From the NCBI GenBank assembly GCA_964016885.1, contig OZ024743.1, forward strand, positions 4,216,001-4,280,000: a DNA stretch of 64,000 nt, written 5' to 3'. The stretch is from Eledone cirrhosa. Its lineage: Eukaryota. Each line of letters begins with the position of its first letter. Position 1 is the first letter of the stretch. The notes below the pieces were generated by a model. That model did not search any database, was not told the DNA's origin, and saw nothing but the letters and a program-made list of their open reading frames with translations. This document shows, in pieces, positions 1 through 64,000 of this stretch. Made by a program: the position numbers and the translations under genes.

Positions 1-67
1 TACCAATATATGGAACATTACATTCATGTAACCATCTTTTTTTACCTTAATTTATATTCCTTTTGAA

Positions 68-186
68 GTTCCGATGAACTGCTCCAATTTTACCTAAGTT
101 AATTATCTTCAACTGAACTAGATCAATAATGATCTATAATCATTTGATCCAGAAACATTATATGGAGTAGCGAAACAATTGTAAAC
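68..186 (+). ncRNA. Variant hammerhead ribozyme motif in a PLE-type 3' end running into (TA)n at ~312
   Basis: gtt-CCGATGA-a-ctgctcca...(long insert)...tggagtag-c-GAAA-caattg-TA-aac. Helix II pairs, helix III is a palindromic hexamer, and the core has C instead of U at position 4. Confidence 0.55.
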
Positions 187-443
187 GGACATTATTAGTA
201 TTATTATTATTATGCTTTACATTCCTTACATTAAACTAAAACTATGTTGATAATCTTTTAATAATGTCTTTGTAATAAATAAATTTGTGGTCTTGTTTTG
301 CTTAACTAATGAATATATATATATACATATATATAATATATATAATATATAAAATGCCAATCATTGAAAGTTTGAATCTAACGGACATGCAAAAACATAT
401 ATATAAGAATAAGGTAAGCCCAAATCATAGTAGATTCAAATAT

Positions 444-446
<3 letters not shown>

Positions 447-507
<61 letters not shown>
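447..507. repeat. (GA)n microsatellite
   Basis: Direct reading. Confidence 0.95.
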
Positions 508-510
<3 letters not shown>

Positions 511-624
511 GAGGTGGAACAGAAATAAAACATGGATTAGTTTAAAATATACTCTAGATAGATGTGAAACAAAACGAGGATGTAATTTATGCAGTTTATG
601 AATTTTCATAAGATTTTCGTGTTT

Positions 625-822
625 GTCTCTCTGGCTTAGCGGTAGGATATCCTGGCCTTGGGTTCAATCCTGGTCAAGAGGTACATGTAACCTCTTTCGG
701 TTTTTATTTTGCAGCCCATAGAAAAAAACTGAAAAGGTTTACCGGGAACCCTACTCCCGACCAGGATCGAACTTCAGATCGAACATCGTCTATGATTACT
801 CCAATTAGGCCACCGAGACAGC
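625..822. mobile_element. Two degenerate tRNA-derived (SINE-head-like) segments in convergent orientation
   Basis: Plus strand has A-box tggcttagcggt and B-box ggttcaatcc. Minus strand has tggcctaattgg and agttcgatcc. The outer ends are inverted-similar (tgtctctctggc / gccaccgagaca). Confidence 0.45.
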
Positions 823-1855
823 TACAAAAGTATAGTTAAAATTGATAATTATAAACCTACTTTCATAATCAAAGTTAAAAAGATGTGGTGTCGTTATGGC
901 TTTCCTAGAGCTATTAGTAGACTTCTGGTCATTATTGAAAGTCTTTGGATTTCATAAAATACATATTTTTTATTGGAGAAGGTAAGATATTTTTCCGCAA
1001 AAATTTGATTGCACTGTTTTGTTACCACTTATGTATTTTTCGAAAATGTGATTTATTCATTATAAACATTATATGGTAGCATTCTATATGTAGTTGGCCC
1101 CCTTCATCTCCTGGTGTGAGTGTGTGTTAGTGTGCGTGTGCCTCTGTATGTGTGTTAAGAGGAATGGAGTGAGAGAGAATAAAGGTACTAGGTACTTCAC
1201 CGATATTACGCAGATAGTTTTCGATACACTAGTAAACTCAAATTTAAAACTAGATTTTTCGTAAGGCACACCGACCAGTTATCAGTAGCTCAGTAAAATG
1301 ACATATTAAAATAAGGAAAACTGCAAAATGTTAATAATATTGATTCCTAACATAAGCCAGAAATTTGCGTAAATATAGCAATCGATTACTTTGACTGCAA
1401 ACTTTGATTAGTAATTATTTGATCAGCGACTGAACGGCCAAAAGCAAAGCTTGCCTGGGAGTAATTTGAAATGATAACGGAGCGATCGTAGAATAAAATC
1501 CTAATAAAAAAAAAAATTGGTCCACTATCTTACGATTCAGCCAAACCATCACTAGTATTGATCTTAAAGATTTCTGAAACAGAATATTTCTACCGAAGAT
1601 AATACGTATCGCCAATAGATTGAAGGTTTGAAAGATTTGATTTACAAAAGTTTGGTTTATCTTTGTCCATTGGAGATGCCATTTGCCCAAATTCCCAAGC
1701 TGGGATATTGATTCCGACAAAAATGAGTGTTAAACAAACTTCTTAAAGAAAATTATTCTACAATTCCAAATATTCAATGTACACAAATAAATCCACTCAC
1801 ACAGACGCACACAGGTACAATCATACACATACACAAACACAAACACTCTTTCTCA

Positions 1856-1924
<69 letters not shown>

Positions 1925-1925
<1 letters not shown>

Positions 1926-1994
1926 GAAGAGGTTATACAGGACTAGAACAGTATCATTCGTGAGAAATCACCAGGAAGCTTAATTTTCTTTACT

Positions 1995-1997
<3 letters not shown>
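1925..1997 (-). mobile_element. Small PLE-end fragment with decayed HHR (same family as 16086-16136), between TA tracts
   Basis: tacaggactagaacagtatcattc..gaaatcaccaggaa aligns with 16092-16133. The core is mutated (CTGGTGA/GATA). Confidence 0.6.
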
Positions 1998-2035
<38 letters not shown>

Positions 2036-2038
<3 letters not shown>

Positions 2039-2335
2039 TGGTAATATGGTAATTCTTTCCAAATTCATAAAATATTTCAGCTACCCCAAGCGGTAGGAGT
2101 TCTTTACAAACCATAGGTGAGACCCATTTTTGGTCCTGACTGAAGTTTTACACACTCAAACCTGGAGAATCTCGTTTATTTGCGTATGTAAACCTTCAGT
2201 CAGGACCAGAATAAACAAACAACCACCCACTTATTAAAATAACCAAATGAAATTTAAAATAAATTAAAGTGAAAACCAACAAGTACGTGTGTTTTTATTG
2301 GCAGAATGACTCTCTCTCAAAGTATAACAATATAT
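2036..2335 (+). mobile_element. PLE pLTR-derived insertion in (TA)n with internal inverted repeat
   Basis: Perfect 15-bp inverted repeat at 2131-2145/2194-2208. Bases 2261-2333 align with 62323-62393 of the PLE at 60098-62450. Confidence 0.6.
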
Positions 2336-2489
2336 ATATATATATATATATACAGAGAGAGAGATAGAGAGAGGCGGGAGATAGAGAGGGTAGAGCTGGA
2401 TGGGGAGAGAGACAGAGGGTGGGAGAACGGAGATAGATAAAAATAAACAATTTTCCTTCACTTATTAATCAGTAGAATAAGATACTTAC

Positions 2490-2718
2490 TCTAAAATACT
2501 TCGGTTGATAATTTTTTAGCTGAAAATGTTTGGCTCCTGTTTTATGTAAAAATTCGCAAACCTTGTCATAGTTATCCAATTCGCAGATAGCTTTATCCAA
2601 AGTCGCCATAACTAATAATGCATGACCTTCGAGAACCTCATTTTGTCTTAAATTGTCTGAATGGACATTTGTAAAATCAGCAAACAAATAACCGATTTCC
2701 TCTTCTGTCTGAAATAAT
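2490..2718 (-). CDS. Globin (neuroglobin/globin X-like) central exon, helices B-G
   Basis: Translates LFQTEEEIGYLF(CD1)ADF...LEGH(E7)ALLVMATLD...LHKTGAKH(F8)FQLKNYQPKYFR. Acceptor ttttttctatttcag is phase 2 and donor AGA|gtaagt is phase 0, matching the ancestral globin B12.2 and G7.0 introns. Exon length 229 nt. Confidence 0.9.
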
Positions 2719-2749
2719 CTGAAATAGAAAAAAATAACAACAACAACAA

Positions 2750-3360
2750 TAATAATTGTTTCCACTTTTGGCACAAGATCAATAATTTGAAGGGAAGGGA
2801 AAAGTCGATTAAGTCAAACCTAGTGCCTTACTGGTACATTATTTTATCGACCACCTAAGGATGAAATACCGCTAAGCATACTGTCCAATCCACCACCCTA
2901 ACAACAAAAACAACAATAATAGTTGTTTCTACTTTTGGCACAAGGCCAGCAATTATCCCAGTGTATTACTGGTACTTTATTTTATCGACCCTGTATGGAT
3001 GAAATGCAAAGTTAACCTCGGCGGGATTTGAACTCAGACCATAAAGGACCGTAACTCTTTGCTGCAAAGCATGGGGCCGGCCCTCTACCGATACTGCCAA
3101 ATAATGATTTCTATTATAGGCACACAGACAGAAATTTGCTTTTTGGTGGGAAAGTCGATTAAATCGACTCCAGTACGTGACTTTAGGATGAAAGACAAAA
3201 CTGACCACGGCGGGATTTGAACTCAGAACGTAAAGGGCCATAACGCTATGCTACAGAGCATGGTGTCTGGCGCTCTACCGATACTGCCAATCTACCACTC
3301 TAACAACAACAAAAATAATATTAATAATTGTTTCTACTTTAGGCACAAGGCCAGCAATAA
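2750..3360 (-). mobile_element. Cluster of about four tandem/partial tRNA-derived SINE copies (family 1)
   Basis: Repeated ttgtttctacttttggcacaaggccagcaatt ends, B-box gagttcaaatcccgccg and ttcatcc..gggtcgataaaataaagtaccag, matching the full copy at 54015. Confidence 0.85.
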
Positions 3361-6300
3361 GTTCTCAGGTTCTCTTCCCAGCTGTTGATCACCCGTGTCA
3401 ACCTTGGCTTAAACAGTTCGTCCAATGAGGTGACCCATTCAATTTTCAATTACCAAAGCCCTAACCAGTATCACCTTTGGTTCATATTTTCGCTTGTTAT
3501 TTCTCTACCCTTTTGAGGCACTTATCAATGAAAAAATATGTTGTTGGTACATTATTCTAACGTCGAACTGGCTTAGACGTGTTGAAACTGTACAATCCAC
3601 TCTGCTTATTCCATCAATCGGGAACATGTTATTTTCCATATAGTTGTAGATAATTTTTACTATAATTTTGCTAAAGAGCCCGTACTTGTGTAACATGGGA
3701 AAATATATTTATTCAACGGCAAAAATTCGTAACGTTGATGGAACTTAATTTGATGTTAAAAAATAAGCTGAACTGGATGATTTTTTCATTATACTAAAAT
3801 AGTGTAAAATCAGGATCGTTGGAACTAACGGCTATACATGGATAAGTATCTAGCTACCTACGTTGTTTAGGTAATTTCGATTAAAATTAACTACGTTACA
3901 GAAACCCAACATTTTGAGCAACAGCAACAATAAAACAATAGCTATAATATTCTTTAAAGCAAGCTTCATGTTCTGGTACGCAGAAAAGAAACATAATTCA
4001 AAATTAAGACAATTTTCTTAGGAAGATGGAAACCAATGTTTTGAATAGCAACAACAGCCCAATATCTCATCCCCATCAATTATACATTTGTCTTTGCATC
4101 TAAATTAGAACAAAAAAATATATTTAGTTGGAGACAAAGTTTGGTAAAAGTTAAACTCTTTGTAAACGACTTTACAAACCTGTTTTGATTTACAATGAAA
4201 CAATCCATGCTACATGCTCAACTAATGCCCTTGAAAAAGCATGATCGTTAAAGCTCATCATTATCTGCTATTATAAAAACATCAATATTTTATTTATCTC
4301 TTGCAGTTGTTACAAATAATGTCAATTGGTTCACTTTCCCCGATCGATGGGATACATCAAGAGATGGTATCGGCAATTTACATCGAAGCTTTTTTGAGTA
4401 GTGTTATTCATGCCTTTACTAAAAACACACTAGTTAACTAGTAATATTGGTAATTCACAACCTAAACACTGAGACAACTCGCCGAATTATTTTCTTCCGT
4501 GAAACTCACTTTTGCGCACCTACGGCCATTTAAATTTCAATCGCTGCCCTTTTAAGTGACATCTGCTATTAAATATCTTTTAATATTCTCTAAATATATA
4601 CGAAAGTTTATGCAAGAGGTATGTCACAAAAAACAACTATATTTACTAGATATTAGTAAGTTTTCAAGAAATTTCACCAATATTTCGTTATCAATAATTA
4701 GTGACATAAAACAGGTTTTGTTGCATATGATGTATAGCGGTTGTTGACATTGCTAATGTTATTGGAATAATATTTATGATATATCTTCTGTTGTCAGTTT
4801 AGTTCATTAAGCTGCATATGCTTAGGTTATTTTCAAGACAGGTGTATTTGGTTTGTAAGTGATATGTGGGAGAAATAAATCTGGTAATATATCATATAAA
4901 TGAATATGCTGATTGTAGGAGACGCCTTCCAGTTTTCGTGTTAAACCAAACAATGCTATTCATGAACAAAGCCATCGGTCTATATGCATGTATGTACGAA
5001 ACTTGTGTTTGTTTTCGTGTGTGATGTTATGTATGTATCTATGTGCTTGTGTAAGTAGATGTGTTGGTGAAAGTTGCCGTGGTATTGGAGAAAATTCATA
5101 TGTGTCGATGTGAAAGTGAATGGGAGGTGGGTGTAAGATATGTGGAGTGTGGTGTATTGAGACCATTGTGTGAGTTTATTCGTCTCAAACTAGATCTATG
5201 TTAGTCTGTGCAGTTATATTGAGGCAGCTACTCCATTTTATTCTTGCGTATTTTATTAACATTTTCATTATTCCATTTTGTAAACCCATAGCTCAGTTCG
5301 TATGATTGCAGGACAAGTTAACTATACATCAATAGTTCATACTTATTTATTTTTCTCATTTTTATAAATTTTGCTTATAATTTTCAGTTAAAAAGAAATT
5401 TTCCACGGTATCGCTTCGTAATGCAACAACTAAATTTTCATTAAACACTATTGCATATTTATGAAGGCCATGACATGTTTCCGGACTTAGGTCATAGTAC
5501 ATTATCGTTTGCTATGATATATAAACCAGATTGTAGACTGTCTACTTCTATAAATGCAGATTGAAAGCATTGTTGGATTAGCTGTCTCTTTGCCATTGAT
5601 CTAGGCAGACTGAGTTAAACGAAGCTACAAGCCAACTTGAATAATGATAAACACATAAATAACAAGGTCCTTTAATTTGTGATTCATTTTTGTAAAATCT
5701 AATCAGGATTCTAATATATAGCTCTCTATCATTCTATCCAGTAAATCAATACGATGCAAGCTGGGTTTATTTCTATAAAAATTTCGATATATTAGTCACC
5801 AGATTTATATTTCATCGACAGTAAATATTTAGGAACTTATAGAATTAGATCTCAAAGATGGTTCAAATGGCTGTATACCACTTCAACTGATTAACGTTTA
5901 AGTTTAAGGATCTGAGTAGGTAATGCATGAATAATAAAGAATAAATATTTAAAGAATAGACAGTCTTTTATATGATAAAAAATAGCAAATTTTAAAGAAA
6001 AAAACTATATATATATCACATTGTGTGTATAGATGCAAGTACATGTATATATGTGTATCTCCTACGTGGTGGTAGGGGGATTGTGGTTCTTAGCAATTTT
6101 CGCAATTTTCGCAATCTTGGCAACAGTCATCTCTGGAAACCAGGCTATATTATTCTGCTCTGATACCAATATTCTATAGTATATTCTAAACAATGATGCT
6201 GTATTGTCGATTTTTTTTGTTTTAAAAGATAACAAAACATTTGCGTTATATCACATTCACTTTATATCTTTCATAAACAAATGAAGTATCTTTACTTTGC

Positions 6301-6630
6301 ACACAACAAAACTTCTCCGGAAAAAAAAAGTGCGGAACAATCAGAATTTGATAAGACATTTTTATATGATATATACAGAACAGGAATGGTTTCCTGACAC
6401 AAATAAACTTAGACTGTAACTAAAGATATATATGCAGCTTGAAGATAACCAATGCAGGAGGTTGTGAAGTACACAGGCAACTACATATATATTGATTACT
6501 CTTTGAACCAACGGGGTGAAGTATAATCTATAATGTGGTTGGAAACTTTCCAAAAGCATATAATAATTTTAATGCTATATTTACATTATTTATTTTAAAA
6601 CCTGCCTGCCTGTACCTCCTGACTGAACTG

Positions 6631-6697
<67 letters not shown>

Positions 6698-6746
6698 ATA
6701 CATACAGACAGACACACACACACACAAACACACACACACGCATGTA

Positions 6747-6835
6747 CATATATTGGGTCGTCAAGCATGAAATTTGTTGAAATTTGTAGAAGAAAACAAA
6801 TGACTACAAATTTCGTACTTGACGACCCAATATAT
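6747..6835. repeat. Mini fold-back insertion within microsatellite
   Basis: atattgggtcgtcaagcatgaaatttgt ... acaaatttcgtacttgacgacccaatat inverted pair. Confidence 0.75.
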
Positions 6836-6863
6836 ATATATACATATATATATATACATATAT

Positions 6864-7003
6864 ATGAAGTATTTCCGCAGGAAAGGTAAAGGAAAAGAGA
6901 GTGCTGTATGTAGGCTACAGAGCTTTTTAGTTATGTAATAAACAACATAATTATTTCCTTTACCAGTGGTAAATGAAATAAGTATCTCATGTTGTTTATT
7001 ACA

Positions 7004-7010
<7 letters not shown>
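6864..7010. repeat. Asymmetric fold-back insertion in (TA)n
   Basis: tagttatgtaataaacaacat / atgttgtttattacataacta 21-bp inverted repeat, with ~60 nt extra sequence on the left. Confidence 0.7.
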
Positions 7011-7057
<47 letters not shown>

Positions 7058-7098
7058 TAATATATAAGAACAAAAGATGGTTAAAAGAGTTCCATGTA

Positions 7099-7165
7099 TT
7101 TTATTATGCGCATTTCAAAAACAAATATCATCATGCAATAATATTTGTGTTTTCATCAGATAAAA
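7099..7165 (-). ncRNA. Minimal type-I hammerhead ribozyme
   Basis: ttttat-CTGATGA-aaacacaaatatt..atatttgttttt-GAAA-tgcgca-TA-ataaaa. Helix III is palindromic. Confidence 0.8.
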
Positions 7166-8056
7166 CAGGAAGACATGATATGAAGGTTAAAAAACACTTG
7201 TGGATAGTTCAGTTTTAAATCAACATATGAGAAGTAGTTTTCGATTGATGTGTGATATTGGGAAAAAATATTTTATTTAGAGGGGGGGGGGTTGGAAAGG
7301 ATGAAAAAGAGGAGGAGATGAGAGTAAAAAGTGGAGAGGGAGGAGTATAATGAGGAAGGATGAGATAGGAGGAGAGATGGGTGATAGAGAGAGAGAGATA
7401 GCTTTTATAACTGAGAAAGATATATTGTTTTACATAGAGAGGTTAAAAACCGTTGGAAGATAATGTATAAATTAAAAGAATTTGAAAATTAACGAAGAGA
7501 AAAAAAAAAAAAGAAAAAATAATGTAAAGTTAAGGTTTGTATATTGAGGGGTTTGATATGTGCGATGAAAAAGAAAATGTTAATATGTATTGAGAATAAT
7601 ATTTAGGGGTTTAATAATATGTGCGATGTTAAGAAAATGTTGATATGTATTATTGAAAGGAACAACAGGTTATTTAAGTAAGGAAATATTGTGAGATGAC
7701 CATGAATGAGTTAGATGAAAGGGAGAAAAGAATAATGAATTGAGGATGAATAATCTAACGTCAAAAAAATGTATATGTTTACGAAGGATTTTTACAAGGT
7801 GATATAGAGTAAGAATGTATTGTATTATGTAATAATTGATTCTATGTTAGGCAAGAGTGAGAAAGGGTTAGACATTAAAAGAAGAAGAGAAGAAAGGGAA
7901 GTGATAAATAGGAGCGATGTAGAATGAGTAACAAGTATTATAGAATGTATAATAACCTTTGAAATAAGGTAGAAAGATGGGTATATTTTTAAAAGAAGTG
8001 TATATATATATATGTGCCTTTGAGAAAAAGATTCTGAATTGATAAAGAATTGAATA

Positions 8057-9329
8057 TTAGCTGTATACTTTGTGAAATGTTTTATGGAATTTATGCAAGC
8101 AGATAGAAAACAAGTCAGTGCGTCTATTTATTATAGAATCTAAATTAGAAATAATGGTAAATTTTTCATTTAGACAGAGATTGCAAATTTTGGATAGAGA
8201 ACTGTTCAAGTATGAAGACGCAGAAGAAACCTTCTTCCAAAAGGTGCTATATTTAATATTTTTGTCTTTCAAGGACCATATGAGTTCTGAGAGAGCCGTG
8301 TTGGTTCTTTTAAGTTTGTATTTAAAAGACGAATGATGGTTATAAAGACGAGCTTTAAAAGAGGTGGAAGTGGAGCCAAAATAGGTGAAGGAATTGGTGT
8401 CAGTTATAACTTTACATTCGTAAATTAAGTTTTTATCAAGACAATGGTTGTTGAGAGGTAATTTATTTTTAATAGGGCAATTGCAATTGCGATTAGAGAG
8501 ATTATTAATGAGTGACCTAGTGTTATCTATAGAAGGAATTGGATTGGAGAAGTTATTTGCGATAGGAATAATAGTTTCTTGATTTACAATGGGATTAGGA
8601 ACATTTAGCGAAGTTGTGTTTGACGTTGTATTTGGGTTTGTAGAAATTAGCCTAGGGTTTACAATGACGTCGGGAGTACTATTATTATGATATTCAGTGT
8701 TGGAAGGAAGAGATTTAGTATTTAGTATTTTATTGTTGTGTTTAGAGATAATGTTGGAAATGTTGGAGGATGTAGAATAGGAAAATTTTATAGTGTGTTT
8801 GTTAAATATTTTACTATAGATATGTGAGGGAGGGAAGCATTTATTTAAGGCACTAAAGAATAATTTAGGAATATTGTTATTAATAGAGATGGAGAAAGGA
8901 GCATTATACCAGATTATGTTTTTGTATCTAGGTCTTTTATTAAAGTTATTGGAATGATCATGATTAATTATTCTACTGTAATTTCTTCTAGAATTTGTTT
9001 CTTTACTATATTTGATTTTATCAGGATAGCCGGCTTTAGAAAATGCGTTATTATAGTAATTGGCGTTAGCATCAAAGATGTTTTTATTAGAAGATAGGTT
9101 AGATATTCTTTTTCCAATATTACTAACTATAGCATTCTTGATATTAGTAGGATGGTTAGATTTAAAGTTAACATAGTTTAGTTCTCATTGTTTTTATGGT
9201 AAGTGTCAAGATTATAGGCCAGTGTCAAGATTAAGAGATACATCCAAGAAATTAGCTAGTTTGATGCTGTTATCAAATTCAATTTTTAGGTTATGTTGGT
9301 TAAAGAGATTACGTATATTGTTCTTAATA
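8057..9329 (-). pseudogene. PLE RT thumb + GIY-YIG endonuclease remnant
   Basis: NFLDVSLNL, SNHP..I, RISNLSSN, IIWYNAPF, CNCPIK, LIYECKV..TYFGSTSTSFKARLYNH, CNLCLNE, CLH. Homologous to ORF 37685-39430. Disrupted near 9180-9215, then open to the stop at 8057. Confidence 0.88.
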
Positions 9330-9409
9330 ATATTAAGAACAATATACGTAATCTCTTTAACCAACATAACCTAAAAATTGAATTTGGTTATGTTGGTTAA
9401 AGAGATTAT

Positions 9410-9697
9410 ATAATTGGTTATGCACGAGTGCATTAAGGTTTTCCAGGACACAGTGTTATGTACCGTGTAGGGGAAGGTCAGCTTACAACAGAGTGGTGCT
9501 CAACGAAATGCAGAAAATAGGTGTATATTCCAGTTTAGCTATACTCCGGGGCGTGTATAAAGAATCAAAAAGAACAGAAAGATGCAGTAAAAGAGATTTA
9601 TTCGGTTCTAACGTACGTTTCAATAGACATCAATTTGCCTAGATCTCGCTGCATCTATAATATTATATAGTTAGTTATAGTTCTGTTCTTTTTGATT

Positions 9698-9704
<7 letters not shown>
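9410..9704. mobile_element. Asymmetric fold-back PLE-end insertion
   Basis: tataaagaatcaaaaagaacagaa inverted at ~9556/~9704. Carries an HHR 3' half (GAAA-cgtacg-TT) on the minus strand and ends in (TA)n. Confidence 0.55.
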
Positions 9705-9782
<78 letters not shown>

Positions 9783-9808
9783 CACATATATATATATATA
9801 TATACATA

Positions 9809-10197
9809 TTTATTCAGGTTTGAGGTTCACCACTGGATAGAGCTGGTCAATTCCGTATGGTCAATCGCAATGTAATAATATAGAGAGTACTCAACGTAAA
9901 GCAGTTCAACCCTCTTTGATTTTGTAGTTGGTGGTGCTAGTACGGAGTTAAATATTATAATGAAATGACAGGAGGCTGGATTTGTGTAAATCCTTGAAAG
10001 GTTTATTATACTATGATCATTTCAATGACCAGGTTCCGTATGAATCCGGTGATAGCATCAGGTATTCGAAATATATTTCGAATACCTGATGATATCACCG
10101 GATTCATACGGAACCCGGTCATTGAAATGATCATAGTATAATATACCTTTCAAGGATTTACACAAATCCAGCCTCCTGTCATTTCATTATAATATTA
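9809..10197. mobile_element. Fold-back HHR element, family A copy 1
   Basis: Near-perfect palindrome 9952-10195 centred at 10073/10074. Left arm is ~140 nt longer, with (TA)n on both sides. Second copy at 20737-22452. Confidence 0.88.
10082..10139 (+). ncRNA. Minimal hammerhead ribozyme (family A)
   Basis: atac-CTGATGA-tatcaccgg..ccggtcatt-GAAA-tgatca-TA-gtat. The inverted copy has CTGATGC. Confidence 0.8.
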
Positions 10198-10265
10198 TAT
10201 ATATACATATATATATATATATACAGATATATATATATACCTATATTTATATATATATATATATG

Positions 10266-10510
10266 TTGGTTAGAGATTTGAATTTGCAATCGTGGGGTTG
10301 TGATTACGATTTGCGGACCGAGCGATGCGTTATTGTGCGATCCTTGAGCAAGGCACTTTATTTCACGTTGCTCCGTCTAACTGGATTTGCGACCGACAAA
10401 TGGTATTAGCAATTGGAAAGACCAATGGAAACATTGTTACCTTGGTCCGATCTGACGAGCTCCACCCCACTCGTTAAGTGAATGAGGTATGGTATCTTGT
10501 TGATCGACTA
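10266..10510 (+). mobile_element. Degenerate tRNA-derived SINE (family 2)
   Basis: ggttagag...ccttgagcaaggcactttatttcacgttgctcc, similar to the copy at 23369-23698. Confidence 0.65.
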
Positions 10511-10546
10511 TCAATACAGACACACACACACGCACACACACAAACA

Positions 10547-10650
<104 letters not shown>

Positions 10651-10651
10651 A

Positions 10652-11056
10652 CCAAAGATTAATATGGTTCATTGATTACTCAATGAATATAGTTTTACAA
10701 TAGATTAAAAGCACTCTACAAGGAAGTTTTCTGGAGTTATTAATATTATTCAGAATATTAATAAATGAAGACATTCACATAATCAAAATATATGTTTTAT
10801 TATATATATTTGGAAGTTACTGTGCTGTTTTTTCAGTACGTCCTCGTCAGATAAAATACCTCAACGGTCTTGATGGTTCAATTCCAGTATTGGCAGTACT
10901 GGAATTGAACCATCAAGACCATTGAGGTATGTCATACATCAATTCATGTATTTTATCTGACGAGGACGTACTGAAAACACAGCGCAGTACCTTCGAAATA
11001 TATATAATAAAACTTATTTTTTGATTATGTGAATGTCTTCATTTATTAATATTCTG

Positions 11057-11060
<4 letters not shown>
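10652..11060. mobile_element. Fold-back HHR element, family B
   Basis: Arms 10747-10858 and ~10948-11060 are inverted, with an inner hairpin at 10856-10930. Left arm is ~95 nt longer. Flanked by TA/CA tracts. Confidence 0.85.
10951..11012 (+). ncRNA. Minimal hammerhead ribozyme (family B)
   Basis: ttttat-CTGACGA-ggacgtactg..cagtaccttc-GAAA-tatata-TA-ataaaa. Confidence 0.8.
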
Positions 11061-11134
<74 letters not shown>

Positions 11135-11217
11135 CAAATTAAGATAAATCAAGATGAATTTAATCTAAATCAAAATTATGGGTGTCATGCCAGAAAGGCA
11201 TGTTATATATATAGTTG

Positions 11218-11269
<52 letters not shown>

Positions 11270-11303
11270 AGATTTGAATGGATACAGTTTAGTTGAAAGG
11301 AAT

Positions 11304-11427
11304 TTATTGACACGTGTTTCTATAACAGTTACATAACCTACCTAAAACAGCTGCTATCTACAAACTTTTAGTTATGCAGACATTCAATATTTCAATGTTA
11401 TTATTTACTGTCATTTCATCAGAATAA
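11304..11427 (-). ncRNA. Hammerhead ribozyme with long helix II, in a PLE 3'-end fragment (~11266-11620)
   Basis: ttatt-CTGATGA-aatgacagt...actgttata-GAAA-cacgtg-TC-aataa. Confidence 0.72.
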
Positions 11428-11611
11428 TATTACTGAGGACCTATTTAGTTTTTATAGAGAATATTAGGAGGGAGGGGTGAAGTTGTTAGAAGAATAGTTG
11501 AAGGAGTGGGTTTTCGATAGCAGTGAGAATTCTTGGTGGCAGTGAGTAATTAGATTCCCATCTGTTGTTTTGACATTTTTTATAGAATATATTATTGGTT
11601 ATTTTTCTAAA

Positions 11612-11640
<29 letters not shown>

Positions 11641-11643
<3 letters not shown>

Positions 11644-12918
11644 CTATAAAGTAAAGCAAGTCCATAGAATTATTTGATAATATATATACACCATCTCTAC
11701 CCCCAATTAGCATAATTAACCACACAAAAATCAATTAGACCAGGCTATAAGATTAAAAGGCACCTATGAAGAAACTGTAAATAAATATACCATAGCAGCG
11801 TCTTCGCGGCCAACCGCTATAAAATATCTATCCAACATTTCAACAGCACGTGGAAATTAATTATACGGTCAACCATACACAATTAGGTATAAAATTAAAG
11901 TTAGAAATGCTTATATACATACCAGGACTAAATCACTAAATCCCTACCATGGTTTCGTTCGTATTTCGAGATATCCTATTAAGGATAAAACTCGAGTATC
12001 GAACTCGTCAGGGGACAAACGCGCTAGGACAGATTTTTTTCCGAAGTGGCCCCCGCCAAACAGGAATTCAAAATGACTTAGAACTGTGACGTGGCTATGG
12101 ACTTGCTTTACTTTATAGTATTTTGCTCTGAGTATTTAACTTATTAATTCTTCATTGAGCCATATCGTGAATGGTTGCAAAATCACATATATATCTGTGA
12201 CTTTGTTTAATTGGTGTATGTGTAAATATTTATATTTAATAATCTCCGGTAAGGTTGAGACACAATTTGGGCGATATTGGGCTGCGCTTTCTAGCAACCA
12301 ACCCACTCGCCGTAAGCAACCAATCACACTCTTTCTGACTTGACCACTGCCACGTCACAGTTCTAAGCCATTTTGAATTCGTGTTTGGCGGGGCCACTTC
12401 GGAAAAAAATCTGTCCTAGCGCGTTTGTCCCCTGACGAGTTCGATACTCGATGTTTATCCTTAATAGGATATCTCAAAATACGAACGAAACCATGGTAGG
12501 GATTTAGTGATTTAGTCCTGGTATGTATATAAGCATTTCTAACTTTAATTTTATACCTAATTGTGTATGGTTGACCGTATAATTAATTTCCACGTGCTGT
12601 TGAAACGTTGGGTAGATATTTTATAGCGGTTGGCCGCGAAGACGCTGCTATGGTATATTTATTTACAGTTTCTTCATAGGTGCCTTTTAATCTTATAGCC
12701 TGGTCTAATTGATTTTTTGAGTGGTTAATTATGCTAATTGGGAGAAGAAATGATGTATATATATTATCAGATAATTCTATGGACTTGCTTTACTTTATAG
12801 TATTTTGCTCTGATTATTTAATTTATTAATTCTTCATTGAGCCACATTGTGAATGGTTGCCAAAACACATATATATCTGTGACTTTGTTTAATTGGTGTA
12901 TGTGTAAATATTTATATT
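11641..12918 (+). mobile_element. Non-coding HHR element, family C: inverted arm plus terminally redundant 682-bp unit
   Basis: 11641-12095 is the reverse complement of ~12349-12803. 12096-12237 is directly repeated at 12778-12918. One HHR per unit, no meaningful ORF, (TA)n flanks. Confidence 0.85.
12428..12502 (+). ncRNA. Hammerhead ribozyme (family C; inverted copy at ~11941-12015)
   Basis: tccc-CTGACGA-gttcg...cgaac-GAAA-ccatgg-TA-ggga. Confidence 0.85.
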
Positions 12919-12948
12919 TTATATATACACGCATCCACACACACACAC

Positions 12949-13038
<90 letters not shown>

Positions 13039-13638
13039 GTGTGTGTGTGTGGATGCGTGTTTATATGTATGTATATGCGTACTCGGGTGAGTGCGCGTAT
13101 GTCTTAACACCTTTATAAGTTTTTCTAAAGATATATCTATATTTCTTTACTTGTATCTCTTCATGGTCGTTTATACTTCTTCCGCAATATCAATATCACA
13201 ATTTGTAAATATGTACTGAATATGCATTAGAATATATAGATTTCTAAATTTGGATGCGTATCTATGTTTCTCTCATGGTTTAAACTGTTTTGCATTTTTG
13301 CTCATGTAGAATCCTTTATAAGAATATAGATTTATGTGTTAAGCAAGCACATACCACTGAGAGATATAGGCAGATGATCAGATACATGGATACAGAACGA
13401 TACATATACAAATAGACAAATAAATTCCCATACACATACATACACAAACACACACACACACATATAGATAGAGAGAGAGGCGAGGAGGGAAGAAAGACAG
13501 CTAGAATTCTCGGCGTTGACCAGGTTGAAAAGTAACTATAAATCAAGCAGAATTGTTATTCATGAATGCTTAGTTAGAGTCCTCTTTACACTCCACAAAA
13601 AATACTTATAAACACAACACAGATGCTGTGAAGTGGAG

Positions 13639-13758
13639 TTCTTCTTCTTCTTCTTCTTCTTCTTCTTCTTCTTCTTCTTCTTCTTCTTCTTCTTCTTCTT
13701 CTTCTTCTTCTTCTTCTTCTTCTTCTTCTTCTTCTTCTTCTTCTTCTTCTTCTTCTTC
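13639..13758. repeat. (TTC)n microsatellite; possibly the (GAA)n tail of an RTE element
   Basis: About 40 perfect units lying 3' (minus-strand sense) of the RTE fragment. Confidence 0.9.
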
Positions 13759-13859
13759 GGCCGCTTGTATTTACGGTCGTATTCTTTCGGTTATTACCTA
13801 AGATTGATGATCATAGGTAAGGGTTGAGATGAATACCGAAATGAAGATAGCAAGTTTTA

Positions 13860-14283
13860 CACATACCTCCTTTCTTTTGATTACCGAATGCCGAAGCTGG
13901 ACATTACTGCACCATTTCCTGCAATTCTCGCACTTAATTCAGCCTTCTGCCTTCCATCACGCGTTAAAACAGCACTGAAATACTTGAACTTCTCAATCTC
14001 CTTCAGTGGAATGCCACTCACAGGTAGAGTGCAATGCGCAGGCTTCCTTAAGAAGACTAGTGTCTATTTCTTTGCAGTACTGATTTTCAATCCAGCAACG
14101 CAGCACTCGGCATCAAGCCTATCATGTGAATGTCTGAGATAACCTTCTGACAATTTAAATAATACCATGCCGTCTGCAAATTTCAGCCGACAGATTCTTC
14201 ACCCACGAGTCTTGATACCATTTCCAACCTGGCTACGTATGTCACACCGGCTCATGAAGATTATCAACACGAGAGGCAGTAGA
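13860..14283 (-). mobile_element. RTE-clade LINE reverse transcriptase fragment (degenerate)
   Basis: PLVLIIFM..RLKFADGMVL..AECCVAGLKISTAKK*TLV..LKEIEKFKYF..DGRQKAELSARI, with in-frame stops. Confidence 0.8.
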
Positions 14284-15325
14284 AAAGTTCTATGAAAATA
14301 ATTTCCTTTAGTGCCCCGAAATTTCCCCCCACCGCCTGCCAATACCAGCAGAACACACAATAAATGTTACTGCGTCACCTCGAAATTATACCCCGTAGAT
14401 TTTTAATCCTTAACTAAGTGCAATGTCTACTGAGGAACTACACGTTTGTACTGATCCTTTGAAATATAGATAAAACGTCCTTACACATGTTTCGAAACCC
14501 CCGGTAGATCTTCACGGGCTGGTGAAGATCTACGGGTGGGTTGGGGGGGGGGGGGTCTAAACATGTGGAGAGTGAAATATATATTTTTACCCTTTCACTT
14601 AAACCTGAAAATCCTGAAAAGACATACTCGGATAATAAGAAATCTATATCAGAAAGAATTTTATGAATTTCGCAAGGATTCAAGTTTTGAATGAAGAGTT
14701 TGGATGATTCTTATGTATGAAGACTTTTAAGGGGTAGAATGATTTCTAATCCATCGGATAGCAGAACAATAATGAGTGCTTTATTGAAATGTTTATTTGC
14801 TATCATATTTTATTGGACAGAAATCATAAATTATTATATTCTAATTTACTAATATATTTCCCTATTATTAATCGTTTCCTATTTGTCTTCTCTATCACAT
14901 CTCCTACTGATCCTTAATTATCACAAATTTGTAAATTCGTTCACTATTTCCTTCCATCGGTCTTTCAATTTCTATATCTTCTGGCATTATTCATAAATCT
15001 AGAAGGTTTAGCTAATATCAATGTTAGTATTGCTGCTATCCCTATCATTATCTTCTTAAATACATGTCTATACTTTCCTCATCTTTAATATATGGATTTA
15101 TTCTGAGATAGAATACTGAAATTAAGACACTTGCTGCGTCGTAAACTCCTATTATTCATCTGAAACGCGCTTCTAATGTCATTTTGATATCCGTTTTTTA
15201 TGATTTATTGAACATAACTAGGTAGTAGAAATATTTCCTGTGTTTAATTAAAGCCTATTTCCCCGAGGTCCAAATGCTGGAAAAACCCAGTTTTGTTTTC
15301 CTTCGTTAATGGTCAATGAAATAAT

Positions 15326-15471
15326 TGTTTCTACTTTTGGCACAAGGCCAGTAATTACCCAATGCATTACTGGTACTTTATTCTATCGACCCCGGAAGGA
15401 TGAAAGACAAAGTTAACCTCGGCGGGATTTGAACTCAAATCATACAGGGAGGTAACTCTATGCTTCAAAGC
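15326..15471 (-). mobile_element. 5'-truncated SINE family 1 with 17-bp TSD
   Basis: atggtcaatgaaataat at 15309-15325 and 15472-15488. B-box and family core present. Confidence 0.88.
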
Positions 15472-16042
15472 ATGGTCAATGAAATAATGTACCAGATGAA
15501 TATTTCGGTTGATTTCATCGACAGGTCTATCCTTGAAATGTTGTGTCTGTGTGTATACGTAAGAAATCATTCTTATTTCATCATATAGATTGTACCATTC
15601 AATTGAACCGCAAATTATGTGTGGGTTAAATAATAAATATGAAGGTATTACGACAGTGTTGTCCAACATTTGATTATAGCAGTGTCTGAGTCATTTAAAT
15701 TGGCAATATAATTCTACTACAATACACCAGTTCATTCGCTTTATTGATAGCTGCTAGGCAGTGAAGTGGAAGACTCACAAAAGCGCCTCAGATAGATTTT
15801 AATGTGCCAATCGCTCCGCTTCTAATCAAGTTCAGATACGGATGTGGTCAATAAATATGATAGGAATCAAGTTCGATTTTGCCACCCGAACCTCTCTCTC
15901 AAGACCAGCTACATAAAGCGAAGTCAAGAAAGTGTCTTTCGCATCATGGCCACACAATGTTACCATCTCTCCGTGGAAAGAATAAGAAAGCAAAACACCT
16001 GATATTTGTTTACACGTAATTCTTAACTATAAATATACTCAT

Positions 16043-16073
<31 letters not shown>

Positions 16074-16085
16074 TTAATATAGATG

Positions 16086-16136
16086 AGATTCTACAGGACT
16101 AGAACTGTTTCATTCATTAGAAATCATCAGGAATCT
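16086..16136 (-). ncRNA. Compact canonical hammerhead ribozyme at the 3' end of a PLE-type UTR fragment (~16070-17300)
   Basis: agattc-CTGATGA-tttctaatgaat-GAAA-cag-ttctagtc-ctg-TA-gaatct. All three helices pair. Confidence 0.85.
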
Positions 16137-16589
16137 GGGTATCAAAAAATAAATATGGTATTTATAGGTCTCTACAAGTGGTAGGAGAGGGTGGGGAGTG
16201 GGATGGGTGCAGGTCATTGGTTGATAGAAAAGGGAATTCATTAAAAGCTAATTCTACAAAGCTATAGTTAATTTTTATTTTTATTTATATTTATTTATGT
16301 TTTTAGAGTAACAAAGGCAGACAGAATTCTATAAACAGGTTCCGGATGGCATACCATTCCTTGTCAATAAGTTTCTCTTAAGCTAACAGATGTTTATAAA
16401 ATCAGTGGGGGGTCAGTCATAGTCGATAGAATTAAAGAAAAGGGAGATTCTTTAAAAGCTAAAGTCATTAAGGTTCTACTAAGTGACAAAGGTCTAGAGA
16501 ATTCTGCAGACAGATTCAAAATACTGAGTGCATATCTTACTATTATCTTCGAACTTCTCTTAAACTAATCAACAATATGCCAAAAATCA

Positions 16590-17300
<711 letters not shown>

Positions 17301-20300
17301 TTATACTCTGCTATGTATTGAGTACCTTACTTACTGTGGTTACCTCCGATTCAACCCGGAATAACGTATATATATATATATATAGCAGATGCTATAATTT
17401 TGTTGGGATTACTATATATTTGATTTCTATATCAACTTATTTCTAGATGGAAAAAAGTATTTTTCTTTAACCAAACGTTGGTGGTCGCGGTTATTAATGT
17501 ATTGCAGACAATTTATCTATTTCTCTTACTTTTTTTTTATTTTGTGTGTACATAATTTATTCTTTCTCAAAATGCATATAAAACAAACAAATATCATTTA
17601 GCAATATCTGAATACACTCATAAGATATAAGACCTCTTGAAAATGTAAACACGTTAATAAGAATGTGAAATTTTCTTAAATGAAACCTTTGTATTCTCTA
17701 CAAAGATTACAGAATTATAATGGAACGATAAATATAGCCTGGACAGACTGATGACCTTTATAACTCGCAACATTTAGTTAAGTCCCTTTTGTTATGAGTT
17801 CACATTCTACATGGTCTGACTTCGCTATTTTTACTCTGGAATAAATTGAATAAGCAATTCATATCAAGCCTCTACCGGTGCTGATTGAGTTAACTGAAGC
17901 ACTTTCCTGCAAATTTGTACAATTCCGCTTAATAGAAGTAATTCTGTTTTGAAATTGGATTATATATATATATGTTATACACTCTTACAGCTTATATAGA
18001 CCAACACTAAAACTCACACACATTTATATTCACCTTCATAGCTCTGTATACATACACACACACATGCACACACATACATACACGCACATACACACACATT
18101 TGCTCACAACATCGTACTTACAAACGCACACACTCTTTTACATACATATAGACACATTTTGGACATGTTACACTTTTTTCCGTTTAGGGGCATAATTTAT
18201 AAGGAAATTCCTTGAAAGGAATGTGAGAGGTATGTTTTCTCTATCCGAAAACTTGTTGAATTTTATTCATTTACATTCAAAGTCATGTTTCTGCTGGCCT
18301 ATGGCTTTATGTGTCTAGCAACTGACACATTTCACTCTCTTTCCTTTCGATTTTAATGAATTAAGTTATATATGTTGGTTAATAGAATGTATAATGTACT
18401 TTCTTTCAATAGCCAATTATTGTACACTTGTCGGTAATCATTGATAATTGAAAGATATCAGCAGTCCAATAAACATTTCCGTTGATAGATCAACAAAGCA
18501 TGAGATCTCATGGGAATGGCAGAAAAATATAAAAAATTACATAAAAACAACCAATACATTATCTCATATTAGACTAGTTTTCTCGTCACGCTACTGAACA
18601 GAACAATATTAATCACAACAGCAAACCTGTTTCTACATTGGCTCAAGGCTACATCCATTTTATGTATTTCCTTCTGTAAATCTGATACTTATCAATTTAG
18701 TGAAAATGAAATGTAAAATATTACACCAACAAGATTAGATTCTGAACATAGATGGACGACATAAAATATTGGTATTTCTGCCACAGCTACAAATTTTACT
18801 ATAAGGATTTGGGTATATTTTAATAATGTATAAGACCCTCTTATCCTATATGAATAGTAAAATGGGACGTTTAGTTCAACGTTATTAATGATAGTATTAG
18901 TTTCTTTGGGGCTGAGAAAGAAGTCATCATTTTGTAGAAGGAACAAATACCTTAGCTCTATACAACAAAATAAACATTTCAAACGGAAATTGCAAAACCG
19001 TATCAGTTTAATAACAGGAAATGAGTATGAAAGTATATCTGATATGTATGTGTACAATAAACATACAAGAGTCTCGGTATGAATGTTTTAATATGCTATC
19101 ATATTAAAACCGAGACAAGAATAAGCTAGATTTTATACATGTTTTTGCGTATGAAATATCGACTTGATATATAGTGCGAAATAAAACATCGGTTGGAGAT
19201 GTTTATTTTCATATAATGTCCTTGGCCTTAGGATCACCTACCTACTCAATACAATCAGCACGAAGTTGGTTACCCGCATGTGTAAGGAGAAAGGCCTTCT
19301 TTCTTCTGTCTGCCGGGACCGTGGAGCAGCTAGCGCGTGGGCCCCCATTTGTTTATATTAGTGAGAACGAGAGAGGGAGGCAGTGAGTGAAAGAGAGAGA
19401 ACATCAACATTTATTCACTTATTTATTTAAAGTGGCAGTAGTTTATATATTCCACAATTTGAGATAAGGGGATTAAATAGGATTAGCATTAATAATCTAG
19501 AAATATGTATCTGACGTTCCTATGCAGCTACTGCGATAGCTATGATATGGTGCTGGTAAAAGCTTCATAGTGAGACTCTGACTATATATATTATACATAA
19601 ACATAACATGCGTTCTCATATACACCACTAATATTAACCACGCTATGTTAGTGCTAATCTTGTCGTTTTCTTTAAACAGGCAAACATGTAAGGCAAATGT
19701 ATGAAAAAGGAGAATAATTAAATTGTGTTGTGTTTCAGAAAATATTGGCGTATTATTGGTAGATATAACATACTAAGGAGAATCGAAAAAGCTATTGCAT
19801 TGATTCAATAAAACCTAGTAAATCTATAAGGATACTTCCCTGTTAATAATAAATTATCCAAAAATATGTGGGTTTTAGCAAGCACCGCCGAGGAAGTGCA
19901 TAACTTCCCCGTTGCAAAACATTCACTTTGCATATGTATTTTTCTCTTTTTTACCCCGCTTCACATAAACTACAGGCATGTGTGCCTTGCCAAATTTAAA
20001 ATCCACCATGGTGAGAATTGCCCTTTGTTTATTCATGTTAGTAGCTAGAAAGAAATAGTTAGCATTATACTGATGTTGATTCAGCAAACTATCTTACATA
20101 ACAAACATAGATTAATTTACTAGACGATATTAACTATAGCAATTGAAGTAATATCTGGACAAATATAATCGATATTTAGACAGTTTTCTGGTTCAGATAT
20201 AATCTGAATAATCTTGTAGTTTATAAGAAATATATGAGATAGATACATATAGAAAAAGAAATTGATTATTTACATTCATGGATAGTTAACCTTTATATAT

Positions 20301-20500
20301 ATTAATGTACATAATATGCGCCAACACTATATATATTGGTCTTAACGTCTTGTATTGAGAGAAACATTTGTAATCATTGTTAACATCCGTTGCAGTAAAT
20401 TCTCTTGGAAAGTTCATAGTACACCCATATTTACTGACATTAGTAAAAAAGCTAATTCTCCCCCTCTCTCTCTCTCTCTCTCTCTCTCTCGCTCTTTCTC

Positions 20501-20550
<50 letters not shown>

Positions 20551-20659
20551 TATATATTTATATATATATATATTATTTATACATTTAATTTTGATATAAA
20601 TAAATTATTATATATATATATTAGAATTAAATGAGAAAAAACTCTATTTTTGGCATTAT

Positions 20660-20713
<54 letters not shown>

Positions 20714-20736
20714 ACACACATATATATATATATATA

Positions 20737-22452
20737 TTCAGGTTTGAGGTTCACCACTGTATAGAGCTGGTCTATTCCGTATGGTCAATCGTAATGTAAT
20801 AATATAGAGAGTACTCAACGTAAAGCAGTTCAACCGTCTTTGTTTTTGTAGTTGGTGGTGCTATTACGGAGTTAAATATTATAATGAAATGACAGGAGGC
20901 TGGATTTGTGTAAATCCTTGAAAGGTTTATTTATATATTGATATATTTATATATTTATACCTTTGCTTTATCAATGTGCTCTTCCACGTATTCCACTTCT
21001 ATGTATCCATGTATTTCTACTCCTCCTACTGGTACTTTTGCTCACTTGTACCCATTAGCACATGACACTAGGATGTCTCCCCATGAGAACAAAAAAATAT
21101 TACCCGACTATACCCCGTACTCTACATCCCACTAGGATAAATTATAGATCTACATAATACAATTAACGTCTCTTCATAAAAGACTCTCTTTAATTAAACC
21201 CCGCAACCCAAAACCTTATAGAAGTTTTTCTTAAATGTTTGATTTTCAATTTTCTGTTTGTTCAATTCTCAATCTTCTTACTCTTTAATTTTATAATGTT
21301 ATTCTGAATTCCTTCAACTTCATCCTATAAATTTAAACAATATTTTAAAGTTCCAACTTTCTGTCGGACTGTTGGGTGGGTTTTAATGGCGGCGCGACCA
21401 GCCCCCTGAGGAAAGGGCCTACCTTGAGTGCTTGGAAAAATAAATTTCCCATTCTTTCGGTAAATGAAAATACTCGGAGTGGCTTAATTCGCCCCGGGGG
21501 CCCGGAGCGCGGCCGGTTTTTAACCGCCACATAGTACCTTTAAATTACAGATCAAATCAGAACTATTAGATATATCAACCTTAAAATGTTAAACTGTTTA
21601 ACTTTAAATTTTCTAATTTCTTTGATATTAATTATTAATTATTAATCTTTGACTTCATCCTATAAGTCTAAACAAAAACGTAACGTTTCAATCTTCTGCT
21701 CACACATTATAACACACTGACCCCGACTATATTCACCTCTGCTAAGATACGGGTCCCTGTGAACATTTTCTCGCGCCACTCCTGGCCTGACTGTAGTCTG
21801 ACATTAATATCGACCTTTCTTCCTCTTTCTTTCTATCTTCCCTCTTGTAGCCATCAACCCTTACTCTTCTACTTCTTCCTTTTCTTCCTTCTTTTCTCCC
21901 CTCTTTCTGTCTTCCTCCCGCAGACTTATCTTCCTTCCCCCTTTTTGTTCGCCTATATCTGACCAGTAGTAGTTGTTTAGATACGGGTCCCGTCGAATAA
22001 AACAAATTCTTCGCGACAATCCTGGCCTGACTGTAATACCGACCTTCCCTCCTCTTTCTTTCTGTCTTTCTTCTTATAGCTGACATTAACCCTGGCTTCT
22101 CTTCTTCTTCCTTCCCCCTTCTTCTCTCTCCTTCCTTTCTTTCTTTTTTTTTGTCTTGTAACTTATGTTCCCATCCCTTTCTGTTTTCCTTTATCTGACC
22201 GGTAGTAGCACACTGTGAGCTTTAGCCACGTCACTCGAGGGCGACCGGCTAAGGTAGAGGGTGCAAGATAGCGGTCGCCCTCGGTTCCTCGATTTTCAGC
22301 CCCATGGATTTTATCTATTACATTCACGTATTATATTTCGAATACCTGATGATATCACCGGATTCATACGGAACCCGGTCATTGAAATGATCATAGTATA
22401 ATAAACCTTTCAAGGATTTACACAAATCCAGCCTCCTGTCATTTCATTATTA
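20737..22452 (+). mobile_element. Family A copy 2: inverted 3' arm plus 1.4-kb non-coding body plus HHR
   Basis: 20737-20931 matches 9813-10007. 22333-22451 matches 10072-10190. The body holds a ~235-bp tandem duplication and GC-rich hairpins. (TA)n flanks. Confidence 0.82.
22342..22399 (+). ncRNA. Minimal hammerhead ribozyme (family A)
   Basis: Identical to 10082-10139. Confidence 0.8.
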
Positions 22453-22631
22453 TATATATATATATATATATGTGTAATGGAAAACGAAAAATCAGTGATG
22501 CATCGGAACTCAATTTATTGTGTTACAATTGTTTCCCGGCGAACAGCTCGAGGTGCGATCTGTGTGTGTGTGGATCGACCTGACTCTAAACTCGCAGGTT
22601 CCACGCCTATGGAAGCATCTTAGCTACCATT

Positions 22632-22781
<150 letters not shown>

Positions 22782-23368
22782 TAGTTCCACAAAAAATTAC
22801 CAAACCATATTCGAGGACACGTGTTTCGCCGGAGTGATTTTTAACCCTTGTATGGCTGCGGTGAGAACGGAATTCAAACTTGTTACTCATATTCAGTATA
22901 AATTGTTAGTACATAACATAATTTCTCTGAGGGATTTTAGGAAGCCATATATACAAGAGCAAACATAGATACTCCCCTGACCATACAAATCTTACACATT
23001 TCGTCATTGGATAACTCACCTCCAACATCCTGTCTAAACACATTTGTCACTTCTCTGAAACTCAATATGTTTGTAATAAATGTTTTTAAGTATGTCGGTA
23101 TCTAAGCATATTACTAAAATCATACTGATGCCTCACCAATTGAACAGTTTCAAGACTAATTACCCCTCGTTGCATATCCATTAAGGATTTCACCAGTATA
23201 ATGTTTAGATTAGAGTCCATAACTTTTAAAGTGTGCCTGATGGTGATAACAATGTGTCTGATGATGATAACAATGTGTCTGATGGTGATAAATTGGTGTA
23301 TAAATCTAATTCTGCTTTTATGCTTTTAAAGGGTTCGTATGAGAAGGAGATCATACGGAGTTAACCAT

Positions 23369-23698
23369 GAGTAAAGGCCCCCTTCGTTCAAGAATGACCA
23401 AGGGATTTTCATCTAGAACATTCCCCTCCGAGGCACAAGTCCGGGTAAGGTTGTTTGTGGAAGGCCATCAGTCACCCATGCATACCAGCCTCCACTCCCC
23501 ACGCCACCGATGTTGTCCAATGGAAAAGCTAAGGCCGATACAGCTTGACACCAGTGACGTCGTAACTCATTTCTAAAGCTGAGTGAACTGGAACAATGTG
23601 AGATAGTGAACACAACTCAAAGCCCGGTCCGAGAAGCGAACTTACAATCTCATGATTGTAAGCCCGACGCTCAAACCACTACGCTATGCGCCTTCACT
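23369..23698 (-). mobile_element. tRNA-derived SINE family 2 with 10-bp TSD
   Basis: gaaggcgcatagcgtagtgg A-box head and agttcgcttc B-box. TSD agttaaccat at 23359-23368 and 23699-23708. Confidence 0.85.
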
Positions 23699-23757
23699 AG
23701 TTAACCATAGTGTCAACGAAATTTAGCAATATCACATTCAATTCCATTATCTCTTTC

Positions 23758-23911
23758 GGACGCCATGCTTTCCAGCATAGTTACGTCCCTTTACGATCTG
23801 AGTTCAAATCCCGCCGAGGTTGACTTTGCCTTTCATCCTTACGGGGTCGATAAAATAAAGTACCAGTAATGCACTGGGTAATTTGCTGGCCTTGTGCCTA
23901 AAGTAGAAACA
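23758..23911 (+). mobile_element. 5'-truncated SINE family 1 with 12-bp TSD
   Basis: TSD attatctctttc at 23746-23757 and 23912-23923. Confidence 0.9.
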
Positions 23912-26179
23912 ATTATCTCTTTCTCGTCGCTTTTACTGAATGGTGATGTAACTTTTGTTCCAGTCGTGTCGCCATCCAGCATTAAGTATGTGAACCAAAA
24001 ATTTACAGTTGCTTTCCATAAATTATTTCTCCGCTAACAAGTATACTGTCTTGAACACTTATTTGTCATTGATTAATATTGTTTTTATATGAATGTTTAT
24101 TCTACTAATCCTTCGTGCTTTGGAACGGATGACATTGTAGTTTGTTCTAGCAACAATGTCATGCCACACAGAAAGATAATATATCGGTTGAATTATGAGG
24201 CAGATGCTGATTACATGTCTGATATGTATAATTATCGGTGGCATTTTGGAATTACAACTTCTACACTGATACATTTTTTTTGTTAGTACTTTGTAGTTTA
24301 ATCGACTATCGAATTGCTTTTGCATAATCTTCGAAATGTGATAATATTTAATGATCATTAGTTCTAGAGAGACACTTCTTGTCAATATTGACATAATGCT
24401 CTAGTAAACACACTGACAAATGACAATTTGTTGATATGTAGAAAGTTTATCTTCCAAATCTTTGAGATTAATCTCGAATTTCGAGAGTTTAAGCATACCT
24501 ACATCATTGTTGAAGAATTCATTTCCATCCTGGAAGATGTTCTAACTACTGAGCAACTGACTGACTCAACCCTTTCTTTTCTACTATTGTTTACGATATA
24601 CTGTCTGGTCGACTCCACAGGGTTTTTCTTACGATAGAAATTCTTGATAGCATTATTTCTGGTGAAGTTAGGATCCTCGGTAATGTATACTCAATGACTC
24701 ACATTTTAGCTATATTTTTTTCAAGTATCCGTAAAGTCACTACCGGTGTACATGCATTGTAAGATATTAATGTGCTTTAAATAAAATAGCTTTTTCCTAT
24801 GTATGTTTGTATCTTTTCTACCTAGATAGTCATAGCTCACATATGAAAAGGTTGGAGATGCCGATGTTATCAATATTTTTTTCTTCCGCGAATTCTTTAT
24901 CCACCATTTCCGCTCATACGTTAGTGTTATTAATTTACACCCAAATTTTTATCACAGTGCCTTTCATTCATACGCCTACATAAGCTGTTGTTGATGTGTG
25001 GTTGTTAGTTAAGATGGTGTCTAAGTATCGAATTTTGTGGCGCACATTGTTAACATTTCCCTCTATTGACCTAAGTTGTGAAATTCCGTTATTACTCATA
25101 GGGAAGACATACTATAGATTTGTTTTCGTAATGTTAACAACTGCATGTAAACCAACATTCGCTGTCTAATATTTATCTAATGGTGAATAAATATAATGAG
25201 TACTACGTTTTTGTGGTGCTGCTGTTGATGTTGAGGACGATGAAACGAACTATTTACACACTATCGCTTTCTCCTGGTGTAGATTTTGATTCATTTTGAT
25301 AGGTTTTAGGATTTCACTAACATTTGCTATATTTTGTACCAATATTATTTTAACAATTTCATATAGCCTTTAGAAATATGTTCAAATCTTTTCTATTAGC
25401 AATGGAATAAATCTTGATTTAAGAATGAATTCCAAGTGAAGTGAATATAATACGTATGATGTCTTAGATAGCACACGTATTTTTTAGTACTGTTATAGTT
25501 GTTGCTATTGGTGTCTGCTATGATAGTTCAAGTGAATTTCAATGAGAAGTGCATTTTATCTTATCCCGTCTGAATAATAATGTTTTAATGGATAAAAGGT
25601 GTTTCTTTTGTATGTAACAGAAAAACGTGAGTTACGAATCAAGAATGGTTTTGATTAGCTTAATTATAGAGAATAGAATTCAAATCACATGTTTGATTCA
25701 CCCCTACGCATATACGTTTATTGCTAACGGTGCAATCTTGTGTATATTTAGATAAGTTATCTTACATTTTAAATTCTTTGAATTATTCTTATAAAGAAGC
25801 AGGCAGTTTATGCATACGTGTGTATGAATGTATGTAAGTACGTACCTACATACTTATGTATATGTATGCATATGTGCGAGCGTTTGTGTAAACGAAGCAA
25901 CATTGAATGGAACTATGTGAGTTGATTAGATTATAAGGAATAAGTGAAGAAATTCTGAAGACATTTGCTGCTCCGTTCCCATGATTGTCACAACACACTC
26001 TTCCACTAATGATTAACGTAGCAATAGCAATGTTAAAAAAATATAAAAAAATAGAACAGCAACGTCACCAGCTTTGTCCTTAGATGAGGTATGATATTTA
26101 TCTTTGTGTTTGATTATTTTAGATATGACCAAATAAAGATCCTTTTTGAAAATACCAAATTAATGATGTCTACAACTAA

Positions 26180-26511
26180 TCTAATCATCTACTAATCATC
26201 TACTTGTGTATTTGTCCGTAACGCAGGAGAGATCACTAAGGAAGGAAGGGGTCAATACCTAGACTAAGGAAGGGAGGGGTGATTATGTCGACAGAGGAAG
26301 AGATGGGTGGTTACGTCGACTGAGGAAGGAAGGGGTGATTACGTCGACAGGAGTGTGTTTGTATGTTTGCATCACTTTTGTGAGGGAGCGTGAAGGAACC
26401 AGCCAATCAACCAATCAAGCAACCAACCAACCAACAAAAAAAGATGTCTTTTTTATATTATGTATAGATATTGCAATTAGCCGTCCTTTTTTACAGCACG
26501 GGGCCAGCTAG
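26180..26511 (+). mobile_element. Non-autonomous Helitron-like element
   Basis: 5' TC start (exact position uncertain) and 3' ccgt..gcacgg hairpin followed by CTAG|T. Internal ~28-bp tandem repeats (gactgaggaaggaaggggtgattacgtc). Confidence 0.6.
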
Positions 26512-28477
26512 TATAATAATAATTGTTCACTTGAACAAAACAACTATCGATATTGTAAGCATCAGTATTGCTAAAATGATTTTTTTTAAACCACTTCATC
26601 TGTTCAAAGTTTTATTCTTATGTTGTTTTATTTATAGTGCCAAGTATGAGGAAATCGTGGTGTGTCATGATTGCAAAATAGTTTCCATTTCTTGCTTAAG
26701 CAATTCCTCCAAGTCTTTGCAATTAATACCTATGATGAAACGGCACTATCACATTTTCCAAGACACAATACTTTATAACCCTTAGAACTTGTGTCTAAAG
26801 AAAAGCATCATTCAGAAGAATTTTTTTTTATTTTTTAATATTGCATAAATATCTAGTTCTAAGCATTAATATTTGTATGGGCAGAATCGCTTTCTGTTCC
26901 AACTCTCCATAGTCTAAGTTCAAATCACTTCCCCGCAAACATTGCCTTTTATCTTTTTGGATACTAGTGTCAATATAATCGATTTTTCGATGCTCCTAAA
27001 TGTCCGTCCTCGTACCTTTTGTAGGAAACTAATATCTAGTGAGAAACGTGGAAAACACCATAGAGCATGAAATCAGCTCGAAGCAAGAATATGTAGTGTC
27101 GCGTCGGAAATTATTACATTTCATATATATTTTTCCTTTTTTTATTTTTTAAAAAAGGTGAACATTTCAGATATTTTTTATACAAACAACACTTTTAATT
27201 ATAAATCTTTCATTCATAGTAAAAGAAAATAATAGTTAATTCCAAAGAAACTAATATAACAACATTGTACAGTGTAGGGTAAGATTAAGTGCCTCGTTTA
27301 ACTTTACTTCCTAGTTACGGTAATAATTCTCTTATAAAACCTGAGCCTATCAGCCTGCCTTATATAATTCAAGGCCCCATTGTTCTTAAAAATAAAAAGG
27401 AGGTTTACAAGAAATATGCACCATGTAGTGAAAATTAAGATCCTGGCAAACAATAACTGAGTTTTATCCTGATTGAAGAAAATACTAATTATTCATGTAT
27501 AGGTGGAGTATTGATTTCTCGCAAATTTTGAATAAGTATAGAGATGATTAGAGCGATAGTGATACTTAAAAGAAATTCTCGCTATCCAGAAAGAGATCAC
27601 GTTGTAAATCAAATAAAATCGTTCCTGTTATGCTATCTACAATCCATCTTGAGTAAAAAAATTAAATTTTAGATAGCCTATCTTGTCGTTTCGTTTCAGT
27701 TTTTAAGATATATCTGTTTTCCTTGAGAATTCAGATTTGAATTCGGCCTTTGTTTTTTTGGGGTTTTTTTTTATCACATGATGTATTATCTTCTTTCTTA
27801 ACTATTCCAATATAGATTTATTTTTTCCTTTCCTTTTGCTTTATTTTTTTTAGTTAAAGCAATCACTTTAGCTAAACATAAACTAATATATCGCTAGGTG
27901 CTACATATAAAAACGGTAATTGATTTTTTCCTTAAAGATCGCATGATAAAATAAATTTATTCCATTTGCTAATGTCAACTTTGTGAATCACGACTACTGC
28001 AGCACTTGATGTTACCAATAATGTGAAAACTGCGCTAGTTATGTTAGATCAATATTTTGATGAATGGTTTAAGACACGTCTTTCTTTGTAATTAAAGATA
28101 AGTATACGAAAGAAGCTCACATATATACAAATATATGCCCACATAAAACGATCGGACAAAAACATACACACAGACACACAAACAAATAAAAATATAGTAA
28201 AACGTGACTCAGAAATAACATGAAAACACGACAAATGGCTAGGATAACCTATTTAACAATTGTATGTATTTGTGTAGATATACGTGTATAAGCATTCACC
28301 CACACAAGTACACAGACTCAAATACATACAATACATACAAATACATACACACACACGGATGCACACAAATACACAGGCACACACACATATTTATATATAT
28401 TGGAAAATAGTCTTAATGATTTAACGAAACATCTATTGATTTAATATATTTGTGTGTGTGTGTGTATATATTTATAT

Positions 28478-28552
<75 letters not shown>

Positions 28553-28574
28553 CATACATACATACATACATACA

Positions 28575-28610
<36 letters not shown>

Positions 28611-28620
28611 TATACACACA

Positions 28621-29343
28621 TATCGCTATTAGCTTTCTCCGATAATGTATTTATTTATTTACTCTTGAAGCAACGGATATGAACTTCCCGATATAAGGTT
28701 TGACTCTCTTTGTTTATTTTTATATATGAATATTGATTGTTTCTTGTATCTCATTCTGTTATTTTGCCCGAGAAAATATCTGTGTCATCAAATGATGTAC
28801 AGATATGGGTATTTTTTAAATTTCCAATTGAGTACTAGCACGTGGCTTGAATTCCTTTTAGAATTCATTGTCCTGCGCATGTATTGTTTTTTGGCGGTAA
28901 TTCTCCTTCCTCCTTTTTTGAGACAGTTTGAGAATTTCTTTAGAACCGCTGGGCTAGCAACCTAGCAGCTACCTCAAGCACTGATGGTGATTATCGCTAA
29001 ATATTGATGTTGATTTGACTATCAATATTAATGTTATTGGGCAGCCACTGAAGAATTATAAGAGCCGACTTGAATAAGTATCTGTTGATCTTATACAAGC
29101 TTCTACATAACTTGGTATAATTTCACCCAACTTGTAGGAATCTTATAATGAAACGAGACGTCCGTCTGGGAAGAGATATATTTGATATATCTCATATGAA
29201 ATAATACAGCCAATGTTCCACACAATACAATTAGTTAGCACCCCGAACGTTTAGGAATATACTCAGGTATTTCCTAATATTTGATGAGTGAGTTAGGATT
29301 TGGCCGGAGTATCGCTATTAGCTTTCTCCGATTATGTATTTAT
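28621..29343 (+). mobile_element. Non-coding HHR element with 34-bp terminal direct repeat (689-bp period)
   Basis: tatcgctattagctttctccgat(a/t)atgtatttat at 28621 and 29310. HHR at 29042-29168. Microsatellite on both sides. Confidence 0.72.
29042..29168 (+). ncRNA. Hammerhead ribozyme with long helix II; helix I partly decayed
   Basis: CTGAAGA-attataaga...tcttataat-GAAA-cgagacg-TC-cgtctg. Confidence 0.65.
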
Positions 29344-29496
29344 ATATATATATATATATATATATAAAGTAGAAGGGGTTATTTAATTTGTTGGAAATCC
29401 GACAAATATAAATATAAATGTTTATAACTGATGTAGAGCACTCAACAGTTTCAATGATATTAAATAAATGGAAACTATTTTTATAAAACCATATTT

Positions 29497-29557
29497 ATTT
29501 TATTATATATATTTCAAGGGTACCAAAAGACTTTGGTACGCGTTCTTCAGATAAAAT
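29497..29557 (-). ncRNA. Minimal hammerhead ribozyme
   Basis: attttat-CTGAAGA-acgcgtaccaaa-gtct-tttggtaccctt-GAAA-tatata-TA-ataaaat. Confidence 0.8.
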
Positions 29558-29846
29558 ACAAAATTTGTTTTAAAAATAGAGACATATCCAGGAAAATAAT
29601 ACTTTATCAGTTGGATATTCTTTGGATAGTGGAAATGTATTAGGGATTTTTCAAATTTATGGGTGAATAAGCAAATGAATATGTAAATAATTGAAAAACA
29701 ACCGTTTATTTAAACGACTATGGAGAGAAAGAAGAGAGAAGAGAATAGTGAGAGGGGAGAGAGAGAGAGAGGGGGGAGAAGAAGAAGAAGGAAAAAACTG
29801 AAGATGAATAAAAACATAAAAAAAGAAGAGAGAAGAAGGACAAAAT

Positions 29847-29924
<78 letters not shown>

Positions 29925-30804
29925 AGGAAAAACCGAAGATGAATAAAAACTTATATAACGTAAATTTGAGGGAAATATATTCGGACAATTACGTATGTTT
30001 ATATGTAAATATATATCTTAATATTATGTGTATTTATATTAATTGTTTAAAATTTGTTTATAATATAATATTTTTCATTCGTTTATAAGTAGATAAATAA
30101 ATAAATAAATAAATAGGTGGGTATATCATGTTATAGATATTTGTTCAAATGAGTTATGAGGGATATTGGTTTTGTATTTTATGTAAATAAATATGTATTT
30201 ATAATTGAGAATAATTTAAAATTAAAATTAAATCAAATTAAATTAAATTTAGTTAACTAAGTTAAGTAAGAATATTTATAATTATATGATTTAAAAGGGA
30301 AGACAAGGAAAAAACTCCGGTTTTATTTATTTATTTGTTAGTGTGAAACAATTTAGTCAAAATAACTATAGATGTTTAAGATACATATAGCCAGAATCAG
30401 TTAGTGGTTATTAATCTATTGAAAAAATATTGAAAAATTATTGAGAAAATATTGAAAAGATATATTGAAAAAGTATATTGAAAAAATATATTAAAAAATA
30501 TTGAAAAGGATATTGAAAAAATAAAAAATAAAATTTTAAAAACCTTGAGAAAAATTTTGAAAAAATCTGAGAAAATCTTTAAAAAGTCCTTTCAAAAAAA
30601 TTTGTTTAAAGATAAGTAATTTTTAAAGAAATAAAAAATTATTCAAATTAAAAAAAAAAAAAAAAAATTAGAATTATATACGTATATGTTATATGAACAT
30701 TTTTAAGACGTAGAAGTACAACAAATGTTAGAGATATTATGATTTAGAGATATCAATATATTAAAACCAAGTAGATGAGATTAATAGGAATATTATAAGT
30801 ATAA

Positions 30805-32125
30805 TTATAAGTTATATATAGTTCTGAATGTTGAAATCTGGCGATGTCTACAAGAATTAAATAAATTCGTTCTTAGATTAATTGAGTTTTTACAGTTAAG
30901 TATATAAAAAATTTCCTCAATACACAATTTGCAGAATCTGGATAGAGCTGTGTTTCGTTATGCGGGTGCTCTTGAAACTGTTTCCCAAGCTAATGAATAG
31001 TCTATATTCTTGCATGGTAAGTTCCATATCAGGTTTAAAAGAGAAGTTGAAGATGTTTTATCAAATCTTCGGAAAGAAAAATTGTGGTTATTCCAGCGAC
31101 TTTTAAATTATGAAGAAGTTGCACCGACATAATTAAATATATTATCACTAGTTTAACTGTGCATTTATAGACCACGTTTTTATCTAAACACTTATTTTGT
31201 AAAGGACAGTTTGATTTAATTCTACAGTTACATTTTGCGGAGTTGTTGTTGCTCGGAACGGTACTCTTAGGTTGGATATTGCTAGAATTATTACTGCTAT
31301 TTTGGTTATTTTGGTTAGGGTTTAAATTTAAGTTTCTATTATTAATTTTGTTTATATTTTGTGCTATGGTCATAGTAGTAGAGTAGGATAGTTTTATAGT
31401 ATGTCTGTTAAAGATTGAGTGGTATCTGTGGGCTTTAGGAAAACATTTGTCTAGTGCTTTAAAGAATAGCTTTGCTAAAGGTGTTTTAACGCTTAATGAG
31501 AATGGGGATGAATACCAAATAATATTTCTAGTTCTAGTTCTGTTAGTTTTAGAGTTTAAGTTAAATATTTTTATTAATATTATAATTAATAGTAGGGTGA
31601 TTTGCCTTATTATTGTTGTCGATGTATTTAATCTTATTTATATACCCAGCTCTATTTAAAGCTTCATTATAATATTCTGCCTTATCATCAAAAATGTTTT
31701 TATTAGCGGAGATGCGTGAAATCCGTTGCTAGACACAATTGACAATAGTGTTCTTAATAGATCTAGGATGATTAGAGTTAAAACTTACATAGTTTAGATT
31801 CTCATTAATTTTATGGACTGGATAGTAGAGCCCTGTGCTAAGGTTTAATATTACGTCTAAAAGGTTAACGATTTTATAATTATTCTCTATTTCTAACTTA
31901 AGGTTGTAGTTATTGAAGAATTGTATTATGGATTTTCTTTTCCTATTAATTTCACAATTACTATGATTTTCAATTAAAAGCAGCATATCATCACCATATA
32001 AGCCACCGATCATCTCTGGTAATTTTCTATGCAGTGTATTATTAATAAATAACCCCACAAGATCCGTTATTTGCGCCGAGTCGGATGATCCCATGGTGAT
32101 ATCAAAATTATTTATTCTATCGACA
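30805..32125 (-). pseudogene. PLE RT (motif B onward) + GIY-YIG, frameshifted
   Basis: FDITMGSSDSAQITDLVG, LYGDD (vs LYRDD), SNHPRSI, IIWYSSPF, CNCRIKSNCPL, VVYKC, CRH. Contains stops and frameshifts. Confidence 0.9.
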
Positions 32126-32695
32126 CTTGTAGTATTTTTACTTAACTTAGTTAATTTAATTTAGTTTAATTTAATTTTAATTTTAAATTATTCTCAATTT
32201 TAAATACATATTTATTTACATAAAATACAAAACCAATATCCCTCATAACTCATTTGAACAAATATCTATAACATGATATACCCACCTATTTATTTCTTTA
32301 TTTACTTATAAACGAATGAAAAATATTATATGATAAACAAATTTTAAACAATTAATATAAATACACATAATATTAAGATATATATTTACATATAAACATA
32401 CGTAATTGTCCGAATATATTTCCCTCAAATTAACGTTATATATGTTTTTATTCATCTTCAGTTTTGTTCCTTCTTCTCTCTCTGTCTCTCTCTCTCCCTC
32501 TCACTATTCTCTTCTCTCTTCTTTCTCTTCATATCGTTTAAATAAACGGTTGTTTTTCAATTATTTACATATTCATTTGCTTATTCACCCATAAGTTTGA
32601 AAAATCCCTAATACATTTCCACTATTCAGAGAATATCCAACTGATAAGGTATGATTTTCCTGGATATGTCTCTATTTATAAAACAAATTTTGTAT

Positions 32696-32752
32696 TTTAT
32701 CTGAAGAAAGTGTACCAAAGTCTTTTGGTACCCTTGAAATATATATAATAAA
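32696..32752 (+). ncRNA. Minimal hammerhead ribozyme (inverted arm copy)
   Basis: tttat-CTGAAGA-aagtgtaccaaa..tttggtaccctt-GAAA-tatata-TA-ataaa. Confidence 0.8.
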
Positions 32753-32775
32753 TATAGTTTCCATTTATTTAATAT

Positions 32776-32818
<43 letters not shown>

Positions 32819-33384
32819 AGAGAGGGGGAGATAGGAAGGTAGAGGGAGAGAAGGAGAGACTGGTAGATAGATACTTACATGCACACATATATACATATTT
32901 ATAGTACGCAACGCATAGAGATTATTTCATACTGTCGACTGCCCTAGCTACCTAGCGGTTACCGGTGTTGTAACAGTTATTTGGTGTGTGCGAGGTGGAG
33001 TATTCCTGGTGTTTCATGCACGTTTGAATGATTAGAGACCAAAGACCAAAGAGGAATTTTGTGCAAGGTTTCCATAGTTCACTTCTAGCATTAAGGCAGT
33101 CGTTTTTATCTAATTAGCTCTTCTCAGTGCTTTCGAGTCAGCATTTCGTTATTCCGTAGATATAAGGTTTGCATCCTTCTGCCATCTTTCTGCTGATTTC
33201 TTGTTTCACAAAGTCTTCTTTTAGTTTCGATAACTAAACTTTAATATTTCTTCTAAATGTATTATTTCTACTTTTATAACTATTAAATCTGCTACTCTGA
33301 GAAAACAAACGCTTTCGATTTGCTTACATTATTTAAGTGGTGGTGTTTATATATATATATATATATATATATACTCACACACAC

Positions 33385-33456
<72 letters not shown>

Positions 33457-33459
<3 letters not shown>

Positions 33460-33640
33460 CGAAGGAAATGTGGTAAGGAACCAGGTGGACCATAACGCAC
33501 CAAAATACTCAATACTTAGGGTAGTAGAGTGGGTAATAGGAACGAGTAGGCTAATTCTGGACTAAAAAAAAAATTTTTTTTAGTCCAGAATTAGCCGTCG
33601 AAACGGCTTGAGCTCAGCCGTCGGGGTCCTACTCGTTCCT
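33457..33640. mobile_element. Mini fold-back element, family E copy 1
   Basis: ggaacgagtagg/cctactcgttcc inverted repeat with nested hairpins and an HHR 3' half (GAAA-cggct..agccg-TC). Second copy at 43403-43565. Confidence 0.75.
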
Positions 33641-33768
33641 ATATATATATATATATATATATATTAAGACTCCAGTTGCATTTTCGATTTCATCTCTTTT
33701 TCTTTATACTTTCACTCGTGTAGGACACCTCGGTTATTTTTCATTTTGTAAAAAAAACCTCACTTTCT

Positions 33769-33836
<68 letters not shown>

Positions 33837-33890
33837 TAAACAAATAATGAATAAAACAATGAAACAGTTCCTTATATTAAACAAAAAAAG

Positions 33891-34045
33891 TTCATTATTT
33901 AACGATCGTTTCTAGGATATATATGTGTTAGAATTGGCATGCATATTCAACAGATCTATGTACAAAATTATACAAAATTATACAAACTATCAAGATTAAA
34001 TATACATACCAAACACACATATACGCCGTCTTCAGAAATAATGAA
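33891..34045 (-). ncRNA. Hammerhead ribozyme (inverted copy of 42979-43133)
   Basis: Reverse complement of the right-arm motif. Confidence 0.75.
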
Positions 34046-34666
34046 ATATATTTATTGATAATAACAACAATTCAAAATTTCAGGTCCGTTTGGGAACAAA
34101 ATTGACCAATGAAAATACAAAAGGTTTTATGCAGTTTGGCGTGTGTATATACATGTAACTACCCCGTACACATATTTATACAAAGATGTATGCTCAACAT
34201 GCATACGCATGCCAAAAAGATGCATGCAAATACAAAATTTCAAGGTTAATGTCTCTGTAAGTTTATAATGCACAGATAAGATGCGTATAGACACATAAAT
34301 ATGAAATAAGTGTATACACATATTCTCATACTCACACATATCCGTACACTCACACACACGCGCGCGTATATGCATAAACATACACATAATTACGAACATA
34401 CATACACACACACACCCCCACACACATATATATATGTGGATATAATATTATCATAAGCACATGGATATTAATTCACTCACATAAACACTGCCACACACAT
34501 TTAGATCAAGATACAGAAATTAGGTGGGAGGGGTGGAGAGGTCAGTACTCAACGGTTTGGGCAGACTGCTTATTTATAGATGTATCTATAAACTAAGAAA
34601 TAAAAAATAAAAATTAAAAAGGAAAGAAAAGAAAAAGAAAAAAGAAAAAAGAAATATATCAAGAAA

Positions 34667-34745
<79 letters not shown>

Positions 34746-34833
34746 CACACATCTACACTTAGAACACACATACACACACATATATAAACATATACATATA
34801 CACACATACACACATATACACACATACATATAA

Positions 34834-34866
<33 letters not shown>

Positions 34867-35381
34867 TACACATATAATCACACATACATATATAGACACA
34901 CATATATATACACATACACGCACATATACATACACATACATACTTATATACATACAGATATACACATACATACCTATATATACACACAAATACATACAGA
35001 CATACATACATACATACACACAAATACTTACGCATCCATATATCGGTATATACATACAAACACCACTACACTCTCACACAACTCAGACATACAAAGAAAA
35101 AGGTATATACCTATACACATATACACATACAAATAGAGATACATATACATATATATATATATATACACATATATATATATATATATACATACACATATAC
35201 ACACATATATATACATACACATACATACATGTACTCACACATACATATACATACATACACACATACACACATACATATATAGTCATACACACACATACAC
35301 CTACACGAACATACACATACACATATATAAAGATATATATACACACGCACACATACACACACACACATATATATAAAATAA

Positions 35382-35460
<79 letters not shown>

Positions 35461-36017
35461 CACATATACATAGACATATATGTACATACATACACATACA
35501 TACATACATATACACACATATATATATATATATACACACATAGACACATACATACATACACACACAACATACATACACACACATATATACTCATACATAG
35601 ACATAGATATATATTCATACATACATACGCACTTACATATACTCATATATACAAATACATACGCATCCATATATGCGTATATACATACAAACACCACTAC
35701 ACTCTCACACAACTCAGACATACAAAGAAAAAGGTATATACATATACATATATACACACAATAATAGAGATACATATACACATATATATATATATATATA
35801 CACATACATCTATATATATACACCCACACACACATACAACCATAAACACACATACAAACACACACATACACACATATATACATACATATATATACACACA
35901 CACAAAAAAAACACACATACACATATATATTTTTTTACACATATATATACATATATATACATATACACACCCTCACATATACACACATACACATAAGTTA
36001 TATTATAATAATAAATA

Positions 36018-36048
<31 letters not shown>

Positions 36049-36081
36049 CGAATATAGACATATATACACACATAGATATAC

Positions 36082-36117
<36 letters not shown>

Positions 36118-37114
36118 TCACATATATATGTGCGCACACGTACATATATACACATACACACATATACACATAAACATATACATGTGCATACATGTACATA
36201 CACACATATAGCCACATAGATACGAAGATAGACATATATATAGAGAGACATACATATATATACACATATATATATACACATACATACACACATATATATA
36301 TATATATATACACACACACATACACGCCCACACACATATACACATATACACATATATATATATATACATATACACATATATATACACATGCATATATACA
36401 CATATATATATATATACACACATATATATACACACAATCTTACATTCTTATTTGCATGCGCATATATGTATTTTTATATTCAGATATAAATACCCAAACA
36501 TATATACACCTACCTACATATATATTCATACATACACGCTTACAAACACAGATGATAATAGTATGGGGGAAAGGGGGGGGGGGTTGGAGAAGGGGATTAT
36601 AGTAAATATATGTTTCAAGAAACATAGAATATTATCTGTATCTGGATCCCAATATATGTTTTTACATAGTTTCAGTGTTAGGAAATACAAGAAATAAGGC
36701 AAAATTATGCATTTCAAAATAAGTATACCATTAATTATATGTTAACTAAACTAAAGATAGTTAACATATTGATTTCTAAGGTGTAAATTAGTTAGGTTTA
36801 TAATATTTGAAGCAGAATTTTGAAGTTAAATAGTAGTAGAGTATTAATTATAGTATAACTAAATTAAAGTTATTAACGTTATGGTATCAATATTAGGAAA
36901 TGAATTTAGTAATAGGGAAAAAACAAATAAAGTATTACATCGGTAGTAGAATATACATTATAGGTTAACTAAATTAAAAATTATATATTAATTTCTATAG
37001 TATATGTTAATTAGGTATATAATAAATAAAACAGATATTGTATTTTGTCAATAGCAGAATATAATTATATGCAAATAGAAATCAAAATTAATACATATAC
37101 ATATACATATACAT

Positions 37115-37169
<55 letters not shown>

Positions 37170-37684
37170 TACATACACATACATATACATACATACATAT
37201 ACATATTTTTTCAAAAATTGCAAAGAATATATTAACTAGGTATACATCCAAAACACATCCCATTCTATGATTACATGACACTCTGCAATCCGTCTGTATA
37301 AGGATACTAATTTTAAGCCAATTAAATTAAATTTTTAGGTTGACTAAATTTAAAACCAAATTATAAATATATTTCTAAAATGTATATTAATTAGGTCTAT
37401 AATACTAAAAATTATTTCTCTGTCATTGGATACACGATATTTTGTTATATTTTATCTGTAAAGGAATTTTAATAAAAGGTTTAAATAAATTAAAATTAAT
37501 CTATAAATTAAATTACTAAGTATATATTAGTAATATTTAAAGGTTTTTCACAATTTATGATTACACAATATTTTATATTCTCATCTGTAGTAGAATTTTA
37601 ATTAAATTAAATTTATAGGTTAACTAACATTTAAATTAAATTAATTTCTAAAATAATGTTATTAATTAGGTTTATAATATTTAA

Positions 37685-39430
37685 ATGTTTTTTTTAGTTT
37701 ATGATTACAGATGTAAATCTTCTGCTTCATTTCTACAATTTGATATAGATAATTACTATTCTTCTATATCACCTATACTCCTGAACAAAGCATTGATATT
37801 TGCTAAAAATAGATCTAACTTAACTTTGGATGACATTAATATTATTACACATGCTAGACTAACACTTATTGAATTTCAGAATGAATACTGGACCAGAAAC
37901 ACATATAGTAATCTATTTGATATTACTATGGGTTCAAGCGATTCCGCCCAAATTACTGATCTTGTGGGCCTCTTTCTCCTTTTCAACATAAATGCCTCCT
38001 TTCCCCACCTCAAAGGTGGTTTATATCGTGATGACTGTCTTCTTCTTTCTAACAACCTTAGCCTTTCAGAAATTGAAAAAAACAAAAAACATATTAGAAC
38101 TCTCCTTAAAGACTATTATAATCTTCATATTACTTTTGAAAAAACAAGTAAAGTAGTAAATTTCCTAGATATAACTTTAGATTTAGCTACGGGTATCTAC
38201 CAACCTTACCATAAACCAAACCAAAACTTACATTACATACACTCACAATCTAATCACCCTAAATCTATCCTTAAAAACCTTGCATATAATATATCACTTA
38301 GAATTTCTAACCTTTCTTCTAACCAAGATGTATTTGATAAAAATGCGACCTTCTATAACGAAGCTCTAGATAGAAGTGGCCACAAAAATAGATTAGAATA
38401 TATACCTTCTACTAAAAATACTAAAAGCATACAACCTAATATTACCAACAAACACCAAATGAAAAGTACACACCTAAATGCCACCCACACTATACCCCAA
38501 AATACCAAATCTTCTAATATAAAATATAGTAACTCTCAAAAAACTACTCATCATACAACTCTAATAAATATTAATAATAAAACTCCTAATAAAAAAGATA
38601 AAACACCTAAATCTACAAATATAACTAAAGATGGTTGTGGTGAGATCATTAACATTAATCCTCCTAGTAAACATCACGATACAACCTATAAAAATAATAA
38701 AAATAATAAACAACATAGAAACCGTAATAGACGGGTTACTTGGTATAATGCTCCATTTAATTTACAAATTAAGGATAATATTGCTAAAAATGTTTTTTAT
38801 ATCCTAGAGAAAAACTTCCCGCCAAACCACAAATACCATCAAATCTTAAATAGGTCTACAGTTAAATTCTCATACTCAACAACAAATAACATAAAACAAA
38901 ATATAAGTGCCTATAATGCATATAAATGTAAGAAAACCATAAGTATACCACCAGTACATCAAATTAACCATAATATCTCCTCAAATACAGAATTAACGAA
39001 AGGTTGTAACTGTAGAAACAAAGCAAACTGCCCATTAAAAGGGAATTGTCTTGTTAACAACATAGTCTATAAATGTAATGTTAAAACTAAAGATTCTATT
39101 TGCTCATATATAGGAGCTACCTCTAACAATTTTAAGACAAGGTTTAATACCCACAAGCATAGTTTTAAAAATGCCGCACTGGCTAATACAACATCTCTAG
39201 CAGAAAAAATCAATAGTTATAAAAATAAGAATATAGAATATGATTTGACCTGGAGTGTGCTCAAAAGAGCCACCCCTTATCAAAATAATAGAAATGAATG
39301 TAGATTATGTTCCCAAGAACTATTTGAAATAATGAAATCTAAGGATATCCTATTAAATAAACGACAGGAATTAATTATATCGTGTAATCATAAACTAAAA
39401 AAAACATTTAAATATTATAAACCTAATTAA
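37685..39430 (+). CDS. PLE reverse transcriptase + C-terminal GIY-YIG endonuclease, N-terminally truncated but uninterrupted (581 aa)
   Basis: RT motifs A FDIDNYYSSI, B FDITMGSSDSAQITDLVG, C LYRDD and E FLDITL, thumb SNHP, CxCx5C linker (CNCRNKANC), IVYKC..YIGAT..KTRFNTH, CRLC..E, LNKR, CNH. The first ~8 codons come from the inverted arm. Confidence 0.93.
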   Translation: MFFLVYDYRCKSSASFLQFDIDNYYSSISPILLNKALIFAKNRSNLTLDDINIITHARLTLIEFQNEYWTRNTYSNLFDITMGSSDSAQITDLVGLFLLFNINASFPHLKGGLYRDDCLLLSNNLSLSEIEKNKKHIRTLLKDYYNLHITFEKTSKVVNFLDITLDLATGIYQPYHKPNQNLHYIHSQSNHPKSILKNLAYNISLRISNLSSNQDVFDKNATFYNEALDRSGHKNRLEYIPSTKNTKSIQPNITNKHQMKSTHLNATHTIPQNTKSSNIKYSNSQKTTHHTTLININNKTPNKKDKTPKSTNITKDGCGEIININPPSKHHDTTYKNNKNNKQHRNRNRRVTWYNAPFNLQIKDNIAKNVFYILEKNFPPNHKYHQILNRSTVKFSYSTTNNIKQNISAYNAYKCKKTISIPPVHQINHNISSNTELTKGCNCRNKANCPLKGNCLVNNIVYKCNVKTKDSICSYIGATSNNFKTRFNTHKHSFKNAALANTTSLAEKINSYKNKNIEYDLTWSVLKRATPYQNNRNECRLCSQELFEIMKSKDILLNKRQELIISCNHKLKKTFKYYKPN

Positions 39431-39922
39431 TAACATTATTTTAGAAATTAATTTAATTTAAATGTTAGTTAACCTATAAATTTAATTTAATTAAAATTCT
39501 ACTACAGATGAGAATATAAAATATTGTGTAATCATAAATTGTGAAAAACCTTTAAATATTACTAATATATACTTAGTAATTTAATTTATAGATTAATTTT
39601 AATTTATTTAAACCTTTTATTAAAATTCCTTTACAGATAAAATATAACAAAATATCGTGTATCCAATGACAGAGAAATAATTTTTAGTATTATAGACCTA
39701 ATTAATATACATTTTAGAAATATATTTATAATTTGGTTTTAAATTTAGTCAACCTAAAAATTTAATTTAATTGGCTTAAAATTAGTATCCTTATACAGAC
39801 GGATTGCAGAGTGTCATGTAATCATAGAATGGGATGTGTTTTGGATGTATACCTAGTTAATATATTCTTTGCAATTTTTGAAAAAATATGTATATGTATG
39901 TATGTATATGTATGTGTATGTA

Positions 39923-39979
<57 letters not shown>

Positions 39980-40970
39980 ATGTATATGTATATGTATATG
40001 TATTAATTTTGATTTCTATTTGCATATAATTATATTCTGCTATTGATAAAATACAATATCTGTTTTATTTATTATATACCTAATTAACATATACTATAGA
40101 AATTAATATATAATTTTTAATTTAGTTAACCTATAATTTATATTCTACTACCGATGTAATACTTTATTTGTTTTTTCCCTATTACTAAATTCATTTCCTA
40201 ATATTGATACCATAACGTTAATAACTTTAATTTAGTTATACTATAATTAATACTCTACTACTATTTAACTTCAAAATTCTGCTTCAAATATTATAAACCT
40301 AACTAATTTACACCTTAGAAATCAATATGTTAACTATCTTTAGTTTAGTTAACATATAATTAATGGTATACTTATTTTGAAATGCATAATTTTGCCTTAT
40401 TTCTTGTATTTCCTAACACTGAAACTATGTAAAAACATATATTGGGATCCAGATACAGATAATATTCTATGTTTCTTGAAACATATATTTACTATAATCC
40501 CCTTCTCCAACCCCCCCTTTCCCCCATACTATTATCATCTGTGTTTGTAAGCGTGTATGTATGAATATATATGTAGGTAGGTGTATATATGTTTGGGTAT
40601 TTATATCTGAATATAAAAATACATATATGCACATGCAAATAAGAATGTAAGATTGTGTGAATATATATGTGTGTATATATATATATATGTGTATATATGC
40701 ATGTGTATATATATGTGTATATGTATATATATATATATGTGTATATGTGTATATGTGTGTGGGCGTGTATGTGTGTGTGTATATATATATATATATGTGT
40801 GTATGTATGTGTATATATATATGTGTATATATATGTATGTCTCTCTATATATATGTCTATCTTCGTATCTATGTGGCTATATGTGTGTATGTACATGTAT
40901 GCACATGTATATGTTTATGTGTATATGTGTGTATGTGTATATATGTACGTGTGCGCACATATATATGTGA

Positions 40971-41010
<40 letters not shown>

Positions 41011-41625
41011 GTATATCTATGTGTGTATATATGTCTATATTCGTATGTGTATATATATATATATATATTATTTAATATTATAATATAACTTATGTGTATG
41101 TGTGTATATGTGAGGGTGTGTATATGTATATATATGTATATATATGTGTAAAAAAATATATATGTGTATGTGTGTTTTTTTTGTGTGTGTGTATATATAT
41201 GTATGTATATATGTGTGTATGTGTGTGTTTGTATGTGTGTTTATGGTTGTATGTGTGTGTGGGTGTATATATATAGATGTATGTGTATATATATATATAT
41301 ATATGTGTATATGTATCTCTATTATTGTGTGTATATATGTATATGTATATACCTTTTTCTTTGTATGTCTGAGTTGTGTGAGAGTGTAGTGGTGTTTGTA
41401 TGTATATACGCATATATGGATGCGTATGTATTTGTATATATGAGTATATGTAAGTGCGTATGTATGTATGAATATATATCTATGTCTATGTATGAGTATA
41501 TATGTGTGTGTATGTATGTTGTGTGTGTATATATGTATGTGTCTATGTGTGTATATATATATATATATGTGTGTATATGTATGTATGTATGTGTATGTAT
41601 GTACATATATGTCTATGTATATGTG

Positions 41626-41674
<49 letters not shown>

Positions 41675-42189
41675 TTATTTTATATATATGTGTGTGTGTG
41701 TATGTGTGTGTGTGTATATATATCTTTATATATGTGTATGTGTATGTTCGTGTAGGTGTATGTGTGTGTATGACTATATATGTATGTGTGTATGTGTGTA
41801 TGTATGTATATGTATGTGTGAGTACATGTATGTATGTGTATGTATATATATGTGTGTATATGTGTATGTATATATATATATATATATGTGTATATATATA
41901 TATATATGTATATGTATCTCTATTTGTATGTGTATATGTGTATAGGTATATACCTTTTTCTTTGTATGTCTGAGTTGTGTGAGAGTGTAGTGGTGTTTGT
42001 ATGTATATACCGATATATGGATGCGTAAGTATTTGTGTGTATGTATGTATGTATGTCTGTATGTATTTGTGTGTATATATAGGTATGTATGTGTATATCT
42101 GTATGTATATAAGTATGTATGTGTATGTATATGTGCGTGTATGTGTATATATATGTGTGTCTATATATGTATGTGTGATTATATGTGTA

Positions 42190-42222
<33 letters not shown>

Positions 42223-42310
42223 TTATATGTATGTGTGTATATGTGTGTATGTGTGTATATGTATATGTTTATATATGTGTGTGTATGTGTGTTCTAAGTG
42301 TAGATGTGTG

Positions 42311-42360
<50 letters not shown>

Positions 42361-42978
42361 CTTGATATATTTCTTTTTTCTTTTTTCTTTTTCTTTTCTT
42401 TCCTTTTTAATTTTTATTTTTTATTTCTTAGTTTATAGATACATCTATAAATAAGCAGTCTGCCCAAACCGTTGAATACTGACCTCTCCCCCCCTCCCAC
42501 CTAATTTCTGTATCTTGATCTAAATGTGTGTGGCAGTGTTTATGTGAGTGAATTAATATCCATGTGCTTATGATAATATTATATCCACATATATATATGT
42601 GTGTGGGGGTGTGTGTGTGTATGTATGTTCGTAATTATGTGTATGTTTATGCATATACGCGCGCGTGTGTGTGAGTGTACGGATATGTGTGAGTATGAGA
42701 ATATGTGTATACACTTATTTCATATTTATGTGTCTATACGCATCTTATCTGTGCATTATAAACTTACAGAGACATTAACCTTGAAATTTTGTATTTGCAT
42801 GCATCTTTTTGGCATGCGTATGCATGTTGAGCATACATCTTTGTATAAATATGTGTACGGGGTAGTTACATGTATATACACACGCCAAACTGCATAAAAC
42901 CTTTTGTATTTTCATTGGTCAATTTTGTTCCCAAACGGACCTGAAATTTTGAATTGTTGTTATTATCAATAAATATAT

Positions 42979-43133
42979 TTCATTATTTCTGAAGACGGCG
43001 TATATGTGTGTTTGGTATGTATATTTAATCTTGATAGTTTGTATAATTTTGTATAATTTTGTACATAGATCTGTTGAATATGCATGCCAATTCTAACACA
43101 TATATATCCTAGAAACGATCGTTAAATAATGAA
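42979..43133 (+). ncRNA. Hammerhead ribozyme with ~115-nt helix II domain
   Basis: ttcattattt-CTGAAGA-cggcgtatatgtgt...acacatatatatccta-GAAA-cgatcg-TT-aaataatgaa. Helix I is 10 bp and helix III is palindromic. Confidence 0.78.
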
Positions 43134-43325
43134 CTTTTTTTGTTTAATATAAGGAACTGTTTCATTGTTTTATTCATTATTTGTTTAATATTTTATCTTG
43201 ACTCTGTATACCGTTTATCTTTCACCGAAAGTGATTTTTCATTACATCTCTTCTTTCCATGATATCCGGAATACATTGAGTTCTTCATACGGATTGGACA
43301 CTACCTTAAACTCTTGGTAGATTTA

Positions 43326-43402
<77 letters not shown>

Positions 43403-43406
<4 letters not shown>

Positions 43407-43563
43407 CGAAGGAAATGTGGCAAGGAACCAGGTGGACCATAACGCACCAAAGTACTCAATACTTAGGGTAGTAGAGTGGGTAATAGGCACGAGTAGGACC
43501 CCGACGGCTGAGAATTAGCCGTCGAAACGGCTGGAGCTAAGCCGTCGGGGTCCTACTCGTTCC

Positions 43564-43565
<2 letters not shown>
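43403..43565. mobile_element. Mini fold-back element, family E copy 2
   Basis: Near-identical to 33457-33640 in the same orientation, with a different inner junction. Confidence 0.75.
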
Positions 43566-43596
<31 letters not shown>

Positions 43597-46500
43597 TGAT
43601 GTAAGTTACAAATAAAAATATATGCAATGCTATTCTTCTACAACACGTTTTCGTTTCCATCCACTTCTTGCCTAGTCATATCATCATAAATATTTGAACA
43701 CTGGCCAACTTCAATTGCTACAGATCCTTTGTAAAACAATGTAGGGAAAGAATATCTACACAGCCACCATCACTATCACGAGCATTATACCATCCACCAA
43801 GCTACCCTGCCCTTTTGAATAAGATAGCAAATCAACTTTGTCTGTAGCTGATTGCTAGAGAAGATAACACATGTAGAGAGTGAGGCATCCCTTCATCCTT
43901 TAGGATGTAGAGGCAACGCAACAGACATTATATTCATTTTTGAAACTATATTACATGAGTGAGGCGGAGAACATCCCTATGCAAGATGTATCCACCAGAA
44001 ACATTAAACTTATACAAATAACAAATATTCCTGGTTATTTAGAGAACAGCAACCTCTACAGGCTGGAGCAATAATTACATTCTGCCATATTTATATTTCA
44101 GCAAACGTAAATCAAGCCACACAGGACATATGTAACATGATATGGATAGTTCATTATGTATGTGATATTATTAGCTTACATCAAAGCCTCTGCTTGTAGC
44201 CCGGGACTCAGTCAATCACTCTTTTTTGTTTTGACTATACATTTTAAGGTTATATTTTTATTCTATTTCAACATTTCACGAAGCAATTTTCTTAATAAGA
44301 AATAGCACAGAAATAGCGTTTTCATATATAAAACTAAGCCTCAGTTGCCTGTCTCAATAAATAATATAAACTATATAATTGTATACATACACTACACACA
44401 TATACACACACCCATGGACGAACACACATGCATATCAATAATAATAATAATAATAATAACACACACATATATGTATATATATAGAGAGGGGGGGGGGAAG
44501 AGATAGAGAGAGCGAGCGAGAGAGAGAGAATTGGAGTATAAGTGTACATATCTACTTAGGAATCTATATCAAAATATCGATAAACTCAATTTATGATAAT
44601 CATCAGCTATCTTACAAGTCAGAATACTCCATGGTAAAATATTGTGTACGATCAAGATAATTGAAGATAAACAGTCGCATTGCGATAACCAAACAACGCA
44701 GCGTAGTTTTGTGCATAAATTAACGTTAATATATACATAATCGTATTTATTGCATATTACGTATTTCAGTGACACCAGTCTCACTGAAATACGTATTATG
44801 CAAAACATAAAATCATGTAACACCTGTCTTAGCGTTAATTTGTATATAATTGAAAAAGGAGGTAAAGTTACATACATATCAAAATTTATAAGTAGAAAGT
44901 ACAAGTTAAAAAGCACATGGATATATTTAAAGATAATTCCTTCTTTAATCAGACAGAATAAACATTTTCATAATTGTTACATTAAAAGGATTCAGATTTT
45001 GTCAAATATTAACGATTTCAATAGGTATATCAATCGTATCAAATATTAAAGAAAGTTTGTTCTCATATTGTGTAGGCCGTTGGAACATATGTACATTTTC
45101 TGTCAAAATGTCTTCGTATATATATATTCTTTATGAAGTTGAGGTGGTGATGGTGGAAGTGGGTTTAAACAGGTCAGGGTTCAATCGCAAAATTATTTGA
45201 GAATGATCCCTGGCTGAATATCTCTGCAGGAAACACAAAATATTGTTTTAGCTGGTACGGCACACGTATTGAGATCACTGTGGCTGGGCTGTGTGAGTGA
45301 AAAACCTTTATATATATTTTTATTTTTCAATTTTGTTTTACATAAGTTTATTTGATTATATCCCATAATTATGTAAGCTGTAAATACTCGAGCATTCTGC
45401 TGTAAATGGGATTTTAAACATGATGTAGACATGTATAAAGCAAATTATATATTTATAACTGTGTAAAGTGCGTGACGTGAACGATCTGGTATGTATAGTG
45501 TATATATTTGTGTGGCCTATGCAGTGAGATTCTTTGCCCTAGGTGCCGAGAAGACACCCGGCAAAAAATCGAAATGAAACTGGTGGAAAAGAAAAAAAAT
45601 CAAATATTAATAGTTTTTGATTTAGACACAAGGCCAACAATTTTTGAGGATGGGTAAGTCGTTGCTGGTGCTTTATTTTATCGACTCCGTAAGAAAAAGC
45701 TAGCTTCGGCGAATAACGCGTACATACATTAAAGTAAAAACATCGACAATTCACTGTGTAGTTAGCCAGAGTTTCTGAATGTGTAATAGGTCCAAGCAAC
45801 TGGAATTTTGCACAATCATTAAACTCTGACTTAACAAATACGTCTGTGTGCGTGATTTTATTGATGTGTTGGAAGAAGTTGATATGTGGGTGTGTATTGC
45901 AAAATATGAGATTAAAAATGGAGGCAAATCACTAATTGCAATATCGAAGACGATTCAGTGTTTTATCATTGGTTTGGGCGGGGGGTTATCGCCTTTTACG
46001 ATAAATGTTGTGCCGACCAGTCAAATAAATTTCACAGAAGTATTCTACGTCGTAGATTTCTGACAGTGATATTGAACAAGTGATATTCATTAATCAACTT
46101 TATGATTCATATTCTTAAAATCTGTTATATTGTTAGAGAGTTTCCAAGTCACAAGATTAATTTTTTCGATGTTATTTCTTCCTTTCGAATCGAATTATTG
46201 CGTACTAGATTACATTTGATTACATATTCTCTCGCTCTCTCACTCTCTTTCTCTCTCTCTCCATCTCTCTTTCTCTCTCTGACACACACACACACACAAA
46301 TACGCAAGTGCGCGCACACACACACACAAACACAGACACACACACATACACACACATACACAGACACACGAACAAACACGCACACGCACAAACACACAAC
46401 TACACAAACACACACACACAAACACACACATACACACACAAACACACAAACACATACACACATACATACATACACAACCACACGTACAAACTCGCTCGCA

Positions 46501-49500
46501 AACACGCACATAAAACACACACACAAACACACAGAAACACTAACAAAAACACGCACAGAAACATGCACGCACACACGTACACAAACACGTACACATACAC
46601 ACACACATGCGCATACACACATAAACTGCTTCCTTAAAATACATAGCTATTGTGCAGAGGCAAATTGTGATGAGTACTGTAGGACGTTGTACGAAGTTGT
46701 AGAACGCTGTAGTAATTATCTTGGAATCAATTATATTTTTTTCGAAACAAGCAAAAGATTATAAAACCAATCAAATAACGAAGGAAATTATTTAAAGAAA
46801 AAGGTTTGGGAATATATCTTCAGTTCATCTTGTGCCATCGGATACGTTACTTGATTGCATATTAGAATTAGTCATTATGAAAGGAATCGGTTCTAAGGAA
46901 CAGAATCGTTCTAACGAACAGAAGTATTACTACTCCAAATCAAATAATATCATGAAATTTAGAAGTCAACCTCATACTTTCAAACTGCACGTAAATGGGG
47001 ATAGTCTTCCTCTTAAATCGTCTTCACGTTGTCCTACGTTGTCCCCCACACTGTCCTCACGCCAATGAGAGCCGAAAATTGTGAAGCTAATGGCGAAACC
47101 CGAACGAGTGAAGAACATAGTTATATGACAAACTATGAAATGATGATATGACCTAGAATTCGTTTGATCATAGCTTTGTCCGTTAAAGACTGTTCGGGGG
47201 AGTAACCTACAAAACAAACCTTTCTCCTAGTTACCTTCGCCTTCCTTTACTAATCTTCCTATAACTCTTTACTCTGGCACGTTTTCCTTATGTATGTGAT
47301 AACCTATTCACTTTAAATGTCTCTCTCTAGAGAAGCAATTTTTTCTATAATTTGCATTCTTACAGGTTTATTTAATTTTGTTTTCTATAGAAAACTTCTC
47401 TGTATTTAAAATAACAATAGAAGTTCAAATTGACATGCCATGGTTGAAGGACCTCTTACAGACAAGAATGAAATCGCCCACCTACGCTTTTCCATTAAAT
47501 AATTCCTAATAACTTAATCAACTATATACAGCCATATTACTGAAAGCACAATAAGTGTCTTATTTTGAGAACTAATATCCCAAGAAGAGTATCTATATCT
47601 ATTTGGATGTACGCTATCAGTATGAAATGCCAGCGTAAACAATAATACATTTTTTACGATCTAACCATCTGCAAATAAAATATCTACAATGCTGTGATGC
47701 AATTGGATTTGATAACACCTTTTAGCTGATATAGGGATGGAATTTGGTTAAGTCAAATATTCATACCTTATCGCTAGAAAGTTGTTTTTCAACTAAAACC
47801 TTTTGTCAGTGGAATTACTACCTTTCTTCTTCACGAATACAGCAGATAAATTAATACTGACAAATAACGTTAAAGTGGTCCATGAATTTACTTAATGGAA
47901 AGGTATGTATATGGTTGCATGCCTTGCGAGAAATAGTGGAAATGACCCACAGTAATAGCATATCCTACGAAAAAGATTGGAATATTTGCGGCATAAATGA
48001 AAATAAATCCTATATCGGCTCACTCAATATTGACCTGTTACTTAGCAATAAAACCGATACCACACATCAAAACATATCGGTTTTAGAACTTTCGTTTAAA
48101 AGACAAATCATTGTCCCCCGCACGAGGGATTTCCAATGTTAGTTCTCTTTCAAATATTTCGTGCACTTAATTGTATTGTCGAACAAATCCGCTTCACTGA
48201 TATGTAAATCTTCAAGATCAAGGCTTGAAATGCAGATTCTATAGAATTAGGGAAATATACGACTGGCTCTGACTCAAAAACAAAACCTAAACCGACAAGG
48301 GAAAAGCATTAAAATCAGTGTCGACATCTTTGATGTGTCACATGCTGTCATGTTGATAGTACCTTTCAAACGTCGGTAGCAAAAGCAATTATATCACGTA
48401 TGTCTCGTAATAAAGAATGCTACAGCCTATGGGACATGAGTGAAATTCTCAAGGCTCACTCAGTTCTTTTAAACATTATATACCCTTCTAGAAAAACCGT
48501 ATGAACCTATCCTAAGTAAGACGATAAAACTCTTCTACTTACCAACACAAGGTTATAAATAAGTACATTTTGCAGCCCTTACATCATATCACAATTCGAA
48601 AGATCATATATTGCAATTCAAGGGGAAGCTTGCTTTATGAAAAAGTTATTTAAGAAATCATACAATTAAAATCTGAAAAACCTAAAATACGCTCGAAATA
48701 TTGATTATCATATATTACCCGACTACATTACACAAGGTATCAGCATATACCTAGAAAATATCATTAAGTTATTACTTTCCAAAGTGACATGACGTTGCGG
48801 ATAAAACAAAATACAATGCCATTCATAGAAACGAGTGCGTGTCTGTGTGCTTAGGTAGGGCTGATAAGAAGATGGTGAATAAACTTAGTTAGGTATCAGA
48901 ATACAGTAATATTTTTCTAGCGTCATAGTGCCTATGTCTTGTAATTATCTTATTCACTGGCGAAATGATGTCTGTGCTGTGTTTTGTTTGCTAGTTTGAA
49001 ATGCAATGTTTCTGTGGTTGCAAGTGGAAGGGGGCATGTTAGTTTGAGATAAGTTGTTTTATTACAGAAAGAGGTAAATGTCTTATCGTGTTGAGTTTTA
49101 CTGAAATGGGATAAAAGTTAATATATATAGTTTCTGATTTCATTAAGAACTATCTTATCAACGTTTCTGTGCTTCCTATACATTTCTTGGCAGATGAATC
49201 TTTTGTGGGTGCCGAATTTCATAGCGTTTTGTCCCTTCGAATATGTATATGCTCGGCTAATTTTACCATCACATTTTTTTTTTTTTTTGAGGTTCCTTGA
49301 TAAATTATATATATATATATATATTCTACATTTTAGCATTGGAAATATTGGTGGAACATTCTCGAAAAGCTGGAATTTTGAGACAAACAAAATGGCTATC
49401 TAACGCATACTTTTGAAGTTCAATCTCTAAGCGCAACAGTAACAATATGCAAATCTCTTCTAAACATCCAGTATGTAAATATTTGTACTTATTGTATTGT

Positions 49501-49791
49501 ACTTATTGTATTTGTACTTATTGTATTGTATATTTGTACTTATATAATCCAATGATAAATATATAAATGCAAGAAAATAAAGTCATTATACAGACATAAA
49601 TGCATACATACATGCAAAAATAGATACACCGATTGAATTAAAACAGTGTAGATGATAAACATATCTATGACAATAAAAATCTGAATTACGTTCTAAAAGT
49701 TCAATGAAGAAATAATTGATCCAAAATATGATGTAAAGAGCAGCAAGCTTGTTCTTTTAGATGATGTTAGATAAACTTCTATAGAATAGAA

Positions 49792-50083
49792 CATACGAAA
49801 TTTACTATCATTTTTCGCCACGAACTTACGCTGATATTTATATTGATTTTATCACGGATATCATTTAGAGAGAAAACCTGCACATATATAACATCATATA
49901 TAAATGTTCTGACTTTCTCTGCTCTGAGTTAAAACCCCAGCGATATTAAGTTTTACTTTTATTTATCCGAGGTTGGTAAATAAATCACCACTAGATTACA
50001 GAGTTACGTTTTGATAGCAGATAATCTGACTGTTTATAACAGGCAGCAAACTTCAAGGATTTCATACATACACAAATACAAAC

Positions 50084-50182
<99 letters not shown>

Positions 50183-50375
50183 TACATCCGCACCCAACAA
50201 CACACACGTTCGTGTGTGTGTGTGTCATATACATATCTATCATATCAAACATATACAAGGCTGACAGAGTGATCTACAAGTAGCGTATTGCACTACTCTT
50301 CAGGAATGCAAGCAACTTCATATGAAATTTGCGCTATTTGCTATTTTCCGAGATAACTTTTAAAATATTTTGCTT

Positions 50376-50422
<47 letters not shown>

Positions 50423-50612
50423 GCATTTTATACAAGCAGATTGGTAGGTAATCAGGGAAAAAGCAGATAAGTAGACAATATGACCTTAGATAAACCCGTA
50501 TACAACATACCTGTATACGAAATTTACTATAAATTTTCGCCACGAAAATTCGTTGATTGTTATACTGATTTAGTCACGGATATCATTTAGAGAGAAAGTT
50601 TGCACATATATG
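49792..50612 (+). repeat. Diverged ~100-bp direct repeat pair (~49792-49890 and ~50514-50612)
   Basis: Shared ttttcgccacgaa...tcacggatatcatttagagagaaa..tgcacatatat. Confidence 0.75.
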
Positions 50613-52344
50613 AAAGTATGTCTAGCGACCAGGTATATCTTCCTTAGTATAATAAAGTGAACAGAGTCTTATTGGCTGATTTATTTATTTGACTGAAGCA
50701 AACCCTACATATATTCCATAAAGTAAATGTCAAAGAGCTATAAAGGATTTCAAAATTCCTGTCTAAATCATTCACAATTTTCAAGTAAGGTTATAGAACT
50801 AAAATGCGATGACAATAAAGCTTATGAAAATGTTGTGTGTTGAAATATAACCAATTTAACAAAGCATGATTCTTCAGCAAAAAATAAAACAAATAGTGCA
50901 TTAATAATCTCACATTCGTGGCAAAGTATCAACGCTATTTTGCCAGTAGCAAAGTCAATTCTACTTGATATTAACGGTGAAAATATCTGTGTCTTAAGTG
51001 TTACAATAAACCACAAATAACATTCTATTAGGCTTAATTTTTGTAACATGATTTACGGCTAAAATGCTACAACAGTCCGTGATGTGAAAATGTCTATGGA
51101 CTTTTAATTTGCGCACAAAATCAGCAAATTTGGAGGACGACTAAAGTTTATTAAGTGAACCCCAGTACTTGACTGGTATCTTATTTACTAGACCCTGGAA
51201 CGCTGAAAGTCTGACCTTGGTGGTATTTGAACTCGGATTTGAAAAGGCCACAATAATCACTATTTGCCATTTTATCTGACGCTCTACAACGTCTGTCTAT
51301 GCACCTTCCTGACATGGAAATTAAAAATGGTTTCTGATTGTACCAAAGGAGGCTTCATATCCCAGTGGCGTTAAGAATTCTGCACGTAAATGAAATTAGA
51401 TGATCCAAATTTGATTCTCATTAAGTGCACTTGTTATTCTCTCCATTCTCAGGTTGCGGAAGAATTAGATTCCAGTGTTGACTATCTATTAAATGAAACT
51501 TTCAACTTTTACACAGATCAGAGTTGCGAAGAGAATCATACAAGGAGATGAATAATTTAATCAACGATGATGAGGAACTACTGGAAATTATTTCCCTTTC
51601 AGCCACAGGACATAAATGCATTTTTAAGCAGTGGAATTAATTAAAATCAATGAAATGAATGCAATTTATATAGGATTTATGGGACCTGTGAGTTAAGAAG
51701 AAAAAAAAGGCATTCACTTTTAGCATATTGTCTGCTTACATGAATGTGGCATCCTCAATATGTGTATCGTGAAAAGAATGTAGACATTGAATCATAATGT
51801 GAAAACATCGAATTATGATAAGAGTTTTCTACCCTTTTATCCGGTAAAATTTAATCAAATTAAATAAGGAAACGCTGTACAAAATCGCTGTCTAAGCATT
51901 TTAGGGTGAACAAGCAAAACTTTCTTGTGCCTAAAAATAATGAAAATATTAAACATTTCTCACCAAGAGCGTTTTTAGCCAGATTCACTTATCTCTTGCA
52001 AGTCTCCCTATAGCATGAACTGGAGAAATGATGCAAATTAATAGCTCCTGGTTGGAATATTATATTTCATGAAAAAATAAAAATTACAATATTGACGGGT
52101 CGGGATTTTGTGGAAATCAAGAACACTCTTTAATGCACCTAGTGAATCTGAATTGTCAAATTACTCAGAATATGAATTGACTGTATACAGCGTGCTACTA
52201 AGCAGTACAATAGCTGAAAGAGTGATTTATAAAGTAACTTCCTTCAAAACTTAACTACGAAACTGGCTTGGGTTGCAACTATTTTCGTCAATTTTAGGAT
52301 ATAATTAGAACTTGAAGACAGAGAGAAGGAAAGCAGGGTATATA

Positions 52345-52626
52345 CTGCCGGCATTTTCAATAATGGGAAAAATAGAAAAAATGGAAGAAATAGAGAACTT
52401 ATATAAAAATTAATGAACAAATATCTTTGAAGATGTGTCGGACACCATAGTAATTGTTAAAGCCAGCCTAACTGAACTATCGACGCCAAGCAGCCAAAGA
52501 GCACTATGGTGTCTGCCCGGCACATTGTCAAAGACATTTTTATAATTCAATGAAATCTTCTAATTTCTCTATTGTTTACACTTTTTTTTTTTTTTCGATT
52601 TTTCACATCGTTTAGAACGCCGGCAG
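52345..52626. mobile_element. Degenerate MITE with TA flanks (Tc1/mariner-type target)
   Basis: TA|ctgccggc ... gccggcag|TA termini. Imperfect inverted arms continue inward to gacaccatagt/actatggtgtc. Confidence 0.7.
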
Positions 52627-52884
52627 TAAATACACTGCTTCCCTTCCTCCTCTTTCTACTAATGACACCAGCAATAATGAAAACCAATGAATAACAACTA
52701 AATGGGAACTGGCATCACTAAGTATATGTAACGCTGTACAGATATACTTTTCGTCATTAAGAAATCCACAAGTCTGATGAGCGATCGTGATCGATACCGA
52801 ACTTTCCTTGAGCTGATCCATCGTGAAACTCGCGCCACGCGTAAATAAACATAATGATACTATATTGATACATCGTTCCTCTAC

Positions 52885-52948
<64 letters not shown>

Positions 52949-52952
52949 AATT

Positions 52953-53100
52953 AGAAATAGAAAGTTTCGCCGTATTTTCTAGAACCGAGGGTTCTAAACC
53001 CCACTATCAGGCTAAAGTTTCTTTAGTAAAAAATACGGCGAAAGCTTCTATTTCTTATTTAAAAAACACGCTCACTGTTTCAAAACATACTCACTTGTCA
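52953..53100. repeat. Mini asymmetric fold-back insertion in (TA)n
   Basis: agaaatagaaagtttcgccgtatttt / aaaatacggcgaaagcttctatttct, with ~45 nt extra on the right. Confidence 0.7.
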
Positions 53101-53331
53101 TATATATATATATATTCTGGTTTTATAATTGTATAAATTGTTACCAATAGAGAGAGAGAGTCAGTTTCTAACAGAGATACAAGTCTGTCTCATTGGAATT
53201 TAAACAACATCAACTAGATAGATATGTATGCATGTATGCATGCATGTATCTGCAAGTATGGATGTGTATGTTTTGAGTTATATGTGTGCATGTGCATATG
53301 TTTTGTATCTGTACATGTGTATGTGCTGTTA

Positions 53332-53760
53332 TTAGATGCACATTTTTTGGAATGTTTTACATATTTTTACTGTTCCATTAATGGATTGTACTTGTAATTT
53401 CCTAACTAATCGTCTTCTTTCTGTTTCTGTGAAGCCTGGCTTCTCAGGATTTGTACTGAGGCAGAAAGTAACACATTCCAGTGTCCCAATAATCACAGGT
53501 ATAAATCTGAAGGTATAGTCAGGGTGGAGTATTTGCAGATTTCTCATTAGTTCTGCATAGATGTTCTCCTGTTCGCTGATATTTAATAGTATATTGGCAT
53601 CTACTGGGCAGGAAACTTCCACTACTGTGCATGCCTTCATTTCCCAGTCCCATATCATTATATCTGGTCTGTTATGTTTGCATTTTGTTGGGTTTTGACT
53701 GGAACATTCCACCAATACTCTTTCATATTATGTGTGTGTATGTCTTCCACATTGCTGTAA
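53332..53760 (-). mobile_element. 3' fragment of an RLE-type (R4/Dong-like) non-LTR retrotransposon
   Basis: EYWWNVP (frameshift) ..HNRPDIMIWD..CTVVEVSCP..Y.EL..FIPVIIGTL is a PD-(D/E)xK restriction-like endonuclease. Lies between (TA)n and (TG)n. Confidence 0.85.
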
Positions 53761-53800
53761 TTTTTAATGTGTATGTATGAATCTATGTGTGGTTGTGTGG

Positions 53801-53911
<111 letters not shown>

Positions 53912-54014
53912 CAATCAGAAGTAAGATAAGTTTATTATGTTTATTCCATTACCCATATCTCACCACTGATCAGGCTCAAACTCTCATCGATTAAGTAATA
54001 TTATGTAACAGTAC

Positions 54015-54200
54015 AGGGCGGTGAATTGCCAGTATCGGTAGAGGGTTGGACGCCATGCTTTCTAGCATAGTTACGTCCCTTTACGGTCTGAGTTCAAATC
54101 CCGCCGAGGTTAACTTTGCCTTTCATCCTTACGGGGTCGATAAAATAAAGTACCAGTAATGCACTGGGTAATTGCTGGCCTTGTGCCTAAAGTAGAAACA
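54015..54200 (+). mobile_element. Full-length SINE family 1 with 15-bp TSD
   Basis: tRNA-like head (ggcggtgaattgccagtatcggtag; B-box gagttcaaatccc). TSD attatgtaacagtac at 54000-54014 and 54201-54215. Confidence 0.92.
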
Positions 54201-54471
54201 ATTATGTAACAGTACGGTCTGACGTTTTTGCTCAATGCCTCTTCAGATGTATTAAAACATCAACTGCTAAAAATACTCTGCCATCTCTTGTTACAATATT
54301 ATTGTAAAACGAGCTATAATGCCACGGATCGACACTAAGAATGTTCGTGATCAAACTAGGGCAGGGTTTACGCCTGTTTTAATTGCAATTCAATAATCTG
54401 ATATATATATCAGATAGGGTGTGGTAAAAACCAGCTAGACCATAACCCACCTGAGTGTTTGATACTTAGGG

Positions 54472-54522
<51 letters not shown>

Positions 54523-54744
54523 CGTGTGCTTTAGGAACGATGAGCGAAATTTGAAATATATGAAATATATGAAAGCTTCATTGAATTTTTTTGACTAACG
54601 GAAAATAGTATAAATAATAGAGCACATAAGAAAAAATGGACATTATCACCTACGGGACTCGAAACCACACCTGTCAGTGTGCTATGTAAACATTACATCA
54701 AGGTGCCCGTTTGACGCATAGTAGTCTGATGACGGAGAGGCGAC

Positions 54745-54925
54745 TGCCACAGTAGAACTGGAAAGATTGGTATAGAAGATTTGGCAAACCTCCTCAACTT
54801 CCTCCTTTCTGTTCAACGCCTTGTTTTTCAAGTTTGTTCATTCCAGCCTGTAAAGCTGCATCAATCTCCTATACTTTTTGAGGCTTTTCCGTTCCTGCGT
54901 AGTCTTCAGGAGCATTTTTTCCTGT
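54745..54925 (-). mobile_element. Degenerate RTE-like LINE fragment (EN-RT linker)
   Basis: LLKTTQERKSLKKYRR...RKEEVEEVCQIFYTNL resembles the RTE linker ending FY.xL. Has an internal stop. Confidence 0.45.
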
Positions 54926-56214
54926 TAAAACATGCCGGCGGAATGACGATATTTGGTTACTTGAGTAAGTTGTATACCCATATGTGTATAATTAAGTGAA
55001 AATGAAGCTTCTTGTCAACCAGACACAAATATGTTAAACTAACTATGAAAATCTCTTGCAAATGCACCACCGAATCCCGACTGTTTATTAGCCCCTGCAT
55101 ATATGAAACAAATTATTATATTACATGTAATTTTCTTGGTGGGGGTATACAATTAAGCTTATTTTAGAATAATTAGAGATTGTGCTTTATTAAATTCAAC
55201 CTGACAGTTTTTAAGATATTCTAAAATATAGCTTGTACGGACTCCAAAGATCTTGTCTTGCTAATACACCAAGGCCTCACTATCTACATTGCTAAATTGA
55301 TTGAGATACTACGCTTTCTATGACACATACCTTTGAAATGAACAACCTGATAAGATTCGATATATTATCTATAAAATATATTTTAAATTTATTTAAGCTA
55401 TAGCATTGTCCATTTGCTTATATTTAGAGTCATGAACCATTTAGACTTCATTTGTAAAGACCAATACTTTCTGTAAGATATATAATAAATTAGCTTGTCT
55501 TGAAAAGGAGTAGATTCTTGTGCGTCTTAAGTTTGTCTAAGTACTTCTTTTGTATATCAAATAAAATACTTCATCTTTGTTTTAGTGGATCTCATACAAG
55601 GTATTTACTAATCTCTTCATAGTGGTGAATTAGTGCTTTTCTTTTATAATGCTGTGTTTTGTCTCTTCCTGTTCTAGTTCGGGTATCTTATACATCTAGC
55701 CAGCATTTTACTTTATTTCTTTTATATGTTAATCTCTCTAAAAGCTTTTCTTTGTTATTTGTATTTTATGTAAAGAATATGGCTTAATCTATCGGCATTA
55801 TGTAGATAAAATAACTTCTATTTTTGCTGTCTAGTTATTATTGAACTAGAAAGTTCCAGTTTTGTTCATTAGGCAAATCTGTTGAAAAAGCTGTCTGTAT
55901 TGTAACTTCAAACAATAATATAACACTCACTGATTGTATTTCCTATTATTAACTATAGCAATACGCTTTCATATAATATAAATTATATAGCCTTGTAACA
56001 GATAAGTAAACAAGTACTAGACTGGCTTTCTTTTCTAGTAAAACATGGTTCCTAAATAGAGCATACAACATACAGAAAATAGCATTACTAGGTACTGCAC
56101 ACATTACGAAGTGTGCTCTCAATAAATTAGAAATAACAAAACCAAAAACATGTCACATATCCACTGAGCTGTGCTCGATAAAATAGGAACAATACTAAAT
56201 AAAAATAATACTTA

Positions 56215-56480
56215 TACTTTTGACACAAGGCCAGCAATTATCCTAGTTTATTTTATCGACCTCATAAGGATGAAAGGCAAAGTTAACCTCGGCGGGATTT
56301 GAACTCAGACCGTAAAGGGGCGTTACTCTATGCTGCAAAATATAGCGTCCGACCCTCTACAGATACTGCCAATCCACCGCCCTTGATAAACCTAATAATA
56401 ATAATAATAATTTCTAATATAGGCACAAGGCCAGTAATTTGGGTGGAGAAGAAAGTCGATTAAATCGACCCCAGTACTAA
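56215..56480 (-). mobile_element. SINE family 1 copy plus an adjacent 3' fragment
   Basis: Reverse complement of the 54015 consensus, with an (AAT)n tail at ~56394-56411. Confidence 0.85.
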
Positions 56481-57140
56481 CTAACGAAATATCTTCTAAA
56501 CATCGTAATATTTTTCAAATCTTCTTTCGTTAAAAGGATTAGTAAACACAATTTTATCTCATGAAAACATCCTTTCTAACAACTCCTGCAATAACCGGTT
56601 AACAGCTTCAGTGTATTTTAACATATTTGTAAAAAAACACCCATAACTCTTTACTTTTCTATGCCTAAAAACTATGTTCGCAGGCGTATGCCTTTGATTT
56701 TGTACCTTAAATCTTGTATATTCTTGATAATTTGTCTTATGATTTTAAACAAATTATTGATATCTTTATTATTATATTTCCTGAAGAGATACGGATTAGA
56801 GTAAAGCACCTACAATGGAGTTACTTAACTGATAATATCTGTTTTTTCTCCACAATTGATGAAATATTGTAGTCGCGTTGATACGACCATAGATGTATAA
56901 ATATATAATAATAATATTTATCTTTGGTCTTATTGAATTTTGAATTATATATATATATATGCCGAACCACTTCACTACTGGATGGACGTCATGACCACCG
57001 GTATATCACAATGATTGCATAACTGCACCAATGATTGCGTAAGTACCTGACGAAGTCCCATGAATAACCATGTAACAGAAATATATAATACAATAAATAA
57101 GTATGGTGATTTAATCCCGTCTTAACTACCATTATTTCAT

Positions 57141-57316
57141 TGGCAGTATCTGTAGAGAGTCGGATGCCATGCTTTCCAGCATAGTTACGTCCCTTTAGGG
57201 GCTGAGTTCAAATCCCGCCGAGGTTTACTTTTTGTCTTTCATCCTTACGGGGTCGATTAAATAAAGTACCAGTAATGCACTGGGTAATTGCTGGCCTTGT
57301 GCCTAAAGTAGAAACA
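57141..57316 (+). mobile_element. SINE family 1 with 10-bp TSD
   Basis: TSD attatttcat at 57131-57140 and 57317-57326. Confidence 0.9.
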
Positions 57317-58435
57317 ATTATTTCATATATATATAAATAGAGAGAGAGGGAGAGAGGGGGAGATACACACTCACACACACACATATATATATATATATAT
57401 ACAGTTTGTTGTTATGTAATGTTTAGTTATTGATGGTTCACCATTTTAAGCACTCAATGCTAATATTTGTTTTCAGCTACCGATGTCGAATTTTATGCTT
57501 GGTATTTCACCACAATCGGTATCTTTAAAAAGCAGGGTTTTACTAATAATATTAATAAGGAGCAGGGACGATGTCTCATTTTAGAAACGTTCATTTGTCG
57601 AATATATTAGTGCGATATAGAAAGTGGCACACCGGATTAAATCCCAAACATTCATATAGTTTCATTATTTAACATTCCAAATGCAAATCGCAACTGCTTC
57701 ATATTTATCAGTCTTTACAAAAAATACGATAATGCACCGGCGTCTACACCATCAACTGCTTCACTGTTATTCAAATGTGAGTCATTGTATCATATTATTT
57801 CCCATATGTTGTTAATACTGATAAGAAAACGTCGAATGCACCACAAATTCCAGTTACCACTTATGTGGTTTAATATGTAAACAACCCAACGATTCATTTC
57901 TGGTTCCTGCTAGTTAAGTTGTAATGCTGGTACTGACTTCTGCCTCGAATAAAGGAGATTGTAGAACATTTAAGACATTTCTCATCTTTTGTCTTACTTT
58001 TCATGTTTCATTGAATCTAAATACATATTGTGTGGTTTTGTCAATTTGTAACCAACGTGTGTGTCATATGGGCAAGATATGCAGTACAATTATAATATTG
58101 AAACTTGTGTTGGTGTACAACACAAAGATCCAATCCTGTTAAACAAAACAGTATAACAGTCATATCATATCAAAGACAGTTGTATTTATATCTCTCATCG
58201 ATCTAGGGCGTGACTCAAATACAATTTCCTTTTCTGTGTTAATGCATTACATTAACCATCAATCTGTAGGAAACAATATTGATTTTTGTCAGTTTTCATT
58301 CCTTCGATTTTGATAACACTTCAAAGTTCAAATATACACTCAGAAGGGCCACTGAGACGAAATAACATTTCACATTAATTATATTCCTTTTCAATATATT
58401 TATCCTCTCTCTAGCTGTCTCTCCCCCAGCCCCAT

Positions 58436-58466
<31 letters not shown>

Positions 58467-58471
58467 CCCCA

Positions 58472-58549
<78 letters not shown>

Positions 58550-59411
58550 AACAAACATATTATTTGCGAATGTCTCTTTACTTCTCTTACTGTTTAACAA
58601 CATATAAATCTATATTTTCTTTGCTTCACACGATAATCATCCGTTTTTTAAAAAGCTACGCCCAGTTTCTCTCCCCCTCCCCCCGCCGCCCCACTATCTT
58701 AACTGTACTGAATTTCACTTCATCCAACATAATTAATCTAATATACATTTCCATCAATTTTTTATTTTATTACAGTTAACCCCTCCTATAATACAGAAAT
58801 ATTTACATGTTCCTACATTGTAGCCAATAGCTAGAGTTATACATCTCACTTTATTAATGACAAGCTTCTACTTTTAATACTGGCGTATGGTTGTATGAAC
58901 GTGTTTCGAGTACTATGGTGACCTCAAAATTATTTGTTAGAAATTACGAGAGAGTTAAAGTAAAAGAAATAGTTTGGAGAGAACATATTTCTTTAAATCA
59001 ATATTGTTTGAGAAAAATCTCCATTGGAAACTGAAATATTAAATTGTAAGCTAGTAATTAATAACGAAATATAGGCACCTACATATATAACGAGTACTCA
59101 TTTATTTAGGGTTTCAAAAGAAAGATATCATAGCACAAACATAGATACACAATTGTTAACTTTATCAGGTAAAGAAAATCTATGCTCAAAAACGTTTACA
59201 GAGTCACCAGATTGCTTGTATGAAGTTTATCAATTACCGCCATCCACCAATGATACATTGTGAAAAGAAATATCTCAAAGTATTTTGACTTACATACCAA
59301 CGACACTGACAATATATATTTAGATAGATTGGGAGTCACTAGTTTCGACTAATGAGACCATTGATCAGCTTAGTACTCAATAATACACATAAACACACAC
59401 GCATATATATA

Positions 59412-59486
<75 letters not shown>

Positions 59487-59493
<7 letters not shown>

Positions 59494-60090
59494 TGTTTTA
59501 AAATAGTGATAATGTCACTTATTTAAATTTTCAGCAAACAGGGGAGATAAACTGACAGAGCTCTGTTTCGGACTTTTTGGTACTTATCAAACTCACTACT
59601 CCTGTTTGCTGAAAAGTATGCGTGTTGGATTCTTATAGAATTCCAGTAATAATCAGGAACTGATTATACAGAGCGGTCGCCGGTCCAGCAAAAATTGCAA
59701 ATTAGAATTGGTGCTCTGAAATAGCGATATATATATGAATGTATATATAGTGTATTTTGCAATACACTGTATGCTTAATTAAAAGTATTTTGAAGACCAT
59801 GCGCTATTGTATTAAAATAGTGACATTGAATAATCAGTTCCTGATTATTACTGGAATTCTATAAGAATCCAACGCAGATAATTTTCAGCAAACAGGAGGA
59901 GTAATTAGCTTTGATAAGTACCAACAAGTACGAAACAGAGCTCTGTCAGTTTGATCTCCCCTGTTTGCTGAACATTTAAATAAGTGATATTGTCACTATT
60001 TTAAAACAATAGTGTATGGTCTTCAAAATGCTATTAATTAAGCATACAGTGTATTGCAAAATACACTATATATACATTCATATATATATA
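59487..60090. mobile_element. Fold-back HHR element with doubly nested inversions
   Basis: ~59491-59667 is inverted to ~59830-60011, and 59728-59828 is inverted to ~59990-60090. (TA)n flanks. Confidence 0.82.
59884..59972 (+). ncRNA. Hammerhead ribozyme, U3-A8 core variant
   Basis: agct-TTGATAA-gtac-caacaa-gtac-GAAA-cagagctctg-TC-agtt, closed by ttcagcaaacagg/cctgtttgctgaa. Confidence 0.78.
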
Positions 60091-60245
60091 TATATATATT
60101 GTTATACTTTGGGAGGGTCATCTTGCCAATAAGAAACACACGCACCAGTTGCTTTCACTTCAATTTATTATATATTTATAAATTTATAAATTTATAAATT
60201 TCTGGTTGGTTGGTGGGTTCCACAACCAGATAGTTGTTTATATAT

Positions 60246-60290
60246 AGTCATAGTTCTTTCGTCACACACTCTGTGACCTCTTCAGTGACT
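60246..60290 (-). ncRNA. Ultra-minimal hammerhead motif (the sense copy at ~62204-62248 has CTGAAGT)
   Basis: agtca-CTGAAGA-ggtcaca-gagtg-tgtgac-GAAA-gaac-TA-tgact. Confidence 0.65.
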
Positions 60291-60945
60291 GGGGATTCCT
60301 TTCTTTGTTTCTGTGCCTCTCCTTTGTTCTGTCCTACGCCATTCCAACAACAACAGACACACAGACACAAACAACAATAACAACAACACACACATCAACA
60401 TCAACAGCAATAACAACATACCCAGAAACAACAACAACAGACACGCAGACACAAACAACAATAACAAAAACACACAACAGCAATAACACACACGGAGACA
60501 ACAACAACACACATCAACAACAGCACGCATCAACAACAACAACACACACGCATTCAATGCCTCTCACCACCACCACAATCTTAACAAACACACAGACACA
60601 GAAAACAAGTAATGACAGTAGCACAGAAATCACAGAAATAAGGGAAAGTAATAGGATTAAAAGGAGAAGGGAGACTAAGGACAAAGAGAATAACCAAGAC
60701 GAACACACAGACACACAAAATAGGGTAGATAACAACAATGAGCCAGTGGAAAGAGACAGGAGTAATTATGAGAGACATAGAAACAACCATGAGGCTCTTG
60801 GTGGAAATAGAAATAGAAACAACACAACTAACAATAACAATAGCACTAGTACACATAAAGCAGCAGCCTGGAACTCTACGTTTTATAATCCCTCCGATAA
60901 ATCATTCGACCTGCGACGAACAGTCAGGAACTAGAGAAAAACACA

Positions 60946-62004
60946 ATGAAAAGCATCCAGCAAATAGCAAACTCCATCCACCAGAGCATTAGAGTTACTA
61001 TAGACTACCCAAGTAAACACCCCAACCATCGATTACCTGTACTAGACACAGAGCTCTGGTTAGATACCATTAACAACAAAAAACAAATCCTCCATTCCCA
61101 TTATGCCAAACCCATGACTTCCAAACATCTGATCCACCGAAACTCGGCCATTTCGGACCATACCAAAATCAACATACTGATTGCGGATTTGGTACGGGTG
61201 ATGAGAAATGTGTCCCGCATGTGCAACCCCGAAGAACTAGAGAGACACATACAACACTTCATCCACCGTATGCAGTTCTCTGGCTACAATCAGAGAGATA
61301 AAATCAGAGTGTATAGAGGAGCCAGAACCAAATGGGAAAAAATGGTAAATAATGACATAAATGGGACCTGCCCCTTGTATAGGAGCAAATTTTGGAATAT
61401 AATAGAAAGAACTAGGAACAAGGCTAATAGAATAAACTCATGGTATGATAGCAATAAATACCAGAGTGTAATGTTCATCAATACAACCCCTAGAGGTGAA
61501 TTAGCTTACAAATTTAGAAGGGACCTAAATAAACATAAACTCAATATTAAGATAGTAGAAAGACCAGGTACCTCCGTAAAAACACTTATTAGCAAGACAT
61601 ACCCTTTTCAAAGACCCTCTTGTATAGATAAGAAATGTATAACCTGTAAAATAAGCCCCCATATTAACTGTAAAACTAGAAATGTAGTGTATAGCATAAG
61701 ATGTACTGAAGGACAATGTACAGACAAAAATATAGTGTACATAGGTGAGACAGCTCGTAGTGTAGGGGAACGGATAAATGAACACTGGCGAGACCTTCAA
61801 GATAATAAAGAATCATCTGTACTCTACCAACATTCTAAGATAGAACACAAGCGTAAATTAGAGAACATAGAAATAAAAATAGAATCTACACACAGAAAAG
61901 ACGCAATGTTTAGACAAATTACAGAGGCAATAAACATAAAAGAATTACAACCAAAATTAAATAGAAAATATGAGTGGAATAGCAACATCACAACTTACAA
62001 TTAA
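60946..62004 (+). CDS. PLE RT C-terminal/thumb + Cys-rich linker + GIY-YIG endonuclease (5'-truncated)
   Basis: LPVLD, HYAKPM, SGY, C..C..C..C linker, VVYSIRC..C..VYIGETARSVGERINEH, H..H, RQITEA.I..LN. Confidence 0.9.
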   Translation: MKSIQQIANSIHQSIRVTIDYPSKHPNHRLPVLDTELWLDTINNKKQILHSHYAKPMTSKHLIHRNSAISDHTKINILIADLVRVMRNVSRMCNPEELERHIQHFIHRMQFSGYNQRDKIRVYRGARTKWEKMVNNDINGTCPLYRSKFWNIIERTRNKANRINSWYDSNKYQSVMFINTTPRGELAYKFRRDLNKHKLNIKIVERPGTSVKTLISKTYPFQRPSCIDKKCITCKISPHINCKTRNVVYSIRCTEGQCTDKNIVYIGETARSVGERINEHWRDLQDNKESSVLYQHSKIEHKRKLENIEIKIESTHRKDAMFRQITEAINIKELQPKLNRKYEWNSNITTYN

Positions 62005-62449
62005 GGACAAAATGAAAACACACACACACATAGAACAAACAACCAACCAGTAACGTGTAAATAAACAAATAAATAAATGAACATAAACACACACAGACAC
62101 CCGGATGTGGCGCATGCTCAGACTGAGCACACAACACACACCCAGAAACAAAATGACGTAGGACAGACAAAGGAGAGGCACAGAAACAAAGAAAGGAATC
62201 CTCAGTCACTGAAGTGGTCACAGAGTGTGTGACGAAAGAACTATGACGATATATAAACAACTATCTGGTTGTGGAACCAACCAACCAGAAATTTATAAAT
62301 TTATAAATATATAAATATATAATAAATTGAAGTGAAAGCAACTGGTGCGTGTGTTTATTATTGGCAACATGACCCTCCCAAAGTATAACAATATCGGTTT
62401 CAACACACGATTTCAGGTAAAGAATCTTGCTAAACAAATTCAGAAACGA

Positions 62450-63369
<920 letters not shown>

Positions 63370-63840
63370 TACATGTGTCTGCATGTATCTGCGTATTTCT
63401 TTATATTGTTTATAACTCCCTATGGTAGAGTACCCATTGAAGTGTAGTGACTGCTGGAAAGCTATCATTACTTATACTTCTCGCCATCCTAGCCATCTCT
63501 TCTACGGCTTTGATATAAATATCCCCGCCGCCTTTGTGGTATTTTTTTCTTGGTTGTAAGAGGCTTAGCTCTGTTTCTTGACCGCTATATCACGTGATGG
63601 CTCCCCCTCCGCCTTTCGGGATTCTATCTAGCGTCCTACGGATGTGTTTTGAAACTCTTAATGAGGTATCCTCTTGATAAGTCGACAAACCTCACAAAAA
63701 TTATTATATCTCTGTGATGTAGAGTTTTTGCATAATATGCCACGAAACTACGTAGTCGAGGACTAATTAAGGAATTTGGGTATGGTATATCTTATTAATT
63801 ATATCTAAAGTTTCTTCTTTCTTTATAATATATATATATA

Positions 63841-63855
63841 TGTGTGTGTGTGTGT

Positions 63856-63942
<87 letters not shown>
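63841..63942. repeat. (TG)n microsatellite
   Basis: Direct reading. Confidence 0.95.
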
Positions 63943-63947
<5 letters not shown>

Positions 63948-64000
63948 CAATAGAATCGCTGTGGGAATTTTATGTGATGATCACGTCAAAGCTGCATCAG

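What the first reader, a model, noticed from the sequence alone, without database searches (positions are those of the whole stretch)
28621..29343. Second, unrelated ~690-bp single-HHR unit with terminal redundancy
Seen: a 34-bp direct repeat 689 bp apart, an HHR core with a 9-bp helix II, no ORF and microsatellite flanks. Upstream of the HHR lie gcacgtgg, tgcgcatg and tttggcgg; the last also occurs in the 682-bp unit. Inference: two sequence-unrelated families with nearly the same monomer size suggest a class of PLE-dependent circular-RNA elements. A long TSD is the alternative, but the repeat sits inside the microsatellite rather than matching it.
Basis: partly seen in the sequence, partly recalled or inferred. 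Interest (0 to 1): 0.7.

Follow-up and report, generated by a model that had tools for sequence, protein, structure and literature searches.

The report
Self-cutting RNA passenger of Penelope retrotransposons
This is one clipped copy of an abundant, protein-free jumping element of a known kind (an animal retrozyme), and many of its sister copies begin exactly at the predicted cut site of its hammerhead ribozyme, which suggests that the ribozyme really cuts the RNA that gets copied into the genome.

Summary
The 34-bp repeat, hammerhead and lack of ORF are confirmed. The repeat is neither a TSD nor a fixed terminal repeat. The unit is a 1.05-monomer copy of a non-coding ~690-bp family (1,619 exact 3'-end matches) with one fixed 3' end in (TA)n, random 5' truncation and head-to-tail read-through up to 3.6 units. 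No copy sampled is joined to an ORF. The hammerhead is of the Penelope (PLE) type and covaries across three subfamilies and a ~75%-identical sister family. 5' ends peak at the predicted cut (11 of 28 junctions at that base; 5 of 19 in the sister family), so cleavage of the template in vivo is likely. Microhomology makes similar peaks elsewhere and is the main confounder. Repeats within one insertion share variants, which fits a circular or re-copied monomer, but no RNA data were available. Verdict: a new family of animal non-LTR retrozyme / non-autonomous PLE; this single-ribozyme copy is probably a dead end. This scan already reported the same class, and a cut-site signal, for other families in this genome; look-ups by sequence did not find this family.

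The parts
28621..29343 (+). Whole insertion: 1.05 monomers of the ~690-bp non-coding hammerhead element (subfamily with GCTATTAGC)
   Evidence: differs from its subfamily majority at 24 of 689 positions, others average 2.9%
28621..28654 (+). 5' copy of the 34-mer: start of a second round, cut off by 5' truncation
   Evidence: other copies have overlaps from -10 to +302 nt and up to 3.6 units
29310..29343 (+). 3' copy of the 34-mer: fixed 3' end of the family (inferred start of reverse transcription), running into (TA)n
   Evidence: 81 of 88 copies end at monomer position 34-42; (TA)3 within 16 nt in 148 of 155
29045..29169 (+). Type I hammerhead, PLE-like: helix I 3 bp here (4 bp in the family), helix II 9 bp, helix III 3 bp with self-complementary loop
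   Evidence: helix III self-duplex -14.7 kcal/mol
29064..29140 (+). 77-nt two-hairpin insert capping helix II
   Evidence: three pairs with changes on both sides in these two helices
29166..29167 (+). Predicted cleavage site GUC|U (monomer 546/547), where 5' ends of other copies peak
29305..29330 (+). Hairpin 13 nt before the fixed 3' end, with a compensatory change in the sister family; candidate recognition signal
   Evidence: pair 20/686 C-G to U-A
28838..28897 (+). GCACGTGG, TGCGCATG and TTTGGCGG motifs; promoter role untested
   Evidence: major-allele frequency 0.96-0.98 against about 0.92 around them; only CACGTG kept in the sister family
28465..28620 (.). 5' flank: (TA)n/(TACA)n microsatellite
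29344..29366 (.). 3' flank: (TA)n target, shared with the end of the neighbouring coding PLE
29367..32780 (-). Neighbour, not part of the unit: PLE with inverted arms (29452-30223 vs 32179-32780), its own hammerheads and a broken ORF (31035-32160)

Best explanation
This is a 5'-clipped, 1.05-unit copy of an abundant protein-free ~690-bp hammerhead element that is likely copied into (TA)n repeats by a Penelope-like retrotransposon enzyme, probably from a ribozyme-cut RNA that can be re-closed into a circle. Steps: (1) rare copies of two or more units are transcribed (inferred; 7 of 82 hold two whole hammerheads, 4 also the upstream motifs). (2) Two hammerheads, likely paired through their self-complementary helix III loops, cut at GUC (the fold and its covariation are shown; cutting is inferred from where copies end). 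(3) Part of the released monomer is ligated to a circle (inferred from known retrozymes). (4) A PLE RT/GIY-YIG protein nicks (TA)n and starts copying at one internal site 177 nt downstream of the cut, next to a hairpin (fixed end shown; enzyme inferred, not identified). (5) On a cut RNA it runs out at the cut and leaves a ~170-nt copy; on a covalently continuous RNA it reads through and can pass its own start, giving head-to-tail copies of any length. The 34-bp repeat is such an overshoot. With one hammerhead and a weakened helix I, the window copy is probably a dead end. Family-level assignment about 0.9; the circle step alone about 0.6.
For: Fixed 3' end 81 of 88; spans under 689: 51, 689-760: 9, 761-1378: 24, longer: 4. 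(TA)n at the end in 148 of 155; direct flank duplication in 2, inverted in 4, 0 of 150 control pairs. Internal junctions are templated: 38 of 42 have one of three fixed 12-nt spacers and none has an expanded (TA)n; 172 exact genome matches. Hammerhead: 95.3% of cells paired, 6 pairs changed on both sides against 0-1 in slid controls, 47 sequences. Circular fold z -5.0 to -9.7 for 4 monomers, against -2.4 to +2.7 for 11 window controls; 8 both-side changes in window-predicted helices against 0-3 slid, 4 of the 8 outside the hammerhead. 5' ends: 18 of 80 in the 20 nt 3' of the cut, 0 of 62 in the next 20 nt, background 3.6%; 11 of 28 TA-flanked junctions at base 547 and 2 at 548 (p 0.002 against other single-T positions); control site with the same T|GGG context 3 of 26 (p 0.02); sister family 5 of 19 at its cut. 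49 of 53 read-through junctions keep exact length. Repeats in one insertion share 30 of 155 minor variants, 4.8 expected; quartets: within-insertion 440, by position 22, cross control 18. PLE traits and min-HHR shape as in PMC8557442 and PMC4209133; internal initiation as in PMC11167929.
Against: No RNA data at all: expression, cleavage and circles are unshown. No autonomous partner found. Microhomology alone makes peaks of the same size: 12 of 26 junctions at a TAT match at the control site, and 11 of the 18 near-cut ends lie at a TA-like spot, position 556. In second-round copies the edge is not sharp: 8 of 29 just 3' of the cut, 6 of 21 just 5' of it (a biased set), and any excess there fits a partly cut linear multimer better than a closed circle. 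The 682-bp family shows no sharp edge (4 ends 3' and 3 ends 5' of the cut within 40 nt). A hairpin at 553-573 and the helix III duplex could stall RT near the same place. Within-insertion identity (96.6%) is below the best other copy (97.6%). Quartet counts are not independent and identical-unit linear sources give the same pattern. 38 of 68 variable pairs in window-predicted helices are broken in relatives, and the minus strand also folds well (z -3.4). 'Pairs changed on both sides' did not beat the shuffle control (178 of 500). Inverted arms and a second 'tail' end, typical of PLEs, are rare (about 2 of 94). PMC11167929 found cleavage unnecessary in vitro and no RNA-seq ends at the cut for another PLE.
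Confidence: 0.6

Rival explanations
1. Same element and enzyme, but no circle: templates are linear multimer transcripts, partly cut by the hammerheads, and length is regained only by template jumping or DNA-level duplication.
For: 5' ends are also frequent near the cut in the second round (8 of 29), as expected if an upstream hammerhead made the 5' end; dimers and longer copies exist as possible sources.
Against: No position-specific lineage of upstream versus downstream repeats (22 vs 18); junctions at the cut keep exact length in 49 of 53, unlike sloppy jumps; 5' truncation would shorten linear sources every generation, yet the monomer persisted to ~75% divergence (inference).
Confidence: 0.22
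2. The unit is the pseudo-LTR of a low-copy autonomous PLE that was not sampled; most copies are its truncated ends.
For: Hammerhead is of the PLE pLTR type (PMC4209133); retrozymes match pLTRs in Xenopus (10.64898/2026.07.22.740005); only 163 insertions of at least 1,600 were examined.
Against: Copies longer than one unit run into their own 3' end, not into an ORF (37 of 88 span a unit or more); same-strand PLE ORF pieces end 515 bp or more upstream, at unrelated monomer positions; the sister family is also ORF-free.
Confidence: 0.1
3. A SINE-like element mobilised by a microsatellite-targeting LINE rather than a PLE, with the hammerhead as a passenger.
For: Single 3' end, few inverted arms; the bulged hairpin reported at ends of Hydra-type families is absent next to the 3' end in all 31 monomers tested.
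Against: Precise head-to-tail read-through past the start needs internal initiation, shown for a PLE (PMC11167929); no poly(A) tail or tRNA-like head seen by eye (no tRNA scan run); almost no TSDs; PLE-type hammerhead; at least two PLE types in this window alone.
Confidence: 0.06
4. The 34-mer is a target-site duplication or a true terminal repeat of fixed length.
For: It is a near-perfect direct repeat at both ends of this copy.
Against: It is part of the element at unrelated loci, occurs internally and the overlap ranges from negative to several units.
Confidence: 0.01

Closest known systems
Metazoan non-LTR retrozymes (Cervera and de la Pena 2020, PMC7229834, parts 2-4 of 6 read; Li, Clavereau and Pollet 2026, bioRxiv 10.64898/2026.07.22.740005, parts 1-3 of 5 read, supplements closed)
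   Same: Non-coding, GC under 50%, type I hammerhead in each unit, head-to-tail copies, no LTR/PBS/PPT seen, predicted self-paired fold, coexists with PLEs; dispersed monomers are described in the preprint.
   Different: Monomer 690-705 bp (170-400 nt in the validated cases, though 51-972 bp in the preprint); mostly sub-monomer copies, longest seen 3.6 units; PLE-type hammerhead with a 77-nt branched helix II insert instead of a canonical 6-bp/4-bp motif; almost no TSD; 5' ends at the cut site, which I did not see reported in the parts read.
Penelope-like elements with C-terminal GIY-YIG (Hydra, Neptune, Nematis) and their pLTR min-hammerheads (PMC8557442, passages read; PMC4209133, parts 1-2 of 4 read)
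   Same: (TA)n targeting, strong 5' truncation, partial tandems, occasional inverted structures; helix I 4 bp, long helix II, palindromic helix III.
   Different: No ORF; no sequence match to resident coding PLEs in 1.0 Mb examined; inverted arms and second tail end rare; A-U rather than G-C at the base of helix II in the main family (G-C in the sister family).
Poseidon PAc of Anolis (Frangieh et al. 2024, PMC11167929, parts 1-2 of 4 read)
   Same: Copies end at a fixed internal site downstream of the hammerhead, near a stem-loop, in AT-rich targets.
   Different: PAc has two start sites and an ORF; its cleavage was dispensable in vitro and no RNA ends were seen at the cut, whereas here genomic 5' ends peak at the cut.
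Non-autonomous Chlamys elements such as MRC1 (PMC8557442, passage read)
   Same: Non-coding PLE passengers with pLTR-like overlaps and multicopy head-to-tail insertions, once mistaken for LTR elements.
   Different: Those share 3' sequence with autonomous partners, and Chlamys elements mostly lack hammerheads; no partner was found here.

Membership tests
Non-LTR retrozyme | Type I hammerhead with intact core in each repeat unit | tested here: met
   multimers carry one per unit
Non-LTR retrozyme | No protein-coding capacity | tested here: met
   no ORF joined in sampled copies
Non-LTR retrozyme | Tandem arrangement with at least two hammerhead-bearing units (active form) | tested here: met
   Met for the family (7 of 82 copies; up to 3.6 units); not met by the window copy, which is a monomer derivative
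Non-LTR retrozyme | No LTRs | tested here: met
   overlap length is variable, not a fixed terminal repeat; PBS and PPT were not searched for
Non-LTR retrozyme | Highly self-paired monomer RNA | tested here: met
   predicted only: z -5.0 to -9.7, 64-66% paired; controls z -2.4 to +2.7 but up to 67% paired
Non-LTR retrozyme | Self-cleavage activity | tested here: inconclusive
   indirect only: 5' ends peak at the predicted cut; microhomology and stalling not fully excluded
Non-LTR retrozyme | Expressed as circular RNA | not testable with these tools
   needs RNA data or a bench test
Non-autonomous PLE | Fixed 3' end, 5' truncation, partial tandem (pLTR-like) insertions in microsatellites without clear TSD | tested here: met
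Non-autonomous PLE | Inverted 5' arm and 30-40-bp tail | tested here: inconclusive
   about 2 inverted pairs in 94 arms (L169/L170, L204); 4 inverted flank duplications in 155
Non-autonomous PLE | Sequence shared with an autonomous PLE partner | tested here: inconclusive
   none in 269 loci (1.0 Mb) plus the window; the genome could not be searched exhaustively
Autonomous PLE (pLTR-ORF-pLTR) | RT plus GIY-YIG ORF between repeats | tested here: not met
Hydra-type passengers as described in earlier scan notes | Bulged RYTC...TN-GARY hairpin just past the 3' end | tested here: not met
   absent next to the 3' end in 31 of 31 monomers; the same descriptor finds it in other elements of the loci
Plant LTR retrozyme | Type III hammerhead in LTRs, 4-bp TSD | tested here: not met
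   type I topology, no fixed repeat

The most novel reading that the evidence does not exclude
This lineage is a long-lived ~700-nt structured circular RNA replicon whose genomic copies record both states of its template: ribozyme-cut molecules leave copies starting exactly at GUC|, re-ligated circles leave read-through multimers. It would be nucleotide-precise genomic evidence that a Penelope-type hammerhead cuts the retrotransposition template in vivo, in a one-ended family that may use a different PLE clade from the two-armed families in the same genome.
Probability: 0.45. Interest if true: 0.7.

Novelty: new member of a known kind. Interest (0 to 1): 0.48.

Why it matters
What hammerheads do in Penelope-like elements is open: PMC8557442 calls the function unclear, and PMC11167929 found cleavage dispensable in vitro. 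More than a thousand copies of one non-coding passenger, with 5' ends peaking at the predicted cut, turn this into a countable genomic readout and give a compact substrate for cleavage, ligation and priming assays. The long branched helix II also explains why Rfam missed it, so such families are probably undercounted. The element class itself is known.

Tried and rejected
Rfam scan of the window at gathering score: no hit. RNA runs: no RNA holder listed; three contig-only runs of one study gave nothing on expression. Pfam on four window PLE proteins: no hit, so clade labels (Hydra-like CxCX5C linker in 37685-39430; CX4CxxC linker in 60901-62004) rest on reading the sequence against PMC8557442. 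Search for a coding partner by TBLASTN of flanks (distances were read off only) and by weak BLASTN: only further non-coding relatives at 71-81%. Two copies behind the same PLE 3' end (L046, L069) were considered as a chimera or parent and rejected: different monomer positions, and that flank occurs in both orientations. Plain within- versus between-insertion identity was uninformative. The sister-family counts were over-collapsed by my duplicate filter and were redone; the 682-bp counts used the same filter and may be undercounts. Conservation figures for positions 524-549 are inflated because those copies were selected by that pattern. Scripts 49 and 51 failed on a regex. Look-ups of earlier findings by sequence and in relatives were blank. 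Literature searches listed no paper that, by title or start of abstract, describes a cephalopod retrozyme family or genomic 5' ends at a hammerhead cut; the library lacks most subscription journals and Repbase/Dfam, and supplements were not read, so this family may already be catalogued. The host is an animal; 'cephalopod' comes from earlier notes and was not tested.

Full report
Observation. The repeat is real: 28621-28654 and 29310-29343, 689 apart, 33 of 34 identical. The hammerhead lies on the + strand (core 29048, GAAA 29150, GTC 29164-66) with a 9-bp helix II that closes a 77-nt two-hairpin insert. Rfam misses it. There is no ORF. The flanks are microsatellites. The 682-bp unit at 12095-12919 is unrelated in sequence.

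A high-copy family. A DNA search of the 3.0-Gb genome gave 3,235 first-look candidates, of which 40 were scored, at 90-95% identity apart from the window itself. Exact patterns give 843 hammerhead pieces and 1,619 3'-end pieces, controls 0. I took the insertions behind the first 100 hammerhead matches on contig 1 (88 insertions). 81 of 88 end at monomer position 34-42; 5' ends are spread over the whole monomer; 51 are shorter than one unit, 9 span 689-760, 24 span 761-1378 and 4 are longer, up to 3.6 units (one of the four is inflated by an adjacent sister copy and is 2.0 units). Several of the 7 other 3' ends are alignments split by internal indels or later insertions. Over 155 normal-ended insertions, 148 have (TA)3 within 16 nt of the end; 2 have direct and 4 inverted flank duplications. 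Internal junctions read through with a fixed spacer (38 of 42 in three 12-nt forms; 172 exact matches). So the 34-mer is element sequence, and the window copy is one round plus 34 nt.

No coding parent seen. PLE ORF pieces are common in flanks, as expected for elements that share (TA)n targets, but same-strand pieces end 515 bp or more upstream and at unrelated monomer positions (110 insertions, 0.3-3.2 kb of upstream flank). Weak BLASTN over 269 loci (1.0 Mb) found only further non-coding relatives. About a tenth of the copies were seen, so a rare parent is not excluded. The family splits into three subfamilies. A sister family at about 75% identity, monomer about 760 bp, has the same layout. 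The lineage has therefore persisted as a non-coding monomer for a long time (inference).

The RNA is under structural constraint. Across 47 hammerheads, 95.3% of cells pair and 6 pairs change on both sides, in helix I, helix II and both insert hairpins; slid controls give 0-1, while the shuffle control for that count was not beaten. The variable core position N7 is the one that differs between subfamilies. Helix I is 4 bp in the family and 3 bp in this copy. Short helix I, long helix II and a self-complementary helix III match the PLE min-hammerheads that work as dimers (PMC4209133). Whole monomers fold as circles with z -5.0 to -9.7, the sister -4.1, the 682-bp unit -2.6, controls -2.4 to +2.7 (8-12 shuffles each). 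Helices predicted from the window copy alone show 8 both-side changes (4 outside the hammerhead) but also 38 broken pairs among 68 variable ones, so support outside the hammerhead is moderate. Of the three upstream motifs only CACGTG is kept in the sister family; a promoter is untested.

5' ends mark the predicted cut. In a sample anchored on the 3' end (94 arms, 91 with a normal end), 18 of 80 copies that reach it stop in the 20 nt just 3' of the cut and 0 of 62 in the next 20 nt; background is 3.6% per 20 nt. Eleven of the 18 sit at a TA-like spot, so I ran controls. In one subfamily a TA run elsewhere stops 2 of 44 against 11 of 58 at the cut (p 0.028). A gap pattern that shows exact junctions (first 100 of 261 rows, 28 distinct loci after dropping one duplicate, 5 already seen) gave 11 at base 547 and 2 at 548, against 1 and 5 at the other single-T positions. 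A control site with the same T|GGG context gave 3 of 26, but also 12 of 26 at a 3-nt microhomology, so peaks of this size can arise without a cut (first 100 of 204 rows). The sister family gave 5 of 19 at its cut (all 32 rows) and 4 of 25 within -14 to +1. These counts were read by eye. Against: second-round copies show 8 of 29 just 3' and 6 of 21 just 5' of the cut, and the 682-bp family shows no edge. Stalling at structure would be expected at the 3' base of a helix rather than exactly at 547 (inference). I put in vivo cleavage of the template at about 0.7.

Circle or linear multimer. Most copies that reach the cut read through it, 49 of 53 with exact length, so those templates were covalently continuous. 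Repeats within one insertion share 30 of 155 minor variants against 4.8 expected, and quartets give 440 within-insertion, 22 by-position and 18 cross patterns. That fits re-copying of one monomer, as proposed for PLEs and retrozymes (PMC4209133, PMC7229834), but young linear sources with identical units would look the same. Only 7 of 82 copies hold two whole hammerheads; the window copy is not one of them.

Comparison. It works like an animal non-LTR retrozyme mobilised by a PLE and passes the sequence-level tests for that class; activity and circular RNA were not shown. It is not an autonomous PLE, an LTR element or a TSD. Unlike the 682-bp family, which has two 3' ends about 116 nt apart and inverted arms, it has one end, few inverted arms and lacks the bulged hairpin that earlier notes tie to Hydra-type ends, so its partner may be another clade. 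Earlier notes describe the same class several times in this genome. I saw the 5' pile-up before reading the note that reports a similar signal in a ~683-nt family; the junction tests came after it.

Verdict. New family of a known kind. The value lies in the cut-site signal. Interest 0.48.

Noticed in passing
window 11641-12919: The 682-bp hammerhead unit belongs to a family with 235 exact 3'-end matches, two 3' ends about 116 nt apart and frequent inverted arms: a two-armed PLE signature unlike the 689-bp family.
   Followed up: partly
L080:7780-8350 (-), L116-L145, L210-L239: Sister family at ~75% identity, ~760-bp monomer, helix III palindrome ACGAUCGU or ACGGCCGU, same fixed end in (TA)n; one copy sits directly behind a dimer of the main family.
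   Followed up: yes
L156:892-1353; L148:8-115; L219:1096-1298: Further relatives at 71-81% identity to both monomers: more sister families exist.
   Followed up: no
L080:3050-3530 (+); L120 (- strand, about 950-1430): Another hammerhead repeat with CA(C/T)CCA-CUGA start and a long helix III, two copies similar over about 450 bp, ending in (TA)n.
   Followed up: no
window 33832-43192: About 9.4-kb inverted duplication: a PLE with a 581-aa RT/GIY-YIG frame (37685-39430, CxCX5C linker) whose inverted arms include some 3.4 kb of flanking DNA.
   Followed up: no
window 29367-32780 and 7100-9410: Two more broken PLEs of the same type with inverted arms and hammerheads whose helix III loops are palindromes (AUAUAUAU, AUGCGCAU).
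   Followed up: partly
window 60096-62452: PLE of another type (367-aa frame, CX4CxxC linker) with an inverted arm, an unduplicated tail of about 58 nt and a hammerhead-like motif near 62209; a candidate partner clade, untested.
   Followed up: no
window 33530 and 43477 (- strand), 10737, 17305: The bulged RYTC...TN-GARY hairpin of earlier notes is present in other repeats of this window.
   Followed up: partly
L009, L016, L038, L202: Inverted duplication of 23-54 nt of target DNA at the 5' junction.
   Followed up: partly
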